64,000 bases of DNA from a virus. Positions within the stretch are counted from its first letter, which is position 1. Every line of letters begins with the position of its first letter. The position numbers were made by a program, and so were the translations under genes. The notes under the pieces were generated by a model. The model was given only the letters and a program-made list of their open reading frames with translations. It was not told where the DNA came from and did no database searches. The DNA lies in IMG/VR virus record IMGVR_UViG_3300006735_000022, positions 20,936 through 84,935 of that record; one strand, written 5' to 3'. Below, piece by piece: positions 1 through 64,000 of the stretch.

Positions 1-1
1 T

Positions 2-820
2 GTCCTGTGGTCAGGTGGTATTGATAGTACCGCAGTATTTTGGGCACTACAAAAAACTGGTCACCCATTCAATCTGCACTTTGATCCTGTTGCAGAGACA
101 GAGCATCCTTTTTTGTGGGATCTTCTCCATAAGAATAAGTTTCCCCAAGTAACTTTGTGTAATAATTATGGGATGGGACTCATTGATGATTATGCCGATG
201 ACCCAGACCATTACTTTGTTATGGGTGAACCTGGAGATAATATACACGGTGCAGGTAGGTCATTTATCTTCAGTAAAGAACAAAGGAATGCTCCATACCA
301 TGAGAATGTTCCAGAGTATATTGACAAGATGTTGTTTCAGTCAGTAATGGAGGTACTCAATAAACCTGATGCTAATTTGAAGCAATGGCATTGGGCAATG
401 AGTTACACGTGTAAATATCAATATTGTATGCTTCGTTCTATTAGAAACTTTCATCTGTATTGTTACGACCGTCCTGGTATCCCGGCAAACCTTCATCTTT
501 TTTATGACACCCCTAATTTCAACAGGTGGTCTATTACAAATCAAACAGAGAATAGTGCATGGCAAGAACATCGTGAGTATAAGATGCCCGCTAAAGACTA
601 TTGTCTAGTAAATGGTGACTCTCAAGATTATAGGGATAATAAATTGAAAGTCCCATCATCTAACAGGGAACGTTTGACTATGTTTACTAAACCTTGTTCT
701 GGTATGGTTGTAGATGAGGATTGGATGTTGGTTATCAAAAGAACTTTTGGTTCTTCAGCACCTGATATTGAATACGGTGGTAGAACTCTAAGGAACGGAG
801 AAGTAAGTAGACTACCATGA
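2..820 (+). CDS. PP-loop (N-type ATP pyrophosphatase superfamily) protein, 5'-truncated by window edge
   Basis: Frame is open upstream of the track's 113 start; from nt 2 it reads VLWSGGIDSTAVFWAL (SGGxDS PP-loop). Confidence 0.65.
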   Translation, partial: VLWSGGIDSTAVFWALQKTGHPFNLHFDPVAETEHPFLWDLLHKNKFPQVTLCNNYGMGLIDDYADDPDHYFVMGEPGDNIHGAGRSFIFSKEQRNAPYHENVPEYIDKMLFQSVMEVLNKPDANLKQWHWAMSYTCKYQYCMLRSIRNFHLYCYDRPGIPANLHLFYDTPNFNRWSITNQTENSAWQEHREYKMPAKDYCLVNGDSQDYRDNKLKVPSSNRERLTMFTKPCSGMVVDEDWMLVIKRTFGSSAPDIEYGGRTLRNGEVSRLP

Positions 821-1824
821 AAAGATCTAACACTCGGTTAGCAGATGTCAATGAAATTTTTTGTACATTTCTTCTGAATAACAGACAATTTCCTGACCCT
901 GCTACCGAAAGGGAATTCAAAAGGAAAGTTACTTTACTATCTGATAAAGAAATTGCAGAGCAGACTGGTCGTGCTCGTGTGATGGTAAAGGAGTTCTTGA
1001 GGATAGCAGGTGCTAAGGGATATCAGTTTCCCAAAGCAGTTTATTGGACTGCTAGACCTGGTTTCAACTTCCAACAATTATTGGGTGTCAAAATAAACCA
1101 GAACAAGTTCCCTGCTGACATCCTAGTGGAGTTTAGGGGTGGTGGATTCCTTGGGTTCTCTGCAAAATCAACTACCAGTGGTGATGTGGGATTCAAAAAC
1201 CCTGGTATGGGAACAGTTGATAGGGAATTGGGTATCAACAATACAGATTACGTCACAAAGCAAGAGCAAGTTATACGAAACGTGTATAAGGACTTTGGGC
1301 GTTTGAGTAATGAGTTGAGATCAAACCAAATGAGAAAATGGAAAGAGGCTGCAGACCCTAAGTTCCTTGATATATCACGTAGGGGATCTAAAGTAGAGAC
1401 ATACTGTAGGAATAGGTTGCTTACACGTCTCAATCAAATGGTTACTCAAGAAGAACGCAGAGATTATATTATTGGTAGTTGGTTAGATGCCACTGATGCA
1501 TATCCTCCTTATCTAAAAGTGACTGGTAATGGTACAGCAGAAGAAGTTCAATTGCCCATACCACTTCCTCCTGTTCCGTTCGCTCAACAAATTCTAAATT
1601 TAGTATTTCCTCCTGGTTGGGGAGGTAGGTTCACTGCAACGGTGTATGATCCTATGCAGAACAGTAAGATGGATGCATTGAACACTAAAAAGATTACATT
1701 CACCAAAGCAGGTAGTAATAGTATTGCGGTGAAGGCAGGACAGAAACCTCTGTTCAATATGAGATATAAGTTTTCCGGTTACAAATTTGCTAGTAGTATG
1801 AAACTCTCAGGAGACCCACGATGA
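817..1824 (+). CDS. PD-(D/E)xK restriction-endonuclease-like protein
   Basis: 335 aa; FPADILVEF...LGFSAK resembles the PD-x(n)-SxK nuclease core; ATGA coupling at both ends. Confidence 0.45.
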   Translation: MKRSNTRLADVNEIFCTFLLNNRQFPDPATEREFKRKVTLLSDKEIAEQTGRARVMVKEFLRIAGAKGYQFPKAVYWTARPGFNFQQLLGVKINQNKFPADILVEFRGGGFLGFSAKSTTSGDVGFKNPGMGTVDRELGINNTDYVTKQEQVIRNVYKDFGRLSNELRSNQMRKWKEAADPKFLDISRRGSKVETYCRNRLLTRLNQMVTQEERRDYIIGSWLDATDAYPPYLKVTGNGTAEEVQLPIPLPPVPFAQQILNLVFPPGWGGRFTATVYDPMQNSKMDALNTKKITFTKAGSNSIAVKAGQKPLFNMRYKFSGYKFASSMKLSGDPR

Positions 1825-2123
1825 ACGAACTAATCGATTCCTTTATCGAAATTTATAGAGCAACACCAGAGGGAAACCGAAGGATGTCGAAGAAGAGACA
1901 GATGGAAAGTTTCATGAGGTTTATACTCATGCTAACAGACAACAATAAATATAAGCAGTATCGCACACCAATTTTGGTGTGGGTTCAGAACTATCAAAAC
2001 CAAATTTACAGTAAACTCAGTGAAGAAGTTCTCGACCTTCATAACAGAAGCCAGAATAACAAAGGCATCGCAAGAAGCGAGGCGTTTGGGACTCGTCGGA
2101 GACGGTCACGGAGACTGGTATGA
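1821..2123 (+). CDS. hypothetical protein
   Basis: ATGA-coupled ORF; 3' end overlaps the next gene by 104 nt. Confidence 0.45.
   Translation: MNELIDSFIEIYRATPEGNRRMSKKRQMESFMRFILMLTDNNKYKQYRTPILVWVQNYQNQIYSKLSEEVLDLHNRSQNNKGIARSEAFGTRRRRSRRLV
1945..1951 (+). promoter_or_regulatory. T4-type late promoter ATAAATA
   Basis: ATAAATA about 70 nt upstream of the 2020 start. Confidence 0.4.
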
Positions 2124-2916
2124 TCGTCAGGGCAACCTGAAAGCGAAGACTGTAAAGGGTGAACTGGAGATGTTCTCTGGTCGCAATTCTGATGATGATG
2201 AACTAGGTACTGCTGGATCAAAAGCTGCCTCTGTTGTTGCTAGACGCACCAAAGGGGACGGTGATGATTACGCTAGGAAGGTTGCTACTGGTGGTCCTTC
2301 TTCTGCAGAACCCAATCCTAATTCCGCAAATGGTCAAGCTAAAGCGGCACTGCAGCAGGTGAGTCGTGAGAACCCACTCACCATTGCGTTCGATAAGTTT
2401 GACAAGGATGAAATTACTGCTAACATACTAACCACAGTGGAAGAAATTTCCGGTGGTACATACTATTATGTGTTCCCTAGCAGGGACACGAACATTCAGG
2501 AACTAAAAGATGCATATCCTGAGGTTGGCGATGCCTTCGTTGACGACCCCAATGCCGAGACCATCTACGATGTCCTCTCGTCGCTCTATGAAAACGGTTT
2601 TGATGCAATTAGTATCGTTGTACGACAGTCAAGAGCAAAAGAAATCTCAGAGTTAGCACTCAAAGCTAACGGACAACTCTACAATTATGTGATGTTGAAT
2701 GTCATCCCAGTAGATGAGCGTACTGTTCGTGAGCAGTACATCGCTGGAGACATTTTTCAGAACGGAACCATGATTGAATCTAACGGTAAAGTGGGTCAAG
2801 TTTTCCGTAGAGGTGCCAATCATTTGATTTGTATGGGAGAAAATAAACAGGTTTTTAGGGCATGGATTTCTGATGCTAAGCAGGTAGATAAGTTTCTGTT
2901 ACCCCAAGACTTCTGA
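2020..2916 (+). CDS. cyanophage cytidylyltransferase-like protein (degenerate active site), probable internal head protein
   Basis: Family-like N-terminus MKKFSTFITEA...GLVGDGHGDWYD and C-terminal REQYIAGDIF...RRGANHLI; HxGH motif absent. Confidence 0.6.
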   Translation: MKKFSTFITEARITKASQEARRLGLVGDGHGDWYDRQGNLKAKTVKGELEMFSGRNSDDDELGTAGSKAASVVARRTKGDGDDYARKVATGGPSSAEPNPNSANGQAKAALQQVSRENPLTIAFDKFDKDEITANILTTVEEISGGTYYYVFPSRDTNIQELKDAYPEVGDAFVDDPNAETIYDVLSSLYENGFDAISIVVRQSRAKEISELALKANGQLYNYVMLNVIPVDERTVREQYIAGDIFQNGTMIESNGKVGQVFRRGANHLICMGENKQVFRAWISDAKQVDKFLLPQDF

Positions 2917-2922
2917 GCACAC

Positions 2923-2943
2923 TAAATAATTGAACGGTAAATA
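2923..2943 (+). promoter_or_regulatory. tandem late promoters TAAATA
   Basis: TAAATA at 2923 and 2938, directly upstream of ATG 2955. Confidence 0.55.
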
Positions 2944-2954
2944 ACGTTCGTAAG

Positions 2955-4655
2955 ATGAGCAACCCTTGGGCACAGTCTTTTGATGACTTGCGTCGTCCTT
3001 ATCTTGAGGAGAAAAAGGATCGTGACGGCGACGGTAAAGTAGAGTCAGATTCTAAAGAGCATGCTGGATTAGTTCACAATGCTATTCAGCGTGCTAAGGG
3101 TGGCAAGCCTGACGGTAAGGACACTCGTAAAGAAGCCTTTACTATGGCTGCTGACCCTGAGAAGAGGGCAATTCCTCGTCCTACTAAGAAGGCAGAGGAT
3201 AAGAAAGGTAAGAGTTTGAAGTCTCGTGCCATCAAGGCAGTGGGAACTCAGCGTCGTCAAGACAAAGAAGTTGGTATTTCTGGTACGAAGAAGGAAGAGA
3301 CTGAGTTCGCTGGTAATTACGAAGGTCCCCTTTACGCTCCCTGGACTAAAGTAGAGGAAGGTAAGAAGAAAGGACTCTGGGACAACATCCATGCCAAGCG
3401 TAAGCGTGGTGAGAAACCTGCCAAGAAGGGTGATAAGGACTATCCCAAGACTCTGAACGTTGAGAATCAGCAGGTGGATGAAGATCTGGCAGGTATGGTT
3501 GATAAGGCAACCAAAGCAGGTCAAGCTGGTCTAGAGAAAATTGGTGTAAAAATCAATCGCACTCCGAGATCCACTGCTCGTCCTTCTCGCAAAGCCAGCG
3601 AGGTGATGCGTCAGAATAAGATGAGTAATGAGGAGCAAGAGCATGCTGATCAGGTAGAACTTCAGGGTGAGGCATACACCATCACCAATGCTGATGTAAA
3701 GGGTAACACTCCTGCATACCGCAACTACAAGGCGGGTATGAAGAGCAAGACCACCGGCAAACCAATGTACAACTTGGCACCCCATGTAAAAATGGCTGAC
3801 TCAGTTGAGTTGGAAGGTGATGCAATTGAAGAAGGCAGCATGAAGGCAGCACGTAAGAACGTGGGCGCTAGCACCTGCTGGAAAGGGTACAAGGCAAAGG
3901 GCACCAAGATGAAGGGCGGTAAGACTGTCCCCAACTGTGTCAAGGAATACTCCGACTGGCGGGAGGAGATGGGCGAAGGTTTTTTTTCCGAAGCCGCTAA
4001 GCGTCAACAGTCACTAGACATCAAGACGAGCGGCGTAAAAAATAAGGTTGAGATCAATCCCGAACTCAAGACCGAAGGTGCATGCTCCGATAAACCCATG
4101 GAACGTCTGAAGACTGACCGTGATGGTTATCGTGTTCCTCAAAAAGATGCCGATGCTGCTAAGGCACGGATCATGGCGAAGACCAAGAAGAAGCGTGAGC
4201 AGGCAAAGGAAAACATCATGAAGGGTCCTCTCCTTCCTGGTGAAGGTCGCAAGGTGTACCCCAAAGGTGCTGCTCCCAAGGCAACTGGTGCCAAACTTCC
4301 TCTTGCTAACTCCTACAATCCAATGCTGGACTCTGTAGAAGAGCAAGCACTCCAGATGATTGAGCGTACTCGTTTCGCTAAAGAGAAGGGTACAGATTCT
4401 CAGACTGGTAAAGAGTCTAAGAAAGGTGGTAAGAAACCATCCGGTGCATTTGCTGCAGTCAGTGCTGGTCTTCGTAAGTCCGGTGGCATGATGTCCTCTA
4501 GGGGTAAAGCAATCGCACCTCAAGGAAAGAAAAAAGAAAAAGGTGCCAAGGGTCCTAAAGGTGTAACTCCTGTGGATAAGATCAAGGGTCAACTTGCTAA
4601 GAAGAGAGCACCCAAACCCAACCCATACAAGGCACGTGCTGGGGAGTCCGACTGA
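2955..4655 (+). CDS. Lys-rich modular protein, probable internal head polyprotein
   Basis: 566 aa; basic modules (GLWDNIHAKRKRGEKPA, CWKGYKAKGTKMKGGKTVPNCVKE) separated by acidic linkers ending in Glu; late promoter upstream. Confidence 0.6.
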   Translation: MSNPWAQSFDDLRRPYLEEKKDRDGDGKVESDSKEHAGLVHNAIQRAKGGKPDGKDTRKEAFTMAADPEKRAIPRPTKKAEDKKGKSLKSRAIKAVGTQRRQDKEVGISGTKKEETEFAGNYEGPLYAPWTKVEEGKKKGLWDNIHAKRKRGEKPAKKGDKDYPKTLNVENQQVDEDLAGMVDKATKAGQAGLEKIGVKINRTPRSTARPSRKASEVMRQNKMSNEEQEHADQVELQGEAYTITNADVKGNTPAYRNYKAGMKSKTTGKPMYNLAPHVKMADSVELEGDAIEEGSMKAARKNVGASTCWKGYKAKGTKMKGGKTVPNCVKEYSDWREEMGEGFFSEAAKRQQSLDIKTSGVKNKVEINPELKTEGACSDKPMERLKTDRDGYRVPQKDADAAKARIMAKTKKKREQAKENIMKGPLLPGEGRKVYPKGAAPKATGAKLPLANSYNPMLDSVEEQALQMIERTRFAKEKGTDSQTGKESKKGGKKPSGAFAAVSAGLRKSGGMMSSRGKAIAPQGKKKEKGAKGPKGVTPVDKIKGQLAKKRAPKPNPYKARAGESD

Positions 4656-5716
4656 TGAAAAGTTTTAGGGAATTCCGCGAAGACGTAGAACTTACTGATG
4701 CATATGGTGATACCTTTGCCGTCATTCAGGATGTGGTAAAGGTAGAACCAATGAAACCCACATGGCAGGGCAACACAGACCTGCCTTATGCTCCAGTTTT
4801 TGACGATGGTCCTCCTTTGCAGGAGAACAACCCTCGTCGAACCGGAATCCCTAACAACCCTAATATCCTACAGAGAATTGATGCAATGCTTCCGGGCAAT
4901 GCAATGACATATCAGGGTTTCAGACAGCAAACTTACTCTCCCACCCCCTATAAAAGTCCTTATACTGGACCAAACTATACGGGTAATAGGGTAGACGTTG
5001 ATAACTATCGTGCTGGTGGTGGTAATGCTGCCATGGCAGGTGGTCAGACTGCTGATCAAGTTAGAGCACAGGGTGCTAAGAATTTGAAAGCAAGACCTAA
5101 GCAACCCAATGTTCATAATTGGACAGACAATGGCGTAAAAAATTATGCCGGTAGTCCTCCAATGAGATTCAAAGTGGGTGAATCTATCGTCCGTGAAGGA
5201 GTTGCCAAGTCACTTCAAGAAAAACCAGGTGATGGTTATCTTGGACCAACGATGAAGATCGGTGGCAAACCATATGGGATTCCAAATCCTATTCGTATCG
5301 CTCAAGATTACTCAGATACTAGACAAAGTATAGACCAAGCAAAGGTAGATTTCGCCAGGCGTCATCGTGTTGGCAACGCATCAATGCCAAAATGGAAACC
5401 TTATAACAAACAAAACAGCACTGCTACTAAGGTTCTGCTTCCTGGTTTTGAGAAAGCTCGGCAGAAGGCATCGCAATATGAATCTGCTGCATGGCAGCGT
5501 AAGGAAGGTAAGAATAAGAAGGGTGGATTGAATGAAAAAGGACGCAAATCCTACGAACGCGAGAATCCTGGTTCTGATCTCAAGGCTCCTCAACCTGAAG
5601 GGGGTCCTAGAAAGCGATCCTTCTGTGCGAGAATGGGTGGAGTCAAAGGACCAATGAAAAAACCTAACGGTGAACCTACTCGTAAGGCATTAGCACTTAG
5701 GAAGTGGAAGTGCTGA
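4655..5716 (+). CDS. modular protein with C-terminal DUF6321-like domain, probable internal head protein
   Basis: N-terminus MKSFREFRED; C-terminus AAWQRKEGKN..GGLNEKGR...SFCARM...LRKWKC. Confidence 0.6.
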   Translation: MKSFREFREDVELTDAYGDTFAVIQDVVKVEPMKPTWQGNTDLPYAPVFDDGPPLQENNPRRTGIPNNPNILQRIDAMLPGNAMTYQGFRQQTYSPTPYKSPYTGPNYTGNRVDVDNYRAGGGNAAMAGGQTADQVRAQGAKNLKARPKQPNVHNWTDNGVKNYAGSPPMRFKVGESIVREGVAKSLQEKPGDGYLGPTMKIGGKPYGIPNPIRIAQDYSDTRQSIDQAKVDFARRHRVGNASMPKWKPYNKQNSTATKVLLPGFEKARQKASQYESAAWQRKEGKNKKGGLNEKGRKSYERENPGSDLKAPQPEGGPRKRSFCARMGGVKGPMKKPNGEPTRKALALRKWKC

Positions 5717-5748
5717 GTTGATATATAGTTTGATGTCCGCATCAATGA

Positions 5749-5952
5749 ATGATGGGTTTCCTACTTCCTTTAGCATCTAAAATTGTGATGGATGCTGTTG
5801 CCAAGATCCCCGAGAACGAGGAACTGGGCGAGATGATGATCAACGTTTGTGTCGCTATCCTTCGCAAAGCAGTTGCAATGACTAAAACTGAGATGGATGA
5901 CATCCTTCTCGAACAAGTTGTTGCTGCTATCAAAGCAAAGGACGAGGACTGA
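5749..5952 (+). CDS. conserved hypothetical protein
   Basis: 67-aa helical ORF. Confidence 0.6.
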   Translation: MMGFLLPLASKIVMDAVAKIPENEELGEMMINVCVAILRKAVAMTKTEMDDILLEQVVAAIKAKDED

Positions 5953-5953
5953 C

Positions 5954-5960
5954 ATAAATA
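5954..5960 (+). promoter_or_regulatory. late promoter ATAAATA
   Basis: Intergenic, 27 nt before ATG 5987. Confidence 0.6.
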
Positions 5961-5986
5961 TCTAAACGACTAACCACGAGAAACAC

Positions 5987-6553
5987 ATGGCACTTTGGGG
6001 AGCATCGGACGCAGACGAATCTAAGCCAAAGAATTTGACTGCTACCGAGAAGAAAGAAGTTTATGCTACCGACGCAGGTTGGGTCCTTCGGGGTGGGTCT
6101 GCGCTGACTGGTTGTGACAATACTGATGCTACTCCTGAATTGCTCGTGGCAATCAGTGGTCTGTCCGTGTCCGTTGGTGCTGCTGACATCACTAACATTG
6201 ATCTTCTGACTACCTCCTTCAGCAAGGCTGCTGGTGGTACGTTGTCTGTCCGTGTGACATTCAACGAAGAAGTCGATGTTACTGGTACACCTCAACTCGA
6301 ACTTGACAACGATACCAATAGCAACCACACCCTGTCTTACGCCTCTGGTACAGGTACCTATCGTCTCCTGTTCACGCTTGCCCTCGGTGCTGGTGCTGCT
6401 GCAACGGATGCAGATGACGTTCTCTCCGTTGGCGCTGATGCTATTTCCTTGAACGGTGGCACAATCAAGGACAAAGGTACTAACACTACCTCTACTATCA
6501 CTAACTCCGCCGCTATTGGTACTGCTGCAGGGTCACTTACCGTTGCTGCATGA
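5987..6553 (+). CDS. virion structural/decoration protein with Ig-like domain
   Basis: MALWG N-terminus; VTFNEEVDVTGTPQL...YASGTGT..LLFT beta-sandwich motif; Thr/Ala/Gly rich; late promoter. Confidence 0.6.
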   Translation: MALWGASDADESKPKNLTATEKKEVYATDAGWVLRGGSALTGCDNTDATPELLVAISGLSVSVGAADITNIDLLTTSFSKAAGGTLSVRVTFNEEVDVTGTPQLELDNDTNSNHTLSYASGTGTYRLLFTLALGAGAAATDADDVLSVGADAISLNGGTIKDKGTNTTSTITNSAAIGTAAGSLTVAA

Positions 6554-6560
6554 TTACTAA

Positions 6561-6935
6561 ATGCGATTTGATGAACTAAATGATGATAACTATTTGTTAT
6601 TTGCCATAAAATATTACGAAAATCCTCTTGCGGCAACAATGGAGGATTTTCAAAACGATATGAGGCGATTCAAATATATCAAAAGGTTATTGAAGAAGTA
6701 TCAAACTCAAGGTGGTGAACTAAAGTATCATCTAATCTTGAATCACTTGATCATTTGCTTCAACATCTTTGATGAAGGTGCTGTTCCCTTGTTATTCTAC
6801 AAAATTGATCAGGAATACTGGTCAATGCTCAAGACATTTCTGCTTTTCCTGAACAGAATTCCAGAGTATCCTAAGTCTGGATTGGATGATCTACCAATCG
6901 ATCAGGAAGTATACGACATTCTGAACACAATCTAA
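6561..6935 (+). CDS. conserved T4-like hypothetical protein
   Basis: FAIKYYENP...RFKYIKRLL...HLILNHLI motif seen next to primase in T4-like phages. Confidence 0.7.
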   Translation: MRFDELNDDNYLLFAIKYYENPLAATMEDFQNDMRRFKYIKRLLKKYQTQGGELKYHLILNHLIICFNIFDEGAVPLLFYKIDQEYWSMLKTFLLFLNRIPEYPKSGLDDLPIDQEVYDILNTI

Positions 6936-7117
6936 TGGATGATTCTAAGTTAGAACGTATACTAAATATTATCCGAGAGGATGTTCCCACGAATAGTATT
7001 TCGGGGGGAAAGATTGCAGGTTCTGAGGAAGCAGGTGATGATCCTCCGGTAAGGAGAAAGAAAAAAAAGTATGCTTACCTTGGTCCCCGTTCACGTAAGA
7101 CCTGGATGCCAAAGTGA
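6935..7117 (+). CDS. hypothetical protein
   Basis: 60 aa, coupled at both ends, basic C-terminus. Confidence 0.55.
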   Translation: MDDSKLERILNIIREDVPTNSISGGKIAGSEEAGDDPPVRRKKKKYAYLGPRSRKTWMPK

Positions 7118-7494
7118 TCAACGATCAGGTAAACACAGCCATACTTGAGAGACTGGAAAAAGTTGTAGAGTCACTTCAGGATAACTCCGTGAAGATGGGT
7201 CAACTTCTTGCTGTTCATAATGAAAAATTAGATAAACAAGATAGAATTGATGCAGTCCTCTTTGATAAAGTGGAGGAACTGCGAACTGAATTTCATGCTG
7301 AAGCAGATATTATAAAGAAGGGGTGTGAGCGAGACATACGCCTCATTGATGTTCGCTTGAGAACTTTAGAAAAGAAAATGTGGAGTATTGCAGGATCGCT
7401 AGCAGTGATCAGTGTCCTGGTATCTCCTATAGGTCAGAGAATGGTGGGAGCTTTGACTGGACAGACCTCTAGTGCTATAGTGAACCCGAAGTAA
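7114..7494 (+). CDS. coiled-coil protein with C-terminal hydrophobic helix
   Basis: Heptad pattern followed by WSIAGSLAVISVLVSPI. Confidence 0.6.
   Translation: MINDQVNTAILERLEKVVESLQDNSVKMGQLLAVHNEKLDKQDRIDAVLFDKVEELRTEFHAEADIIKKGCERDIRLIDVRLRTLEKKMWSIAGSLAVISVLVSPIGQRMVGALTGQTSSAIVNPK
7453..7481 (+). promoter_or_regulatory. sigma70-type promoter for primase/nrdAB
   Basis: TTGACT-N17-TATAGT. Confidence 0.6.
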
Positions 7495-7505
7495 CTCTAA
7501 GCACC

Positions 7506-8477
7506 GTGCTACACATCGACAGCAAGTATATCGCGTTGGTGTCTGCTCGCTTGAAGAAGTTCAAGAAGACTAAGGACGACCTGTATACATTCAGGTGTCC
7601 TTATTGTGGCGACTCCAAGAAGAATAAGAATAAGACTAGGGGATACCTCTACAAGATAAAGACCGACTTCAACTTCAAGTGTCATAACTGTGGTGAGTCA
7701 AGGTCTTTTACATACTTCCTGAAGCACATGGACTCCAGGTTATATGATCAGTATGTGATGGAAAGGTATAAGCAAGGCATCACAGGTATAGCATCAAATA
7801 CACCTGATCCTGTCTACACTGGTAGGAAACCGGTATTCAAAAGGAAATTAGATCTACCTAAAGCGTCAGAGAATGCCACAGCAGTAGCGTATTTGACCAA
7901 ACGTTCTTTGGATCCTGACAAATATTTCTACGCTGAAAATTTTCAAAGATTTTGTAATACATTCAAACCAACGTATGAAAAAATCTATAAAGATCATGCA
8001 AGAATTATCATTCCAATGTATGATGTAGACAAGAAACTTATTGGGTTTCAGGGGAGGGCGTTGGACAGCAATGTACAACCTAAATATCTCACCATGATGC
8101 TCGATGAGGACCATCCTAAAGTATATGGCTTAGAAAAAATTGACAAAGAAAAGACTGTATTCGTTACAGAGGGACCGTTCGACTCCGACTTCCTTGCCAA
8201 TGCTATTGCTATGTGTGGTAGCGATGTTGACCTTAGCAGTATGGATTATAGATTCGTATTCGTATACGACAACGAGCCCCGTTCCAGGGAAATCGTCTCT
8301 AAAATTACTAAGACCATCGACAAAGCCTTACCGGTGGTAATCTTCCCCTCAAATGTGCATGAAAAAGATCTGAACGACATGGTTCTCGCTGGACACGATG
8401 TCCAAAACCTGATAGAATCTAATACTTACAAAGGATTAGAAGCAAAACTAAAACTTCAAACGTGGAAAAGAGTATGA
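7506..8477 (+). CDS. gp61: DNA primase (T4 gp61-like)
   Basis: Zn ribbon RCPYCGDS..KCHNCG; TOPRIM motifs VTEGPFDS and YDNEPR. Confidence 0.95.
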   Translation: MLHIDSKYIALVSARLKKFKKTKDDLYTFRCPYCGDSKKNKNKTRGYLYKIKTDFNFKCHNCGESRSFTYFLKHMDSRLYDQYVMERYKQGITGIASNTPDPVYTGRKPVFKRKLDLPKASENATAVAYLTKRSLDPDKYFYAENFQRFCNTFKPTYEKIYKDHARIIIPMYDVDKKLIGFQGRALDSNVQPKYLTMMLDEDHPKVYGLEKIDKEKTVFVTEGPFDSDFLANAIAMCGSDVDLSSMDYRFVFVYDNEPRSREIVSKITKTIDKALPVVIFPSNVHEKDLNDMVLAGHDVQNLIESNTYKGLEAKLKLQTWKRV

Positions 8478-10795
8478 CGAACGGTACAAAGGTGGTCAAG
8501 CGTAATGGTTCTATTGAACCTCTTGATCTTGATAAGATGCACATTATGGTAGAACGTGCATGTGAAAACCTTGCAGGTGTATCTGCTTCTCAAGTAGAGA
8601 TCCAATCAGGCATCCAGTTTTTTGATGGTATCACAACAGCAGAGATTCAGGAGATTCTGATCAAGTCTGCTAGTGATTTGATTGATCTTGATCACCCCAA
8701 CTATCAGTTCGTCGCTGCTAGATTGCTATTGTTTAGTGTTCGTAAGCAACTGTATGGTCTTATTGAGGACATCCCACCACTATCAGAGCACATCAATGAT
8801 TGTATTGAGCGTGGTGTATATGATTCCGGCATCCTAGATAAGTACAGTGAAGAAGAAATTGCTACGCTGAGTGGTTATATTGAACACTCACGTGATTATT
8901 TGTTTACGTTTGCTGGTCTCCGTCAGGTTGTTGATAAGTATCTTGTACAAGATAGAAGCAACGGGATGGTCTTTGAGACCCCGCAGCAGATGTATATGAT
9001 GATTGCTGCAACTCTGTTTGCTAATTATCCCCAAGAGAATCGCCTGTCATATGTCAAACGATACTACGACGCAATCTCCCGACACCGAATCAACATCCCA
9101 ACGCCAATCATGGCAGGAGTGCGAACGCCCCTTAGACAGTTTGCTTCTTGTGTCCTTGTTGATATTGATGACACCCTCGATAGCATCTTTAGCAGCGATA
9201 TGGCTATTGGTAAATATGTTGCACAGAGGGCGGGTATCGGCATCAACGCGGGTGCAATCCGTGGCATCAACAGTAAGATCCGAGGCGGAGAGGTTCAACA
9301 CACAGGTGTGGTCCCCTTCCTCAAAAAGTTTGAATCAACTGTACGATGCTGCACACAAAACGGTGTCCGAGGTGGGTCAGCGACTGTCCACTTTCCAATC
9401 TGGCACCAAGAGATAGAGGACATCATTGTCCTGAAGAACAATAAAGGTACAGAAGATAATCGTGTCCGGAAACTGGACTACTCTATCCAGTTCAGCAAAC
9501 TATTCTACGAACGGTTTATCAAGAACGAAACGATTTCATTGTTCAGTCCTCATGTTGTTGAGGGTCTGTTTGATGCATTTGGCACGGATGAGTTTGATCA
9601 ACTTTATGTACACTACGAGCAAGATGAGTCCATTCCACGGACTACTATCAATGCACAAGATCTTATCCTTGCAATCCTAAAGGAAAGGGCAGAGACTGGT
9701 CGTATTTACATCATGAATATCGACCACTGTAATACCCATTCCTCGTTCACTGACAAGGTGTCGATGAGTAACCTGTGTCAGGAGATTACCCTGCCCACAG
9801 ACCCCATCCAGCACATCGATGGAGCGGGTGAAATCGCCTTGTGCATCCTGTCTGCTATCAACGTGGGTAAGGTGAGGTCTGACGAGGAACTGGAGGACTT
9901 GTGTGAGTTGTCTGTCCGTGGTTTGGATGAACTGATCGAGTATCAGGAGTATCCTGTCAAGGCAGCAGAGATCAGCACAAAAGCACGTCGCTCACTGGGT
10001 GTTGGGTTCATTGGTCTGGCACACTACCTTGCTAAACTTGGTTACAACTATGACAGTCAAGAGGCATGGGATGCAGTTCACCAACTGACTGAATCTTTCC
10101 AGTATTATCTTCTCAAAGCATCCAACAAACTGGCACAGGAGAGGGGTGCATGTGAATACTTCTCTAGAACTAAATATTCTCACGGTCAACTTCCGATAGA
10201 CCATTACAAGCGAGACGTTGACGAGATCACAACTGCTGAGTTGCAACATGATTGGGATAGTCTTAGGTCATCTATCTCCGAGCATGGACTACGGCACAGC
10301 ACACTGTCCGCACAAATGCCTTCGGAGAGCAGTTCCGTTGTGTCAAATGCCACAAACGGAATTGAACCACCCCGTGACTTCTTGTCCATCAAGAAGTCGA
10401 AGAAAGGTCCACTCAAGCAAGTGGTCCCACAATACCAACGATTGAAGAATAATTACACGTTGCTCTGGGAGATGAAAGGCAACCGAGGATACATCAATGT
10501 AGTCTCGGTCATGCAAAAATTCTTCGACCAAGCAATCTCTGGTAACTGGTCTTACAACCCTATCGATTACGACAACAACGAAGTACCCGTGTCCGTCATG
10601 GCGAACGATTTGTTGACAACATACAAATACGGTTGGAAAACTAGTTACTACCAGAATACTAATGACCTCAAGTCGGACGAGATGGAAGAACCGGCACACT
10701 CCATTGGATGGAAAGATGATGTACCTGAAAAGGATGCACTCATCGCCTCTATTCAAAACGAAGACGAAGAAGCCTGCGAATCCTGTGCAATTTAG
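8474..10795 (+). CDS. nrdA: ribonucleotide reductase class Ia alpha subunit
   Basis: ATP-cone VVKRNG; QFASCVL; SNLCQEI; C-terminal CESCAI; ATGA overlap with primase. Confidence 0.97.
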   Translation: MTNGTKVVKRNGSIEPLDLDKMHIMVERACENLAGVSASQVEIQSGIQFFDGITTAEIQEILIKSASDLIDLDHPNYQFVAARLLLFSVRKQLYGLIEDIPPLSEHINDCIERGVYDSGILDKYSEEEIATLSGYIEHSRDYLFTFAGLRQVVDKYLVQDRSNGMVFETPQQMYMMIAATLFANYPQENRLSYVKRYYDAISRHRINIPTPIMAGVRTPLRQFASCVLVDIDDTLDSIFSSDMAIGKYVAQRAGIGINAGAIRGINSKIRGGEVQHTGVVPFLKKFESTVRCCTQNGVRGGSATVHFPIWHQEIEDIIVLKNNKGTEDNRVRKLDYSIQFSKLFYERFIKNETISLFSPHVVEGLFDAFGTDEFDQLYVHYEQDESIPRTTINAQDLILAILKERAETGRIYIMNIDHCNTHSSFTDKVSMSNLCQEITLPTDPIQHIDGAGEIALCILSAINVGKVRSDEELEDLCELSVRGLDELIEYQEYPVKAAEISTKARRSLGVGFIGLAHYLAKLGYNYDSQEAWDAVHQLTESFQYYLLKASNKLAQERGACEYFSRTKYSHGQLPIDHYKRDVDEITTAELQHDWDSLRSSISEHGLRHSTLSAQMPSESSSVVSNATNGIEPPRDFLSIKKSKKGPLKQVVPQYQRLKNNYTLLWEMKGNRGYINVVSVMQKFFDQAISGNWSYNPIDYDNNEVPVSVMANDLLTTYKYGWKTSYYQNTNDLKSDEMEEPAHSIGWKDDVPEKDALIASIQNEDEEACESCAI

Positions 10796-11960
10796 AAAAA
10801 GCGCCTCCAATGATATGTCTGTAAAAGGCATGACGGTGTTCAATGACACTCGCGTTGACACCAAAACACAACCTATGTTCTTTGGGGCACCCCTTGGTGT
10901 CCAACGCTACGATTCATATAAGTATCCACAGTTTGAAAAACTGACCAATCAGATGCTTGGATACTTCTGGCGTCCAGAAGAGGTGTCTCTTCAAAAAGAT
11001 CGTGGAGACTATAAGACTCTACGTCCTGAGCAGAAGCACATCTTTACTTCTAATTTGAAGTATCAGATCCTCCTTGATTCTGTGCAGGGTCGTGGTCCTG
11101 GTATGGCATTCTCCCCATACTGTGCTCTTCCTGAACTGGAAGGTGCAATGAACGTGTGGCAGTTTATGGAGATGATCCACTCACGTTCTTACACATACAT
11201 TATCAAGAACGTGTATCCTGACCCTGCTGAGGTCTTTGATACTATTCTTGATGACGAACGTATCTTGGCACGTGCTAAGAGTGTCACCAGAGCGTACGAT
11301 GAGTTCCTGCATGTCGCAAACGAGTGGGGTGCTGGTAGTATGTGGACAGCAGACTATGCTGATTCTCCTACCGCTGTCTACACCCGTAAGGAACTGAAGC
11401 GTCGTCTGTATCTGGCAGTATCAAACGTCAATATCCTTGAGGGCATTCGTTTCTATGTGTCCTTTGCATGTTCGTTTGCCTTTGGTGAACTGAAACTGAT
11501 GGAAGGATCTGCTAAGATCATCTCTCTGATTGCACGTGATGAGAACCTGCACACTGTGTTGACTCAGCAGATCATCAAAGCCTGGCAAAAGGGTGATGAT
11601 CCTGAGATGGTAGAGATCGTCAAGGAGGAAGAGCAGACTGTCATCGATATGTTTGCTCAGGCAGTGGACGAAGAGAAAGAGTGGGCACAGTATCTGTTCA
11701 AAGATGGAAGCATGATCGGTCTCAATGACAAACTCCTCGTCAAGTATGTGGAGTGGATCGCTAACAAGCGTATGAGAGCGATTGGTTTGACCCCTCTGTA
11801 TGACGCTCCAGTGCACAACAACCCACTTCCCTGGACCGAGCACTGGATCTCCTCTAAAGGTCTCCAGGTCGCCCCACAGGAGACGGAAGTGGAGTCCTAC
11901 GTGGTTGGTGGTATCAAACAGGATGTGAAGAAGGATTCGTTCAGTGGATTCCAGTTGTAA
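10785..11960 (+). CDS. nrdB: ribonucleotide reductase class Ia beta subunit
   Basis: FWRPEEVSL, EMIHSRSY, EGIRFYVSF, RDENLH, QETEVESY; start at GTG 10785 or ATG 10815. Confidence 0.96.
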   Translation: MQFRKSASNDMSVKGMTVFNDTRVDTKTQPMFFGAPLGVQRYDSYKYPQFEKLTNQMLGYFWRPEEVSLQKDRGDYKTLRPEQKHIFTSNLKYQILLDSVQGRGPGMAFSPYCALPELEGAMNVWQFMEMIHSRSYTYIIKNVYPDPAEVFDTILDDERILARAKSVTRAYDEFLHVANEWGAGSMWTADYADSPTAVYTRKELKRRLYLAVSNVNILEGIRFYVSFACSFAFGELKLMEGSAKIISLIARDENLHTVLTQQIIKAWQKGDDPEMVEIVKEEEQTVIDMFAQAVDEEKEWAQYLFKDGSMIGLNDKLLVKYVEWIANKRMRAIGLTPLYDAPVHNNPLPWTEHWISSKGLQVAPQETEVESYVVGGIKQDVKKDSFSGFQL

Positions 11961-12153
11961 AGAGTTCTATGACTTCGGTGGGCGACCTGTAGAGTGCCAA
12001 TATCTTCTTTTACTCATCAGTGAGATGGAGGGTACATACCAACATCTCAAATTCATGGGATTCAAAGAAGATATGGAGACTCTAGAGGAGATGAAGAAGA
12101 GGTATTATAAACTCTACTTCAAAACTCTGAAGGAGGAGAAGGCAAAAGCATGA
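11944..12153 (+). CDS. hypothetical protein
   Basis: 69-aa ORF following nrdB. Confidence 0.55.
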   Translation: MDSSCKEFYDFGGRPVECQYLLLLISEMEGTYQHLKFMGFKEDMETLEEMKKRYYKLYFKTLKEEKAKA

Positions 12154-12219
12154 ACCTTTGCAACGAAAATGGGTTTGCCCTTGTGTGGTAAGATAATATA
12201 GATTGTACGGGAAACCAAA

Positions 12220-12387
12220 ATGTATTTTCTAGCAAATCCACCAGTCTATTTCCTGCCTGGTACATGGGAGACCGTGCATACCAGCATATATGATCCAGTA
12301 TTTGGTTTGCTCTCCTTCATGTTGGTCGTTGCATCTGCAACTCTAGTGTCATCACTAGCAATGAAGAGGTCAAGAAAAAGAGTTTAG
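12220..12387 (+). CDS. small membrane protein (55 aa, not in ORF track)
   Basis: MYFLANPPVYFLPGTWE...FGLLSFMLVVASATLVSSLAMKRSRKRV; one TM helix and basic tail. Confidence 0.55.
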   Translation: MYFLANPPVYFLPGTWETVHTSIYDPVFGLLSFMLVVASATLVSSLAMKRSRKRV

Positions 12388-12388
12388 T

Positions 12389-12535
12389 ATGAACACTACA
12401 TTGACTGTACATGATGATGGTGTGCTTACATTCCCTCCTGAATTCCTAGAAAAAGTTGGATGGCAGGAGGGAGATGTGTTAGAATGGATAGATAACCATG
12501 ACGGTTCTTGGACTTTGACTAAGAATAATGACTGA
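12389..12535 (+). CDS. AbrB/MazE-like swapped-hairpin DNA-binding protein (48 aa, not in ORF track)
   Basis: MNTTLTVHDDGVLTFPPEFLEKVGWQEGDVLEWIDNHDGSWTLTK fits the G-x-L-T-x-P...G-W-x-x-G-D-x-L pattern. Confidence 0.7.
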   Translation: MNTTLTVHDDGVLTFPPEFLEKVGWQEGDVLEWIDNHDGSWTLTKNND

Positions 12536-12740
12536 ATGGAGAGAAGAGTATAAGCAGTTCACTAGTAATAAAAAAGAACTTGAATTACTAGAGAACGGAC
12601 CAAAAAGTCTTGCACAGTCATGGCACTTGCAAGCAATGTATAATCAGTGGAAGAAGATCAAGGGTATAAAGGATCCTGAACCACCTGATTGCCAAAGTAG
12701 CATGAGGGAATGGGAACAATCAATCAAGAAGTATCAATAG
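12528..12740 (+). CDS. conserved hypothetical protein
   Basis: 70-aa ORF. Confidence 0.6.
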   Translation: MTEWREEYKQFTSNKKELELLENGPKSLAQSWHLQAMYNQWKKIKGIKDPEPPDCQSSMREWEQSIKKYQ

Positions 12741-12742
12741 AA

Positions 12743-13447
12743 ATGAAATTTTATTTTGACGGCGACTCATTTACCTATGGTGGAGGTTTAGAACGCCTAG
12801 CCGTAAGGCGAGAAGATTATAGGTGGTCTAAGTTAGTATGTGATCACTTCGGAGCTGAGGAAGTAAACCTATCATATGGTGGTGCTTGTAATGAAAAAAT
12901 TATGAGGCACCTGTTTACTAAACCACCTACTGAGGTTTATGATTTCTACTTTCTTCAAACTACCGTTCCTATTAGGAATGAGTTTTATGATAAGAAAAAG
13001 AAGAGGTGGACAGGATATTCACATGAACGTGATAAGCATGGTAGTGTTTATGACAGATGCATATTCAGATGGGGAGATGTAGAGGGACCTCGGTTTGCTG
13101 AGTGGATAAACTTTGGACTTAGTAGGGTTTACTCTGATGAATATGGAAGGGCTAAAGAGAGTGTTACACTCAACGCAATGAAAGCATACGTTGCATCTGT
13201 GGGACGATCAAACAGATCTTTTTTTAGCACACTACTAAAACCTATAGAGACTGACAACAAATATGACATGTACTTCAAAGGTACACACGATGCTGAACGT
13301 GGTGAAACTGAATGGCCTCCAGGACTATTCCGTTATGATAAAATACCCAACGATGGACATCCTTCTATAGAAGGTCATAAGACCATAGCAAAATATGTTA
13401 TAGATATTGTAAGTGACAGATTACGTAATGAGGGTTCAGTCTGCTAA
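12743..13447 (+). CDS. SGNH/GDSL hydrolase-like protein
   Basis: Block I FDGDSFTYG, block II NLSYGGACN, block V DGHPSIEGH. Confidence 0.7.
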   Translation: MKFYFDGDSFTYGGGLERLAVRREDYRWSKLVCDHFGAEEVNLSYGGACNEKIMRHLFTKPPTEVYDFYFLQTTVPIRNEFYDKKKKRWTGYSHERDKHGSVYDRCIFRWGDVEGPRFAEWINFGLSRVYSDEYGRAKESVTLNAMKAYVASVGRSNRSFFSTLLKPIETDNKYDMYFKGTHDAERGETEWPPGLFRYDKIPNDGHPSIEGHKTIAKYVIDIVSDRLRNEGSVC

Positions 13448-13763
13448 GGCAAAGGGTAGGAGACTACAGCAGTGGGTAAGAACTAAACTTATAGAAATGT
13501 TAGAGGTTCACCCTGAGGATGTAGAGTCTAGATCAATGGGTGCAGGTGGTGAGGATATCATCATGGCACGTGCAGCTAGACAAAAGTTTCCTTTCAGTGT
13601 AGAATGCAAGAACACAGAGAGACTAAACGTTTGGGATGCATACGACCAAGCGTGTGCTAACTCTGGTGATTACGAACCAATTCTCTTCATAAAAAAGAAT
13701 GGCAGACGACCTCTCGTTGTCCTCGATGCGGAAAGCTTTATTGGATCCCAGCGACATGAATGA
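13428..13763 (+). CDS. PD-(D/E)xK Holliday-junction-resolvase-like nuclease
   Basis: SAKAKGRRLQ...GAGGEDII...SVECKN. Confidence 0.7.
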   Translation: MRVQSAKAKGRRLQQWVRTKLIEMLEVHPEDVESRSMGAGGEDIIMARAARQKFPFSVECKNTERLNVWDAYDQACANSGDYEPILFIKKNGRRPLVVLDAESFIGSQRHE

Positions 13764-13992
13764 CTGGAGATACTCTGAAGAGCGTATGCAACTTCGTGCT
13801 GAAGTATTTCGTGCGTTGTCTCATCACCTAAATGATCATTGCAGACTTGTATATGAGTTTTGTCATGACTGGGTGAGTCAGGGTAACAAAACAACCATTG
13901 GAGTTGAACAAAGATTCCAAGAGTTCATTCGTAATCGTGCCGAAACTTTGTACACACTAACCCCCATGGAGGAACATGCAGAAAATTCTTAG
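13756..13992 (+). CDS. hypothetical protein
   Basis: MNDWRYSEERMQLR...YEFCHDWV. Confidence 0.55.
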   Translation: MNDWRYSEERMQLRAEVFRALSHHLNDHCRLVYEFCHDWVSQGNKTTIGVEQRFQEFIRNRAETLYTLTPMEEHAENS

Positions 13993-14215
13993 TCTCATGT
14001 CCATCTTTTCATTCGTAACTAGCGTAGGTGTAGTTGGCACTGCTGGTTATGTGTATGTAAACCAAGACAAAATCAAAGAGAACATCAAAGAGCAGGTCAC
14101 CAAAGGCGTTCAAGATGCTGTCGTAAGTAAATTCAATACACCTGCTCTGCCTAAAGCGACTGGTGGTGTGCTTCCTGCCATGCCTAAGGTCACTGGAGGA
14201 GCTATTCCATTCTAA
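13976..14215 (+). CDS. membrane-anchored hypothetical protein
   Basis: N-terminal TM helix; C-terminal LPKATGG/MPKVTGG repeat. Confidence 0.6.
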   Translation: MQKILSLMSIFSFVTSVGVVGTAGYVYVNQDKIKENIKEQVTKGVQDAVVSKFNTPALPKATGGVLPAMPKVTGGAIPF

Positions 14216-14239
14216 ATACAGCCAGCTATATCCTGGCGT

Positions 14240-14746
14240 ATGACTGATAAGACACCAGATTCTCCTCCAGAAAAGGAGGAGAAACGAGGTTTGTTTGGTT
14301 TAGGTAAGAAGAAACCTGAGACTAAACTAGATAAGGATAAGAAAAAGGAAGAAGAGGATAAAGATCCTGATGAAAGAATGGCAGCGTTGTCTACGCTGGT
14401 TCGTCTAGGTATCTTGATTTGGTCAGGTGGTATTCTCACACTGGCATACGTCGATCTTCCAAAGGCACTCAATTTTCCTAAGCAGGATCTCGATCCGACT
14501 TTCATAGCCTCGGTCTTCACTGGGGTTTTAGCTACGTTCGGGGTTCAAACTGCTAAGAAAGGTGCCATGGCTAATGGTGGTGGTGGCATCACCAAGGCAG
14601 ATATGGAACGTCTTATCGCTGCTGCAGCACAAACAGCACCTGCACAAACCATTCGTATTGAACAAGCTCCGTTGACAATCGGAACTCAACCTCCTAATGT
14701 ATCAGAAGATGGTGCCCCTCCCGTTGTGCCCCCTAAAAAATCGTGA
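14240..14746 (+). CDS. conserved cyanophage membrane protein
   Basis: Two TM helices (LVRLGILIWSGGILTL; DPTFIASVFTGVLATFGV); TAAATA upstream. Confidence 0.65.
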   Translation: MTDKTPDSPPEKEEKRGLFGLGKKKPETKLDKDKKKEEEDKDPDERMAALSTLVRLGILIWSGGILTLAYVDLPKALNFPKQDLDPTFIASVFTGVLATFGVQTAKKGAMANGGGGITKADMERLIAAAAQTAPAQTIRIEQAPLTIGTQPPNVSEDGAPPVVPPKKS

Positions 14747-14874
14747 CTTTCGCTGATGTCCTTCTTTGGACAGCAATACCCTTTGTTCTATCCACAATAT
14801 ATTTCGGGATACGAAAGGGTCATAATAACTACTACGACTCAGAAGATTATGATGGAAATGGAACGGCTCACTAG
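14743..14874 (+). CDS. ndhP: NDH-1 small subunit NdhP-like (43 aa, not in ORF track)
   Basis: GTG start in GTGA overlap; MTFADVLLWTAIPFVLSTIYFGIRKGHNNYYDSEDYDGNGTAH: one TM helix plus the Y-D-x-x-x-Y-x-G-N-G-x-A-H C-terminus of NdhP. Confidence 0.75.
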   Translation: MTFADVLLWTAIPFVLSTIYFGIRKGHNNYYDSEDYDGNGTAH

Positions 14875-16192
14875 ACGCATCGTTATCTTCGGTGCGACTG
14901 GTGACCTTTGTAAGAGGAAACTTATTCCAGCACTGTACCAGTTGTGGAAGAAAGATCTTCTCCCTAAAGAACTTCTGATCGTAGGGTGCTCACGTCGTGA
15001 GTATACACGTGATACTTGGTTGGAATATATTGGAGACTACCCTTTAGAGTTTACTCACTGGTTAGATTTTCAATGTGCTGACCTTGATAAAAAAGAATCT
15101 CTGATGACACTGCACGATAAGAGTGCAGATACAACATATTTCTTATCTGTTCCACCGGAGAGATACGAGAATGCAATCATCAACCTCAAGGAAGCAGGGT
15201 TTCTGGATGACCCTGACCACTCCAGAGTGGTTATCGAAAAACCCTTTGGATACGACTATAAATCTGCTGATCATTTACAGTCAGTGGTGGAGCGACATAT
15301 ACGCGAGAAACAAGTTTATCGCATTGACCATTATCTTGGTAAAGATACTGTCAATAACATCCTTGCCACTCGGTTTGGCAATGTACTACTTGAACCACTC
15401 TGGAATCGCCAGTACATAGAAGAGGTTCAGATCTTTGCGACTGAAACTATTGGATGCGAAGGTAGATCACAATACTATGAAGACGCAGGTGTTGTACGTG
15501 ACATGTTGCAGAACCACATGCTACAGGTTCTGTCTCTAATTGCGATGGAAGCACCGTGTCGTATGAGTGCTGTCGAAATTCGTAGGGAGAAGGTAAAGGT
15601 TCTTGCTGCCGCACGTCTTGGTGGTAAGTTTATTACTGGTCAGTACCTAGGATACCGTGAAGAACAGGGTGTGGGTCCTGAGTCTATGACCCAAACTTAT
15701 GTTGCAGGTGATATTTACATTGATAACTGGAGGTGGGAGGGTGTACCTTTCTACTTCATGACAGGTAAGAAGATGCCTTATCAGTGTGTTGAGGTTGTTA
15801 TCAAGTTGAAAGCACCACCTGTTGGACTGTTTGAGGGTGAAACTCCTGGTCGTATTGTGATGCGTCTGCAACCACATGCACACCTCGACATTCAGATTGA
15901 TGTGAAGTCACCTGGACTTGGTGAAAATGTTGAGTTGGCAACACTCACTCACAGATATCCTGACTGGTTGGGTGTAGATGGTTATGAAAAACTATTATAT
16001 GATGCTCTTCATGGGGATCAATCTCACTTTGTTCATGCAGAAGAGGTGTTGGAATCATGGAGAATCGTTGACAATCTTCTTTGTACTGGTAAGCAGTGTC
16101 CTATCAGGACAGCACCATACGTTTACCATGAAGGACAGTGGGGACCAACTCATAAGACAGACATGATTACCAAATGGGACTATCCGGAATAG
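14849..16192 (+). CDS. zwf: glucose-6-phosphate dehydrogenase
   Basis: IFGATGDL, EKPFG, RIDHYLGK, RDMLQNH; start is one of three nearby ATGs (14849-14858). Confidence 0.95.
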   Translation: MMEMERLTRRIVIFGATGDLCKRKLIPALYQLWKKDLLPKELLIVGCSRREYTRDTWLEYIGDYPLEFTHWLDFQCADLDKKESLMTLHDKSADTTYFLSVPPERYENAIINLKEAGFLDDPDHSRVVIEKPFGYDYKSADHLQSVVERHIREKQVYRIDHYLGKDTVNNILATRFGNVLLEPLWNRQYIEEVQIFATETIGCEGRSQYYEDAGVVRDMLQNHMLQVLSLIAMEAPCRMSAVEIRREKVKVLAAARLGGKFITGQYLGYREEQGVGPESMTQTYVAGDIYIDNWRWEGVPFYFMTGKKMPYQCVEVVIKLKAPPVGLFEGETPGRIVMRLQPHAHLDIQIDVKSPGLGENVELATLTHRYPDWLGVDGYEKLLYDALHGDQSHFVHAEEVLESWRIVDNLLCTGKQCPIRTAPYVYHEGQWGPTHKTDMITKWDYPE

Positions 16193-16353
16193 CACACAGT
16201 GCAGCTAAATTTGCTGCACACGTTCTAAATAACCCTTATACTCTGGGTCTTATGGCGTGGGTATTAGTTTTCGTTCCTGTCTTAGGTATGTGGGCAGTCC
16301 ACAAATACGGATGGGAGCACTGGGAACCATTTACTAAGCGTCATGACACATAG
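16174..16353 (+). CDS. small membrane protein (59 aa, not in ORF track)
   Basis: MGLSGIAHSAAKFAAHVLNNPYTLGLMAWVLVFVPVLGMWAVHKYGWEHWEPFTKRHDT; fills the gap between neighbours. Confidence 0.6.
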   Translation: MGLSGIAHSAAKFAAHVLNNPYTLGLMAWVLVFVPVLGMWAVHKYGWEHWEPFTKRHDT

Positions 16354-16597
16354 GTGTACTGAAATCATCCCCGAACACACTGTGACAAAAGCAGAAGTAC
16401 AGGAGATGATTGATGATGCCATCAGGCAACACAATCGTAATGCATCAATGATTAGTATGGTCCTTGGGATTATATTTTTCGCCCTCTTTGCTGATGGATT
16501 CTTTAGAGTCATTGGTATGATTCCTCCCTTCCTGGGAATCGATGTCAATATTATCAAAGAAGTTGTACGGGAAGTTATTGAAAAAATTCAATCATGA
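16343..16597 (+). CDS. hypothetical membrane protein
   Basis: QEMIDDAIRQHNRNASMISMVLGIIF motif. Confidence 0.6.
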   Translation: MTHRCTEIIPEHTVTKAEVQEMIDDAIRQHNRNASMISMVLGIIFFALFADGFFRVIGMIPPFLGIDVNIIKEVVREVIEKIQS

Positions 16598-17631
16598 AAG
16601 TTGGAATCATTGGTCTAGGTAGGATGGGCGAGGGTATGTCTCGCCGCATGCTAGCAGCAGGCATCGAAGTCCATGGATACAGAAACAACTACTCAAAAGC
16701 ACAGGAACAATTTGAGAAGGGTTATCTTAGTGGGGTCACCACTTCTATTCAAACCCTGACTGAAGTAGTTCATCAATCAGATAGTCAGGTTGGCAAGGCA
16801 CCTGGCATCTTCATGATGGTAGTCCCTGCAGAAAACGTTGAGGGAACCATCGATGAGTTACTACAGTTTTGTGGTGAGGGTGATATTATTATTGATCACG
16901 GCAATAGCAACTTTGCGGATTCTCGACGGAGAGCAGAAAGGCTTTCTAAGTTGGGCATCCAATATCTTGACTGTGGCACTAGTGGTGGTGTGTATGGTTT
17001 GGACCGTGGATACTGTCTTATGGTTGGTGGTTCAGATCATGCAGTATCCGTCTGCTCTCCAATCTTTAGAGCACTCGCACCTGGTATTGCCTCTGCACCC
17101 CGTACAGATCCACTCACCCATGCAACCTCTGCAGAGTATGGGTGGTTACATTGCGGGGGTCCTGGAGCAGGTCACTTTGTGAAGATGGTCCACAACGGTG
17201 TGGAGTATGGTATAATGCAAGCGTATGCTGAAGGATTCAACATCCTAAATGCAGCAAACGATGGTAGTTCTTATGTGAAAGAGGGTGATGCAGAGGTCGC
17301 TCCGATGGCGAATCCAAAGGACTACCAATACGATATTGACTGTGCTGAGGTCGCTGAGTTATGGCGTCGTGGCAGCGTGGTTGGTAGTTGGTTATTGGAT
17401 CTTACTGCGGATGTATATCGAAGCGATCCAAAGCTTGATAAGTTCCCTGGAGGAGTTTCCGACTCCGGTGAGGGTCGCTGGACTGTTCATGCCGCTGTCG
17501 ATCTGGGTGTCCCCGCTCCTGTTATTACTGAAGCGTTGTATCAACGTTTTGGTTCTCGTAAACTGGGCGATTACGCGAACAGGGTACTGAACGGTATGCG
17601 TTATATGTTCGGTGGGCACAATGTTAGATAA
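16594..17631 (+). CDS. gnd: 6-phosphogluconate dehydrogenase (short form)
   Basis: GIIGLGRMG, DHGNS, GTSGG, GHFVKMVHNGVEYG. Confidence 0.95.
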   Translation: MKVGIIGLGRMGEGMSRRMLAAGIEVHGYRNNYSKAQEQFEKGYLSGVTTSIQTLTEVVHQSDSQVGKAPGIFMMVVPAENVEGTIDELLQFCGEGDIIIDHGNSNFADSRRRAERLSKLGIQYLDCGTSGGVYGLDRGYCLMVGGSDHAVSVCSPIFRALAPGIASAPRTDPLTHATSAEYGWLHCGGPGAGHFVKMVHNGVEYGIMQAYAEGFNILNAANDGSSYVKEGDAEVAPMANPKDYQYDIDCAEVAELWRRGSVVGSWLLDLTADVYRSDPKLDKFPGGVSDSGEGRWTVHAAVDLGVPAPVITEALYQRFGSRKLGDYANRVLNGMRYMFGGHNVR

Positions 17632-17815
17632 ATCTATTATATTAGTTGCATGTTTCACCCCACTCGTAATAATTTTTATCGTTATGAAGTTAGCAGTGTG
17701 GGTTAGTGCAACCTGGTCTGAAGAGAAGTATGTCGAAGCAGAATCCAGAAAACAACACGGACCTTATGTGGCAGATGCATATGCAGATGTTGACGAGGAG
17801 GAAGAGGAATATTGA
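17621..17815 (+). CDS. small membrane protein
   Basis: N-terminal TM helix, acidic tail. Confidence 0.55.
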   Translation: MLDKSIILVACFTPLVIIFIVMKLAVWVSATWSEEKYVEAESRKQHGPYVADAYADVDEEEEEY

Positions 17816-17957
17816 AGTAGCAAGAATTATAGATGATGCGATTACTGATTACTACTCTTCTCTAGGTCTACCTGTTCCTAATTGGAAGACAAAAAAAGAC
17901 CCTGAGTGGTGGACTAGATACCTTATAGACTTGGGTATTGAACCCCGTAATCCTTGA
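17787..17957 (+). CDS. hypothetical protein (start uncertain)
   Basis: IIDDAITDYYSSLGLPVPNWKTKKDPEWW. Confidence 0.45.
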   Translation: MLTRRKRNIEVARIIDDAITDYYSSLGLPVPNWKTKKDPEWWTRYLIDLGIEPRNP

Positions 17958-18097
17958 ACTTATTATTACGACCACTTGACAATGTAACTGACCCAGTTTG
18001 GAGTGTGATTATATCAATCATACTCCTTCTTGTTGCTGTTTTATATGTTGTGATCTATATACTAAAGATTGACCAGAAAGAAAGTGGAGATCCCTAA
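17954..18097 (+). CDS. small membrane protein (47 aa, not in ORF track)
   Basis: TTG start in TTGA overlap; MNLLLRPLDNVTDPVWSVIISIILLLVAVLYVVIYILKID. Confidence 0.55.
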   Translation: MNLLLRPLDNVTDPVWSVIISIILLLVAVLYVVIYILKIDQKESGDP

Positions 18098-18851
18098 TAT
18101 ATCAGTAAGGGGTTTTGGTATTCCAACCTTACAGGTAGGACAACTGGACATCAGAGATATCAGAACGCAGTCACCACCTGCTTGGTCTATCTCTCCACCC
18201 ACGGCAGTGCCCATCTACCCACCAGTCACTGAGAGTGTGGGTGTTCCCATTGTCAATGTTCCTGGATGTGTTGAGGCACACAGGGATAGTGGTGAGAATC
18301 AGAATCTAAAGAACGAGGATAAAGAGGGGACCTTAGTATATTGTGATGCTGGCACACCTTCTTTCAGTCCTATTGACTATGATACAAATAAACTAGACAT
18401 CAAACAGGGGACACCTCCTCCCCCTATTGTTCCACCTAGTAAGACACCGGAGCAGACGACACCACAGACTCCAGGCATACCAAAACGACCCTCATGTAAA
18501 GAGGGTGAGCAGTATAATCAAGCAAAGAGAGTTTGTGAGATCATTCAGGTACCTCCTAAGGTAGAAGAAGAGATACCTTGGACTGAGCAGTACCTACCGT
18601 CACCAGCAGCGGTAACTACTACCGCCTCAATCGCTGTAGTTGCGACGACTTCTGCACTGCTCGCAAAACCTCTCGCTGATCTTCTGTTGAAAGTGGTGAA
18701 ACCTGTAACGAAGAAGATTGTGAAGAAGATTGCCGCAATACGGAAGAAGAAGATCCCGGTACTATCGGTTTCGTCTCGCCGGGCTGAACAACGGGAGCGG
18801 AACCAGGCGATTCAGAAGTTGAAGTCCGCCCTCCGCCAGCGGAAGAGATAG
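18084..18851 (+). CDS. Pro-rich protein with C-terminal membrane anchor
   Basis: GVPIVNVPGCVEAH..YCDAGTPSF; hydrophobic TTASIAVVATTSALLA followed by a Lys/Arg-rich tail. Confidence 0.65.
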   Translation: MEIPNISVRGFGIPTLQVGQLDIRDIRTQSPPAWSISPPTAVPIYPPVTESVGVPIVNVPGCVEAHRDSGENQNLKNEDKEGTLVYCDAGTPSFSPIDYDTNKLDIKQGTPPPPIVPPSKTPEQTTPQTPGIPKRPSCKEGEQYNQAKRVCEIIQVPPKVEEEIPWTEQYLPSPAAVTTTASIAVVATTSALLAKPLADLLLKVVKPVTKKIVKKIAAIRKKKIPVLSVSSRRAEQRERNQAIQKLKSALRQRKR

Positions 18852-19660
18852 GTTGTGGAATAGTATGACGGTGTGGTCTAATAGCATCAATACTATCTAC
18901 CATTACATCTGCACAGATGGCAGCATACTTTGTTCCAGGTCTAAAATAAATTCCTGCCTTCTTCAATTCGCCACAATTTTTTAGTCTCGCAATCTCAAAG
19001 TCGAGACGTTTGTTGGCAACCAACTGTTCCTGTAATGAGATTTGAGTCTCTGCTGCTCTCTTACAACGTGCCTGTAATCCTCCATCTAGAGGTAGAGATA
19101 GTGTGGCAGAGAGACCAATGCTAGTGCTATAGTTATCTTTCTGTCCTGTGCGAACTGGTTTCCTCCAGACTTCACGTCCAGGATTGTCTGGGATACCATC
19201 TCCTTGCATCTCCATGACAGTGATAGTCATGTCTGCACCATCTTCAAACCACCTAGTACCATCTTCTTTGGTGGTGGTGTTGTAGTGTGGTTCCCAAGGA
19301 TAGTTTTTTACATTTCTCTGAACCTCAACTAACCGTCCATCAAAATCGGTCATGTCATATTGAGGTTCAAAGTACATTGACTCGAACGGATCCTTCTTGG
19401 ATTGTGCGTGTGTAATGTAAGGTGTAAAGTTGGCAGTGGGACCTTGGCAACTGATCCCTCCGCCATAAGTGTTAGTAATATATGGACCTTGTAATACCTG
19501 AATGGCTTGGTTGGTCACCGAGCCAGAGCTATTCGCTATCGGATTTGCTGTTGCACTTACACCCCCGACACCTTCCGCCAGTGTGGCAGGGGCAATCGCA
19601 AGTTGAGTTAGACATAGGACTACTGGGTAAAGATACTTGTGGTGTCGGTTACGCTTGTAA
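18619..19660 (-). CDS. exported protein resembling a single TolC/OEP repeat; true start unresolved
   Basis: Signal-peptide-like KYLYPVVLCLTQLAIAPATLA-EG; PTANFTPYIT...SIGLSATLSLPLDGG followed by a long helix; only upstream canonical start in frame is ATG 19914 (5' coordinate approximate). Confidence 0.55.
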
Positions 19661-20072
19661 CCTCGGTCACTCTTTGGATGACCGTTTGATTTGAAATGCC
19701 CGGACCTCGATACGTTTGAGTGAACTGAAACGCTTCTCCGGGATTTGTTATTTTGAACTGAGGTGAGTTTGCGAAATCCAAAGCCGACTGGGTTGAGGTT
19801 ACCTGTCCTTCGACTCCTCCCATTGGACTCACTGTCACTGTTGATGTATTGGCTGGTGGTGCTAGAGAACTGTTCCCGTTGTCCACGTTCACGCCGGTTA
19901 CGGAGTATTCCCATCCTGTTGAATAATCTATAGAGTTGATCGTTTCAGTCACCTTTGAAGTGGTTTCCGTGTGACTAGTCATGCTTCCTTGTGTAAAATT
20001 AGGCACAACTGGCACGGAATACCCTGGCGAAGCAATACTAAGCAACGCCAGTGTTGCTAGTATCTGTTTCAT
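19620..20072 (-). CDS. secreted Thr/Ser-rich beta protein
   Basis: Signal peptide MKQILATLALLSIASPGYS; VPVVPNFTQGSMTSHTET. Confidence 0.7.
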   Translation of the reverse strand: MKQILATLALLSIASPGYSVPVVPNFTQGSMTSHTETTSKVTETINSIDYSTGWEYSVTGVNVDNGNSSLAPPANTSTVTVSPMGGVEGQVTSTQSALDFANSPQFKITNPGEAFQFTQTYRGPGISNQTVIQRVTEVTSVTDTTSIFTQ

Positions 20073-20074
20073 TT

Positions 20075-20569
20075 TTACCGTACGGTAACTTCGGTAACAA
20101 ATTGGCCGGTGGCACTTGTACCAGCTCCACCCGGCGTCAAGGTAACAACACCTGCTGAAGTAATAGTACCGGCGAGGTCACCTGCAGATCCTGCTGCCGT
20201 ACTAGTTTGACTAGAGTAAGGACTCACAGCACCAACGGAAGGAGCTGTTGTGGTGATGGCATCTCCGGCAGTGTAAGAAGAACTGAAGGAGAAAGCACTA
20301 CCAGCGGTTTGCTGAGTAGCAGTGATAGTTGCAGGAGCAGCAACACCATTCGACCCGATGGTTCCCAGTCCTCCCACTACACCAGCCGTGGTGCCGTCTG
20401 AAGTCGTCACGCCGTTTCCGGAAATCGCAAGTGAGTTACCAATTCGCTGCACATTAGTTGCAGCAGCATCAACGGTGAGTTGTGTAGAGGTAGTCATGCG
20501 GTGCGTTAGGTCTGCCTTTGCGGCACCACCCATAGCCAGCAGAGCTACAATAAAAAGTAATCCTTTCAT
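20075..20569 (-). CDS. secreted Thr/Ala/Gly-rich beta protein
   Basis: Signal peptide MKGLLFIVALLAMGGAAKA; C-terminal GTSATGQFVTEVTVR. Confidence 0.7.
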   Translation of the reverse strand: MKGLLFIVALLAMGGAAKADLTHRMTTSTQLTVDAAATNVQRIGNSLAISGNGVTTSDGTTAGVVGGLGTIGSNGVAAPATITATQQTAGSAFSFSSSYTAGDAITTTAPSVGAVSPYSSQTSTAAGSAGDLAGTITSAGVVTLTPGGAGTSATGQFVTEVTVR

Positions 20570-20629
20570 TGATACTCAGATATTATGCTGTACTGTATAT
20601 ATGATATATAGATGGCGCTCTTCATTATT

Positions 20630-21283
20630 ATGAAAATTTTTCTGGACACTGCGGATACTGAAGTCATCAATCGCCACATGCACACTGGATTGATTGATGG
20701 AGTTACAACTAACCCCACATTGATGCTGAAGAGTGGTAGATGTCCTGACGATGTTTACCAGGAACTCATTGACATGGGTCTCACCGATGTCAGCATGGAG
20801 GTGGGTGGTAATGCAATGGAGATGCATGAAGAAGGTTTCCGTCTCGCCAAAAAATTCGGATCCTGTGCTACAATCAAAGTTCCATGTACCCCTGATGGTC
20901 TCTGGGTATGTAAGCAACTTTCAAGAGAACTGATCAAGGTCAACGTCACCCTGATCTTTAGTGCTGCTCAGGCAATCCTTGCTGCCAAAGCAGGTGCTAC
21001 ATACGTTTCCCCATTCGTGGGTCGCTATGATGACAACAGCATTAGTGGTCTCGAACTTGTCCGATCTATTAGTGAGTTGTATGCTCGCCAAAGTGTGAGG
21101 ACTAAGGTGCTTGCAGCATCTCTCCGTGATGTGTATAAGGTTACTCGCTGTTTCTATAATGGAGCAGACATTGTGACCATGCCGCCAGCAATTTTTGAGA
21201 AGATGTATAACCATGTTCTGACTGACGCTGGGTTGGCAATCTTCAACGATAACTTGGACGAAATCCGTAATGCGAATCATTGA
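20630..21283 (+). CDS. talC: transaldolase (TalC/Fsa type)
   Basis: IFLDTAD, GVTTNPTL, IKVP, VNVTLIFS, YVSPFVGR. Confidence 0.93.
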   Translation: MKIFLDTADTEVINRHMHTGLIDGVTTNPTLMLKSGRCPDDVYQELIDMGLTDVSMEVGGNAMEMHEEGFRLAKKFGSCATIKVPCTPDGLWVCKQLSRELIKVNVTLIFSAAQAILAAKAGATYVSPFVGRYDDNSISGLELVRSISELYARQSVRTKVLAASLRDVYKVTRCFYNGADIVTMPPAIFEKMYNHVLTDAGLAIFNDNLDEIRNANH

Positions 21284-21824
21284 TTATCCTGTTTCTGAAG
21301 ATTTGATCGACCAATGTATTGGAGAGATCAATAGTAAGAAGAAACATGATTGCTGGGGAGTCAGCAAGTGGAAGTGGGGTGCCACACTCCAGACTCTTTC
21401 TATGAAGAGTTTTTGTCTGTCGGCAAAACCATGCACAGATATCTACAAGCGGTTGAGGAATGAGACCTCACCTTGGTTACCATTTGTGCCTACTGCTATC
21501 AACTACCATGTGTGGTTGCCTGGTTCTGGTATCAACTGGCATAATGATGGTGACTATGTGTATGGTGCCACTCTCCACTTGACTGATTGGCCTGCTGAAC
21601 ATGGTGGTCTCTTCTTGTGGAAGGATCATGATGATAAGTTGCATACAATTCAACCCAAAAGAAACATCCTAGTAATCAATGAGGGTGAAGAAAGGCATGC
21701 AGTGACACCTACATGTGTTACTGAGAAAGAAGCTGGTCTTAGAATGTCAGTACAACTATTCTGTACAAAGGAATCTGCTTACCGTATTAGAGGAACTAAC
21801 ACCGGAGGAGGTACGAAGGTCTAA
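21270..21824 (+). CDS. 2OG-Fe(II) oxygenase (prolyl-4-hydroxylase-like)
   Basis: WHND...GGLFLW...HAVTP...R.SVQLF. Confidence 0.8.
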   Translation: MRIIDYPVSEDLIDQCIGEINSKKKHDCWGVSKWKWGATLQTLSMKSFCLSAKPCTDIYKRLRNETSPWLPFVPTAINYHVWLPGSGINWHNDGDYVYGATLHLTDWPAEHGGLFLWKDHDDKLHTIQPKRNILVINEGEERHAVTPTCVTEKEAGLRMSVQLFCTKESAYRIRGTNTGGGTKV

Positions 21825-22087
21825 TGGAACATAGATTCAAATGCTTGCAATGTAATAAAGAAATGGAAGACCTCGGTAGGTTTACTACCTGTGGTTGCCC
21901 TAATGTGATGTCGTATTATAATGGTAAGATTACTGCCATGGATCTTGAGATGGTGGTTGAGGTAGCAATCCCTCAGCGTACCCCTGAGGTCCATAAACCA
22001 TCCAGTTATCTGAAACCCGAAGACCTCCAGTATCAGGAGCAAAGGAAGCAGAGGAAGGTACGTAGATTGCAATATGATGTGCGATAA
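21824..22087 (+). CDS. Zn-ribbon hypothetical protein
   Basis: CLQC...CGCPN. Confidence 0.6.
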   Translation: MEHRFKCLQCNKEMEDLGRFTTCGCPNVMSYYNGKITAMDLEMVVEVAIPQRTPEVHKPSSYLKPEDLQYQEQRKQRKVRRLQYDVR

Positions 22088-22130
22088 ATATTGACAAGAC
22101 CCCTTGGGTCTACTATACTATTGTCAAATA
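22084..22130 (+). promoter_or_regulatory. composite late + sigma70 promoter of the glycan operon, with inverted repeats
   Basis: ATAAATA (22084) directly followed by TTGACA(22091)-N17-TATACT(22114); inverted repeats TTGACAA/TTGTCAA and AGACCC/GGGTCT. Confidence 0.75.
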
Positions 22131-22140
22131 CGCTCTCCCA

Positions 22141-22368
22141 ATGTCCAGAGGATTATTCCTTTCCAAGTTCAAAAACTACACTCAAATCTTGGTTGCTGCT
22201 GTAGAGGAAAAAACTGATCTAGAATTTGATCACCCCTCCCTCTACGAAAACTTGATTACTCACTACAAAGATCAAGAAGTTTACTTCTATGAGGATCAAG
22301 AAAAAAACTACGATGTAGTGATCGACAAGTTGGAGTATGATCTTTTGAACTCAGGTGTAATGGGATGA
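22141..22368 (+). CDS. conserved hypothetical protein
   Basis: 75-aa acidic ORF, first gene after the promoter. Confidence 0.6.
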   Translation: MSRGLFLSKFKNYTQILVAAVEEKTDLEFDHPSLYENLITHYKDQEVYFYEDQEKNYDVVIDKLEYDLLNSGVMG

Positions 22369-22724
22369 GGGAAGATCGCCCTTGGGGTTGGTATGAAACT
22401 ATTGAGGATGGCGAAGGATACAGAGTAAAAAAAATCCACGTCAATCCAGGGCAACGTTTCTCACTACAATTCCATAGAAAAAGATCCGAACATTGGGTCA
22501 TCATTGATGGTTCAGGTATGGTAACTCTTGGCAACTGTGACCACGATGCTAGACCTGGCAGTTGCTTTACCATAGGTATTGAGCAACGGCATCGTGCCAC
22601 AGCAAGTGAGGATGGTCTCACTTTTATTGAGGTGCAAAGAGGTGAGTGTAGTGAGAGAGATATTGTTAGACTAGAAGATGACTACGGTCGTCACGCACCG
22701 ACCTTTCTGGAATTGTTGACATGA
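22365..22724 (+). CDS. mannose-6-phosphate isomerase type II cupin (stand-alone ManC C-terminal domain)
   Basis: RPWGWY, SLQFHRKRSEHW, FIEVQ, DIVRLEDDYGR. Confidence 0.88.
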   Translation: MREDRPWGWYETIEDGEGYRVKKIHVNPGQRFSLQFHRKRSEHWVIIDGSGMVTLGNCDHDARPGSCFTIGIEQRHRATASEDGLTFIEVQRGECSERDIVRLEDDYGRHAPTFLELLT

Positions 22725-23665
22725 CATATATGGTGACCGGCGGTGCCGGGTTCATCGGGAGTAACTTCTTACACTTCCTTCGTAAGAGAACTGATGAAGA
22801 GATTGTTGTTATTGATAACCTGACATATGCTGCTGACCTGAGGTTCATCCCTAGGTCACAGCAGTTCAAGTTTGAATGGTGTGACATTACAAATGAAGAG
22901 CATGTTCACTTCTTATTTGAGAAGTATGCTCCAAGAAAGATATGGCACTTTGCTGCTGAGAGTCATGTAGATAATAGTATTACCAACTACAGACCATTCT
23001 TAGAATCAAATGTTGTTGGTACTATCAATCTACTCAACGCATCCCTGAACATGGGGATCGAAAAGTTCCATCACATTTCTACTGATGAGGTGTATGGATC
23101 TCTTGAGTATGATGACATAGAACTCTTTACTGAAGAGACTCCATACAATCCTAGGAACCCATACTCTGCGAGCAAGGCAGCATCAGATCATTATGTCAAG
23201 ACATGGCACAACACATATGATCTACCGTATCTGATTACCAACTGTAGTAATAACTATGGAAGGCATCAGCACGAAGAGAAACTGATTCCTAAGATTATCA
23301 AACGTGCCATGAAGGATAACATCACCTACATGTATGGTGGTGGTCAACAGATTCGTGACTGGTTGTCTGTGGTAGATCACTGCAAAGCAATCTGGTCTCT
23401 GGAAGAACACGGTATCATCAACGATCAATTCAATATTGGTGGTGGATGTGAGATGAGAAACATTGATGTCACCAAGATGGTGCTTGATATTATCGATAAA
23501 CCTTATGGTCTTATTGGTATCTCAGATCAAAGACCGGGACAGGACAAGCGGTATGCCATAGATCATGGTAAAATAACAAGGACTACGGGGTGGGAACCCG
23601 AAATTGAATTTGAACTTGGATTGCGAGCAACTGTATCATGGTACTTAGAAAGATGGGGAATGTGA
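22721..23665 (+). CDS. rfbB: dTDP-glucose 4,6-dehydratase
   Basis: VTGGAGFIGSNF, HFAAESHVD, HISTDEVYG, YSASK, NCSNNYG. Confidence 0.92.
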   Translation: MTYMVTGGAGFIGSNFLHFLRKRTDEEIVVIDNLTYAADLRFIPRSQQFKFEWCDITNEEHVHFLFEKYAPRKIWHFAAESHVDNSITNYRPFLESNVVGTINLLNASLNMGIEKFHHISTDEVYGSLEYDDIELFTEETPYNPRNPYSASKAASDHYVKTWHNTYDLPYLITNCSNNYGRHQHEEKLIPKIIKRAMKDNITYMYGGGQQIRDWLSVVDHCKAIWSLEEHGIINDQFNIGGGCEMRNIDVTKMVLDIIDKPYGLIGISDQRPGQDKRYAIDHGKITRTTGWEPEIEFELGLRATVSWYLERWGM

Positions 23666-24489
23666 AATCATTCAACAGTCCAGTCACTCTCTACGGTCCT
23701 GGGTTTGTTGGCGGTAGGTATGCTGAGATGTATCCTGACACCTTGATACAGGAACGTGATGAATACAAACCAAAGACTAAGAAGATCCTCTACATGATCT
23801 CTACTGTGGACAACTACAACGTCCACAAAGAAGTTGGTTTAGATGTTGATACTAATCTCCGTGTGTTATGTGATGTCCTAGAGCATTGTCGTAACGAGGA
23901 CATAGAGTTCAACTTCATTTCATCCTGGTTTGTTTATGGTAAGGGTGGCGAGGTTCCTGCGTTTGAGGAGTCTCTATGTAATCCTACTGGGTTCTATAGC
24001 ATCACTAAAAAGTGTGCAGAAGACTTGATCAAGTCTTTCTGTGATGTATACGACATGAAGTATCGTATTCTTCGCTTGTGTAATGTGTTGGGAGATGATC
24101 CCAAAGCATCAAAGCAAAAGAATGCAATCATGTGGATGATCAATCAACTCAAAGTTGACAAACCAATCAATCTATATGATGGTGGTAGTCATCGTCGTGA
24201 CGTTATGCATGTCGATGATGTGTGTCGTGCTATCAAGATGGTGATTGATGACGGGGATTTGAATACCACATACAACATCGGGTCAGGTAAACCTACCACC
24301 ATTGCTGATCTTATTGATACTGCTGCTGCTTGCCTGGGTACTAGATCTCATATAGATAGCATCGAACCACCAAAGTTTCACAAGGATGTCCAGACTCAGG
24401 ACTTCTATCTAGATACAAGTAAACTACAGGAGTTGGGGTTCAAACCCTCCATGGATCACGTTGAGATTGTTGAGTCACTATGTCTCTGA
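23662..24489 (+). CDS. NAD-dependent epimerase/dehydratase/reductase (extended SDR)
   Basis: GPGFVG, ISSWFVYG, YSITK, RDVMHVDD, YNIGSG. Confidence 0.8.
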   Translation: MKSFNSPVTLYGPGFVGGRYAEMYPDTLIQERDEYKPKTKKILYMISTVDNYNVHKEVGLDVDTNLRVLCDVLEHCRNEDIEFNFISSWFVYGKGGEVPAFEESLCNPTGFYSITKKCAEDLIKSFCDVYDMKYRILRLCNVLGDDPKASKQKNAIMWMINQLKVDKPINLYDGGSHRRDVMHVDDVCRAIKMVIDDGDLNTTYNIGSGKPTTIADLIDTAAACLGTRSHIDSIEPPKFHKDVQTQDFYLDTSKLQELGFKPSMDHVEIVESLCL

Positions 24490-25781
24490 AGAATAAGGTC
24501 GCAGAGTTCGTCGAATACTTAGAAGGAGACGGAGAAAAACTATTCCCCTACATGGCAAATAAGGGGTGGAAGCATGGTGACAATGTTTATTATTCTGGTC
24601 CCTATTGGGATGAGAAAGAACCCATTGCTGCTATCACCACCCTGCTAGAGGGTAAGTGGTTGCCTGCTGGTGAAGAAGTCAACAAATTTGAACGTGCTTT
24701 CTCTAAGCAGTTTGGATTTGGTCACTCAATCATGGTGAACAGTGGATCATCTGCCAACCTGGTGATGATTGCTGCTCTCAAGAAGTATTTTGATTGGCAT
24801 GATGGTGACGAGATCATCGTCTGCACCTGTGGTTTCCCTACCACTATCAATCCCATCATCCAGAACGGTCTCAAACCAGTATTTGTAGACATCAACTATG
24901 ATGATCTCAACTGGGACCTTGATCAACTAGAGTCTAAGATCACTCCCAGAACCGTGGCGCTTTTTTCTTCGCCTGTTCTGGGAAATCCCTATGACTTCGA
25001 TAAGTTCATCGAGATTGTCGATAGGAATAACCTGAGGTATATCGCTGACAACTGTGACTCGCTCGGTTCCAAGTGGAGAGGAGAGTTGCTTACCAAACAT
25101 GCCGTCGCAGCGTCTTGTTCTTTCTATCCAGCGCACCATATCAGCACGATTGAAGGCGGGATGGTTTCCTCCAACATTGAGGAGATCGTCCAGATCGCCA
25201 GGTCTTTTGCCTGGTGGGGGCGAGGTTGTTATTGTGTAGGATCCCAGAACAAACTGGCCGGTGGTGTCTGCGGTGCCAGATTCGATAGATGGTTGGAAGG
25301 GTACGACCAAGATGTCGATCATAAGTATGTCTTTGGCGTTCAGGGATACAACCTCAAGCCTGCCGATTTGCAGGGGTCTATTGGGTTGGTACAACTGACT
25401 AAGCAAGACGAGATACATCGCATCCGTCGTAGCAACAAAGCTAGACTTCACGAGATCTTCAGTCAAATTCCTGGTGCTCGGGTTATTGAAGAGAAAGAGC
25501 ATGCAGAGACAAGCTGGTTCGGTGTTCCCATCGTGTGTGATGATCACAAACACCGTCTTGTAAAATATTTAGAGGACCATAAGGTCCAAACAAGAAACTA
25601 TTTTGCAGGAAATATCCTAATGCATCCTGCATATAGGCACATTGAACCGGCAAGAAACTATCCCAACGCATGTAAAGTCCTTGACAATGTATTCTTTGTT
25701 GGGTGTAGTCCGGTTATCACTGAACCTATGTTAGAATACATAGGTGAGGTTGTTTCTAATTACGTATCTGAAAATTACTGA
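24480..25781 (+). CDS. rfbH: RfbH/E1-type NDP-4-keto-6-deoxyhexose 3-dehydrase (DegT family)
   Basis: VNSGSSANL; SFYPAHHISTIEGG with His at the usual PLP-Lys position; Cys ligands DNCD and GCYC-x11-C. Confidence 0.85.
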   Translation: MSLKNKVAEFVEYLEGDGEKLFPYMANKGWKHGDNVYYSGPYWDEKEPIAAITTLLEGKWLPAGEEVNKFERAFSKQFGFGHSIMVNSGSSANLVMIAALKKYFDWHDGDEIIVCTCGFPTTINPIIQNGLKPVFVDINYDDLNWDLDQLESKITPRTVALFSSPVLGNPYDFDKFIEIVDRNNLRYIADNCDSLGSKWRGELLTKHAVAASCSFYPAHHISTIEGGMVSSNIEEIVQIARSFAWWGRGCYCVGSQNKLAGGVCGARFDRWLEGYDQDVDHKYVFGVQGYNLKPADLQGSIGLVQLTKQDEIHRIRRSNKARLHEIFSQIPGARVIEEKEHAETSWFGVPIVCDDHKHRLVKYLEDHKVQTRNYFAGNILMHPAYRHIEPARNYPNACKVLDNVFFVGCSPVITEPMLEYIGEVVSNYVSENY

Positions 25782-26881
25782 TGGCAAGACAAAAGCGAGC
25801 TTTGGTATTGGGTGCCGGTGGTTTCATTGGCAGTCATATGGTGGCAAGACTGAAGACAGAAGGATATTGGGTGCGTGGTGTAGACATCAAGTTCCCTGAG
25901 TTCTCAAAGACAGAAGCAGATGAATTCGTTCAGGGAGATCTAAGGGATCTCCGATTCGTTGAACGAATCATTGAGTACAAGGGAACGCAAGGTAACTTCT
26001 ATGAGTCAGTGCCTTACCAGTACATCGATACGTTTGATGAGATCTATCAGTTTGCTGCCGACATGGGTGGTGCTGGTTACATTTTCACTGGTGAGCATGA
26101 TGCTGACATCATGCATAACTCTGCCAGCATCAATCTGAACCTGCTGGAGTCTGTTCATAAATTCAATCAGACTTTTGATGGTCGTGAACGGGAGTGGACA
26201 GAAGCAAACAGACCTGCTAAAACACAACCTACGAAGATCTTCTATAGTTCTTCGGCATGTATGTACCCTGAGTACAACCAACTAGACCCCGACAATCCTG
26301 ATTGTCGTGAAGAATCAGCATACCCTGCAGCACCAGACTCAGAATATGGGTGGGAAAAACTTTTTAGCGAACGACTTTACTTTGCTTATAACCGTAATTA
26401 CGGTATTCCTGTTCGGGTCGCTCGCTATCACAACATTTTCGGACCCGAAGGCACCTGGGATGGTGGAAGAGAGAAAGCACCGGCTGCGATCTGCCGCAAA
26501 GTTGCTTACCTCCCGCTCTCAGGTGGAGCAATCGAGGTGTGGGGAGACGGCTTACAGACTCGTTCCTTCCTGTTCATTGATGAATGCATTGAAGCGACTC
26601 GAAGACTGATGCAGAGTGACTTCATGGGTCCCGTCAACATCGGTTCAGAGGAGATGGTTACTATTGACCAACTGGTTGATACCGCTGCTGCAGTGGCACG
26701 TAAAGACGTGCAGAAGATCCACGTAGATGTTCCTCATACTGGTGTCCGTGGACGCAATTCCAACAACGATTTGATCCGAGAGAAGTTGGATTGGGATTAC
26801 TCACAATCACTTGAAGAAGGGATTGCGAAGACTTATAATTGGATCGTGTCTCAAATCGGAAAGAACCTAGAGGGTCAATGA
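25781..26881 (+). CDS. GDP-mannose 3,5-epimerase-like SDR
   Basis: GAGGFIGSH, FAADMGGAG, SSACMYP, YGWEK, EKAPAAICRK. Confidence 0.85.
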   Translation: MARQKRALVLGAGGFIGSHMVARLKTEGYWVRGVDIKFPEFSKTEADEFVQGDLRDLRFVERIIEYKGTQGNFYESVPYQYIDTFDEIYQFAADMGGAGYIFTGEHDADIMHNSASINLNLLESVHKFNQTFDGREREWTEANRPAKTQPTKIFYSSSACMYPEYNQLDPDNPDCREESAYPAAPDSEYGWEKLFSERLYFAYNRNYGIPVRVARYHNIFGPEGTWDGGREKAPAAICRKVAYLPLSGGAIEVWGDGLQTRSFLFIDECIEATRRLMQSDFMGPVNIGSEEMVTIDQLVDTAAAVARKDVQKIHVDVPHTGVRGRNSNNDLIREKLDWDYSQSLEEGIAKTYNWIVSQIGKNLEGQ

Positions 26882-27540
26882 ATACAACTTACAACTATGA
26901 GCGGGACACACTAGTCCATCCCTTCTCAGGTCACACTAAAATCTTTGACAACTTCTCTCAAGCATACCAGGACATCTTTGTCCTCAGTATGCTCAAGGGG
27001 AAGCGTAAAGGAAAGTATGTTGAGGTTGGTGCTAACCACCCTCAGGTCATGAGCAACACCTTCCTACTGGAGACTGCTTTCGCTTGGCGTGGGTTCTCTG
27101 TGGAGATTGAGAAGTCTATGTGTGAGGTGTTCAATGGTGACATGGCAAGGCAGAACCATTGCTATGAAGCAGACGCTACCACGTTTGACTTTGCAGATGC
27201 TATTGCTAAGGAGAAGTGGCAGGGACGTGTAGATTATTTCTCTGTTGACTGTGAACCACCTGAGGTTACTTTCAAAGCACTGAAAGCATTCCCACATGAT
27301 ACCTTCCGTGCCAGTGTCATTACGTTTGAGCATGACTCATACAAGGATGGTGATACCATTCGCGATCACTCACGTAAGTTCTTGGAAAAACTTGGTTACC
27401 AATTAGTGTGTGCCAGTGTATGCAACGGTGGTAATCCATACGAAGACTGGTGGGTTGATCCTAAAGTTGTATCGGAAGAGATCTGGAAACCATTTGAGTG
27501 TGTTGACCAGGAAGCCAAGAGTATTATCATTGGTCAATGA
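26878..27540 (+). CDS. FkbM-family SAM-dependent methyltransferase
   Basis: SQAYQD, YVEVGA..P...SNT, DYFSVD.E, ITFEHD. Confidence 0.75.
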   Translation: MNTTYNYERDTLVHPFSGHTKIFDNFSQAYQDIFVLSMLKGKRKGKYVEVGANHPQVMSNTFLLETAFAWRGFSVEIEKSMCEVFNGDMARQNHCYEADATTFDFADAIAKEKWQGRVDYFSVDCEPPEVTFKALKAFPHDTFRASVITFEHDSYKDGDTIRDHSRKFLEKLGYQLVCASVCNGGNPYEDWWVDPKVVSEEIWKPFECVDQEAKSIIIGQ

Positions 27541-28310
27541 AGTTATCTCATTGGTATGGCAGACTGGGTAATAATATCCAGCAGACAGCGATAGGTTTGA
27601 TGTGTGCCCAAGCATATCAAACAAAATTTATTCAACCATTGGAGCATGACATCATCGGAAGGTGGGAGCAACCCTTTGGGGTCAAACCTTCTGGGGTTCA
27701 AGGAAAGTTTTTTTATTACAACGGACCTTTTCATGAAGTTCCTATTGATGCTGGAAAAGTTTATACTGAGATGCGTGCGTTCTGTAAAGAATACGTTCGT
27801 CCGTATCTTTGCTTACCGAGAGTGGATGTTGATCCTGATACTCTTGTCATTCATATTCGGAGTGGAGATGTTTTTGACCAAAGGGTTGATAACCCTGGTC
27901 AATATGTTCCTAATCCTTATTGTTTTTACAGTACATTACTTGAGAGCTTTGATCGTGCAATCGTCGTTACGGAACCTGACCAATTCAATCCGATTGTTGA
28001 GGAACTCAAGTGGGATCCTAAGGTTACGGTCCAGTCTAAAAGTGTTGCGGAAGACTTCGCGACGCTGATGGCAGCAAAGCATGTTGCAACCTCTGGTGTA
28101 GGAACCTTTGCTATGGCAGCAGTATTGTGTAGTGAAAATATCACTGACCTTTACTGCACAAATATTTGCATCGAAGAGCATCTAAACTATAAGATGCTTT
28201 ATAATACTGATGTTACCATCAACATGATGGTCCTGCAGGACTACATCAAGACCGGAGAATGGGCAAACACTGATGAACAAAGAGAATTCCTCTTTAGTTA
28301 CAAGGTATAG
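27537..28310 (+). CDS. GT11-like glycosyltransferase
   Basis: GRLGNNIQQ, IHIRSGDVF, EDF..LM, SGVGTF. Confidence 0.7.
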   Translation: MKLSHWYGRLGNNIQQTAIGLMCAQAYQTKFIQPLEHDIIGRWEQPFGVKPSGVQGKFFYYNGPFHEVPIDAGKVYTEMRAFCKEYVRPYLCLPRVDVDPDTLVIHIRSGDVFDQRVDNPGQYVPNPYCFYSTLLESFDRAIVVTEPDQFNPIVEELKWDPKVTVQSKSVAEDFATLMAAKHVATSGVGTFAMAAVLCSENITDLYCTNICIEEHLNYKMLYNTDVTINMMVLQDYIKTGEWANTDEQREFLFSYKV

Positions 28311-28815
28311 ACTCAAGGTTACTCATCAGAAATTGATTGAGAACTTGTGTTATGATATGCCCTACTATTTTTTCAAGGACTGTGCCTATGGCAACAAAGA
28401 TCATGCCTTGAGAAAGGATATGAATCCGTACTTCAGTCATACGTTACTCCATGTCAATGGCACAACGTCTGACTTTTTCTACAAGATACCTTGGGATGAA
28501 ATAGGTAAGGCAATCAACATGCCTAATGCCAAGATGACCAGGGCACACATGACCTTACAGTATCCAAGACCTGATGCTATAGGTGTACCACACAACGCTC
28601 ACGTTGATGATCACAGACCACACATAGTGGCACTGTATTATCCCAATGAATCAGATGGGGAGACATACTTTTTTGACTCCTCGGGTAACGTGATACATAC
28701 AGAAGAACCTGAACGTGGTAAGATTGTAGTCTTCGATGGCAAGACTTTACACTCTAGTTCTTCACCCTCATCTAATGTTCGATTCTCTTTGAATATAAAT
28801 TATGGCAATCTATGA
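28273..28815 (+). CDS. 2OG-Fe(II) oxygenase
   Basis: AHVD, LYY.N.SDGETYFF, HSSSSP..NVRFSLNIN. Confidence 0.8.
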   Translation: MNKENSSLVTRYRLKVTHQKLIENLCYDMPYYFFKDCAYGNKDHALRKDMNPYFSHTLLHVNGTTSDFFYKIPWDEIGKAINMPNAKMTRAHMTLQYPRPDAIGVPHNAHVDDHRPHIVALYYPNESDGETYFFDSSGNVIHTEEPERGKIVVFDGKTLHSSSSPSSNVRFSLNINYGNL

Positions 28816-29647
28816 TGTCTTTACGTTCTACAATGAACTTGATCTCCTGGAACTGAGGATGAACATCCTTGGTAATGTAGTAGATTACTTTGTTATCAAC
28901 GAAGCAAACATTACCTTCACCGGCAAACCCAAACCCATGTACTTTGCCGAGAACCGTAAGCGGTTCAAGAAGTGGGAAGACAAAATCATCTATCGCGAGA
29001 CGATTGATGACAATGAAACCCTAGAAAGTTATTGGAAGGATGTTCCTTATCATAGGAGCATGATGGAGGAAGACATCTACAAACTGCCACTGCCTTATCA
29101 GAGGGCATGCTTCCATAAAGACAGTGCCATCTATGCCCTGCTAGGCAAGGCAAAGGATGACGACATCATCCTTACGAGTGATGCCGATGAGATTGCTAAC
29201 CCAGAGGCACTGAAGTGTATTGAGGAGTGGTTTGATCCTGCTCACCACTATGTCCTTACTGGTCCTCTGTATTACTACTACCTCAACGTCAAGTGTGAGG
29301 ATCAGTGGATGGGAACACGAGTGTGTGACTTCAAGACACTGAAGACGATGAGTGTTGATAAACTCCGTCAGTCACACCAGGATGCATACAAACTTGCCAA
29401 TGCCTCATGGCACTGGAGTTTCTTTGGTGACGCTGACACCGTGCGGCAGAAGATGGATGCCTATGAGCACCAGGAGAACAACACTGAGGAGTTCCGTTCC
29501 AGTATGGAGGACAGGATCAAGCACAACCTTGACCCATATGGACGCACCTATCTCTACCAACCAACTGTTGTGGAGATCGACGACACCTTCCCTTCATATG
29601 TGAGGGCACAGAAGAATCGTAAACTGAAAAAGTTTGTGAAAGTATGA
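28802..29647 (+). CDS. GT17-like glycosyltransferase (GnT-III/MGAT3-like)
   Basis: YDVFTFYNELDLLELR, E...TFTG.PKP, SDADEI, WHWSFFG. Confidence 0.8.
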   Translation: MAIYDVFTFYNELDLLELRMNILGNVVDYFVINEANITFTGKPKPMYFAENRKRFKKWEDKIIYRETIDDNETLESYWKDVPYHRSMMEEDIYKLPLPYQRACFHKDSAIYALLGKAKDDDIILTSDADEIANPEALKCIEEWFDPAHHYVLTGPLYYYYLNVKCEDQWMGTRVCDFKTLKTMSVDKLRQSHQDAYKLANASWHWSFFGDADTVRQKMDAYEHQENNTEEFRSSMEDRIKHNLDPYGRTYLYQPTVVEIDDTFPSYVRAQKNRKLKKFVKV

Positions 29648-30549
29648 AACTAATTTCGGGACCAGCGGTTGCAGACCTCTGTGATTATAGTTTTGGTGAT
29701 CAGGCAGGTATGGTAGGGGGTGTCTACGGTGCCTTTATGAATGATGCAAACTCATCTAACACTGAGTTCTTGTGTGACAAGGAAGTCATCAAACTATTCA
29801 TTGACAATGTGAGGTTGTACCATAGACCAATTAGGTGTGGTAATAAAAAAGATCAGGTGTGGATCAATGGTCTACAGAAACGTAATGATCTTATGAAACT
29901 ATGTGCACAACATCCTGATAAAAAATTCATAGTCTTCTGTAACAACGAAGATACTCCTGTCAATTCTGACATCGAAATTCCTGACAATGTGTTGGGAATT
30001 TTTGCTGCAAATGCAGTGGGATTCAAAGATAAGTTATATCCATTCCCCTATGGTGTGGGTAGGAAATTGAGTGCTAATGATGAACGCCAAAGGATTCTAC
30101 TCTCTGCTATGGAGAACGATCCGAAACCCAGAAAACTTCTGTACATCAATCATGCAGAGCACACTAACCTCAGTGAACGTGGTAACATCCGTCAGATGTT
30201 CAACGACAGATCCTATGCCACCGTCTCAGACCGAACAGACTACGCCACATATGTCAGATCAATCCAAGACCACAAGTTCATGATCTGTCCTCAGGGTAAT
30301 GCCGTGGACTGTCATCGTAACTGGGAGGTTTTATACTTGAGGCGTGTCCCTATCATGCTAAAGAATGATTATCTTCAGGAGTTATACAAGGACTATCCTG
30401 TCATGTGGGTAGATGACTTTGGTAAAATCAATAAAACTATTCTGACAGATGGTCAAGAACTAGTAGACCGGGCTAGGAATATCGACATCAATCTGCTAGA
30501 CTTGTACTCAGTATTCAACAGAGCAGTGAAACGTGCAAAAAATTCCTGA
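29644..30549 (+). CDS. exostosin/GT47-like glycosyltransferase
   Basis: KFMICPQGNAVDCHRNWEVLYL..VPI. Confidence 0.7.
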   Translation: MKLISGPAVADLCDYSFGDQAGMVGGVYGAFMNDANSSNTEFLCDKEVIKLFIDNVRLYHRPIRCGNKKDQVWINGLQKRNDLMKLCAQHPDKKFIVFCNNEDTPVNSDIEIPDNVLGIFAANAVGFKDKLYPFPYGVGRKLSANDERQRILLSAMENDPKPRKLLYINHAEHTNLSERGNIRQMFNDRSYATVSDRTDYATYVRSIQDHKFMICPQGNAVDCHRNWEVLYLRRVPIMLKNDYLQELYKDYPVMWVDDFGKINKTILTDGQELVDRARNIDINLLDLYSVFNRAVKRAKNS

Positions 30550-31204
30550 TGTCACACTGCTGATGCTTGCTGACGTAGACATTCCTGAAGCTGTCTATGC
30601 GGTAAATAAGTCATGCGAGTCTATTGAATGGGGTGCTGTCAAATTTCTCGGCAGCAAAGGAAGACCGGAAGGTCTTTGTGATCAAGCACAGTATGAGGAA
30701 ACTTATCCAATTCAGAGCATCAATGATTTCAATTTTTATTGCATATATAACCTTATCAATCATATTCAGTCCACGCATTGCCTCCTTATTCATCCTGATG
30801 GTTTTGTTATTAGACCTTGGCTTTGGGATAGCACGTGGTTACAGTACGACTACATCGGTGCCCCCTGGAGAGACGACCCTACCGCCTTCCTCGATCCCTG
30901 GGGTAAGAACCAACGAGTCGGCAATGGGGGATTTTCCCTACGTTCCAGAAAACTACTGGAGGTCCCCAAGCGTGTAGTAATACCTTGGGAAGTCAACGAA
31001 GGAAACTTCTACAAGCATATGAATGCCGGACTATATAATGAGGACGGAAACATATGCGTTCACAACCGGCATCTTTTTGAGGAGCAGGGATGCGTCTTTG
31101 CTCCAGTGGAAGTTGCCGCTAGGTTCTCTAAAGAAGTAGAGTGCCCAGAACACGAAGGTGTTGAGACCTTCGGTTTTCATTATCATTTTCAAGAAATCCG
31201 ATGA
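30533..31204 (+). CDS. DUF5672 GT-A glycosyltransferase-like protein
   Basis: HPDGF, YDYIGAPW, VGNGGFSLRS, NED, FGFH. Confidence 0.75.
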   Translation: MQKIPDVTLLMLADVDIPEAVYAVNKSCESIEWGAVKFLGSKGRPEGLCDQAQYEETYPIQSINDFNFYCIYNLINHIQSTHCLLIHPDGFVIRPWLWDSTWLQYDYIGAPWRDDPTAFLDPWGKNQRVGNGGFSLRSRKLLEVPKRVVIPWEVNEGNFYKHMNAGLYNEDGNICVHNRHLFEEQGCVFAPVEVAARFSKEVECPEHEGVETFGFHYHFQEIR

Positions 31205-31992
31205 CAGTCAAATATTATCCTCTGTGGTGGAACCCCTGGCAAGACAAGCATCTTGATCTAGGTTCAAAGACTGTCAGTATCTCTATTGATAATCTTGATT
31301 ATGATCCGCAGGCAGACGTAAAGATTCTGTTCCTGGCAGAACCATACTCCATCCTCCCTACAGTCACTGAGGGAGCACTCCGTGGTGCTTATCACTTTGA
31401 TAAGATCTACACGTTTACGGAGAGGATGCTAGATGAATACCCTCAAGCAGAATTGTTTGAGTGGGGATCTAGTTGGTTGAACTTCCCTGACTTGCTTATC
31501 GACAAAGGTAACAACGTTACCTTCGTAACTAGTGAGAAGAATCAGACTGTGGGTCACCGCATGCGTCTGGATATTTTTGAAATGCTCAAAAATATTGACG
31601 TATCAAACGGACTCCAGTATTATGCTCATAAGTCTCCTCCTTTTCACCAAAGGAGAAATGACTTCTTCGAGAATGCGAAGTTCCATATTGCAGTAGAGAA
31701 TTCTAGACAAAAGAATTACTTTACTGAGAAGGTCATTGATTGTTTTGCATCTAAGACTGTTCCTATCTACTATGGGTGTGACAACCTTGGTGATTGGTTC
31801 AACATGGATGGAGTGATTGTCTTCCACGACATGGAAGAACTTGAACTTATCCTGAAGCATCTGGATTCAGACAAGTATGACTGGAGGAAGGATGCTATTG
31901 AGGAGAACTATGAAATTGCCAAACGATTCCATAGTGACAATGATGTTGTTCCTAGGTTGACTAGGAAAATAAAGGAATTCGTAGGCAAATGA
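31201..31992 (+). CDS. GT10 (alpha-1,3/4-fucosyltransferase-like) glycosyltransferase
   Basis: KFHIAVENS...YFTEKVIDCF...VPIYYG. Confidence 0.78.
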   Translation: MTVKYYPLWWNPWQDKHLDLGSKTVSISIDNLDYDPQADVKILFLAEPYSILPTVTEGALRGAYHFDKIYTFTERMLDEYPQAELFEWGSSWLNFPDLLIDKGNNVTFVTSEKNQTVGHRMRLDIFEMLKNIDVSNGLQYYAHKSPPFHQRRNDFFENAKFHIAVENSRQKNYFTEKVIDCFASKTVPIYYGCDNLGDWFNMDGVIVFHDMEELELILKHLDSDKYDWRKDAIEENYEIAKRFHSDNDVVPRLTRKIKEFVGK

Positions 31993-32675
31993 GGGTAAGC
32001 TATTGCATCCCAACGCATGACAAAAACCCAAGGTGTCAGCAGTATCTGTTTGACATCTTTCACAGTCTGTCACTGCAAAAAGATATGAACTTCAATGTTT
32101 GGGTGTCAGATCATGGCACATCAAACAAAGTTCTCCGTGCGTGTGAAGAGTATGATGATCTCTTTGAGATCAATTACGTTCAGAACCCAACCAAGATCGG
32201 TAACATTTCTGCCAATACTAATAACGCTATGCGTTTGGCAGATGGTGATATCTTGAAAATTATGTTTAGTGATGATATGATTCTAACCAAGAATCTTACA
32301 TCAGAATTAGACCGTGTGTTTACTGATGATGTAACCTGGGCAGTGACTGGGTATGCTCACACTTTAGATGATGGTAAGACCCATTACAACCCTAAGATTC
32401 CTGTCTATAACAACCGTCTGCTAGAGGGTGTCAACACCCTCAGTTCTCCATCTATTCTTGCTCTCCGTAATGGTTGTGGTGAATACTTCGATGAAGAACT
32501 CACCATGCTGATGGATTGTGACATGTTCTACAGGTTGTATGAAAATTATGGAGAACCTGTAGTGTTACCCCACTACCACATCTCTAATCGTGAACATCCA
32601 CATCAAACCCAGAGGCAGTATGAGCATCTGATGGAATCTGAACTTGCATATTTGAAGGAGAAGCACAACACATGA
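31989..32675 (+). CDS. GT2 glycosyltransferase
   Basis: SYCIPT, VSDH, NTNNAM, FSDD, MDCD. Confidence 0.78.
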   Translation: MRVSYCIPTHDKNPRCQQYLFDIFHSLSLQKDMNFNVWVSDHGTSNKVLRACEEYDDLFEINYVQNPTKIGNISANTNNAMRLADGDILKIMFSDDMILTKNLTSELDRVFTDDVTWAVTGYAHTLDDGKTHYNPKIPVYNNRLLEGVNTLSSPSILALRNGCGEYFDEELTMLMDCDMFYRLYENYGEPVVLPHYHISNREHPHQTQRQYEHLMESELAYLKEKHNT

Positions 32676-33460
32676 TTGGATTCAATCACCTAGGTCGTCA
32701 TGGTCGTTTGGGAAACCAGATGTTCCAGTATGCAGGTCTCCGTGGTATTGCTGCTAAGCATGGGTATGATTTTTGCATCCCACCCAGTGACTTCAAAGAT
32801 GAGTGGACAGACCATCAACTGTTTGAGTGTTTCAAACTCCCTGGTCTGACAAACATCGCAGTTTGTCCTGGACCCTACGTACAGGAAGGACACTTCCACT
32901 TTGATCAGAAATTGTTTGACAACATGCCTGATGGGCATAATGTCTACGGGTATCTACAGAGTGAGAAGTGGTTCATGCACATTGAATCAGAGATCCGTGA
33001 GGACTTTGAATTCAAGAACAATATCAAGGACCCATGTCAAGAGATGATTGGTTCGGTTGACCGACCCATTGCTCTTCATGTTCGTCGTGGTGACTACATA
33101 ACTAACTGCGACAACCATCCACCTTGTACAAAAGAATATTATGATCGTGCACTTTCGCACTTTGATGATAGTAGGACTGTTGTTGTTTTTTCTGACGATC
33201 CTGCTTGGTGTAACGAACAATTTGTAGATGATCGTTTCTTGATCTCTGAAGGTGGCGACAATGTTGCTGACCTGTGTATGATGAGTCTCTGTACTGACTT
33301 CATTATTGCCAACTCTTCATTTTCCTGGTGGGGTTCGTGGTTGAGCACAAATCCAGACAAGAAAATTATTGCCCCGAGTAAATGGTTCGGGACAGGATAT
33401 ACCAAAAACCATAACACCTCTGACCTTTATTGCACTAACTGGGAAGTTATCGATGTCTGA
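32672..33460 (+). CDS. GT11 alpha-1,2-fucosyltransferase-like glycosyltransferase
   Basis: GRLGNQMFQYA, GYLQSEKWF, HVRRGDY, NSSFSWWG. Confidence 0.88.
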   Translation: MIGFNHLGRHGRLGNQMFQYAGLRGIAAKHGYDFCIPPSDFKDEWTDHQLFECFKLPGLTNIAVCPGPYVQEGHFHFDQKLFDNMPDGHNVYGYLQSEKWFMHIESEIREDFEFKNNIKDPCQEMIGSVDRPIALHVRRGDYITNCDNHPPCTKEYYDRALSHFDDSRTVVVFSDDPAWCNEQFVDDRFLISEGGDNVADLCMMSLCTDFIIANSSFSWWGSWLSTNPDKKIIAPSKWFGTGYTKNHNTSDLYCTNWEVIDV

Positions 33461-34415
33461 AACAATTCAACAAGAAGGACTAGAAATTCAAGACTTAGGA
33501 ATGTACGAGGATCTTCAGATCCAACCTGTAAATTCCTGGGATCTTACTAAGACTACATTCATCATTCCTCTGAGGATTGAGAGTGTTGATCGGATGCGTA
33601 ACATCACGACGACACTGATCTATCTTCTGCGTAACTTTGACACACAGATCATTATCAAGGAGCAAGATGTTGAGTCTATCTTCTTGAAGAATGTGGTGCC
33701 AATGCTTGATCAAGCATTGTCTCCTGAGAAGATGACAAAGATCCATCACATCTTTGAGGAGAGTGATGAGGTAGTCTTCCACCGCACTCGTTTGATCAAC
33801 GACATGTTGATGCTGGTTGAGACTCCTGTGGTCTGCAACTATGACTGCGATGTTCTGTTGCCTATGAACAACTACATCCTGGCACAGAATGCTATCCTCT
33901 ATGGTTGGATCCCACCTAATGATCCTGGTGCAATTCCTGAACCTGTGAAGTGTGTCTACCCTTATGGGTATGGTGACTATCAGTATCAACTGCGAGTGAC
34001 TGATGAAGACTGCACTCGATTCATCAACAGCAACTTCAACTTCAATGCATTCCAGAAGAATGCAAACCTGTATGATGCCAAGTTTGGTTTCGTACAGTTC
34101 TTTGACACTAAAGAATACCTCCGACTTGGTGGTGAGAATGAAGGGTTCATTGCTTATGGTTATGAGGATGACGAACGATACATTCGTTTCAACACCTGCT
34201 CACAGGTGCTGCGTCTGAATGATCTCATCTACCACATGGAGCACCGTCGTACTCCTAACTCCTGGTTCAACAACCCCCACATCGAAGAGAACCGTCAACT
34301 GTGGGAAGAACTTCGTAACTTTGGTAAGACAAAGTTTGAAGAGTATTATAAGAATCCTGCATACCTCAAGTATCGTGGTGTTCTCAACGGCAAGCGCCGG
34401 GGTATGAATGACTGA
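33453..34415 (+). CDS. GT-A galactosyltransferase-like glycosyltransferase (GT2/GT7 C-domain)
   Basis: FIIPLR, YDCDV, GGENEGFIAYGYEDDE, YHMEH. Confidence 0.72.
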   Translation: MSETIQQEGLEIQDLGMYEDLQIQPVNSWDLTKTTFIIPLRIESVDRMRNITTTLIYLLRNFDTQIIIKEQDVESIFLKNVVPMLDQALSPEKMTKIHHIFEESDEVVFHRTRLINDMLMLVETPVVCNYDCDVLLPMNNYILAQNAILYGWIPPNDPGAIPEPVKCVYPYGYGDYQYQLRVTDEDCTRFINSNFNFNAFQKNANLYDAKFGFVQFFDTKEYLRLGGENEGFIAYGYEDDERYIRFNTCSQVLRLNDLIYHMEHRRTPNSWFNNPHIEENRQLWEELRNFGKTKFEEYYKNPAYLKYRGVLNGKRRGMND

Positions 34416-35211
34416 TAGGAACAAGTCTATCGACAAACTCAAAGGGTTCCCTAAAGTTCTTTGGATCAACCTAGATCGTGTGCCCCAACGTCGGGCATAC
34501 ATGGAAGAACAACTGAACTACTGGGGACTCAGTGACAACCACCGCATCAGCGGTGTTGATGGTGATGAGTATGAAGAGTACCTAAAAGGTTCTGTTCCTC
34601 ATAACATGAACAAGGGTGAGATTGCATGTGTAATGTCTCACCTGAATGCTTTACGATACTTTGTCGAAGAGACTGACCTGAATGAAATCTTCATCATGGA
34701 AGATGACATCGATCTGTCTACTGTCAAGCATTGGACTTTCACTTGGAAGGATGTAAGGAAGAGACTCCCTATCAACTGGGACTGTCTCCAACTAACCATC
34801 ATCAACCCTAATGGTATTACTCTGAAGTTACACCAAAGGTTTATCAATGACTTCTCTGCTGCTGGATACCTGATCACCAGACACCATGCAACTAAAGTTC
34901 TCAGGTGTCATCAGCGTGGTAACCAGTGGAAACTGGATCAGAACATCAGACCTCGTGCAGTATCTGAAGACTTGATCCTTGACAGTGGCAAGTCATACTC
35001 CACTCCTCTGTTCAACTATCGTTTGGACATGGGTTCTGCTATTCATGAAGAGCACATTGACATCTTCCATAAGGGCAGTAACGAAGCACTAGCACAGTTC
35101 TGGGAGAGGGATGCTAGAGAGCACACCATCGATCAGATCATGGAACTAGACGAATATTGTGGTAGAATTCCACCATCGGTTTACCTTGAGCAAGCAGCAC
35201 AACAACAATGA
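34408..35211 (+). CDS. GT25 glycosyltransferase
   Basis: INLDR...RR, SGVDG, GEIACVMSH, IMEDD, AAGYLI. Confidence 0.85.
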   Translation: MTDRNKSIDKLKGFPKVLWINLDRVPQRRAYMEEQLNYWGLSDNHRISGVDGDEYEEYLKGSVPHNMNKGEIACVMSHLNALRYFVEETDLNEIFIMEDDIDLSTVKHWTFTWKDVRKRLPINWDCLQLTIINPNGITLKLHQRFINDFSAAGYLITRHHATKVLRCHQRGNQWKLDQNIRPRAVSEDLILDSGKSYSTPLFNYRLDMGSAIHEEHIDIFHKGSNEALAQFWERDAREHTIDQIMELDEYCGRIPPSVYLEQAAQQQ

Positions 35212-35942
35212 CAGAGCAACCCGATTTCACATCACCCAAATTCTTTGACCACATCGGTGTGTTTGAGAACTTTGTCAAGTGGGAGTTCTGTGATTCCCTT
35301 GTAGACGTATTTGAATATTGGTATAAGAAAAAGCATTTTGTTGGGGAAGACTCAAGTCATACAGTAACCACTATTGGAGAGGCAGACTTCACCATTGATC
35401 ACTTCAATGATGGTGAGTCACAATTTCCTAAAGGTGGCATGGGTCGTAAGGATCATCAACTCTATCTTGAGGTGTGTGACACAGCGATGACTGCTCAGGT
35501 CAACCAAGCAATTGGTCAGGCGTTTGAGATGTATGTGCAGAAGTATAAAGGTTTGGTTGACTCATGTGATCCCATCTCTTCATGGACATGTAAACTCCAA
35601 CGCACAGATCCTGGCGGTGGATACCATGTATGGCATTGTGAGAATGGTAACTTCCTGTACCGTGACCGTGTGCTGACGTGGATGATCTATTTGAATGACA
35701 TCCCTGCTGAGAATGGTGGCGGCACTGACTTCTATCATCAGGAAAAGACTTTCCATCCCAAGAAGGGAACCATTGTTCTCTGGCCTGCTACTTACACCCA
35801 CATGCACAGAGGTGCATTCCTTACGGGTGATAAATCTAAGTACATTGCTACTGGATGGTTCCTGAGAGAACCAGGTAACGTGACTAACCGTACCGTCAGT
35901 GAAGCAATCGGCAAGACACAACCTATTGATAAACTAAATTGA
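35208..35942 (+). CDS. 2OG-Fe(II) oxygenase
   Basis: GYHVWHCE, RVLTWMIYLND...GGGTDF, THMHRG, KYIATGW. Confidence 0.85.
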   Translation: MTEQPDFTSPKFFDHIGVFENFVKWEFCDSLVDVFEYWYKKKHFVGEDSSHTVTTIGEADFTIDHFNDGESQFPKGGMGRKDHQLYLEVCDTAMTAQVNQAIGQAFEMYVQKYKGLVDSCDPISSWTCKLQRTDPGGGYHVWHCENGNFLYRDRVLTWMIYLNDIPAENGGGTDFYHQEKTFHPKKGTIVLWPATYTHMHRGAFLTGDKSKYIATGWFLREPGNVTNRTVSEAIGKTQPIDKLN

Positions 35943-38431
35943 TTTTCTATACGTGCATCACCAACGGATACGACTCAGTTCCTGACGCATATGTTGAGGA
36001 TGGTTGTAGGTATGTTCTGTTCCATGATGGAAGCATCCCTACAACCAAGGGACCGTGGGAGTATGTGCATTTAGAAGATATTGATATGGAGGAACAACTT
36101 CCTGACTGCCCTGTCAGGAAATCATATCTCCTCAAGCACAGACCTAATTTATATTTCACTAGAGCGATAGACTTTACCGTATGGGTAGACGCCTCATATA
36201 ATATCACCAAAGAGTTGGTAGATTATAGTAAAAAAGTACAAGAGACTGGTGCTTGTGTTGTACTTCAAGATCATCCTGAACCAAGGAGTTTGTTAGAGGA
36301 GTTCAACAAATTATATGCTGATGGATTTTCCAGTGCAGATGAGATACTCCGCATGTCAGAGGCAATGCTGTATGGCAGAAATCCATACCCAAAAAAGAAT
36401 TATAAGCAGTCCATCAACTGTGTCATCTGGAGGCATAACCTCAATGAGACTAGGAAGTGGAATGATGCGTGGGCATCATGGTATGAAAGAGGTGTCAACA
36501 GAGATCAGATCTCTAGTGAGGTAGCAAGTCATGAGACTGGTCTAGTCACAGGTCGTGTACCTATGCAGGTGAGTCTTGATAACACTAATAGAACTAAAAC
36601 ATATGATGAGTCTTATGAGATCAATAAACCATCTAACAAAGAAGTATTAGATTTTCAGGAGAGACTGACTGTACTGTGGGATAAAGATATATCCTCAGCA
36701 AAACTGAAAGCAGCAACACCTACTCTACCTCATGAGTTTGGTGATCCCATATCTCCTAGTGATTTGTATGTGTATACATGCATCACCAATGAATATGATT
36801 GTCCACAGCACGAATATTTCGATTCGGATGCACGTTACTTCTTATTTCATGATGGTTCTATTGAGGTCCCTGATGGATGCCTAGACAGTAAGACTAGGGG
36901 TCGGTGGAATTATGTTGACGTGTCCCACCTGGGTATTGATAACCCAAGGGAGTTGGCATTCTATGTCAAAGCAAATCCCCATGAGTTTTTTCCACCTGAT
37001 TCTTATACAGTATGGATTGATGGTTCATTCAATCACACCAAGGATTTTATTGACAACTCCCTGTCATGTTTTCCATTCTCTGCACTACATCATGGAGGTG
37101 ACTTCACGTTCTATGATGAGTTGCTGGAAGGATTTACATGTGCTTTCTACTCCTATAGTAATGCAATCAATTACCTCCAAGCATTGAAGAATAGGGGTTA
37201 CGATTTCACAAAGTATTCTAGTCCTCAGTGCAGTGCTATCTGGAGACAGATGACACCAGAGATTATTGAGTTCAATAAGAGGTGGTACGAGGAAGGAACT
37301 CAGATAAACAGGGACACCATTCCATTTGATGCTGCCATACAATCCACTGGATTGACACCTAGATTTTATGACGACAGAGATGATTGTGGAATTGAATTTG
37401 GATTCAACAATAAAAAGAATCGACTGAAGAAGCATGAGCAACTGGGTGATAAAGAACAATACAAAAAGGTAGACCAGTTCCTCAAGGATTGTGATCAGGT
37501 CACAGGACTGAATGCCAAATTAGATGTTAGGTATAAACTTCATGAGTTTTACATGAAGTATTATGGTATTGGTGGTGACTTAGGATTGTCATTCAATTCA
37601 TATCCATACCAGCAGGGTGTACGTGTTCCTAAGGAGTACGTGGTTATCTACACTGCTATTACCAACGGTCATGATGAGATACCTGAGAAGAATTATTATG
37701 ATCCTAACATCAGGTATGTTTGTTTCCATGATGGTACCATTGACACCACCAAAGGACCGTGGGAGTACATCAAATTAGATTTACCTATCGATGACCCACG
37801 TGATCTAGCATTTTATCCTAAGTGTAATCCACATGAGTTCTTCCCCTTGGGAACCTATACTGTGTGGGTGGATGGTTGCTTTGTACATACCAGAGAGTTT
37901 GTGGAGAAGAGTTTGTACTCCTTCCCCTTCACTACACTCAGGAACATTAGTAAGTTCTCATACTATGATGAGTTGCTGGAAGGATTTACATGTGCATTCT
38001 TCCCCTACGATGGTGCTATCAAGTTGACTGAGGCACTGTCTAATACAAACTATAAGTTCAGCAATTACTCTAGTCCTCAGTGCTCTATAGTGTGGAGATA
38101 TCTGTATGATGACACGGTAAAATTCAATAAAGAGTGGTATAATTGGAGTCAACAGGGGATCAATAGAGATAGCATCCCATTTGATGCTGCCATGCATATG
38201 ACAGGTCTCAAACCACTGTTCTATGAGAATAGATCTGACTCTGGAATCAAGATGGGGTTCCAACATAAGGTCGGAAGGATCAAAAAGCATCCTCAACATG
38301 GTGACAAAAAACAATACACCTATGTGGATCAGTTCATCAAAGATCTAGAACGCATTACTAAACTAAAACCACTCCTGTATATCAAGTACAAGTTTCATGA
38401 GTTCTACATGAAACACTACGATATTATATGA
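35939..38431 (+). CDS. triple DUF616 (TOD1/MUCI70-like) glycosyltransferase fusion
   Basis: Three repeats each beginning YT(C/A)ITNxxD with W(I/V)D(G/A), (I/V)WR and NRD motifs; domains start near 35939, 36764 and 37640. Confidence 0.75.
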   Translation: MIFYTCITNGYDSVPDAYVEDGCRYVLFHDGSIPTTKGPWEYVHLEDIDMEEQLPDCPVRKSYLLKHRPNLYFTRAIDFTVWVDASYNITKELVDYSKKVQETGACVVLQDHPEPRSLLEEFNKLYADGFSSADEILRMSEAMLYGRNPYPKKNYKQSINCVIWRHNLNETRKWNDAWASWYERGVNRDQISSEVASHETGLVTGRVPMQVSLDNTNRTKTYDESYEINKPSNKEVLDFQERLTVLWDKDISSAKLKAATPTLPHEFGDPISPSDLYVYTCITNEYDCPQHEYFDSDARYFLFHDGSIEVPDGCLDSKTRGRWNYVDVSHLGIDNPRELAFYVKANPHEFFPPDSYTVWIDGSFNHTKDFIDNSLSCFPFSALHHGGDFTFYDELLEGFTCAFYSYSNAINYLQALKNRGYDFTKYSSPQCSAIWRQMTPEIIEFNKRWYEEGTQINRDTIPFDAAIQSTGLTPRFYDDRDDCGIEFGFNNKKNRLKKHEQLGDKEQYKKVDQFLKDCDQVTGLNAKLDVRYKLHEFYMKYYGIGGDLGLSFNSYPYQQGVRVPKEYVVIYTAITNGHDEIPEKNYYDPNIRYVCFHDGTIDTTKGPWEYIKLDLPIDDPRDLAFYPKCNPHEFFPLGTYTVWVDGCFVHTREFVEKSLYSFPFTTLRNISKFSYYDELLEGFTCAFFPYDGAIKLTEALSNTNYKFSNYSSPQCSIVWRYLYDDTVKFNKEWYNWSQQGINRDSIPFDAAMHMTGLKPLFYENRSDSGIKMGFQHKVGRIKKHPQHGDKKQYTYVDQFIKDLERITKLKPLLYIKYKFHEFYMKHYDII

Positions 38432-39375
38432 TCCTCTACACTGCTATCACTAACGGATACTTTCAGTTACCACCCAATACTACTGGTAGAAAGTTCATCT
38501 GTTTCCATGATGGCAGTGTAAATCAGCAGGAGGGGTGGGAGTTGAGATACATTCCTGGGTTCTCTTCTTGCCCAGTCAGGATGTCACGTCTTGTCAAAAT
38601 GCAATGTCCTTTTGACGAACCCAATGTTTATATTGATGCATCCAAACTCCACACCTTGAATGAAAAATTCTTTGAGGTTAGTGAGTACATCTTATCGATG
38701 GATAAGTTTGTTGTCATGGAACATCCTCATAAGCACAGGTACCTTGAGGAATGTGCTGAGTATGTGTGCCGTGGACTGGTTCCCTTTGAACAGATCTATG
38801 ACTTCACAGTTGCTGCTAAAGAGGTAGGATTCAACTTCAAAGATTATTCATCACCTCTCTGTACAGTTATTTGGAGAAGAGGTAAAGAAAAGTTTGATGA
38901 ACTTTGGTGGCAGTGGTATTCTAAGGGTGGTAAAAGAGATCAACTCTCCTTTGCAGTGTCACTAGAGCAGTCTAGGATCGCCTACGAGACCATCCCCGCC
39001 CGTGACCTGATCAATGTATGGTCGGATGCATCTGAGGGTGGTTCCTGGTGGTTGAACAAGGGTGGTAGGTATGGTGCTAGGTTCCATTCCAATCCTGAAT
39101 GGGCAGTTGATATATTATGCGAACTTACAGGACTGGAAAAGAACTCTAGAAACTATCGCTGTGCAGTTCAGAGAGAGGAAGGTCAACCTCTACGCTGGTT
39201 GTTCGGTGATATGTCTGATGACTTCGACTATAAGTATAGGGGGATTGAAATTATGAATCCCTTCCACAGTCTTCTCTGGTATACAAACCGAGACACTGGT
39301 GTTATGCGAAGACCTCCACGAACAATTAGATCACACTTCGACGATCCTTTCTTTTTCCCACAAAATTCATCATGA
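38428..39375 (+). CDS. DUF616 (TOD1/MUCI70-like) glycosyltransferase
   Basis: YTAITNGY, YIDAS, HPHKH, IWRR, RDQLSF. Confidence 0.72.
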   Translation: MILYTAITNGYFQLPPNTTGRKFICFHDGSVNQQEGWELRYIPGFSSCPVRMSRLVKMQCPFDEPNVYIDASKLHTLNEKFFEVSEYILSMDKFVVMEHPHKHRYLEECAEYVCRGLVPFEQIYDFTVAAKEVGFNFKDYSSPLCTVIWRRGKEKFDELWWQWYSKGGKRDQLSFAVSLEQSRIAYETIPARDLINVWSDASEGGSWWLNKGGRYGARFHSNPEWAVDILCELTGLEKNSRNYRCAVQREEGQPLRWLFGDMSDDFDYKYRGIEIMNPFHSLLWYTNRDTGVMRRPPRTIRSHFDDPFFFPQNSS

Positions 39376-40187
39376 TTATCTACACCTGTGTCACAAACGG
39401 ATATGACAAGTTTGCTGACGAGCACTACTATGACCCTACTGTTAGGTATATTGCTTTTACAGATGGTACTGTTGATGTACCGGAGCAATGGGAAGAGTAC
39501 CCAATCAAGGTAGAGCATGAGTGTCCTCGGAGACTGTCTGCTCACCCCAAAATATGTCCCCACCTTTACTTTGACATGGGTGAGGCAGTGGTATGGATTG
39601 ATGGGTGCTATGTAATCACCAAAGAGTTTGTAGACACATCTAAAAGTATCCTGAGTCGTAGCAACCAGACTCATATGATTCATCCTTGTCGCTTCAATTT
39701 TGTTGAGGAAGTGATGGAAGGTTACGTGTCCTCATTCAACACCAAGGAACAGATGGTGGAGATCATGGAGGTATTGAAGGAAGCAAACTATAACTTCAAA
39801 GACTATTGCAGTCCTGTACTAGCATCAATTTGGAGACGTATTACTCCTGAGATCAGTAAGTTTGGTGACATGTGGTGGAAGTATTCTTTGATTGGTCCTA
39901 ACCGTGACCAGATTTCCTTTGACACCGCACGTCAGTTGACTCACCTGCAATGGAATACAATCAAACATCCAGCACAGAACCACTGGCCTGAGGTTGGTAT
40001 TGATTTCGACCACCGTACAGGTAAGAAGAACCGTCTGGGTAAGCACCCACAGGCAGGAGACCTGGAGCAGTACAAGCGTGAGGATGAGATGCTGAAGGAG
40101 ATCCGTAGGTGCACTCGTTTGATTCCAAGGTTGTACTACAAGCACAACTTCCAGTCAATGATTGATGCAAACGTATTGAACCGATGA
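39372..40187 (+). CDS. DUF616 (TOD1/MUCI70-like) glycosyltransferase
   Basis: YTCVTNGYD, WIDG, HPCR, IWRR, RDQISF. Confidence 0.75.
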   Translation: MIIYTCVTNGYDKFADEHYYDPTVRYIAFTDGTVDVPEQWEEYPIKVEHECPRRLSAHPKICPHLYFDMGEAVVWIDGCYVITKEFVDTSKSILSRSNQTHMIHPCRFNFVEEVMEGYVSSFNTKEQMVEIMEVLKEANYNFKDYCSPVLASIWRRITPEISKFGDMWWKYSLIGPNRDQISFDTARQLTHLQWNTIKHPAQNHWPEVGIDFDHRTGKKNRLGKHPQAGDLEQYKREDEMLKEIRRCTRLIPRLYYKHNFQSMIDANVLNR

Positions 40188-41044
40188 TTATCTACTCTTG
40201 CATCACCAACGGATACGATGAGATCCCGGACGAGAATTACTACGATCCGGATGTCAAGTATGTGATGTTTGCTGATGATACTGTTGAAAGGAAAGGACCA
40301 TGGGAGTTCCGAGAGATCCCATGTGATCATCCCTGTCCTCGTATCCGTTCTTCCTACGTCAAGATCAACCCCCATAAGGTATTTGATGAGGGTGAGGAGG
40401 TTGTTTGGATTGATGGTTGCTACATCATGAACAAACAATATGTGGAGAACTGTAAGAGATACTTCGAGGAGAGTTCTTTCACAGTCATCCGTCATGTGAA
40501 TCGTTACTCATACTATGACGAGATCCTGGAGGGTTTTATGTCCTCCATGAATACTAAGGAACAGCAACTAGAGATTACCCGAGTCCTGAAGTGGATGAAC
40601 TATGACTTCAAGAAGTACAGCAGTCCTGTGCTGGGATCTATCTGGCGTCGCCTAGAAAACTATGAAGAGTTTGGTGATCTGTGGTGGAAGTATGCACAGA
40701 TTGGACCCAACCGAGATCAGATTTCCTTTGATGCTGCCAAGCAGTTCACCAATAAGCAGATGACTTTCATCGAGGACGGGTGGCATGAGGTATGGAGAGA
40801 CCAGAGGGGGAAGTATTTGCATCGACCAGGCAGTTGTGGTATACTTTTTGGGCAACAGGGAAAGAAGTATCGTCGCAAACGTCATCCACAAGCAGGTCAT
40901 CAGACTCAGTGGAGAGAGCGACGTGCTATCCTTGAAGAACTTAGAGAGATCACTGGGTTGCACCCCTTTGTGTTTGCAAAGCATGATCACTCGGAGTTTG
41001 TCGAACGTAATGTGATTGCTCCTACTTTGCCTTTACAAAGATGA
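40184..41044 (+). CDS. DUF616 (TOD1/MUCI70-like) glycosyltransferase
   Basis: YSCITNGYD, WIDG, IWRR, RDQISF. Confidence 0.75.
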   Translation: MIIYSCITNGYDEIPDENYYDPDVKYVMFADDTVERKGPWEFREIPCDHPCPRIRSSYVKINPHKVFDEGEEVVWIDGCYIMNKQYVENCKRYFEESSFTVIRHVNRYSYYDEILEGFMSSMNTKEQQLEITRVLKWMNYDFKKYSSPVLGSIWRRLENYEEFGDLWWKYAQIGPNRDQISFDAAKQFTNKQMTFIEDGWHEVWRDQRGKYLHRPGSCGILFGQQGKKYRRKRHPQAGHQTQWRERRAILEELREITGLHPFVFAKHDHSEFVERNVIAPTLPLQR

Positions 41045-41094
41045 GAATTTATGTTACGATAAATAAATCACGGTGTGGATTTCCACACTTTCTG

Positions 41095-41200
41095 TCGCCT
41101 CACCGAGACTAAACAGCGACACTAAACAACAGTCTCTCATACCTCACCTGGAGGGTAGGTGAGGAATAATTTACCGGTGTTCCCCGCACTAATACATAAC
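41095..41200 (+). ncRNA. PhotoRC-II-like cis-regulatory RNA in the psbA leader
   Basis: CCGAGAC...GTCTCTCATACC, then stem CCTCACCT-GGAGGGT-AGGTGAGG followed by AATA, upstream of psbA; matches the recalled motif layout; boundaries approximate. Confidence 0.7.
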
Positions 41201-41209
41201 CCTTTTTCA

Positions 41210-42286
41210 ATGTCCGCTACTATCTCACGCTCCCGCCAATCAGGTTGGGAATCTTTCTGTGAGTGGACCACCAGCACAAATAACCGCCTCTATGTTGGTT
41301 GGTTTGGTGTGTTGATGATCCCCACACTCCTTGCAGCAGTTACCTGCTTCATCGTTGCCTTCGTGGCAGCACCTCCCGTCGATATCGACGGCATCCGTGA
41401 ACCCGTTGCTGGTTCACTGATCTATGGTAACAACATCATCTCTGGTGCTGTTGTTCCTTCTAGCAACGCAATCGGTCTGCACTTCTATCCCATTTGGGAA
41501 GCCGCTTCGCTTGACGAGTGGCTCTACAACGGTGGTCCTTACCAGCTCGTTGTCTTCCACTTCCTCATTGGCATCTTCTGCTATATGGGTCGTGAGTGGG
41601 AACTGTCCTACCGCCTCGGCATGCGCCCTTGGATCTGTGTTGCTTACTCCGCTCCCGTCGCTGCCGCATCGGCAGTCTTCCTTGTTTATCCTTTTGGACA
41701 AGGTTCTTTTAGTGACGGTATGCCTCTTGGTATTTCTGGCACATTCAATTTCATGCTGGTCTTCCAGGCTGAGCATAATATCCTTATGCATCCGTTCCAC
41801 ATGCTCGGTGTTGCTGGGGTATTCGGTGGATCTCTTTTCTCTGCTATGCATGGAAGTCTCGTTACTTCCTCGCTTGTACGTGAAACCACTGAGAGTGAGT
41901 CCCAGAACTACGGTTACAAGTTTGGTCAAGAAGAGGAGACCTACAACATCGTTGCTGCCCACGGGTACTTCGGTCGTTTGATCTTCCAGTACGCGAGTTT
42001 CAACAACTCACGTTCACTGCACTTCTTCCTGGCTGCCTGGCCCGTTGTCGGCATCTGGTTCACCGCCCTTGGCGTGTCAACCATGGCCTTCAACCTGAAC
42101 GGTTTCAACTTCAACCAGTCCATCCTTGATGGTCAGGGCCGTGTGCTCAACACTTGGGCAGACGTTCTGAACCGCGCCAACCTGGGTATGGAAGTTATGC
42201 ATGAGCGTAACGCCCACAACTTCCCGCTCGACCTGGCTGCTGCTGAGTCAACTCCTGTTGCACTCCAAGCTCCCGCCATCGGTTGA
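41210..42286 (+). CDS. psbA: photosystem II D1 protein
   Basis: [30 protein letters not shown]; uninterrupted. Confidence 0.99.
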
Positions 42287-42305
42287 TCTAAAACGTTATA
42301 ATATT

Positions 42306-42328
42306 GGGGTCTTCGGACCCCCTTTTTC
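42306..42328 (+). terminator. rho-independent terminator after psbA
   Basis: GGGGTC-TTCG-GACCCC followed by CTTTTT. Confidence 0.85.
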
Positions 42329-42613
42329 ATGAACAATCGTCGCAACATCCTTAGGCACTTGAAAGAACAGTGCATGATCAAGATCACAAGTCTTGACAAA
42401 CAACTGGTCAAACTTCTTGACCATACTACTCTGCCACCTCACGTGGCAGCAGTGACACCTAACGCTGTTGATGCTGAAGTAGTTGACAAAGTTCAATCAC
42501 TTATGGATCAAATCAGTAGGTACGAAGATCGCCTCAATCTAATTGAGACATATGATCTGGACTCACTGAAGGAACACGACGATCTTTTGAATTACGACAC
42601 TTATAGTAAGTAA
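42329..42613 (+). CDS. hypothetical coiled-coil protein between psbA and psbD
   Basis: 94-aa ORF filling the gap. Confidence 0.6.
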
Positions 42614-42614
42614 C

Positions 42615-43670
42615 ATGGTAGCCTCAACTCTTCAACAACAACGAAGGGGATGGTTTGATGTTTTAGATGACTGGTTGAAACGGGACAGGTTTGTTTTCGT
42701 TGGCTGGTCCGGCATCCTGCTCTTCCCAACTGCCTATCTGGCAATCGGTGGCTGGCTTACAGGCACCACCTTTGTTACCTCCTGGTACACACACGGACTC
42801 GCGTCCTCATACCTGGAAGGTGCTAACTTTTTGACCGCTGCTGTCTCCACTCCTGGAGATGCCATGGGTCACAGTCTCATGCTCCTCTGGGGACCTGAGG
42901 CACAAGGAAGTTTCGTCCGCTGGTGTCAACTGGGTGGACTCTGGAACTTCGTTGCACTGCATGGTGCTTTTGCACTTATCGGATTCATGCTCCGACAGTT
43001 TGAAATCGCACGACTCGTAGGAATTAGACCGTACAATGCTATTGCTTTCAGTGGTCCTATTGCTGTTTTTGTCAGTGTATTTCTCATCTATCCTCTGGGA
43101 CAGTCGTCCTGGTTCTTCGCGCCATCGTTCGGTGTCGCCGCGATCTTTAGGTTCCTTCTCTTCCTTCAAGGCTTTCATAACTGGACGCTGAACCCCTTCC
43201 ACATGATGGGTGTTGCAGGTATCCTTGGCGGTGCCTTGCTGTGTGCTATTCATGGTGCTACAGTAGAGAACACGCTCTTTGAGGATGGAGAACAAGCAAA
43301 CACATTCAAAGCATTTGAACCAACCCAAGAAGAAGAAACCTATTCTATGGTCACAGCCAATAGATTCTGGTCGCAAATCTTCGGCGTTGCGTTTAGCAAT
43401 AAGCGTTGGTTGCATTTCTTTATGCTATTTGTCCCCGTTATGGGCCTTTGGACCGCTTCCATTGGCATCATTGGTCTTGCTCTCAATCTTCGCGCTTACG
43501 ATTTTGTGAGTCAGGAGATCAGGGCAGCAGAAGACCCCGAGTTTGAAACGTTCTACACTAAGAACATTCTACTCAACGAAGGACTCCGTGCTTGGTTGGC
43601 ACCTGCTGACCAACCCCATGAGGACTTTGTATTCCCTGAGGAAGTTCTTCCTAGGGGTAATGCACTCTGA
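42615..43670 (+). CDS. psbD: photosystem II D2 protein
   Basis: [31 protein letters not shown]. Confidence 0.99.
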
Positions 43671-43782
43671 TCATGAACCAAACGGTGAGAGTTCTACCAT
43701 GAAGCAATTGATAATTGCTTGCTCAGTATTACTGGTCTTTGCAATTATCTGTTTCTTGGTTATGCTTCTAGGTATGTTATGA
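43660..43782 (+). CDS. small single-TM protein (40 aa)
   Basis: [40 protein letters not shown]. Confidence 0.5.
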
Positions 43783-43809
43783 TACATAGTATTAGTAACT
43801 AAGTATCTT

Positions 43810-44037
43810 ATGGCATGCGATCTACGAGCTGATATTATTGATGCTTTGGTTCAAGATGCCACCGGCAACATCAAGAAAGCAAAGATGAACATCGAAGTTT
43901 ACTTGCATAATCCGGTTGGTATTGGTGAACATCCTGATGTTCTGGGTGCTATTCAAGAGCAACTTGATATCATTGCTCATGAAGAAGAAAGGATTGAAGT
44001 TCTTTCTAAGTATTTCTCAGAACACAAGCATAAATAG
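43810..44037 (+). CDS. conserved cyanophage hypothetical protein
   Basis: NIEVYLHNPVGIGEHPDV motif. Confidence 0.7.
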   Translation: MACDLRADIIDALVQDATGNIKKAKMNIEVYLHNPVGIGEHPDVLGAIQEQLDIIAHEEERIEVLSKYFSEHKHK

Positions 44038-44040
44038 TAC

Positions 44041-44120
44041 GAATATCGTCGCCGCTACGGTCCTGGCAAAACCCAGAAGACTGTGCTATACTAGGGAGGT
44101 CTAACGACCTCCCTATTTTT
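44041..44120 (+). ncRNA. candidate late small structured RNA ending in a terminator
   Basis: ATAAATA (44030), then ATATCGTCGCCGC, stem ACGGTC-CTGG-caaaac-CCAG-aa-GACTGT, then TAGGGAGGTC-taac-GACCTCCCTA-TTTTT. Confidence 0.5.
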
Positions 44121-44828
44121 ATGCTCAAATTTATTCTGGCAGGTCTCTTGATGGGATCTACTACCCTTCCTGCCAAAGCACATCATCATATTGAAAATCC
44201 TCCTGCAGGTGAACTCGGTAAGATTGTCAAAGGTTATAAAACATATGATTCTCTGGGTTGCATGCTCCTTGGTGAGTGCACCTCAGGTGTAGAAGAAGTT
44301 CATAGTCTGCTTGATGTTTCTACCAAGTATGAAAACTTCGAGGACTTCACATCAGTTGCACATGAGTTCAACATGATGTTGATGGCATTGAATCAGGTCG
44401 GTAGCAAAGTGTTTCTGGCAGACGAAAAGTATTTCCCCGTGGGACATCGTGGTGTATACCATACGGTCAGCAACAACATGTTCCTGAACAAGTCATACAT
44501 GCATCATCCTCATGTACTGATGAGTGTCATGCGTCATGAAGGATGGCATGCAGCACAGGATTGTATGGCAGGCACCATTGATAATAGTATGATTGCTATC
44601 ATCATGGATGAGGATAAGGTTCCTCAGATTTGGCAGGACATTGCTACAAAAACATATCAATTCCAACCATCTGCTATTCCATGGGAGAAGGAAGCATTCT
44701 GGGCAGGTAAGACTCAAGGAATGACTATGAAAGCACTGATGGCATGTGCTGCTGGTGATATGTGGGAGGTCTATGAACCAACCCCCATGACCCGTGAGTG
44801 GTTGGAGGAGAAAGGTTACATCAAATGA
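44121..44828 (+). CDS. secreted zincin-like metalloprotease
   Basis: Signal peptide; VMRHEGWHAAQ (HExxH) with downstream WEKEA glutamate. Confidence 0.65.
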   Translation: MLKFILAGLLMGSTTLPAKAHHHIENPPAGELGKIVKGYKTYDSLGCMLLGECTSGVEEVHSLLDVSTKYENFEDFTSVAHEFNMMLMALNQVGSKVFLADEKYFPVGHRGVYHTVSNNMFLNKSYMHHPHVLMSVMRHEGWHAAQDCMAGTIDNSMIAIIMDEDKVPQIWQDIATKTYQFQPSAIPWEKEAFWAGKTQGMTMKALMACAAGDMWEVYEPTPMTREWLEEKGYIK

Positions 44829-45097
44829 GAAAACTCTTTGAGATTTGGAAGTATTCATTAGGAAGTTTCTCTGATGACAAAACAGCAGAGTACGATAACT
44901 ACGTGGTTATCGTACGGACTATTCTATTTCTCAGTGTTTTTTGCACTAACCTGTATATTGTTAGCGGAGTAGTCCGCCACTGGAATGATGGTCAGAACAG
45001 TCAAGTGGTTATCCGCGAGCATTATTTTGGTCGCCATGGTTTTTCATGTGATGGGGTGGACACCATGGAACAGCATTCTCCAACTGCTAGGCGCTAG
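44825..45097 (+). CDS. hypothetical membrane protein
   Basis: IWKYSLGSFSDDKT..YDN..VRT motif; 3' part overlaps the next gene. Confidence 0.5.
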   Translation: MRKLFEIWKYSLGSFSDDKTAEYDNYVVIVRTILFLSVFCTNLYIVSGVVRHWNDGQNSQVVIREHYFGRHGFSCDGVDTMEQHSPTARR

Positions 45098-45206
45098 TGG
45101 TTGGACTTACGTAGGTTTCAAGTGGAGGGAACGTGCTATCATCATGAACTTCCTTCCTCAATTTTTTATCATCATTCCTGGTCTCATTTACCTGCTCTCT
45201 AAATAG
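44985..45206 (+). CDS. small three-TM membrane protein
   Basis: KWLSASIIL...PWN...GWTYVGFKWRERAIIMN. Confidence 0.6.
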   Translation: MMVRTVKWLSASIILVAMVFHVMGWTPWNSILQLLGASGWTYVGFKWRERAIIMNFLPQFFIIIPGLIYLLSK

Positions 45207-45224
45207 GGCAGGTCTTTTTATATT

Positions 45225-46589
45225 ATGTCACCTTCTGTATATCAACCGTGGGATAAGTTGAAGACGTGCCTAGTAGGACGGTCTTATCCACCAGAGTTTT
45301 ATAGTTACATCAAAGACACCAAAGCACGTGCTGGGATGGAGACGATTGCTCAGGAAACTGAGGAAGACTACCAGAAACTGTGTGACAAACTGAAAGAACT
45401 GGGTGTCGATGTAATTAGAACTAATATTTCTGATGACTGGGAGAAGGATCATAACTGGGGATACCATGCCAAGTATCCATCCTCCATGTTGCCACGAGAT
45501 CACACTGCGGTCATCGGCAACACATTTTACATGCCGAATAGTGACTACCTGAAGAACGTAGACATCAGACAGATGATCTACAATATTGAAAGTGATTGTG
45601 ATGAGTCACACTTGAATGTTGATGAGCATGTCCTTGCTGACTTCCTGCTTGACCTGACTAAACCTGCACGTGGTGCTGGTGGTAACAGTGTAGTCAAAGA
45701 ACTACGTGACTTTTGGAAGGAAGATAATAAGGGGTATCCTATTGGTCAATTGTTGCTGGGTTTGGACATTGATGATCTAACAAGGTTATGTGAGAGTGCT
45801 GTAACTAATACAATTGGTAACCCACGTAGAGTCAACGTAGAATATAATGAGTTCCAAGATGCAGAGAAGTGGTTCAAGGAACAGGGTGGTAAGGTTGTTT
45901 ATAATCAGTATGTGAACACCGCTGCGACGATTCGCTGTGGTAGAGACTTGTATTTCTCACTCAATAACATCATGAATGTTGTGAATGAGAAGCACTTTAT
46001 GAAGAAGTGGGAGAAACTATTCCCTGAGTTTAGATGCCACCCACTCTACACTCCTGGTCATGGTGATGGATCATTGTGTGCAGTCAAACCTGGGTTCTTA
46101 GTTACCATTGCCCCACCCCAAAACTTCAAAGATACTTTCCCTGACTGGGACGTGTGTCACATCCCTGGTACAGGTTGGCAGCAAGTCGATGGGTTCTTGA
46201 AGATGAAGAACAAGAACAGAGGACGTTGGTGGGTGCCAGGTCAAGAAGAGAACAATGAACTGACTGATTTTGTTGAGACCTGGTTGAATGATTGGGTAAT
46301 TTATGTGGAGGAGACAGTCTTTGATGTCAACATGCTTGTGGTTGATGAGAAGAATGTCATCTGCAACAATTATAATAAGGAAGTCTTTGATTACTTTGAT
46401 AAGCATGGTGTGACAGGACATGTTGTCAACTTCAGACACAGATACTTCTGGGATGGTGGTCTGCACTGCATCACATCAGACTTGGACCGTGAGGGAGAGA
46501 TGGTTGACTACTTCCCTGAACGTGGTGACAAGGGTGGTGCTATCGCTGCTCCAACGGGACACAAACCTAGTTACAAACGAAATCACTGA
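45225..46589 (+). CDS. amidinotransferase (Gly/inosamine amidinotransferase family)
   Basis: WDKLKTCLVG, PRDH, GHGDG, FDVNML, WDGGLHCITSDL.R; TAAATA upstream. Confidence 0.8.
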   Translation: MSPSVYQPWDKLKTCLVGRSYPPEFYSYIKDTKARAGMETIAQETEEDYQKLCDKLKELGVDVIRTNISDDWEKDHNWGYHAKYPSSMLPRDHTAVIGNTFYMPNSDYLKNVDIRQMIYNIESDCDESHLNVDEHVLADFLLDLTKPARGAGGNSVVKELRDFWKEDNKGYPIGQLLLGLDIDDLTRLCESAVTNTIGNPRRVNVEYNEFQDAEKWFKEQGGKVVYNQYVNTAATIRCGRDLYFSLNNIMNVVNEKHFMKKWEKLFPEFRCHPLYTPGHGDGSLCAVKPGFLVTIAPPQNFKDTFPDWDVCHIPGTGWQQVDGFLKMKNKNRGRWWVPGQEENNELTDFVETWLNDWVIYVEETVFDVNMLVVDEKNVICNNYNKEVFDYFDKHGVTGHVVNFRHRYFWDGGLHCITSDLDREGEMVDYFPERGDKGGAIAAPTGHKPSYKRNH

Positions 46590-46605
46590 GTCATTTATCA
46601 GGAAC

Positions 46606-46650
46606 TGGAAAAAAAACTCGGGTAAATTTTTGACCTCTAAGTTTTTTTGT
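46606..46650 (+). repeat. dispersed A-tract repeat, copy 1
   Basis: TGGAAAAAAAACTCGG, shared with 53532 and 61505. Confidence 0.65.
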
Positions 46651-46709
46651 GATACACTTGGTAGTGAGGAATAATACTCACGTATACATAATGTGTCCGC
46701 AATAGGCAG

Positions 46710-47033
46710 ATGAAGTTCTTTTTCGCACTTCTTGCTACATTATTTCTTGCTGCACCAGCATGGGCAGTCGATGTGCAGATGGGTTCCAACGGGAACCTAG
46801 TCTTTGATCCCTCAGAGGTTACTATCTCTGCCGGGGAGTCAGTTCATTTCGTAAACAACATGCTTCCACCTCACAATGTAGTGGTAGAAGATCATCCAGA
46901 AATTTCTCACGAAGCATTGGCAATGATGCCTGGTGAAGAGTTTGATGTAACCTTTGCTGATGCTGGAGACTACACCTTCTGGTGTGGACCCCACAAAGGC
47001 GCAGGCATGATCGGCACAGTCCACGTTCAATAG
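46710..47033 (+). CDS. petE: plastocyanin
   Basis: Signal peptide; PPHNVV and CGPHKGAGM copper ligands. Confidence 0.95.
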
Positions 47034-47038
47034 TCTCC

Positions 47039-47329
47039 ATGTATAAAGTCACAATTCAAACCTCCGAAGGCGAAACTCAGACCATTGAGTGTGCCTCTGA
47101 CCAGTATATTCTCGATGCCATTGAAGAAGCAGGTGTTGACCTGCCCTATTCCTGTCGTGCTGGTGCCTGCTCCACCTGTGCTGGCAAGGTAGTAGAGGGA
47201 AAAGTAAATCAAGAGGATCAATCGTTCCTTGATGATGATCAGATTGAAGAAGGATTTCTCCTGACATGCGTTTCATATCCTGAAAGTGATGTCACTATTC
47301 TTACTGAGCAGGAGGAATACCTTTACTAA
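47039..47329 (+). CDS. petF: plant-type [2Fe-2S] ferredoxin
   Basis: [15 protein letters not shown]...LTCV. Confidence 0.96.
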
Positions 47330-47361
47330 ATACCTAAGATAACAGTCGTAACTCAATACAG

Positions 47362-47670
47362 ATGGCAGTTTCAAAGAATTGCACGTCTTTATCATCAACT
47401 GAACTCCAGTCGGAGATCAGGGTAGATGAGAAAGGACACGTTACCTTTGACGGCACAGGCAGTTCCCTGCCCGACTCCGAAGCAGATCATTCTCCTCAGT
47501 GGAGGTTCCGTGCGAGAGTATGGAAGCGTTTGGATCGTGCACAGCATGATGTGGACATGGACTACTATCGCAAGCAACAACTTGCTAAGAAGGAAGTTCA
47601 ACAGGATGTAGAGTTCATGGAAAGGGAGAAGGCCAAGACTGGTTCCTATCCTGAGCGTCCTTCTGAGTGA
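47362..47670 (+). CDS. hypothetical protein
   Basis: 102 aa, downstream of TAAATA near 47327. Confidence 0.55.
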   Translation: MAVSKNCTSLSSTELQSEIRVDEKGHVTFDGTGSSLPDSEADHSPQWRFRARVWKRLDRAQHDVDMDYYRKQQLAKKEVQQDVEFMEREKAKTGSYPERPSE

Positions 47671-47673
47671 TAT

Positions 47674-47702
47674 TTGACATGTGGACTCACTTATCCTATA
47701 AT
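47674..47702 (+). promoter_or_regulatory. consensus sigma70 early promoter
   Basis: TTGACA-N17-TATAAT. Confidence 0.85.
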
Positions 47703-47723
47703 ATTTGAGTCATCTAGATTATT

Positions 47724-47921
47724 ATGGAAAGGTATCAAGTAAAATCTCATTGGTACTATTGGTTCTGGAGCATAGCAACTGTCTCAGTTGTAGCAGGTCA
47801 ACTGTACGTTGGCACGGGTTATCGTCGCATGGCAGACAGCTTTGAGTCGGTAGCCCTTGCTATTGGGGAAATTCAGGTTGCTATTATTGTTGCTAAGAGT
47901 GATGCCCCCAAGTTTTATTGA
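47724..47921 (+). CDS. small membrane protein
   Basis: QVKSHWYYWFW..ATVSVVAGQLYVG.GY. Confidence 0.6.
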   Translation: MERYQVKSHWYYWFWSIATVSVVAGQLYVGTGYRRMADSFESVALAIGEIQVAIIVAKSDAPKFY

Positions 47922-48493
47922 TGTATATTTACACTGAAAACTGGAATCATTCACCTGACGTTATCAAATCGCTCAAAGAACGATACGATGATCCTTTCTT
48001 CTTGAAGGGAGAAAATACGATAGAGAATCGTAAGAATTGGGGACAACATTACACAGGATTTCATAAGAACCCAAACAATAAAGCACCCACTGTAGAAGGG
48101 AACTTTATTGACAAGGATCTTTTACAACTATACGTTCCCAAACTCAAAAAGATTCTCGGTGACATTGGATTGCCGATGGGCAAGACAATATACAGTTACA
48201 GTAGTATCTGGGGACAACTATACAAGTTAGACCTAGAAGCAGTGATTGATGTTCACAATCACTATGAGGACCCACGACAACTAATATCGTGGGTCCATTT
48301 TGTTGATGTTCCTGACACCAAACTTTTTTACTTCCAGGTGGGAGATAAAAAATATTATCCAGACTGTCAGAGAAGTGGCGACTTGATGCTTTACCCATCC
48401 TATGCCATGCATGGTGTAGATAAGATGACTGAGGGTAAAGATCGATTTGTTGTAGTTGGAAACATTGTAAAACTAAACCAAAATCGTTGGTAA
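47918..48493 (+). CDS. 2OG-Fe(II) oxygenase-like protein
   Basis: WGQLY, HNH, SWVHF, YPSY.MHGV, RFVVVGN. Confidence 0.7.
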   Translation: MMYIYTENWNHSPDVIKSLKERYDDPFFLKGENTIENRKNWGQHYTGFHKNPNNKAPTVEGNFIDKDLLQLYVPKLKKILGDIGLPMGKTIYSYSSIWGQLYKLDLEAVIDVHNHYEDPRQLISWVHFVDVPDTKLFYFQVGDKKYYPDCQRSGDLMLYPSYAMHGVDKMTEGKDRFVVVGNIVKLNQNRW

Positions 48494-48494
48494 A

Positions 48495-48731
48495 ATGCAA
48501 GCAGTTCTGTATTCAAAAGACAATTGTCAGTGGTGTGATAGAGTCAAGCAACTCTTTGCTGCTGTTGACATTGACTACCTAGAGTATAAACTTGGTAAAG
48601 ACTTTACTAAAGAACAGTTTTATCAGGAGTTTGAGGATGGTGCAACCTTCCCTCAGGTTTCTATTGACAACAAAGCGATTGGAGGATGCAAAGAAACCCT
48701 ACAACACCTCCAAAGTTTGGAGATGATCTGA
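48495..48731 (+). CDS. nrdC: glutaredoxin (T4 NrdC-like)
   Basis: CQWC, TFPQV, IGG. Confidence 0.88.
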   Translation: MQAVLYSKDNCQWCDRVKQLFAAVDIDYLEYKLGKDFTKEQFYQEFEDGATFPQVSIDNKAIGGCKETLQHLQSLEMI

Positions 48732-48844
48732 CTAATCGGGGGTCAATTCTGCTGTATAACAGGAGAAAACGACGCCCTAAACTCATACCTCTTTTCAAAA
48801 TATTTGGAAGGAGATATTCGCTACATATAGAAAGGGAGAATTAG
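48686..48844 (+). CDS. small basic hypothetical protein (52 aa, not in ORF track)
   Basis: MQRNPTTPPKFGDDLTNRGSILLYNRRKRRPKLIPLFKIFGRRYSLHIEREN fills the gap; start uncertain. Confidence 0.35.
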   Translation: MQRNPTTPPKFGDDLTNRGSILLYNRRKRRPKLIPLFKIFGRRYSLHIEREN

Positions 48845-48845
48845 C

Positions 48846-49076
48846 ATGACGCTTGATTCATCTACGATTTTTATCGCAATGGGTGCAGTGATCCTGGTTC
48901 AGACCATCGGTTTAGGACTAGTAATCGGTTACCTGGTTCGTGCCTACATCCACGATGTGACTCCCCAATATACTCACCCTGAGATGTTTGATGAGAATGG
49001 CAATCCAATTGCTGAGTCTCTAATCTCTTTCCGATTTGAAGGTGAGACACCATACCTCGATGAATTTGACGACTAA
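48846..49076 (+). CDS. membrane-anchored conserved hypothetical protein
   Basis: TM helix followed by HPEMFDENGN. Confidence 0.7.
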   Translation: MTLDSSTIFIAMGAVILVQTIGLGLVIGYLVRAYIHDVTPQYTHPEMFDENGNPIAESLISFRFEGETPYLDEFDD

Positions 49077-49078
49077 TC

Positions 49079-49528
49079 ATGGCAAAACTTCCTAACAATC
49101 CACTGATCTCCGAACTGTTCAAAGCAGTGCACGGTGCCAAGACTGTGGATAAAAAGGTTGAACTACTCGAACAATACAAACGGGATGACGTAAAGGCAAT
49201 CCTTATCTGGAACTTTGATAAGGGTATCAAGTCTGCCATCCCTGAGGGTGACGTTCCTTACAAGAGGAACGAATCACCTGCTGGTACTGATGGACACACC
49301 CGCCTGGTACATGAGTGGCGCTCACTGTATAACTTTATCCGTGGTGGTAACAATAAGATCTCTCAGATGCGTCGGGAGACCCTGCTGATTCAACTGTTGG
49401 AGTCACTCCATGCTGATGAAGCAGAGATCATTACCCTGGTCAAGGATAAGGAACTTCAGCAGAAGTATCGCATCACTCGTAGTGTTGTAGAAAAAGCATA
49501 CCCTGAGATTCACTGGCGTGACAAGTGA
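49079..49528 (+). CDS. conserved T4-like hypothetical protein
   Basis: LIWNFD..IKSAIPEGDVPY...RRETLLIQLLESLH. Confidence 0.75.
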   Translation: MAKLPNNPLISELFKAVHGAKTVDKKVELLEQYKRDDVKAILIWNFDKGIKSAIPEGDVPYKRNESPAGTDGHTRLVHEWRSLYNFIRGGNNKISQMRRETLLIQLLESLHADEAEIITLVKDKELQQKYRITRSVVEKAYPEIHWRDK

Positions 49529-50637
49529 AGTTCCTCATTGATCTAACAGATCATTGTAACTCCAAGTGTCCTTTGTGTGCTAGGCACAAGACATCCTACA
49601 ACGATGAGGTTGCGGTGCTTGCACCTGATCCATCCATGAACCTGTCAAAAATTTCACTGCAACAGTGGAAGACATGGTTTCCAAAAGAGACCCTTGAGAA
49701 GACAGAGTTGATCTACTTCCAAGGGTCTTTTGGTGAGCCCACATTATGTGATGATCTGCTTGAGATATATGCCTACACTCTGAAATCTAATCCCAACATT
49801 GTCTTCCAGATGAGTACCAATGGTGGCACTCGTGACGATGCATTCTGGGGAAGACTTGGTGCTCTCATGGGAGCATCACACAAGGATAGTTTTCTCATAT
49901 TTTCTATTGATGGACTAGAAGATACTCTGCAGCAGTACCGTGTCGGTGTGGACTACAAGAAGGTAATGCAGAGTGCTAAAGCATTCATCAAGGCAGGTGG
50001 TCCTGCTGTGTGGAGAATGCTAGTCTTCAAACACAACCAACATCAGATAAAAAGATGTAAGACTCTGAGTAAGTTGTGGAGGTTCAAAGATTTTCAACAC
50101 ACTCGTGTCAATGATATGTATGATGCTAGTGGTCGCGGCGATGGTAAGTTTACATATACCTACAGAAATAAACTACACACCCTGCAGGTAGCAGATGATC
50201 CCAACCATGTGTACCGTCCAGACCCTGTAGCAGAGGACTCAGAGGTCGTCTGTCGCTATGGGCATACCAAAGGCAGTCCTGGTCAACTGAGGATCGATAG
50301 TAGGGGTGTGGTCCATGCCTGTTGCTTCCACCAGTCACGTCTCAGGTTCTTCTACCCTGGATATTATATTGACAACAACCCTGATGCTCCTGCAGAGTTC
50401 CGTGACATCAACAACCCAAACAAAGGAGTGGGTGCGGAGTACATGCAACGTGTCTTCTGGGACAATGTGATCCCGTTGATTGAGGATCAAGGTGGCATCA
50501 AAACCATATCACTAGAGCATCATTCATTGCATGATGTATTACAGACTCCCTTTTTCCAGCACACTCTGGTAGAATCATGGAGTAGCAGACCCCACATTTG
50601 TGCTGACTACTGTGGAAAGAAAAGATGTATCAACTGA
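49525..50637 (+). CDS. radical SAM protein with C-terminal SPASM/twitch-like Cys domain
   Basis: CNSKCPLC, GEPT, STNG, FSIDG, C...ACC...CADYC. Confidence 0.85.
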   Translation: MKFLIDLTDHCNSKCPLCARHKTSYNDEVAVLAPDPSMNLSKISLQQWKTWFPKETLEKTELIYFQGSFGEPTLCDDLLEIYAYTLKSNPNIVFQMSTNGGTRDDAFWGRLGALMGASHKDSFLIFSIDGLEDTLQQYRVGVDYKKVMQSAKAFIKAGGPAVWRMLVFKHNQHQIKRCKTLSKLWRFKDFQHTRVNDMYDASGRGDGKFTYTYRNKLHTLQVADDPNHVYRPDPVAEDSEVVCRYGHTKGSPGQLRIDSRGVVHACCFHQSRLRFFYPGYYIDNNPDAPAEFRDINNPNKGVGAEYMQRVFWDNVIPLIEDQGGIKTISLEHHSLHDVLQTPFFQHTLVESWSSRPHICADYCGKKRCIN

Positions 50638-50671
50638 TACACTTTTATAATCCTACATAATATGGTATACT
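50627..50671 (+). promoter_or_regulatory. NtcA box plus extended -10
   Basis: GTA-TCAACTGA-TAC (GTA-N8-TAC, within the palindrome TGTATCA-ac-TGATACA) and TG-G-TATACT at 50663-50671. Confidence 0.6.
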
Positions 50672-50679
50672 AATACCTA

Positions 50680-50907
50680 CGTTCATCCAGAGCAATCTGG
50701 ACGCAAGTAAGTCGCGGAACGGAGCGTTCATCCCATGTTAGTAGAATCACTTCTATATGTCTCAGTAGCTTGTCAACAAGCCGAAGGCATTGTCCTTAGG
50801 ATGAGAGCAAACGAGAAACTCTCCGATGCTATCAAAGTTGAACTAGTAGAGACCATGAAGGAGGCAACTCCTGAATGTCCATGGGACGCAAACGACTAAA
50901 GGAACGG
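50680..50907 (+). ncRNA. tandem glutamine-riboswitch-like element (glnA/Downstream-peptide type)
   Basis: Two units of CGTTCA-stem-CGCAA...GAACG; unit 1 stem TCCAGA-GCAA-TCTGGA; unit 2 stem TCCCATG/CATGGGA; AGTCG/CGACT cross-pairing; upstream of a DUF4278 gene. Confidence 0.7.
50735..50899 (+). CDS. 54-aa ORF nested in riboswitch unit 2 (not in ORF track)
   Basis: MLVESLLYVSVACQQAEGIVLRMRANEKLSDAIKVELVETMKEATPECPWDAND. Confidence 0.55.
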   Translation: MLVESLLYVSVACQQAEGIVLRMRANEKLSDAIKVELVETMKEATPECPWDAND

Positions 50908-50940
50908 ACCTAAAAATCCAACTACTTTAGGAGTAAACTT

Positions 50941-51108
50941 ATGAACACCCTAAATCTGATTCGGAAGCAGATCCAAAAGGCATCTGCTGTTCACGACGCA
51001 CAGATTACTCACACTGCATACCGTGGTGTAGAGTATGACACACGTTGTGTAGAATCCAAAGAGACCCACGGTACTTTCTGCTATCGTGGTAAGACCTACG
51101 CTAAGTAG
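50941..51108 (+). CDS. DUF4278 'downstream peptide' protein (55 aa, not in ORF track)
   Basis: AGGAG SD; two YRG motifs (AYRGVEY, CYRGKTY). Confidence 0.75.
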   Translation: MNTLNLIRKQIQKASAVHDAQITHTAYRGVEYDTRCVESKETHGTFCYRGKTYAK

Positions 51109-51127
51109 GATTTACTCAACTCTATGG

Positions 51128-51167
51128 GGAGGGAAGGTTTGACACCTTCCCTTTTTTGTTTTATACT
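51128..51167 (+). terminator. terminator overlapping a sigma70 promoter
   Basis: AGGGAAGGT-ttgac-ACCTTCCCT-TTTTT hairpin; TTGACA(51139)-N17-TATACT(51162). Confidence 0.75.
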
Positions 51168-51173
51168 ATGCTT

Positions 51174-51326
51174 ATGGAACGAGACAAACTCAAAATAATC
51201 GTTTCCGATCTGGAAATGTTGCTCAGTGCTCTCAAAGCTGAGGTCTATTCGGACGTAGCATCTTACCGCTTCGACGAATGTGAACCTGTGGAACTTGACT
51301 ACGACGAAACTTACGAAGGTCCATGA
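51174..51326 (+). CDS. conserved small hypothetical protein (50 aa, not in ORF track)
   Basis: MERDKLKIIVSDLEMLLSALKAEVYSDV; ATGA-coupled to thyX. Confidence 0.65.
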   Translation: MERDKLKIIVSDLEMLLSALKAEVYSDVASYRFDECEPVELDYDETYEGP

Positions 51327-51970
51327 CTGTAAAACTTATCAGCATCACACCTGATTCTGAGCAGACGATGGCATACATTGCTCGCGTGAGCAATCCTGCT
51401 AATCAGGAGAACGAAAAGTATTCTGGTCTGCTAAAGTATTGCATCAAGCACAACCATTGGAGTGTGTTTGAGCAGGCAACAATGACCCTGGAGATCTCTA
51501 CGACCAGGGCAATCGCAGCTCAAATCCTGAGACATAGATCGTTCACATTCCAAGAGTTTTCTCAGAGATATGCTGACACAAAACTGCTGAAGGATAACAT
51601 CCCTCTGCCCAAGTTGCGGCGACAAGATACTAAGAACAGACAGAATAGTATTGATGACCTAGACCCTGAGGTTGTTGATAGATTGGAACGACAGATGCAG
51701 ACGTTGTTCTCATCTTCACAAGCACTGTACAATCAAATGATTGATGTTGGTGTGGCAAAGGAGTGTGCAAGAATGGTGCTCCCACTCTGTGTTCCCACAA
51801 AAATCTACATGACAGGCTCATGTAGGTCATGGATCCATTATATTGATCTGAGGTCTGCCCACGGCACTCAGAAGGAACACATGGATATTGCTGAGGCATG
51901 TAAGAATATCTTTATCGAACAGTTCCCTGCAGTGAGTGAGGCACTTGAATGGGTAGAATCTGCGGACTAA
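51323..51970 (+). CDS. thyX: flavin-dependent thymidylate synthase
   Basis: HWSVFE, QILRHRSFTFQEFSQRY, ARMVLP. Confidence 0.95.
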   Translation: MTVKLISITPDSEQTMAYIARVSNPANQENEKYSGLLKYCIKHNHWSVFEQATMTLEISTTRAIAAQILRHRSFTFQEFSQRYADTKLLKDNIPLPKLRRQDTKNRQNSIDDLDPEVVDRLERQMQTLFSSSQALYNQMIDVGVAKECARMVLPLCVPTKIYMTGSCRSWIHYIDLRSAHGTQKEHMDIAEACKNIFIEQFPAVSEALEWVESAD

Positions 51971-52941
51971 ATCTTTCTCACAATGGATCCCTCGCCATCC
52001 TTGAGGGTGGTGAGGTTGAATTTTATTTGGAGGAGGAACGTGTCAGTCGTGTCAAACGTGACAGATCTGCACGTACATTGGCAGCACAATACTTGGACGA
52101 TGATTTAGATGTAGTTACTATCTGTGATTGCTACACCACATATAATCTTGAGAAATATATTCTCAGGACTAAGCAGGCAAATGAGATCATTGATCTTGTA
52201 AAGTCAAGGGGACTAACTCTCAAGGACTATCGCCATCGGCATCATGAATGTCATGCTGCTAATGCATACTACAATTCAGGATTTACAGACGCTGCTGTCA
52301 TTGTCATGGATGGCAAAGGTTCTCTCCATAAACACAAGGACTTGAAGTTCTGTGAGACAGAGAGTATCTTTGATGTCAATGATGGTAAGTTTGAATCTGT
52401 ATTCAGGCATTACTCTACCTTCTGGAGTGAAGATGAGTCTAAGAAATTAGAGTCACCCTTCTGGGATGATGGTAATTTCTACAGTAATAGAACTAGCATC
52501 GGTCAGGCATACCGTAGGGTGTCACGATACTGTGGGTTTGATGAGACAGATGCTGGTAAGACCATGGGACTGGCATCATATGGTGCAGCACCTGTAGATC
52601 TTTTTGAGGAGGTCAATGGTCACAGTGTATGCTCAGAAGAATTGAGTCCTGAAGGTAACACTACATCATACACTGGACACCCGTATCACCCAGAGGATCT
52701 AGCATATAGGTTGCAAAAGTCTGCCGAGAATCATGCTCTGTATATGCTAGAGAAAGCATATGAATTGACGGGTAAGGAGAACTTTGTACTAACAGGTGGG
52801 TTCTTTCTCAACTGTATGTCAAACTATGAGCTACTCAAAACTGGCATAAATTTATATGTAGACCCACTTGCTTATGATGGTGGACTTGCCATCGGATCTG
52901 CACTTCTAGAACATTATGAGAACTCTTTTCCTCGGTCCTGA
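51949..52941 (+). CDS. carbamoyltransferase N-terminal (Kae1-like) module A
   Basis: SHNGS, EEERVSRVK, HHECHA, MDGKG, GKTMGLASYG, GGFFLNC..N, DGGLAIG. Confidence 0.85.
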   Translation: MGRICGLNLSHNGSLAILEGGEVEFYLEEERVSRVKRDRSARTLAAQYLDDDLDVVTICDCYTTYNLEKYILRTKQANEIIDLVKSRGLTLKDYRHRHHECHAANAYYNSGFTDAAVIVMDGKGSLHKHKDLKFCETESIFDVNDGKFESVFRHYSTFWSEDESKKLESPFWDDGNFYSNRTSIGQAYRRVSRYCGFDETDAGKTMGLASYGAAPVDLFEEVNGHSVCSEELSPEGNTTSYTGHPYHPEDLAYRLQKSAENHALYMLEKAYELTGKENFVLTGGFFLNCMSNYELLKTGINLYVDPLAYDGGLAIGSALLEHYENSFPRS

Positions 52942-53512
52942 ATACGATCTCTCCTTTGTAGAGGGTGATGATGTAACTTACGAAGACGTAGCAGAAATCA
53001 TTGCAGGTAAGCAGGTAGTAGCACTGTTTCAGGGTAGATCTGAGGCAGGACCCAGAGCACTGGGCAATAGGTCATTGCTCTATGACCCACGAGATCATGA
53101 AGCACAGCAGAAAGTAAACAAGATCAAGAGGCGTGAGGAGTGGAGACCATTTGCTGCCAGCATCATGCTTGAGCATGCAAATGATTGGTTTGACATGCAA
53201 GGACTCGATGAGTCACCGTTCATGATGTATGCCATGGATGTTCGCCCACCGGTGTGGCATAAGATTCCAGGGGTGATGCACGTTGATAAGACTTGTCGGA
53301 TTCAAACTGTTACTAAAGAACAGAATGAACATTACTACAACCTGATCGAAGCATTCTGGGACAGAACAGCAGTCCCCTTGCTCTTCAATACTTCTTTCAA
53401 CTTAGCAGGTGAACCACTAGTGGAGTCACCACAGGATGCATTCAAAACATTCTATGGTTCTGACATACCATACCTATACTTTCCAGAGGTAGGAAAGCTG
53501 GTGCGAAAATGA
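52916..53512 (+). CDS. carbamoyltransferase C-terminal (YrdC-like) module
   Basis: GRSEAGPRALGNRS, KRREEWRPFA, HVDKTCRIQTV, NTSFNLAGEP. Confidence 0.9.
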   Translation: MRTLFLGPEYDLSFVEGDDVTYEDVAEIIAGKQVVALFQGRSEAGPRALGNRSLLYDPRDHEAQQKVNKIKRREEWRPFAASIMLEHANDWFDMQGLDESPFMMYAMDVRPPVWHKIPGVMHVDKTCRIQTVTKEQNEHYYNLIEAFWDRTAVPLLFNTSFNLAGEPLVESPQDAFKTFYGSDIPYLYFPEVGKLVRK

Positions 53513-53570
53513 CTTTGCTATTACAAAAAAGTGGAAAAAAAACTCGGGCAAAAAATTTGCTCCTAGGGTT
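53503..53570 (+). repeat. dispersed A-tract repeat, copy 2
   Basis: GCGAAAATGACTTT..TACAAAAAAGTGGAAAAAAAACTCGGGCAAAAAAT. Confidence 0.7.
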
Positions 53571-54327
53571 GAACATATCCAACAATGGATCAGCATGTCT
53601 GTTGGAGAATGGAAAACCAGTGTTTTACTTGGAAGCAGAGCGTCTGTCATATAAAAAGCATGATTTTGACATCAGGTGGTTGCTTGACAAGTTACCTGAC
53701 TGTGACATCAAACACGTTGCAGTCTCTGATGCATACTGGAAGCGTGGTGATAAGCAAGTAGAAAATATCAAGATGCTTGCTGCTGTCAAGAGAAAATATC
53801 CTGGTTGTAGGTTCTATGACTACAGAAAGGACCATCACCTCACTCATGCTGCATGTGGTTTCTACAACTCAGGATTTGAGTCTGCCACTTGTATTGTTGT
53901 TGACTCTAATGGGTCAAAGACTTCTGCTGGACTTGAGATTGAGAGTATGTTCTTTGCACCTACCTGGGAGGTAATTCATAAGACCATGTTCTCTCCTGAT
54001 AATATTGGATTTGGTAGAAGATATGAGATGGCATCCTCTGCATATGGGTGGCATTATATGGATGCAGGTAAGGTCATGGGTAAGAGTGCATATGATTCTG
54101 AACCTGCAAAATCATTACAAAGAGAGTGGCAAGAAAGAGTTTTAGAATTAGTAAGCATGGCACCCACAGATGAGATTGTATTTGCAGGTGGATGTTTTCT
54201 AAACTGTGTTGCAAACTATAATACCCTCAAGAAATTTCCTAACAAAAAACTTTATGCTGAACCCTTAGCACATGATGGTGGCACCGCCATGGGTGCTGCT
54301 TATCTTGCATATCATGCCAACGATTGA
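53509..54327 (+). CDS. carbamoyltransferase N-terminal module B
   Basis: GLNISNNGS, EAERLS..K, HHLTHA, GKVMG, GGCFLNCVAN, DGGTAMG. Confidence 0.82.
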   Translation: MTLLLQKSGKKTRAKNLLLGLNISNNGSACLLENGKPVFYLEAERLSYKKHDFDIRWLLDKLPDCDIKHVAVSDAYWKRGDKQVENIKMLAAVKRKYPGCRFYDYRKDHHLTHAACGFYNSGFESATCIVVDSNGSKTSAGLEIESMFFAPTWEVIHKTMFSPDNIGFGRRYEMASSAYGWHYMDAGKVMGKSAYDSEPAKSLQREWQERVLELVSMAPTDEIVFAGGCFLNCVANYNTLKKFPNKKLYAEPLAHDGGTAMGAAYLAYHAND

Positions 54328-55111
54328 TATTCTAGACATCAGTGCATCAATAGGATGTAACTTACAATGTAAGGGTTGTAATCATTTCAGTAATTACTTT
54401 GCTCCTGGTAGTAAGGTAGACACTGACAGTTTGCTTGATGATATAGCAACAATATTGCCTAGGGTAAATATAGGTAGAGTGTCCGTCATTGGTGGCGAAC
54501 CATTACTAAATCCCCGTTGTGAGGAGATTGTAAATGCATGTGCAACACACACTGATTCTCCTGTCTATCTCTACAGCAATGGTCTATTGCTCCTACAGAA
54601 TGAAGCGTGGATCAAAAAGAGTCTAGAGAATCCACGAATATTTCTTAGGATTAGTATTCATCTACCAGAAGTAGAACAGATCATCAAAGAGTTCAATCAT
54701 CCCAAAGTTCTAGTCACTGAACACCATACTGGGAAGGATAGATGGTTCAATTCAATCAAAAAGAAAGAGGATAAAGTTTATCCTTACAACCACAACAGTC
54801 CAGCAAAAAGTTTCAAGGTATGCTCTTGTCCTAATGCTCAGTTGTATGCAGGTAGACTATGGAAATGTCCCAACACAGCATTCCTTAGGGAACTATTATA
54901 TGTTACTGGTCAAGAGGAGGATCCTGAGTGGCAGGAGTATCTTGTCGATGGTCTTCCTGTTGATTGTAGTGATGCTATGTTGACAGAATTCTGTATCAAT
55001 AGTAAACTACCTGAGAGTGTATGCAGTATGTGTACAGCTAAACCAATTAGGTTTAGTGCTGCTCTTCAAGAACGGAGTAAACGCAAGGTTATTCCTCAAA
55101 ATAAATACTGA
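54314..55111 (+). CDS. radical SAM protein
   Basis: CNLQCKGCNH, GGEPLL, SNG, CSCPNAQLY.G.LWKCP...CSMC. Confidence 0.85.
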   Translation: MPTIDILDISASIGCNLQCKGCNHFSNYFAPGSKVDTDSLLDDIATILPRVNIGRVSVIGGEPLLNPRCEEIVNACATHTDSPVYLYSNGLLLLQNEAWIKKSLENPRIFLRISIHLPEVEQIIKEFNHPKVLVTEHHTGKDRWFNSIKKKEDKVYPYNHNSPAKSFKVCSCPNAQLYAGRLWKCPNTAFLRELLYVTGQEEDPEWQEYLVDGLPVDCSDAMLTEFCINSKLPESVCSMCTAKPIRFSAALQERSKRKVIPQNKY

Positions 55112-55126
55112 AAACTTACCCCCCAC

Positions 55127-55378
55127 ATGCCCGTATACCCTGTCAAACATAAAGACACTGGAGAGACAAAGGAATTGTCATTGACCGTTGCTGACTACGA
55201 TCAGTGGCGTAAAGACAATCCTGACTGGGATAAAGATTGGTCTAAAGGTGTTGCCTCTGCCGTTAGTGGTGCAGGTGACGTTTATAGTCGGACAGATGGA
55301 GGATGGAACGAAGTTCTATCCAAAGTTGCACAGGTCCCCGGTTCCAAAGTCAAACCCCAGAAAACTACCCATTTCTAA
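55127..55378 (+). CDS. conserved T4-like cyanophage protein upstream of phoH
   Basis: MPVYPVKHKDTGE...GWNEVLSKVAQVPGS; ATAAATA at 55101. Confidence 0.7.
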   Translation: MPVYPVKHKDTGETKELSLTVADYDQWRKDNPDWDKDWSKGVASAVSGAGDVYSRTDGGWNEVLSKVAQVPGSKVKPQKTTHF

Positions 55379-56134
55379 ATGACTGCACGTCGCAAAAAAA
55401 TCTCGTCATCTGTCGGTGCTGGTATGACTGCAAAACAAATGCGTCGTAAGAAACCAATCAATTCCGACGCGATGATTGATGTTTTACCCATAACAGACAA
55501 TCAGGAAGTTGTATTCCAAAAGTACAAAGAGAATCAAAATTTATTTTTGTATGGTGCAGCAGGAACAGGTAAAACTTTCATCACATTATACTTGGCACTC
55601 AAGGAGGTTCTAGATCCCCTTACCCAATACAATAAGGTGGTTTTAGTCCGCTCACTGGTGTCCACCCGTGAGATTGGTTTCCTACCTGGAGATCATGAAG
55701 ACAAGTCTGCACTTTATCAGATTCCTTATAAGAATATGGTAAAGTATATGTTTGAACTGCCTACGGACAATGAATTTGAGATGCTTTGGGGTAACCTGAA
55801 GACACAAGAGTCTGTTACCTTCTGGTCAACCAGTTTCATTCGCGGTACTACCTTGGATGATGCCATCATCATTGTTGATGAGTCTCAAAACCTCAACTTC
55901 CATGAACTTGATAGTATCATTACCCGTGTGGGTGAAGGATCTAAGATTATGTTCTGCGGTGACGTAGCACAGACTGATCTCGTCAAGACCAACGAAAAGA
56001 ATGGTATCCTTGACTTCATGAAGATCGTCGAACGCATGCCTGAATTCAATCTGATTGAATTTGGCATCGATGACATCGTAAGATCGGGTCTGGTCAAGTC
56101 CTATCTCACCAGTAAAATTGAACTTGGTATGTAA
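55379..56134 (+). CDS. phoH: PhoH-family ATPase
   Basis: GAAGTGKT, IGFLPG, RGTT, DESQN, GDVAQ, IVRSGLV. Confidence 0.93.
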   Translation: MTARRKKISSSVGAGMTAKQMRRKKPINSDAMIDVLPITDNQEVVFQKYKENQNLFLYGAAGTGKTFITLYLALKEVLDPLTQYNKVVLVRSLVSTREIGFLPGDHEDKSALYQIPYKNMVKYMFELPTDNEFEMLWGNLKTQESVTFWSTSFIRGTTLDDAIIIVDESQNLNFHELDSIITRVGEGSKIMFCGDVAQTDLVKTNEKNGILDFMKIVERMPEFNLIEFGIDDIVRSGLVKSYLTSKIELGM

Positions 56135-56799
56135 TGTTTACCCATTTGGAATGTGATCTGCCCAAACTCAAACGGCAGAATATTGAAGGAGTTAGATTCT
56201 ATACAGTGAACGACCGACCGATGGTGTCTATCACCTCGGTCACGTCTCACTGGAATGCTAAGACGTTTGTCGAGTGGCGGAAGCGTGTTGGTAACGAGGA
56301 AGCAAATCGTATTACCAAACGTGCCACCAGTCGTGGTACAGAATGTCACGAGTTGATTGAGACATTCTTGCTCAATAAAGACGTAGAATATAAGAGACCT
56401 GGACCAAAGATGTTGTTCCAGCAGGCAAAAAAGACGTTGAAAAAGATAAATAATATATACGCTCTTGAAAAGAGTCTTTACAGTGAAGAATTAGGAGTCG
56501 CAGGCACTGTAGATTGTATCGCTGAATATCAGGGCGAGCTTGCGATCATTGATTTCAAAACATCAGCAAAACCTAAACCCAAAGAATGGATTGAGGGTTA
56601 CTTTGTACAGGCAGCAGGATACGCTTGTATGTTCTATGAACGTACTGGTATTCCCGTCAAGAAACTTGTCATCATTATGACATGTGAGAACGGAGAGGTG
56701 CAAGTGTACGAAGAGTATGATAAAATGAAGTATATGAAATTACTTGTTCAGTACATCGAGAAATTTGTTGAAGAAAAAATCAATGCGATCAAAAACTGA
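56134..56799 (+). CDS. PD-(D/E)xK exonuclease
   Basis: SITSV, RGTECH, AGTVDCI, IDFKTS, Q..GY. Confidence 0.85.
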   Translation: MFTHLECDLPKLKRQNIEGVRFYTVNDRPMVSITSVTSHWNAKTFVEWRKRVGNEEANRITKRATSRGTECHELIETFLLNKDVEYKRPGPKMLFQQAKKTLKKINNIYALEKSLYSEELGVAGTVDCIAEYQGELAIIDFKTSAKPKPKEWIEGYFVQAAGYACMFYERTGIPVKKLVIIMTCENGEVQVYEEYDKMKYMKLLVQYIEKFVEEKINAIKN

Positions 56800-57049
56800 G
56801 ATGAAAAACCTTTTGAAGAGCAAGTTCTTGTGTCAGGACAAGTTCACTAATGACATTGAGAACCTGGTAAAGGACAATGCCGACATGAATTACATCGAGG
56901 CAATTTGTTTTTACTGTGAGTCCAATAACATTGAGATTGAATCAGTCTCCAATCTAATTACCAAACCTCTGAAGGAAAAACTGAAGGGGAATGCAATGAA
57001 CCTAAATTATTTGAAGAGAACATCTAGAGCAAAGTTCTTTAGTATTTGA
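56783..57049 (+). CDS. gp33: late transcription coactivator
   Basis: MNYIEAI..YCE.N.IEIE....I.KPLKEKL. Confidence 0.85.
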   Translation: MRSKTEMKNLLKSKFLCQDKFTNDIENLVKDNADMNYIEAICFYCESNNIEIESVSNLITKPLKEKLKGNAMNLNYLKRTSRAKFFSI

Positions 57050-58125
57050 TGAACAAAAGAGAATTCAAACTTTCAGAGATCAAGAGCAACCTTTCCAAAG
57101 AAAGACTTCTTGAGGTATCTAAGAGTGTTGATTTCGTCAGAGAACAAAAAGGATTCTGGATAACAAATTTCAAGCAGGTCACTCCCGAAGAGATAAAATC
57201 TCTAGAGGCAGAGAGACCTACCACAAGACTGCTGAGTATTCATGTCATCAATGGGTGTAACCTCGCCTGTCGTGCATGCAATCACAACAGCAGTCTTCTT
57301 GGTATAAAGAGTGGTGTAGATATTGATGCTTTGATAGAAGATATCAAAGTTTTTCTACCAAAAGTGTATGTTTGGAGTCATATCAGCATCATTGGAGGAG
57401 AACCTTTACTTGAACCACGCACCAGAGAGGTCGTAAAGGTTACCAGAGAGGTCTCAGAGGCGACTGGGCAGACATGTAACATCAAATTGTTTAGCAACGG
57501 TTCACGCCTGTTACAGGAGAAGGAATGGATTGCTGACGAGATGTTGAAGGGAGTCAATTTTAGATTGACCTTCCACAAACCATGGTATACTGAGATGGGA
57601 TCAGTAAACTGGGAGAATGCTGCCAAGTTCATCCGTTACTTACAGTATCGAGAGGTGGACATTGATAGTTTACTAGAATTCAGTGAGGCATTTCGCCAAC
57701 TGGATGGTAAACCAAGGCAGTGGTTTGATATTGTCAAGTATGATATCAAAGACGACCAGATCAAATACTATCCTTTTGAGGAAGGCAACCCAGAGGAGAG
57801 TTTCTCTCACTGTACGTGTCCTAATAGTCAATTATATAATGGTCACCTGTGGAAGTGTCCTATGATTTCATATCTTAGGGAGTCTTTGAGTGCCACCAAT
57901 CAAATTGATGACCCCGAGTGGAAGAAGTATCTAGACTACAAACCCACCAGCATTTCTGCTACAGTGGACGACATCAGGGCATCGTTTGATGAGGTCACCA
58001 AACCTCATGACATCTGCACCATGTGTCCTCGCAACCCTGTTTGGTTCACCGCAACCTTGCAGTTGGATGCAAAATTGAAAAAGAACGTCGCTATGCACGA
58101 TGAAGAAACCTATGACACCGTTTGA
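57046..58125 (+). CDS. radical SAM protein (paralog of 54314)
   Basis: CNLACRACNH, GGEPLL, SNG, CTCPNSQLY.G.LWKCP...CTMC. Confidence 0.85.
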   Translation: MMNKREFKLSEIKSNLSKERLLEVSKSVDFVREQKGFWITNFKQVTPEEIKSLEAERPTTRLLSIHVINGCNLACRACNHNSSLLGIKSGVDIDALIEDIKVFLPKVYVWSHISIIGGEPLLEPRTREVVKVTREVSEATGQTCNIKLFSNGSRLLQEKEWIADEMLKGVNFRLTFHKPWYTEMGSVNWENAAKFIRYLQYREVDIDSLLEFSEAFRQLDGKPRQWFDIVKYDIKDDQIKYYPFEEGNPEESFSHCTCPNSQLYNGHLWKCPMISYLRESLSATNQIDDPEWKKYLDYKPTSISATVDDIRASFDEVTKPHDICTMCPRNPVWFTATLQLDAKLKKNVAMHDEETYDTV

Positions 58126-58708
58126 TACTTACAAAGAGTATCTGGCGTACAAGAATCATTTCTCGAAGGAGAAGTATGATTACTTCAGATATGGTGGCAA
58201 GTCTAGAGCAAGTCTTGACTCTTTCTACAAGAGGAAGGACAGGTATTTCTTTGAGAAGACATCGAGGAAGTACAAAGACGATGACATCAGGAACTTCTTC
58301 CTTGCTAACTTTGTGAGTACAGACAACCCACAGGGTCTGTGGATTGGTAACATCATCCGTGGTGGAGAGGCAGTCTTTACTGAATGGCAACGTAGACAGC
58401 AGAGTTTGTTCTATAACTTCAAGAGCACTAACAAGAACATGTTGGAGCAGTATGGTTTGCAGACATTCTTAGAACCTAAAGATGGTCATCCACCACTCTT
58501 GAAAGAATACCTAGCAGGTAACCTCAGCATTGAGGAGGCAGTCATCTATGAGCAACTGTTCGGATACTGTAAGGACTATGATAAGAAACTGGATGACCCT
58601 GTTTGGCACCAGATTGGGATGAAAATCAAAAAATATTTACCATTTCTAAATATTGACAAAGAGAAATATCGTAAGCAAATTCTTGCCGAGGTCAACGAGC
58701 AATTCTAA
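58100..58708 (+). CDS. gp59: helicase loader
   Basis: YLAYKNHF...YDYFRYGG...FYKRKDRYFFEK. Confidence 0.88.
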   Translation: MKKPMTPFDTYKEYLAYKNHFSKEKYDYFRYGGKSRASLDSFYKRKDRYFFEKTSRKYKDDDIRNFFLANFVSTDNPQGLWIGNIIRGGEAVFTEWQRRQQSLFYNFKSTNKNMLEQYGLQTFLEPKDGHPPLLKEYLAGNLSIEEAVIYEQLFGYCKDYDKKLDDPVWHQIGMKIKKYLPFLNIDKEKYRKQILAEVNEQF

Positions 58709-59037
58709 TGTCAACTTTTTTTGAAAACGAAAACGTCCGCCGTGAGATGGAGGACATCTATGAAATCCAGAAGGAATTGTACAATGTCATCATGCAGTTC
58801 CCTGACATGTCTGATGCTGCTAAGTGGGAGCACATTGAAACGCTGAAGAGTCTGCTAGAGAAGCAGCAGATCATGTGGACCAGAGTCTCATACTCTGATG
58901 ACCCTGAAGCAATGGAGATGAAGAAAAAGATTCAAGAGTCTGCCAAACAAATTGGTTTTGGTAATGCTGATATGAATACAATCTTCGGCAACATGAAGAA
59001 TACCCTGGACTTGATGCAAACTCAACTGCGTCGATAA
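58708..59037 (+). CDS. DUF1825-family protein
   Basis: FFENENVRRE...EKQQIMWTR..SDDPEA. Confidence 0.7.
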   Translation: MSTFFENENVRREMEDIYEIQKELYNVIMQFPDMSDAAKWEHIETLKSLLEKQQIMWTRVSYSDDPEAMEMKKKIQESAKQIGFGNADMNTIFGNMKNTLDLMQTQLRR

Positions 59038-59058
59038 ATAGGTTTTTTATCTTTACTC

Positions 59059-59331
59059 ATGATCTCTGTTTTGTTTGTCGGCAAGGTGAAGGAGTTCACT
59101 GAAGAGTATGAGGCATACAATGAAACCCTGTTGGATAGTGCACAGAAAATTCCAGGGTTCATTGACATGCAAACAGAATTGGTTGAGGGTGTAGAAATTA
59201 CTATTAGTCAGTGGAAGAGTGAGGATGATGTGCGGGAGTGGGCACGTGACCCAACGCATATGAAGGCAAAGCGACGAGTAAAAAAATGGTACCACTGGTA
59301 TAGAGCAAAGCACTTCACTTCAAACCAATGA
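59059..59331 (+). CDS. antibiotic-biosynthesis-monooxygenase (ABM) family protein
   Basis: AQKIPGF, ITISQWKSE...W..DPTH..AK....KWY. Confidence 0.75.
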   Translation: MISVLFVGKVKEFTEEYEAYNETLLDSAQKIPGFIDMQTELVEGVEITISQWKSEDDVREWARDPTHMKAKRRVKKWYHWYRAKHFTSNQ

Positions 59332-59561
59332 CTGATGACGACGCAAACCAATACTCAGTTTATGAGGGGGATTGGTATGCGAGCATGAATTTGGGAATAA
59401 ATGAGTGTAGAATGTTATATGATCACATAAACTATTCCCTAAAGATGTGGCCTGGTTCTCCTGCTCGTCCATCTGAAGAGCAAGAGTACCTTGTCATTCT
59501 AAAGACTCGCTTGGCTGGAATTATTATGCAATACAACTTTGACATGCTGGAAATGGAGTGA
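59328..59561 (+). CDS. hypothetical protein
   Basis: WPGSPARPSEEQE motif. Confidence 0.6.
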   Translation: MTDDDANQYSVYEGDWYASMNLGINECRMLYDHINYSLKMWPGSPARPSEEQEYLVILKTRLAGIIMQYNFDMLEME

Positions 59562-59567
59562 TAGAAT
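59539..59567 (+). promoter_or_regulatory. sigma70 promoter
   Basis: TTGACA-N17-TAGAAT. Confidence 0.6.
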
Positions 59568-59595
59568 GCACTTGTATCATGCATTCTCCATTCCG

Positions 59596-59910
59596 ATGGC
59601 AAAAGGATTCAAAGAACTGAGCAACGTAAAAGCACGTCCAGATCTTGTTCCTCAAACAACCACTCCTGAGGTAAAAGCGCCTAGGAGTGAGAGTCTATTG
59701 AACAATAAGCATCTGGCATATGATGCTAGCGGTAAAGTGGTCAACCCACGTGACCTGAAGGCAGATCAAGATCGTAAGCGTATGAATGTCATCGCTGCCA
59801 CTGGACTGCTGTTCATTGTCTTCGGTCAGATCTACCTGGGATCTGCCATCAACAGCATGTCTAGGAGCATTGACCGTCTTGCAGAGACCTCCTTGACAGG
59901 CACTAAATAA
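59596..59910 (+). CDS. hypothetical membrane protein
   Basis: C-terminal TM with GQIYLG, echoing GQLYVG in ORF 47724. Confidence 0.55.
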   Translation: MAKGFKELSNVKARPDLVPQTTTPEVKAPRSESLLNNKHLAYDASGKVVNPRDLKADQDRKRMNVIAATGLLFIVFGQIYLGSAINSMSRSIDRLAETSLTGTK

Positions 59911-59921
59911 TCCGCTATATT
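59893..59921 (+). promoter_or_regulatory. composite sigma70/late promoter of gp32
   Basis: TTGACA-N17-TATATT with TAAATA in the spacer. Confidence 0.65.
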
Positions 59922-59964
59922 ATGTACACGGTGACAATCCAACAATCCACCGAATCTTTCTAAT

Positions 59965-60906
59965 ATGTCTTTTGCAGACCTCAAAAAGCAATCTCGACTT
60001 GGTTCTCTGACTTCTAAGTTGACCAAGGAGATTGAGAAGATGAATACCAGCGGCGCTGGTAGCACAGACGAACGTTTGTGGAAACTTGAAGTAGACAAGG
60101 CAGGCAATGGATATGCTGTAATCAGGTTCCTGCCCGCTCCCGAGGGAGAAGAACTCCCTTGGGCGAAGGTGTGGTCTCACGCCTTCCAGGGACCTGGCGG
60201 ATGGTATATCGAAAATAGCCTGACTACATTAGGACAAAAAGATCCTGTCTCTGAGTACAACCGTCTCCTTTGGAACAGTGGTACTGACAGTGACAAGGAT
60301 TTGGCACGTAAGCAGAAGCGAAAGCTCACTTACATTGCGAACATCTATGTCGTCAAGGATCCAGCCAATCCTCATAACGAAGGACAAGTTTTCCTTTACA
60401 AGTTTGGCAAGAAGATCTTTGACAAAGTTTCTGCTGCCATGCAGCCTGAGTTTGAAGACGAAGAAGCAATCGATCCATTCGATTTTTGGCAGGGTGCGAA
60501 CTTCAAACTGAAGGCAAAGAATGTTGCGGGTTACCGTAACTATGACAGTAGTGAGTTTGCTGCTGCAGCTCCAGTGTTAGACGACGACGATGCCCTTGAG
60601 GCATTGTGGAAGAAGCAATACTCTCTTGAGGAATTCACACGTGCTGACCAGTTCAAAGCGTATGAAGATCTTGAGAAGCGATTGAATTCTGTGTTGAACA
60701 ACACTCGGAAACCTGTTGACCCAGAGACCTTCGATGAGGAGGAAGCTGCGGTCGCTAAATCGCGGAAGCAAATGGATGAGGAAGATCGTGTCATCAAAAA
60801 AAGTGTTGCCGCTGCTGAGCCTGTTGTCGCGACCGGAGCTAGCAGTTCAGGTGATTCAGATGAAGATGACGCCTTGTCCTATTTTCAGAGACTGGCCGAG
60901 AGCTGA
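59965..60906 (+). CDS. gp32: single-stranded DNA-binding protein
   Basis: DERLWKL..DKAGNGYAVIRFLP, WYIENSLTT, KFGKKIFDK, acidic C-terminus. Confidence 0.95.
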   Translation: MSFADLKKQSRLGSLTSKLTKEIEKMNTSGAGSTDERLWKLEVDKAGNGYAVIRFLPAPEGEELPWAKVWSHAFQGPGGWYIENSLTTLGQKDPVSEYNRLLWNSGTDSDKDLARKQKRKLTYIANIYVVKDPANPHNEGQVFLYKFGKKIFDKVSAAMQPEFEDEEAIDPFDFWQGANFKLKAKNVAGYRNYDSSEFAAAAPVLDDDDALEALWKKQYSLEEFTRADQFKAYEDLEKRLNSVLNNTRKPVDPETFDEEEAAVAKSRKQMDEEDRVIKKSVAAAEPVVATGASSSGDSDEDDALSYFQRLAES

Positions 60907-60909
60907 GGC

Positions 60910-61476
60910 ATGAAACTTTACAGCTTCAACGAGCTGATTGGAGTCTGGGATGGGGATCTCCCCGTCCTGGACTTTTCTCTTAGGAACATTTATGAGTGGA
61001 AGGAAGAGTTTCCTGAATCTGAAGGTAACTCTAACATCAATGGTTGGCAACGTACTGGTATGCATAGTGATGGAAGATTCACTCCATTGATGTCAATGAT
61101 TGCAGAGAAGTCCCGCGAGTACATGGCACTGCATGATGTAAAACCTCCAAGACATATGGAAGTTGTCCATGCATTTGCTAACATCAACGGAAAGGGTGCG
61201 TCGAATTGCATGCATCATCATACTTACGGGCAGATTAGTGGTGTATATTGGTTGAAAGCACCACATAATTGTGGTGATCTATTCATCATGAGTCCATTTC
61301 CTAATCAGTATTTGAATACCTCATGTGTGTCTAAAATTGACCGTAATGCCATGGTAATCACACCCAAGGCAAATACTGGAGTATTTTTCAACAGCAACCT
61401 AGTCCACTACGTAGACCAGAACAGATCGACAAAAGATAGGGTGTCTGTTGCATTTCACATTCTAATTCACTCGTAG
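60910..61476 (+). CDS. 2OG-Fe(II) oxygenase (TIGR02466-like)
   Basis: SNINGWQ, HHH...ISGVYW, H.V..N....RVSVAF. Confidence 0.8.
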   Translation: MKLYSFNELIGVWDGDLPVLDFSLRNIYEWKEEFPESEGNSNINGWQRTGMHSDGRFTPLMSMIAEKSREYMALHDVKPPRHMEVVHAFANINGKGASNCMHHHTYGQISGVYWLKAPHNCGDLFIMSPFPNQYLNTSCVSKIDRNAMVITPKANTGVFFNSNLVHYVDQNRSTKDRVSVAFHILIHS

Positions 61477-61545
61477 CAAAAATCGACTTTTTGGTACAGA
61501 TAAGTGGAAAAAAAACTCGGAGCAAAAATCGCCCCTATAGGTTTA
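61476..61545 (+). repeat. dispersed A-tract repeat, copy 3
   Basis: GCAAAAATCGACTTTT..TACAGATAAGTGGAAAAAAAACTCGGAGCAAAAATC. Confidence 0.7.
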
Positions 61546-62093
61546 TGGCATACAAAAACATAATCATCATTGAGAAAAATATTGATGTAACTCCCTTTTT
61601 GGAAGAATTGAACCCAGATCATTGGGATTGGGTTTCTCGGCAAAAAGGAAATAACTTAGGAGGCGATAGAAACCCATATGGGTTTTTGCCGCTAGTTTGG
61701 GCAAAAGTGCAAAAAGGCGAAGATCCCCATGATGCCATGGGACAAGAAAAAACGGCACTTTATGACTTATACCCAAAAGTGCAAGAATTTTGGAAAAAGA
61801 ACAATATCACCGAAACTGGTAGAGCAGCATTTTTCAGACTAATTCCTGGAAACCGAGTTTTGGAGCATATTGACCGTGGGGAGTATTATAAGAAAAAGGA
61901 CCGATATCATCTATCTCTGCAGGGAACTTATCTGTATAGAGTTGGAGATGAGTCTATGATTGTTCCACCAGGCACTTTCTTCTGGTTCAACAACAAATTA
62001 CCCCACGAAGCACTGAACGTGGGGAATGTTGATAGGTATTCATTAGTTTGGGACGTTCCACATAGTCCCAATAATCCACAATTAGCGAAGTGA
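61545..62093 (+). CDS. Asp/Asn beta-hydroxylase-like 2OG-Fe(II) oxygenase
   Basis: EHIDRGEYY..RYHLSL, WFNNKLPHEA.N..DR. Confidence 0.78.
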   Translation: MAYKNIIIIEKNIDVTPFLEELNPDHWDWVSRQKGNNLGGDRNPYGFLPLVWAKVQKGEDPHDAMGQEKTALYDLYPKVQEFWKKNNITETGRAAFFRLIPGNRVLEHIDRGEYYKKKDRYHLSLQGTYLYRVGDESMIVPPGTFFWFNNKLPHEALNVGNVDRYSLVWDVPHSPNNPQLAK

Positions 62094-62738
62094 TAAAATA
62101 CGGAGATTATCGCCTTTTTTCATCTTTCTATCAATATATTGACTAGAATCTTCATAGGTGAGGATGTCTCGCATATCCTCAATAATCATTTCAATGTATT
62201 CTGGTCTTAGAACTGATATAGTCCTTTTGGCATCATTTTTGCGAGTCTCATATTCTAGATAACTAACTGACTGTGTGCCAGTGTCTTTGTAGTTGAATCC
62301 ATCATATGACCAATGGAATTCAGCATCAGCATCAACAATTAGACCAGCCTGCTGTAAAAGTCTTCCCTCAGGATCACGTCGTTCAACAGTTTCATAATGA
62401 TGGGGTTCATTTAGTTGCTCAATGCTATAATTGTTTCTCAAATATCTTGAGAAGTCTGACTCACTCATAGGCCATTCATCTCTCATATTGAGGATATTGT
62501 TTGAGATAAGGATGACCCAATCAAGTTCAGGATCTCCATATAAAATCTGTGCTACATTGTCAGGACGTTGGTCTCCACGAATACTGAATTTGCCAAACGC
62601 AACTGCAGATTGAAAAATATCATCACGTATTTTACCTCTTTTGAACAGATTAGTGCTTTCCACGTAATCTGAGCTAGAAGACCTATTGTCAGAGAAGGAT
62701 AGTAAAGATACTTTGGGAAAATTGTCGAAATATGCCAT
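62082..62738 (-). CDS. gp53: baseplate wedge protein
   Basis: YFDNFP, RPDNVA..LYGD..LDWVIL..NNI...EWP, HHYET. Confidence 0.88.
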   Translation of the reverse strand: MAYFDNFPKVSLLSFSDNRSSSSDYVESTNLFKRGKIRDDIFQSAVAFGKFSIRGDQRPDNVAQILYGDPELDWVILISNNILNMRDEWPMSESDFSRYLRNNYSIEQLNEPHHYETVERRDPEGRLLQQAGLIVDADAEFHWSYDGFNYKDTGTQSVSYLEYETRKNDAKRTISVLRPEYIEMIIEDMRDILTYEDSSQYIDRKMKKGDNLRILSLR

Positions 62739-64000
62739 TAGAATCCAATGTCCTCCCCGGTAATTTCGTCCAGTAATGGGGCAAATCCATCACCATCCGT
62801 ACTGAGGTCAAATATGGATGAGTTTCCAAGTAACTCCCCTTGAAGCTTTCCGGGGGAATCGTAATCTTCACGGAAGAGGGGAGTTAGTTCTGTAAAATTC
62901 AAGATCATTGTTGACCTAACAGGTTGAGAAAAAACATTTTGATCATAATATGATTGATAGACACCTTGATCGGTAAAGTTTACTCCAACTTGTGTTAGTG
63001 CACATATCTTATGTATGGGGAGTGATTTGATTCTTCTTACATTGTTGAAATAACCAATCCTAAAAACATCCGGAGATCCTAAGAAAATAGTATCAGATTT
63101 ACTGCCACCAGAACCTAAAGAAAACGGTAACATACCTTCTTTGAAGAATCTTTGGATAGCATTTATTTGTCTAGCATCCTCCTCACTGTTTGGTGCAAAG
63201 TCATATCTGAAAACGAAGTTTCTAAGTTTAGGTCCCTGGAATAACAACTCCAGATTGGGGTTTAGCACTTGTCCCGATTGTCGGGCAATAAATTGTGCAG
63301 GATCTACATTGATGCCAATTTTGCTCAGTAGCATTTTGGATAGGGCACCAGAAAGAGCTGTATTCACTCCACTTCCTTTTTGTCCTGCAGCATTAGCAAT
63401 GGTTGATGTTATGGCGCTGGCATCCTTCAACGCATCAGTTACAAATTTGAAAAGATTTGTATTGCCGTCTAGAGCTTTAGTTACTGCCTTGTTAGTGGCC
63501 ATAAACATTCCGGCCTCAAGGACGTTTGCCTGGGCTTGTCCCCATTGAACTCCTTGAGATGCTTGTAAATCATTGGGAATTGGTAGTTTTACCACTCCTT
63601 CAAATTTCTTCAGATTAGTGCCTCGTCGCAAACCACTTTGTAGAACACCAGAAGCATCCCTACCGTCTTTTTGTGGTGGTTGATATTGAAATCTTTCGAT
63701 TTTCATATAGTCCTGCTGACCCCTAAGCTGATACAATGCATCAGAGGGATATTGGAATGATTTTATTGTAGTATCTTGGGTAGGAACTAATGGAGTATTC
63801 TCTTCAGCAATCGCTTCTTGATTAGTTACCGGTTCAGGATCAGTTCTAACTGCATCAAGAAGACTATCCAATTGAGCTAATTGTATATTTGGCATCAATG
63901 ATGATACAGCGTCACTATATTCGCTATTACTACCTTGTTGTGCTAACCTTTGTAGGGATATTGGTGTATTTGGATCATTAGAAGTATTCAAAAATGCAAA
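62738..64000 (-). CDS. gp48: baseplate tail-tube cap (5' end beyond the window)
   Basis: LPIPNDL, NPNLELLFQGPKLRNF.F...F.P, CALT..VNF, L.FTEL.P; frame open to the window edge. Confidence 0.82.
   Translation of the reverse strand, partial: FAFLNTSNDPNTPISLQRLAQQGSNSEYSDAVSSLMPNIQLAQLDSLLDAVRTDPEPVTNQEAIAEENTPLVPTQDTTIKSFQYPSDALYQLRGQQDYMKIERFQYQPPQKDGRDASGVLQSGLRRGTNLKKFEGVVKLPIPNDLQASQGVQWGQAQANVLEAGMFMATNKAVTKALDGNTNLFKFVTDALKDASAITSTIANAAGQKGSGVNTALSGALSKMLLSKIGINVDPAQFIARQSGQVLNPNLELLFQGPKLRNFVFRYDFAPNSEEDARQINAIQRFFKEGMLPFSLGSGGSKSDTIFLGSPDVFRIGYFNNVRRIKSLPIHKICALTQVGVNFTDQGVYQSYYDQNVFSQPVRSTMILNFTELTPLFREDYDSPGKLQGELLGNSSIFDLSTDGDGFAPLLDEITGEDIGF

Follow-up and report, generated by a model that had tools for sequence, protein, structure and literature searches.

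How T4-like and T7-like cyanophages open the envelope of Prochlorococcus and Synechococcus is, to our knowledge, not known, and a small group of genes in a marine virus raises the question of whether their products take part. The window that we analysed (64,000 nucleotides of an IMG/VR virus record that is itself a fragment, about 45% complete) carries three co-oriented minus-strand ORFs, here called D, C and B, which converge on a plus-strand ORF, A. The initial annotation read B as a single-repeat relative of TolC that exports or anchors C and D as a surface fibre, and added that such genes are normally left as hypotheticals. On that last point it was right, as D, C, B and A are the cassette Syn9 gp164-167 (T4-GC 234-237), whose members were listed as hypothetical proteins in 2010 (Sullivan et al. 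2010, PMC3037559). New here are the lack of a sequence link between B and TolC, the hairpin-helix pattern of B, the internal start of its gene, the larger extent of the cassette, its recurrence in podoviruses and in the siphovirus P-HS2, and its timing in P-HM2.

Membership and distribution of the cassette

The clustering and mobility of these genes were already noted by Sullivan et al. (2010, PMC3037559), whose cassette of "five hypothetical proteins" (T4-GC 218, 219, 234, 235 and 237, plus a plasmid-stability gene) has a gene set identical to that of the window. The same authors tied the phrog_568-type 79-aa protein to the gene cluster and reported S-PM2, which still lyses its host, to be without it. 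Their account is without structure, topology or function, and without podoviruses, siphoviruses or the overlapping start of gp165; full-text literature searches found no paper on Syn9 gp165, DUF6322 or DUF6450. The cassette extends beyond the coordinates of the initial annotation, adding a two-TM DUF6450 gene (positions 14240 to 14746, plus strand) and a small membrane gene (13976 to 14215, plus strand). Its six members are thus the phrog_568 single-TM protein, the DUF6450 protein, A, D, C and B, and as a six-gene cassette it is specific to cyanophages.

The protein database holds 6565 homologues of B, 5235 of D and at least 8000 of C, far more than chance would give. B is present in 426 phage records, all of them cyanophages or marine viruses, and the cassette spans T4-like, T7-like and siphovirus-type marine cyanophages. 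The co-occurrence of the four genes, which the initial annotation named as a check, is borne out, with the order D-C-B and A alongside in all related loci having enough flank; A is convergent in all but two loci, and the DUF6450 gene lies near the D-C-B/A block in nearly all. The families are contiguous in the podoviruses P-GSP1 and S-RIP2, which keep one small exported subunit, not two, and the siphovirus P-HS2 has all six families as a full six-gene block. In the window, zwf, gnd and talC lie among the cassette genes. A scan of genome contigs brought up MAG and SAG contigs only, whose size and identity point to co-binned cyanophage DNA, and gave no evident cellular homologue. Few unknown genes of ocean viromes are as widespread as these, each family having thousands of database members and occurring in hundreds of sequenced cyanophages.

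Searches of Pfam, PHROG and NCBIfam matched no cassette member to a family of holins, endolysins or spanins, nor did they show a muralytic enzyme within the cassette. NCBIfam gave nothing meaningful for the cassette proteins, Pfam and NCBIfam together gave no matches for B, C and D other than DUF6322, and PADLOC gave none apart from one weak match on the phrog_568 protein.

The small exported proteins

D (20075 to 20569, minus strand; 164 aa; Syn9 gp167, T4-GC 237, phrog_564) and C (19620 to 20072, minus strand; 150 aa; Syn9 gp166, T4-GC 236, phrog_650) have hydrophobic N-terminal leaders ending in small-x-small sites, that of D being residues 1-19 with the end AKA|DL. Both are low in charge, and the initial annotation described their composition well, since Thr, Ser and Gly make up 43% of D (60% with Ala) and 37% of C. 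In the family alignments the leaders are variable and conservation starts sharply after the cleavage-like site, a pattern that fits cleavage. No lipobox Cys was found in the leaders of B, C or D.

C belongs to DUF6322 (PF19847; E = 1.6e-36, 125 bits against a cut-off of 30.6). D had no match to PF19847.4, while all listed D homologues carry PF19847.5 in a precomputed table. An hhalign comparison of D with C gave E = 0.0015 with a probability of only 16%, the motifs being colinear, and the D-like protein of P-HS2 matches both phrog_564 and phrog_650. D is thus probably a distant paralogue of C, as judged from these alignments. Neither protein has internal repeats. An AF2 model of C had a pLDDT of 42 and was set aside as unusable.

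Predicted fold and assembly of protein B

B (18619 to 19914, minus strand; 431 aa; gp165 family, T4-GC 235, phrog_848/1755) is the largest of the three minus-strand products. All three had been credited with signal-like N-termini; the genes are as described and the leaders of D and C are in place, but the corresponding segment of B, a hydrophobic signal or anchor with the small-x-small end ATLA|EG (codons 94-114; 19573 to 19635, minus strand), lies at residues 94-114 of the sole ORF with a canonical start and is not its N-terminus. Distant homologues of B have ordinary short N-terminal Sec leaders at this position, and the A/V-x-A site is conserved across loci. The possibility that B is a lipoprotein was rejected, as its leader, read directly from the sequence, is without a lipobox. 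Three cysteines are invariant, and a fourth is present in 48 of 51 sequences.

The AF2 model of B consists of one hairpin and one 40-residue helix (H188-227), with strands E74-94, 101-111, 136-146 and 156-177 (model numbering is ORF numbering minus 92), and has neither a long helix before the hairpin nor a second repeat. The long beta-hairpin (codons 158-277; 19084 to 19443, minus strand) is indicated by the AF2 strands, column statistics, indels and inter-copy pairing. Its membrane-type part, alternating and uncharged, comprises codons 160-168 and 261-276, whereas the distal part is charged. Across 54 homologues the strand at 261-276 alternates I/L/F/A with S/T/N/G, and both stretches have 0-4% charged residues, except for 9% and 11% at the outward-facing columns 262 and 274. 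The tip of the hairpin (approximately codons 188-238) is a lineage-specific insertion and an indel hot spot; podoviruses have a shortened hairpin, whose strands of approximately 10-13 residues are of membrane length. The helix that follows is charged and amphipathic (codons 279-319; 18958 to 19080, minus strand), its ten-residue blocks having a mean pLDDT of 92-96, and the protein ends in a Ser-rich low-complexity tail of lineage-variable length (codons 352-431; 18622 to 18861, minus strand), which is antisense to the 3' end of A.

The fold of B is a predicted one, as is its self-assembly. Prediction with four copies gave an ipSAE of 0.60 (0.65, 0.57 and 0.60 in the individual runs) against 0.00 for the best control, a mark reached in calibration by 20 of 30 solved pairs and 1 of 23 single chains, counts that hold only roughly for four-copy B because the calibration used two copies and their own alignments. 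Strand 66-86 of one copy lies antiparallel to strand 167-185 of the next (register 69:182, 68:183, 67:184), and the 40-residue helices of neighbours pack in parallel; the contacts agree in at least 83%, with a partner pLDDT of at least 69. We predict that copies of B assemble side by side into a barrel-like ring; as four copies were modelled, closure and stoichiometry are not fixed. The proposal that a single hairpin-plus-helix protomer oligomerises is thus favoured by the models, together with the uncharged alternating hairpin of the 54 homologues. The structural evidence for an envelope-breaching reading is all predicted.

Structure searches found no significant fold match for B in Foldseek, VIA-align or pdb_via. 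The best Foldseek E value against the PDB was 0.06, VIA-align wide gave Z of at most 4.9, to the helix only, and pdb_via gave Z of at most 4.7, the extended monomer model being a poor probe in each case. A BFVD search returned only its own gp165 family, and the ESM Atlas only the own families of B and C.

The putative inner-membrane partners

A (18069 to 18851, plus strand, with an alternative start at 18084; 260 aa; Syn9 gp164, T4-GC 234, phrog_570) had been described as a Pro-rich, membrane-anchored protein, and the description holds. It is 12% Pro and has one C-terminal hydrophobic segment at approximately residues 180-207, behind which lies a very basic tail (20 K/R, 2 D/E). It has four conserved Cys and no leader, and from these sequence features its topology is likely N-out/C-in. 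Matches between A and the A-like proteins of podoviruses are weak but colinear, and the P-HS2 counterpart matches phrog_570.

The two-TM protein in the window (PF20048, phrog_2714, T4-GC 218) scores 118 bits against the DUF6450 cut-off of 25, and its P-GSP1 homologue 107 bits; in P-GSP1, S-RIP2 and P-HS2 the DUF6450 gene is directly upstream of a C-like or D-like gene. The 79-aa single-TM protein (phrog_568) carries the annotation "plasmid stability", and its gene adjoins A in P-HS2.

Timing and genome position

In the strand-specific RNA-seq of P-HM2 (PMC5082946, S2 table), PHM2_191-194 and PHM2_197 fall in late clusters and PHM2_195 in a middle one; PHM2_196 changes from late in the light to middle in the dark. 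From the same table, the cassette genes of P-HM2 are late, with B in a middle cluster and D in late cluster E, shared with baseplate genes. A sigma-70 promoter scan gave nothing above shuffles, and no clear T4-type late box was found upstream of D.

The holin gene 17.5 of T7 sits between the tail-fibre and small terminase genes, by the spanin genes 18.5/18.7. In P-GSP1 and S-RIP2 the A-like, DUF6450, C-like and B-like genes are just upstream of the small terminase gene, and in P-GSP1 they follow a large ORF that we read as tail-fibre-like. The placement of late genes by the small terminase and tail fibre is that of phage lysis cassettes in T7-like genomes, and thus points towards lysis. A search of five complete cyanophage genomes for a T4-type lysozyme (PF00959) came up empty, which means that these phages do not use textbook lysis systems.

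Comparison with known systems

The peptides quoted as TolC-like are indeed present in B, and there is some likeness to TolC and other OEP proteins, in that a strand with a Leu-Pro-x-x-Gly-type turn at its end leads directly into a long periplasmic helix and the predicted assembly joins a beta-barrel part and a helical part from several protomers. Kinship is nevertheless not supported. Hmmscan against Pfam-A placed B in no family at E <= 1, OEP included; the B profile found nothing among all PDB sequences, with no TolC-family match at E <= 10 (hmmsearch); and hhalign of a 54-sequence B profile against E. coli TolC gave a probability of 0.5% (E = 0.11) over 26 helix columns only. The architecture does not agree either, since TolC has two helix-strand-strand-helix repeats per chain with helices of approximately 100 Angstrom, and B has one hairpin and one 40-residue helix. 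TolC is a trimer with a joint beta-barrel and helical barrel, and the four-copy model of B speaks for side-by-side assembly. The cassette is without an inner-membrane pump or adaptor gene, the B family being found in phages only.

There is also a likeness to the beta-pore-forming toxins (aerolysin, lysenin, alpha-haemolysin), which have one long, charge-free, Ser/Thr-rich alternating hairpin per protomer that pairs with its neighbours into a barrel, as is predicted for B. B shows their stem pattern, being of membrane length, charge-free and alternating between hydrophobic and small polar residues, and its weak Foldseek neighbours are beta-pore-forming toxins only (E 0.6-1.3, probability at most 0.28; aerolysin E 0.64-0.98, lysenin E 1.2). 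There is, however, no significant fold or sequence match. B is without a receptor-binding or cap domain, has a C-terminal helix and two probable disulfides, and is apparently exported into the periplasm of its own producer.

With phage lysis cassettes (T7 17.5 with 18.5/18.7; lambda Rz/Rz1) the genes share late expression, a combination of small inner-membrane proteins with periplasm- and outer-membrane-directed ones, a place adjoining the small terminase gene in T7-like genomes, and movement between phage families of the same host. They differ in having no membership of the known families, no lipobox and no endolysin, and S-PM2 is without the cassette according to the 2010 report. The cassette does not have the features of a two-component spanin (Rz/Rz1). 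An i-spanin has an N-terminal TM and a periplasmic coiled coil, whereas A is anchored at its C-terminus and has no leader; an o-spanin is a small lipobox-bearing lipoprotein, unlike B, C and D. The periplasmic helix of B after an N-terminal hydrophobic segment is at most a functional likeness. Curli (CsgG with CsgA/CsgB) are similar in having small exported beta-rich subunits beside an oligomeric outer-membrane ring, putative in the case of B, but B is not a lipoprotein, C and D are without curlin repeats, and the Pfam search gave no matches to CsgG (PF03783), curlin (PF07012) or CsgE/F among B, C and D.

A possible role in breaching the host envelope

We tentatively favour, at somewhat short of an even chance, a late envelope-breaching module in which B is an outer-membrane ring; its membrane location and a part in lysis are what we infer. 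Directly observed are the order and conservation of the genes, their overlaps and sequence patterns, together with the published timing of their expression. The cassette would act on the host envelope late in infection. B would be exported by Sec, as is suggested by the leaders of D and C and by the ordinary Sec leaders of distant B homologues, and the conservation of cysteines (three invariant and one in 48 of 51 sequences in B, four in A) argues for export of both B and A. Each B protomer would contribute a long amphipathic beta-hairpin followed by the 40-residue helix. Copies would join edge to edge into a ring, to which the hairpin-and-helix model, the charge-free alternation, the tip indels and the four-copy ipSAE of 0.60 all point, forming a beta-barrel whose most likely place is the outer membrane; the variable tip would point outwards and the helices would make up a parallel collar in the periplasm. 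The inner membrane would hold the two small membrane proteins and A, whose Pro-rich, Cys-bearing domain would lie in the periplasm, while C and D would serve as exported accessory subunits. The most likely role is to break the envelope open in the end, at lysis or egress, which would make the cassette a functional equivalent of holin plus spanin or disruptin, adapted to marine picocyanobacteria. Lysis was absent from the roles listed in the initial annotation.

A lysis role is argued against by the lack of any holin, endolysin or spanin match and of a muralytic enzyme in the cassette, by S-PM2, which lyses its host though reported to be without the cluster, and by the unlikeness of A to an i-spanin and of B to an o-spanin. 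The position of B in the middle, not late, cluster of P-HM2 counts against a late module, and an alternating pattern could also bury its hydrophobic face in a soluble oligomer, which counts against an outer-membrane ring. That last reading, with the hairpin closed into a narrow barrel or sheet and the cassette remodelling or binding peptidoglycan or an envelope complex with no membrane pore, seems unlikely to us. It agrees with the lack of a fold match to any membrane barrel and of a C-terminal beta-signal in B, and the four-copy model cannot show a lumen; but 16 consecutive uncharged residues with a polar face of S/T/N/G only are typical of membrane-spanning stems, and the podovirus hairpin has kept a length that would span a membrane. 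We consider it similarly improbable that B is an outer-membrane channel exporting or anchoring C and D as a surface fibre or coat (a curli or pilus analogue serving aggregation, grazer defence or surface masking). C and D are exported, low in charge, rich in Thr/Ser/Gly/Ala and always encoded directly upstream of B, for which a ring is predicted, and the low pLDDT of C is weak evidence for subunits that fold only in a polymer. On the other hand, no curlin, CsgG, usher or pilin family was matched, internal repeats are lacking in C and D, podoviruses have one small subunit only, and a fibre made mere hours before lysis brings no obvious gain.

The neighbourhood of zwf, gnd and talC, the behaviour as a mobile cassette (PMC3037559) and the predicted ring would also suit an auxiliary function, in which B is a phage-built outer-membrane channel raising nutrient or ion flux during infection, in the manner of the neighbouring metabolic genes. 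We give this little credence, as expression is late, when uptake matters least, a porin needs no conserved inner-membrane partners or small exported subunits, and small podovirus and siphovirus genomes with few metabolic genes carry the cassette, which indicates a core infection function. Known exclusion genes, such as imm and sp of T4, are early. The timing of the cassette, late or middle in P-HM2, therefore argues against the early superinfection exclusion that the initial annotation had suggested, and PADLOC gave nothing beyond its one weak match on the phrog_568 protein. The products do appear to be envelope-targeted, the cassette is in phages only, and cyanomyoviruses are without the r genes of T4, whose roles are in superinfection and lysis inhibition (PMC2984593); even so, an alteration of the envelope against further injection, or against loss of progeny on debris, has in our estimate just as slim a chance. 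Least probable by far are virion components with uncleaved hydrophobic N-termini. D of P-HM2 does share its cluster with baseplate genes, but the families are common to myo-, podo- and siphoviruses, whose virions differ, the variable leaders and sharp onset of conservation fit cleavage, and the T4-GC 234-236 rows of the 2010 gene table, in which the column meanings are not fully clear, are annotated "Hypothetical-Protein" only.

The envelope-breaching reading thus offers a concrete hypothesis, an exported hairpin-helix ring protein with defined inner-membrane partners, and the cassette may be how these very abundant cyanophages breach the host envelope. A 15-year-old "hypothetical cassette" would thereby be linked to the timing of lysis, on which burst size and the release of carbon in the sea depend. 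A broader version, which we regard as possible though doubtful, is a trans-envelope machine common to all three cyanophage tail types, in which a B outer-membrane barrel with its periplasmic helical collar, the product of a main gene starting about 100 codons inside the preceding one, would be coupled to DUF6450, the phrog_568 protein, gp164 and the DUF6322 subunits. It would either add to spanins and disruptin a third means of opening the Gram-negative outer membrane or be a virus-built secretion or fibre organelle.

Overlapping genes

The convergent genes A and B overlap at their 3' ends by 233 nt in the window. Most loci have an overlap of 68-311 nt; one clade has none, and in P-HM2 it amounts to 4 nt.

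The start of B is more unusual, as it opens at an ATG approximately 100 codons inside the upstream gene C. The ATG is formed by the GGA-TGG codons of C (Gly53-Trp54), and the last 295 nt of C also encode, in the -1 frame, the basic and poorly conserved N-terminal extension of B (codons 1-93; 19636 to 19914, minus strand; 21 K/R against 5 D/E). No in-frame ATG, GTG or TTG occurs between codons 1 and 133 of B, and no canonical start was found near the signal peptide in approximately 65 loci. It is less likely that B is made chiefly by non-AUG initiation or by a -1 frameshift, because the ATG is near-fixed: 66 of 67 unique C genes use GGA for Gly53, whereas approximately 50% of other Gly codons are GGA. 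The frame of the extension stays open in all of 66 relatives, whereas synonymous resampling leaves it open in 0.7%. The conserved out-of-frame overlap, 100 codons long, is a clean example of dual coding in a phage.

Gene content and genomic setting

The window is a portion of a T4-like cyanomyovirus, with Synechococcus phages S-SM2, Syn9, Syn10 and S-RIM12 as its nearest DNA matches; the source record is an 85-kb fragment of about 45% completeness. The genes we call A to D, each in a phage family without assigned function, are A (18069-18851, plus strand; phrog_570, Syn9 gp164, T4-GC 234), B (18619-19914, minus strand; phrog_848/1755, Syn9 gp165, T4-GC 235), C (19620-20072, minus strand; phrog_650 and Pfam DUF6322, Syn9 gp166, T4-GC 236) and D (20075-20569, minus strand; phrog_564, Syn9 gp167, T4-GC 237), with D, C and B convergent with A. 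In the window ORF listing, zwf (14756-16192), gnd (16594-17631) and talC (20612-21283) border them. Two small plus-strand ORFs just upstream of A (17612-17815, phrog_2832; 17954-18097, phrog_814) have one hydrophobic segment each, and the phrog_814 ORF overlaps the start of A.

The initial annotation described three co-oriented minus-strand genes with signal-peptide-like N-termini, two of them encoding small Thr/Ser/Gly-rich proteins. The orientation, the leaders of D and C and the composition (43% Thr/Ser/Gly in D, 37% in C) were borne out, but the leader-like segment of B is internal (ORF residues 94-114). In family alignments the leaders of D and C vary, and conservation begins directly past the cleavage-like site. 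Homologues of D are labeled "OMP1 protein" in some GenBank records (S-RIM8 A.HR1, Syn2, S-CAM8, S-SSM4, ACG-2014b); we found no paper justifying this label for the gp167 family.

The cassette as such is already known, as an unannotated cluster. Sullivan et al. (PMC3037559) reported it in every cyanomyovirus studied but S-PM2 and viewed it as mobile, without proposing a function, and full-text literature searches for gp165, DUF6322 and DUF6450 gave nothing further. New here are a structural hypothesis for B, a wider cassette membership over three phage morphotypes, and the overlapping-start statistics.

A probable start of B within C

Between codons 1 and 133 of B there is no in-frame ATG, GTG or TTG. 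The same holds across about 65 related loci: canonical starts are missing from the place where a normal leader of B would begin, and the one ATG is found 108-138 codons ahead of the mature N-terminus. This ATG is formed by the GGA-TGG codons of an invariant Gly-Trp in C. Of 67 unique C genes, 66 use GGA for that Gly, a codon found at about half of the other Gly positions of C. All 66 genes keep the -1 frame open from the B ATG until C ends, compared with 0.7% after synonymous resampling of C, although the loci are related and these counts are not independent events. With the ATG near-fixed, the frame open and no other canonical start at hand, B in the window's lineage appears to be read from within C.

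The resulting N-terminal extension of about 93 residues is basic (21 K/R, 5 D/E) and poorly conserved. Because distant homologues carry a short Sec leader of the ordinary kind at the position of the internal hydrophobic segment, and because a small-x-small site is conserved across loci, we infer that B has an unusually long leader that is cleaved. Alternatively, the segment may remain uncleaved as a signal anchor, holding B at the inner membrane.

Predicted structure of B and topology of A

The initial annotation took B for a single-repeat TolC-like protein. Kinship is rejected at the level of sequence: B has no Pfam match at E<=1, hhalign against E. coli TolC gave a probability of 0.5%, and B is probably not a TolC by descent. 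A 54-sequence profile found nothing among solved structures at E<=10, Foldseek and VIA-align returned no fold neighbors beyond a lone helix or weak aerolysin/lysenin pore rows, and BFVD and the ESM Atlas contained its own gp165 family and nothing else.

The TolC-like architecture is supported by prediction. An AF2 model of B built from 54 diverse homologues (mean pLDDT 71; model numbering is ORF numbering minus 92) opens with an N-terminal segment that is disordered yet highly conserved; a very long beta-hairpin follows, then a helix of 40 residues and a short loop bounded by Cys. In the core (model residues about 50-250), ten-residue blocks average 77-96, with a fall to 54-58 at the tip insertion (110-130). 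The tip varies between lineages by 0-60 residues, and the window's clade has an insertion of about 45 residues there. According to family column statistics, the two strand segments adjoining the helix (ORF residues 160-168 and 261-276) show I/L/F/V/A in alternation with S/T/N/G and are essentially uncharged, and the distal part of the hairpin is charged. Three Cys are invariant, with a fourth in 48 of 51 sequences.

A four-copy prediction reached an ipSAE of 0.60 (runs 0.65, 0.57 and 0.60), where the best of three controls scored 0.00, with contact agreement of at least 83% and partner pLDDT of at least 69. In the tool's calibration, 20 of 30 solved pairs and 1 of 23 single chains passed the mark; these counts come from two-copy runs on the calibration's own alignments and are a rough guide for four copies of B. 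Between neighboring copies, the first strand of one pairs antiparallel with the last strand of the other (69:182, 68:183, 67:184, 71:180, 73:178), and the helices lie parallel, side by side. The predicted geometry corresponds to a beta-barrel formed jointly by the copies and collared by their helices, and in these models B does look like the protomer of an oligomeric barrel.

The motifs PGCV and CDxGxP are retained in A across 69 unique homologues, together with two more Cys and a C-terminal hydrophobic segment; A has no leader, and its tail has 20 K/R and 2 D/E. The topology suggested by the positive-inside rule and by the Cys pairs is N-out/C-in, which would put the Pro-rich part of A in the periplasm. 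The convergent overlap of B and A (18619-18851, 233 nt) sets the Ser-rich tail of B antisense to the basic tail of A. Across loci it spans 68-311 nt, with 4 nt in P-HM2 and none in one clade that has extra intergenic DNA, and the B tail may be a by-product of a stop-free antisense frame.

The wider cassette in other phages

Podovirus neighbor genes used as queries against the window identified a further member, a two-TM DUF6450 protein (14240-14746; PF20048, 118 bits). Another is the single-TM "plasmid stability" protein (13976-14215; phrog_568). Just upstream of this plus-strand arm, an ORF (13413-13763; phrog_244) encodes a RusA-like Holliday junction resolvase. In the window, zwf, gnd and several small ORFs separate the two genes from A, whereas in Syn9 and P-HM2 one or two genes intervene; the metabolic genes (14756-17631) appear to have been inserted into the envelope cassette. 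In every locus with enough flank D-C-B has A alongside, and the arrangement is convergent in all but two; in nearly all related loci DUF6450 is found no more than a few kb away. Matches in "genomes" are MAG or SAG contigs that look like phage DNA in size and identity.

The T7-like P-GSP1 carries A-like, DUF6450, C-like and B-like genes on its main strand, flanked by a tail-fibre-like gene on one side and by the small terminase gene on the other; in S-RIP2, too, the genes follow this order up to the small terminase gene. The P-GSP1 hairpin is reduced to about 10-13 residues per strand with the alternation kept. Its B-like ORF (locus 2659-3375) begins within the C-like gene (112-nt overlap), and about 50 extra C-terminal residues match the separate small-protein families phrog_2738 and phrog_402, as a gene fusion or a missed stop might produce. 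In P-HS2, a 38-kb phage of Prochlorococcus that is unclassified and taken as a siphovirus, all six families stand in a single block near a tail-fibre-like gene, with DUF6450, D-like, C-like and B-like genes convergent with phrog_568 and A-like genes. Its D-like protein matches both phrog_564 and phrog_650, and hhalign aligns D and C with colinear motifs (E 0.0015, probability just 16%), which suggests that they are old paralogues.

Timing and possible function

Strand-specific RNA-seq of P-HM2 (S2 table, PMC5082946) places DUF6450 (PHM2_191) and the phrog_568-type gene (PHM2_192, "plasmid stability") in late E in the light and late D in the dark, a neighboring gene (PHM2_193) and A (PHM2_194) in late D in both, B (PHM2_195) in middle C in both, C (PHM2_196) in late D in the light and middle C in the dark, and D (PHM2_197) in late E in both. 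Expression of the late genes is highest at 4.5 h, within a latent period of 8 h (PMC5082946).

Small inner-membrane and exported proteins, late expression, restriction to one host group, exchange among myo-, podo- and siphoviruses, and the position in T7-like phages together point to a role at the envelope as infection ends. The T7 holin and spanins sit where T7-like cyanophages carry the cassette. Pfam Phage_lysozyme (PF00959, T4-type) had no match in the complete genomes of Syn9, P-HM2, S-SM2, P-GSP1 and S-RIP2. On the late envelope pattern and these five genomes we favor, tentatively and at somewhat less than an even chance, a module for lysis or egress whose B protein would form an outer-membrane ring. 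Against it, no member matches a lysis family, the cassette has no muralytic enzyme, S-PM2 is reported to lack the cassette (2010 report, PMC3037559), and in P-HM2 B falls in a middle cluster, not a late one.

Other readings are each less probable. Export or anchoring of a C and D surface fibre by B, as initially proposed, we consider unlikely; the same holds for B as a soluble periplasmic oligomer. A permeability channel is a still poorer prospect, as is exclusion or receptor masking, and we give very little credence to the cassette proteins being virion parts. The most compact cassette is that of P-HS2, with six families in 2.8 kb (locus 2533-5307), and this phage would be a good minimal experimental system.

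Follow-up and report, generated by a model that had tools for sequence, protein, structure and literature searches.

The viral DNA analysed here, a 64,000-nt stretch of IMG/VR record IMGVR_UViG_3300006735_000022 that we call the window, carries what we consider rather likely to be a glutamine riboswitch built as one aptamer inside another, with a protein gene lodged in the inner core. Glutamine would hide the start codon of this nested gene, and the outer core would turn on the gene that follows. The first-pass annotation had described a split aptamer whose closing stem encloses a whole gene, and this central part of its description has held: a conserved glutamine-aptamer core surrounds an ORF which, judged by its open frame, the purifying selection acting on it and its family membership, is a real protein-coding gene.

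The split element occurs in hundreds of sequenced cyanomyophages, whose hosts are the ocean's main primary producers, and it is invisible at Rfam thresholds because the gene splits the aptamer. Its organization indicates that a complete gene can be accommodated in an aptamer hairpin and, on the reading favoured here, that two cores can nest and permute around one common helix. Such a layout would set translation against ligand sensing on one and the same mRNA.

Genomic context and parts of the element

The source of the window is a T4-like cyanomyophage, and its relatives are Kyanoviridae isolates. The element belongs to a compact unit (Table 1) located between the end of a radical-SAM ORF (50637) and an intrinsic terminator (51126–51156); a thyX-like ORF is found in the window at 51323–51970. 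PhotoRC-II RNA (RF01717; 41081–41177, 61.8 bits) is the sole Rfam family above its gathering threshold in the window, and no second split aptamer was found elsewhere in it. The ORF directly 5' of the unit (49525–50637, 370 aa) carries the radical-SAM domain PF04055 (37.3 bits). Its position is not conserved in the isolates compared, which have other upstream neighbours there; those of S-H9-2 include a gene for an S-adenosylmethionine decarboxylase proenzyme.

A transcript from the predicted sigma-70-like promoter would begin a few bases from the 5' end of the aptamer, and a TATAAT-like box is also kept at an equal distance from the aptamer in relatives. An inverted repeat, GGTAT-ACTA-ATACC (50664–50677), surrounds the -10-like box immediately 5' of the aptamer and recurs at this place in loci L007, L008, L026, L059, L081, L111 and L113. 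Its arms vary among relatives yet remain complementary (AGGTCTAT/ATAGACCT, GTGTTA/TAACAC and TGCATATG/CATATGCA). The repeat may represent a promoter-in-stem-loop cassette, and we take it to resemble the PeSL elements of T4.

At the other end, the terminator-like hairpin would close a transcription unit of ~480 nt. The loop of this hairpin carries TTGACA, with TATACT 17 nt further on (region 51126–51167, promoter match 11/12), and the terminator after the IF17-like gene overlaps this next promoter, which is immediately 5' of ORF 51156–51326 (phrog_878). About 15% of relatives have an extra element of ~35–40 nt between the riboswitch and the next Shine–Dalgarno sequence, after the last GGAACGG (L010, L025, L028, L033, L043, L071, L074, L076, L078, L082, L087, L098, L099, L102, L111 and L122). 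It takes the form AACGGATCC-hairpin-GAGAAGGTTAA or CTCGGATCACCC-GCAA-GGGTTAAAGGAG, and an Rfam scan of it in one locus, L111, gave no match beyond the glutamine models.

The pairing strands of the element are lettered in the order a, CGTTC(1); c, AGTCG; d, GAACG(1); e, CGTTC(2); g, CGACT; and h, GAACG(2). CGTTC(2) lies at 50725–50729 within CGTTCA-TCCCATG (50725–50737), and the 3' half, CATGGGA-CGCAAA-CGACT-AAAG-GAACGG, occupies 50880–50907. The AAAG linker of the window is GAAG in most relatives.

Table 1. Coordinates of the features of the unit in the window and the evidence for each
Feature	Position	Strand	Evidence
Promoter, sigma-70-like (TTTATA-16-TATACT, with TG)	50644–50671	+	Sequence match; predicted
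CGTTC(1), strand a, 5' strand of outer P1	50680–50684	+	Invariant in 80 and 58 relatives
Outer hairpin P2, TCCAGA-GCAA-TCTGGA	50686–50701	+	All three counted pairs covary
Joiner CGCAAGTA, core strand and 5' half of loop-E-like motif	50702–50709	+	Invariant; matches RF01739 consensus CGGAAGUA
AGTCG, strand c, 5' strand of shared P3	50710–50714	+	Partner 50893–50897, covariation
GAACG-GAG-CGTTC, strands d and e, local hairpin read as inner-core P1'	50717–50729	+	d–e covariation
TCCCATG, 5' arm of inner hairpin P2', with nested start codon (50735–50737)	50731–50737	+	Covariation; stem in minimum-energy fold
Nested ORF, 54 codons, phrog_504 small protein with Cys13 and Cys48	50735–50899	+	Family match, selection, fold prediction
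CATGGGA, 3' arm of P2'	50880–50886	+	Covariation; minimum-energy fold
Joiner CGCAAA of inner core, codons (GA)C GCA AA(C)	50887–50892	+	GAC and GCA third positions invariant, n=83
CGACT, strand g, 3' strand of shared P3; its last base opens the stop codon TAA (50897–50899)	50893–50897	+	Covariation
AAAG linker and GAACG(2), strand h (50902–50906), 3' strand of outer P1	50898–50906	+	Invariant in relatives; RF01739 consensus GAAGGAACG
CCTAAA...TTTAGG hairpin over AGGAG Shine–Dalgarno (50929–50933) of downstream gene	50909–50933	+	Fold
Downstream ORF, 55 codons, phrog_545, IF17-like, DUF4278-like	50941–51108	+	Profile matches, two YRG motifs
Intrinsic-terminator-like hairpin	51126–51156	+	Sequence; predicted

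Occurrence among phages

A search of IMG/VR for exact matches to the junction yielded 120 loci, and the whole arrangement, with complete inserts, is present in 113 distinct viral contigs. In L111, another locus, a plain short hairpin replaces the insert. The arrangement exceeds chance by a wide margin: one copy of the 3'-half pattern is present in the window, where 0.01 would be expected. In a collection of phage isolates 373 records match positions 50677–50910, and at least 80% of the element is covered in 262 of them. Five divergent isolates were aligned: both halves are invariant, indels in the ORF are multiples of three, and the nested ORF is annotated in all five as a CDS encoding a hypothetical protein. 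A second sample was drawn by a peptide pattern internal to the ORF, and consequently blind to the RNA, which yielded 564 relatives; both halves are present in all 59 distinct loci obtained from the best 80 of these.

A search of 200 picocyanobacterial genomes revealed neither phrog_504 nor the phage-type 3' half. The host picocyanobacteria sampled carry singlet type-1 aptamers that have a P3 hairpin of their own and a P1 of the form CGUUG/CAACG. Of the 120 matches to a 17-mer listed for genome contigs, nearly all are chance matches in unrelated bacteria, and the three true ones are phage contigs binned into MAGs. Among these, G001:C1 (194 kb) and G002 are whole T4-like cyanophage contigs with the Gp23 capsid gene, placed in public 'Synechococcus' and other MAGs, where such contigs could pass for host copies of the element.

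Marine metatranscriptome contigs contain relatives only, in nested and ORF-less forms, and are uninformative on transcription, ends and strand. A spliced or ORF-less form of the window locus was considered and discarded; the apparent skips belong to other loci, in which a short hairpin puts 21–22 other letters between the halves, and are not joints.

The nested gene

The arms TCCCATG and CATGGGA, with 142 nt between them, were found to the base as first annotated. The ATG in the 5' arm does open a 54-codon ORF (50735–50899), and its end, W-D-A-N-D-stop (TGG GAC GCA AAC GAC TAA), is written in the sequence of the 3' arm, of the CGCAAA joiner and of CGACT. The loop keeps this frame in relatives, where 112 of the 113 distinct inserts reach the 3' half in frame. 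In 108 the frame that begins with the arm ATG continues as far as the TAA or TGA within CGACTRA; of the remaining five, four meet a TAG in the 3' arm and one ends 15 nt earlier.

Codon entropy within the ORF follows H2<H1<H3, i.e. the variation has a period of three. The pN/pS ratio is below one, as expected of the gene first annotated, and is clearly low in frame only (0.48; the two other frames give 0.79 and 1.71); in 99.7% of pairs pN is the smaller of the two rates. The in-frame value points to purifying selection on the nested ORF. In the overlap with the RNA element, TGG-GAC-GCA, the third positions are invariant in 83 sequences (entropy zero), which indicates an extra constraint imposed by the RNA.

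The encoded protein is phage-specific; it is a member of phrog_504 (E 1.4e-24) and matches no Pfam family. AlphaFold2 predicts a helical hairpin (pLDDT 85.7); a fold search with the protein gave nothing at E ≤ 0.001, only generic helical hairpins, none of the solved structures being specifically similar, and an ESM Atlas search gave only unnamed viral clusters. The hydrophobic N-terminus and the two cysteines noticed at first are present, and, the RNA-encoded tail apart, no residues other than Cys13 and Cys48 are invariant. All nested families, in whichever hairpin they are found, have a hydrophobic N-terminus and a pair of cysteines 35–36 residues apart.

The first hairpin (P2) also encloses an ORF, of ~66 codons, in 36 of 126 related loci. 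This second nested family (~66 aa, consensus MLSLLLALTLAHH..PYGWHMSCERFLQ..C; L010, L012, L014, L022, L043 and 29 other loci) has nearly no 5' leader, with the AUG directly after CGTTCATCYY, and its stop codon is inside the 3' arm of the hairpin. A weak homology connects the two main nested families (hhalign 69%, E 4e-5) and suggests that an aptamer-plus-gene module was duplicated. A GGAG preceding the nested AUG was considered as the Shine–Dalgarno sequence of the ORF in the window and rejected, since it is not conserved in loci sampled independently of the junction.

RNA pairing and covariation

Pairing was evaluated on 80 sequences with 500 shuffles and slid controls. The proposed helices are paired in 95.1% of cells, with two-sided changes in nine pairs. 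This level was not attained in any of the 500 shuffles, and slid controls gave 31–54%. The stem across the ORF, P2', covaries, as the first-pass annotation had anticipated: its fourth pair is CG57/UA17/UG3/AU2. The conserved part of this closing stem is the inner 4–5 bp only, and the pairs that involve U and G of the AUG are formed in about 48% of relatives; the minimum-energy fold of the window retains the 7-bp closing stem (z = -2.95).

The complementarity of CGACT (50893–50897) to AGTCG (50710–50714), also recognized at first, is accompanied in relatives by compensatory changes. Two pairs of this helix, P3, are distributed as GC76/AU4 and GC78/AU1/GU1, and explicit variants are AGTCA/TGACT, AATCG/CGATT and AGACT/AGTCT. 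In the outer P2 all three counted pairs covary (UA/AU/CG/GC; CG/UA). Where the first hairpin encloses an ORF, changes in the stop codon of that ORF, which is part of the 3' arm, are matched in the 5' arm (TCTCATG/CATGAGA, TCTTATG/CATAAGA and TCCTATG/CATAGGA). Double-nested relatives have arms that match perfectly across each ORF; local pairing between the 3' arm of one hairpin and the 5' arm of the next was rejected there, as it places GAGA or AAGA opposite TCCC.

Rfam recognizes only the contiguous first part of the element in the window, as Glutamine-II (RF01704, 25.8 bits) and as Glutamine (RF01739, 24.0 bits), both below the gathering thresholds of 33 and 35 bits, respectively. The split part is undetected by Rfam. 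The RF01739 score in the window is that of the first part; the model cannot span the 178-nt insert.

Probable topology: an aptamer inside an aptamer

The outer core would be a three-way junction of type 1 (glnA-type), with P1 formed by 50680–84/50902–06, P2 by 50686–50701 and P3 by 50710–14/50893–97. This P3 would close over a second, circularly permuted glutamine core. In the inner core, P1' would be the local hairpin 50717–29 capped by a GAG loop, P2' (50731–37/50880–86) would wrap the gene, and P3 would be common to both cores.

The conserved core sequence of type 1, CGUUCA / GGACG(G/C)AAGUA / GAAGGAACG, is present in the outer core (50680–50709 and 50898–50906), and the loop-E-like halves AAGTA and GAAG flank P3 on opposite sides, as in a single type-1 junction. 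The strands of the outer P1 never vary and are consequently without covariation, and P2 and P3 covary. The inner core has CGCAAA and CG instead of the type-1 loop-E-like joiners CGCAAGTA and GAAG, and for this reason the binding of glutamine by the inner core is an assumption. The loop of P1' is GAG, GAGC, GAAC or GTTC in relatives.

The first-pass annotation had read units 1 and 2 as aptamers placed side by side, each with its own P1. An aptamer within an aptamer is favoured instead, because strands d and e compensate each other, because RF01739 takes a–h as P1 in L111 and because the minimum-energy fold of L111 is nested. Among 58 relatives sampled by protein, d and e are changed jointly to CAACG/CGTTG in 22–23, with CGTTC of strand a and GAACG of strand h unchanged. 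The outermost d–e pair is GC in 35 of the 58 and CG in 22; for e–h, 35 relatives have CG and 23 have a mismatch. The whole of the ORF-less L111 is read by RF01739 as one type-1 aptamer at 46.4 bits (threshold 35), with CGTTC(1)/GAACG(2) as P1 and AGU[41 nt]ACU as P3, followed by GAAGGAACG; RF01704 gives it 28.1 bits, below 33. The minimum-energy fold of L111 is nested and free of pseudoknots (-27.0 kcal/mol), and its fold in cis without the linking helix has -17.4 kcal/mol. Aptamers in an independent tandem would each have a closing helix of their own; here AGTCG/CGACT is a common helix and covariation favours swapped P1 partners.

The pairing scheme in cis, in which a–d and e–h each close their own P1 and AGTCG/CGACT is a pseudoknot linking the two units, appears to us unlikely, though it deserves serious attention. 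Unit 1 alone is recognized by the Rfam glutamine models (24–26 bits), GAACG(1) precedes CGTTC(2) in the order of transcription, which would let unit 1 fold first, and the minimum-energy fold of the window, in which pseudoknots are impossible, draws unit 1's own P1. A comparable pseudoknot topology is also found in glutamine-II riboswitches (PMC6698751). However, both cis pairs lose their closing pair in the 22–23 of 58 relatives in which d–e is compensated, the cis unit scores ~25 bits against 46.4 for the outer reading in L111, and the position of AAGTA and GAAG on opposite sides of the common helix is that of a single type-1 junction. The cis and nested pairings may also alternate, and both schemes could do so in a working switch.

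The covariation that bears on topology is that of a single pair, the sides of which are 8 nt apart, and because of this proximity both sides may travel jointly by recombination. On a tree of the ORF the two d–e states are interspersed, with at least six forced changes. This distribution fits an exchange of junction modules as well as it fits repeated compensation.

Proposed regulation

The gene downstream encodes a protein with two YRG motifs that belongs to phrog_545 (E 2e-35). Its initial description as a DUF4278 gene agrees with the proteins of relatives, of which six out of nine exceed the cut-off for this domain (26–31.5 bits), and the window protein itself falls slightly below, at 21.7 bits against the cut-off of 25.3. 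The element is found in the leader of a gene of the DUF4278/IF17 type. DUF4278 marks IF17, the glutamine-synthetase inactivating factor, which is under the control of glutamine ON-switches in cyanobacteria (PMC6212724).

In both known classes glutamine binding stabilises a CGUUC/GAACG helix of the P1 type (PMC6698751). In the element from the window, a helix of the P1' type directly precedes the nested AUG, itself in P2', so that glutamine would be expected to shut off the nested gene. High glutamine would bury the nested initiation region and keep this gene off, and the outer core would activate the IF17-like gene, by homology with the gifB and DUF4278 switches of cyanobacteria (PMC6212724). 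The phage would consequently make the nested small protein at low host glutamine and the IF17-like protein at high. A switch between the nested ORF and the DUF4278-type gene, as first suggested, is a plausible proposal. A ribosome starting at 50735 or terminating at 50897 would have to unwind P1', P2', P3 and the outer P1, and nested translation and a folded sensor would in this way be mutually exclusive.

We advance more tentatively, as a possibility that falls short of likely, a wider model in which ligand-binding domains closed around coding sequences are gated by ribosomes, the two coupled cores sense glutamine only on untranslated mRNA, and the two-Cys protein and the IF17-like protein are made reciprocally. 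If true, cyanophages would directly control host nitrogen assimilation, and the element would provide the first genes nested in metabolite-sensing aptamers and the first circularly permuted core of a natural riboswitch. The two small phage proteins, one of them IF17-like, probably act on the control of host glutamine synthetase during infection.

The same RNA could follow the opposite logic, with glutamine switching on the nested gene as well and both genes being co-expressed by translational coupling. The first core would then free the nested start during transcription, and ribosomes ending at 50897–99 would open the downstream hairpin. All glutamine riboswitches tested so far are ON-switches (PMC6212724), the nested stop codon is separated by 41 nt from the start codon that follows and by about 10 nt from the CCTAAA arm of the Shine–Dalgarno hairpin, termination there could couple both genes positively, and the three-gene arrays of some relatives look polycistronic. 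Against this, the nested start and the spacer upstream of it are within helices that the ligand should stabilise, and the Shine–Dalgarno hairpin is not conserved across relatives. Folds of 107 relatives revealed no consistent sequestration of the Shine–Dalgarno sequence of the downstream gene, whether the last GAACG was left free or not. We regard co-expression as rather improbable.

That the nested ORF serves as a regulatory leader only, with the act of translation mattering and the peptide being functionless, is very hard to sustain: the ORF is short and translation at its position would disrupt the RNA fold regardless of the product, but the amino acid sequence is under purifying selection, the two cysteines are invariant and equally spaced (35–36 residues) in all families, the predicted fold is confident and the nested families of the two hairpins are remotely homologous. 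We give equally little credence to the half-aptamers being relics or mobile junction cassettes, with an ORF that landed in a former aptamer and a conservation due to coding, translation signals or recombination sites: the junction module does change its associations when set against the ORF tree, one slot is taken by several ORF families that look unrelated and promoter-containing inverted repeats flank the unit, but the third codon positions are frozen in the overlap, the non-coding AAGGAACGG 3' of the stop codon is invariant, the arms covary across the ORF, stop-codon variants included, and all conserved glutamine-aptamer core nucleotides are retained in both cores.

Comparison with known systems

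Riboswitches are generally regarded as rare among phages, and we know of no coding sequence inside any described glutamine aptamer. Glutamine aptamers of cyanophages have been mentioned in passing (PMC5473149, PMC9964418, PMC9004378), and a survey of 2017 reported two glutamine aptamers only in cyanophage genomes (PMC5473149). The literature searched, outside which stands Ames & Breaker (2011, RNA Biol 8:82), holds no description of a gene inside an aptamer hairpin, of a helix common to two cores or of a permuted core.

The type 1 glutamine riboswitch (glnA RNA motif, RF01739; e.g. the leader of Synechocystis gifB/IF17; PMC6212724; PMC2864571) has in common with the phage element the core CGUUCA...GGACGCAAGUA...GAAGGAACG, the three-way junction P1/P2/P3 and the site 5' of a DUF4278/IF17-like gene, and L111 passes its Rfam threshold. 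The phage P3, however, is not a local hairpin and closes over about 180 nt with the second core and the gene, and Rfam misses the element of the window.

The type 2 riboswitch (Downstream-peptide motif, RF01704; PMC6698751) has the same ligand-site sequences as the phage element and shows that the core tolerates another strand topology. The inner joiner of the phage, CGCAAACGAC, resembles its CGCAGUUCGA, and type 2 precedes short ORFs in marine picocyanobacteria. Type 2 is nevertheless a contiguous pseudoknot of ~60 nt placed 5' of the ORF, whereas the phage core is permuted, has a helix in common with another core and wraps the ORF. The phage element is not a contiguous pseudoknot reaching 33 bits with this model (25.8 bits in the window, 28.1 in L111).

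A coding sequence combined with a functional RNA fold has parallels elsewhere. Homing-endonuclease genes sit in the loops of group I introns. The intron ORFs and the dual-function RNAs (SgrS/SgrT, RNAIII/hld; PMC12612679) illustrate, as an analogy only, that a coding sequence is tolerated together with a functional fold. Those RNAs, in contrast to the phage element, are ribozymes or base-pairing sRNAs and not metabolite sensors, and their start and stop codons are not part of the closing helix of a ligand domain.

Among tandem riboswitches 157 glutamine doublets have been catalogued, classed as pseudo-cooperative and treated as independent serial units (PMC9481103). These doublets and the tandem glycine riboswitch resemble the phage element in having two cores for the same ligand on one leader. 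Unlike the cores of the doublets, those of the phage are nested, with one common helix, and would be physically coupled, and one or both enclose genes. The tandem glycine riboswitch is in this respect closer in spirit to the phage layout than the independent doublets are.
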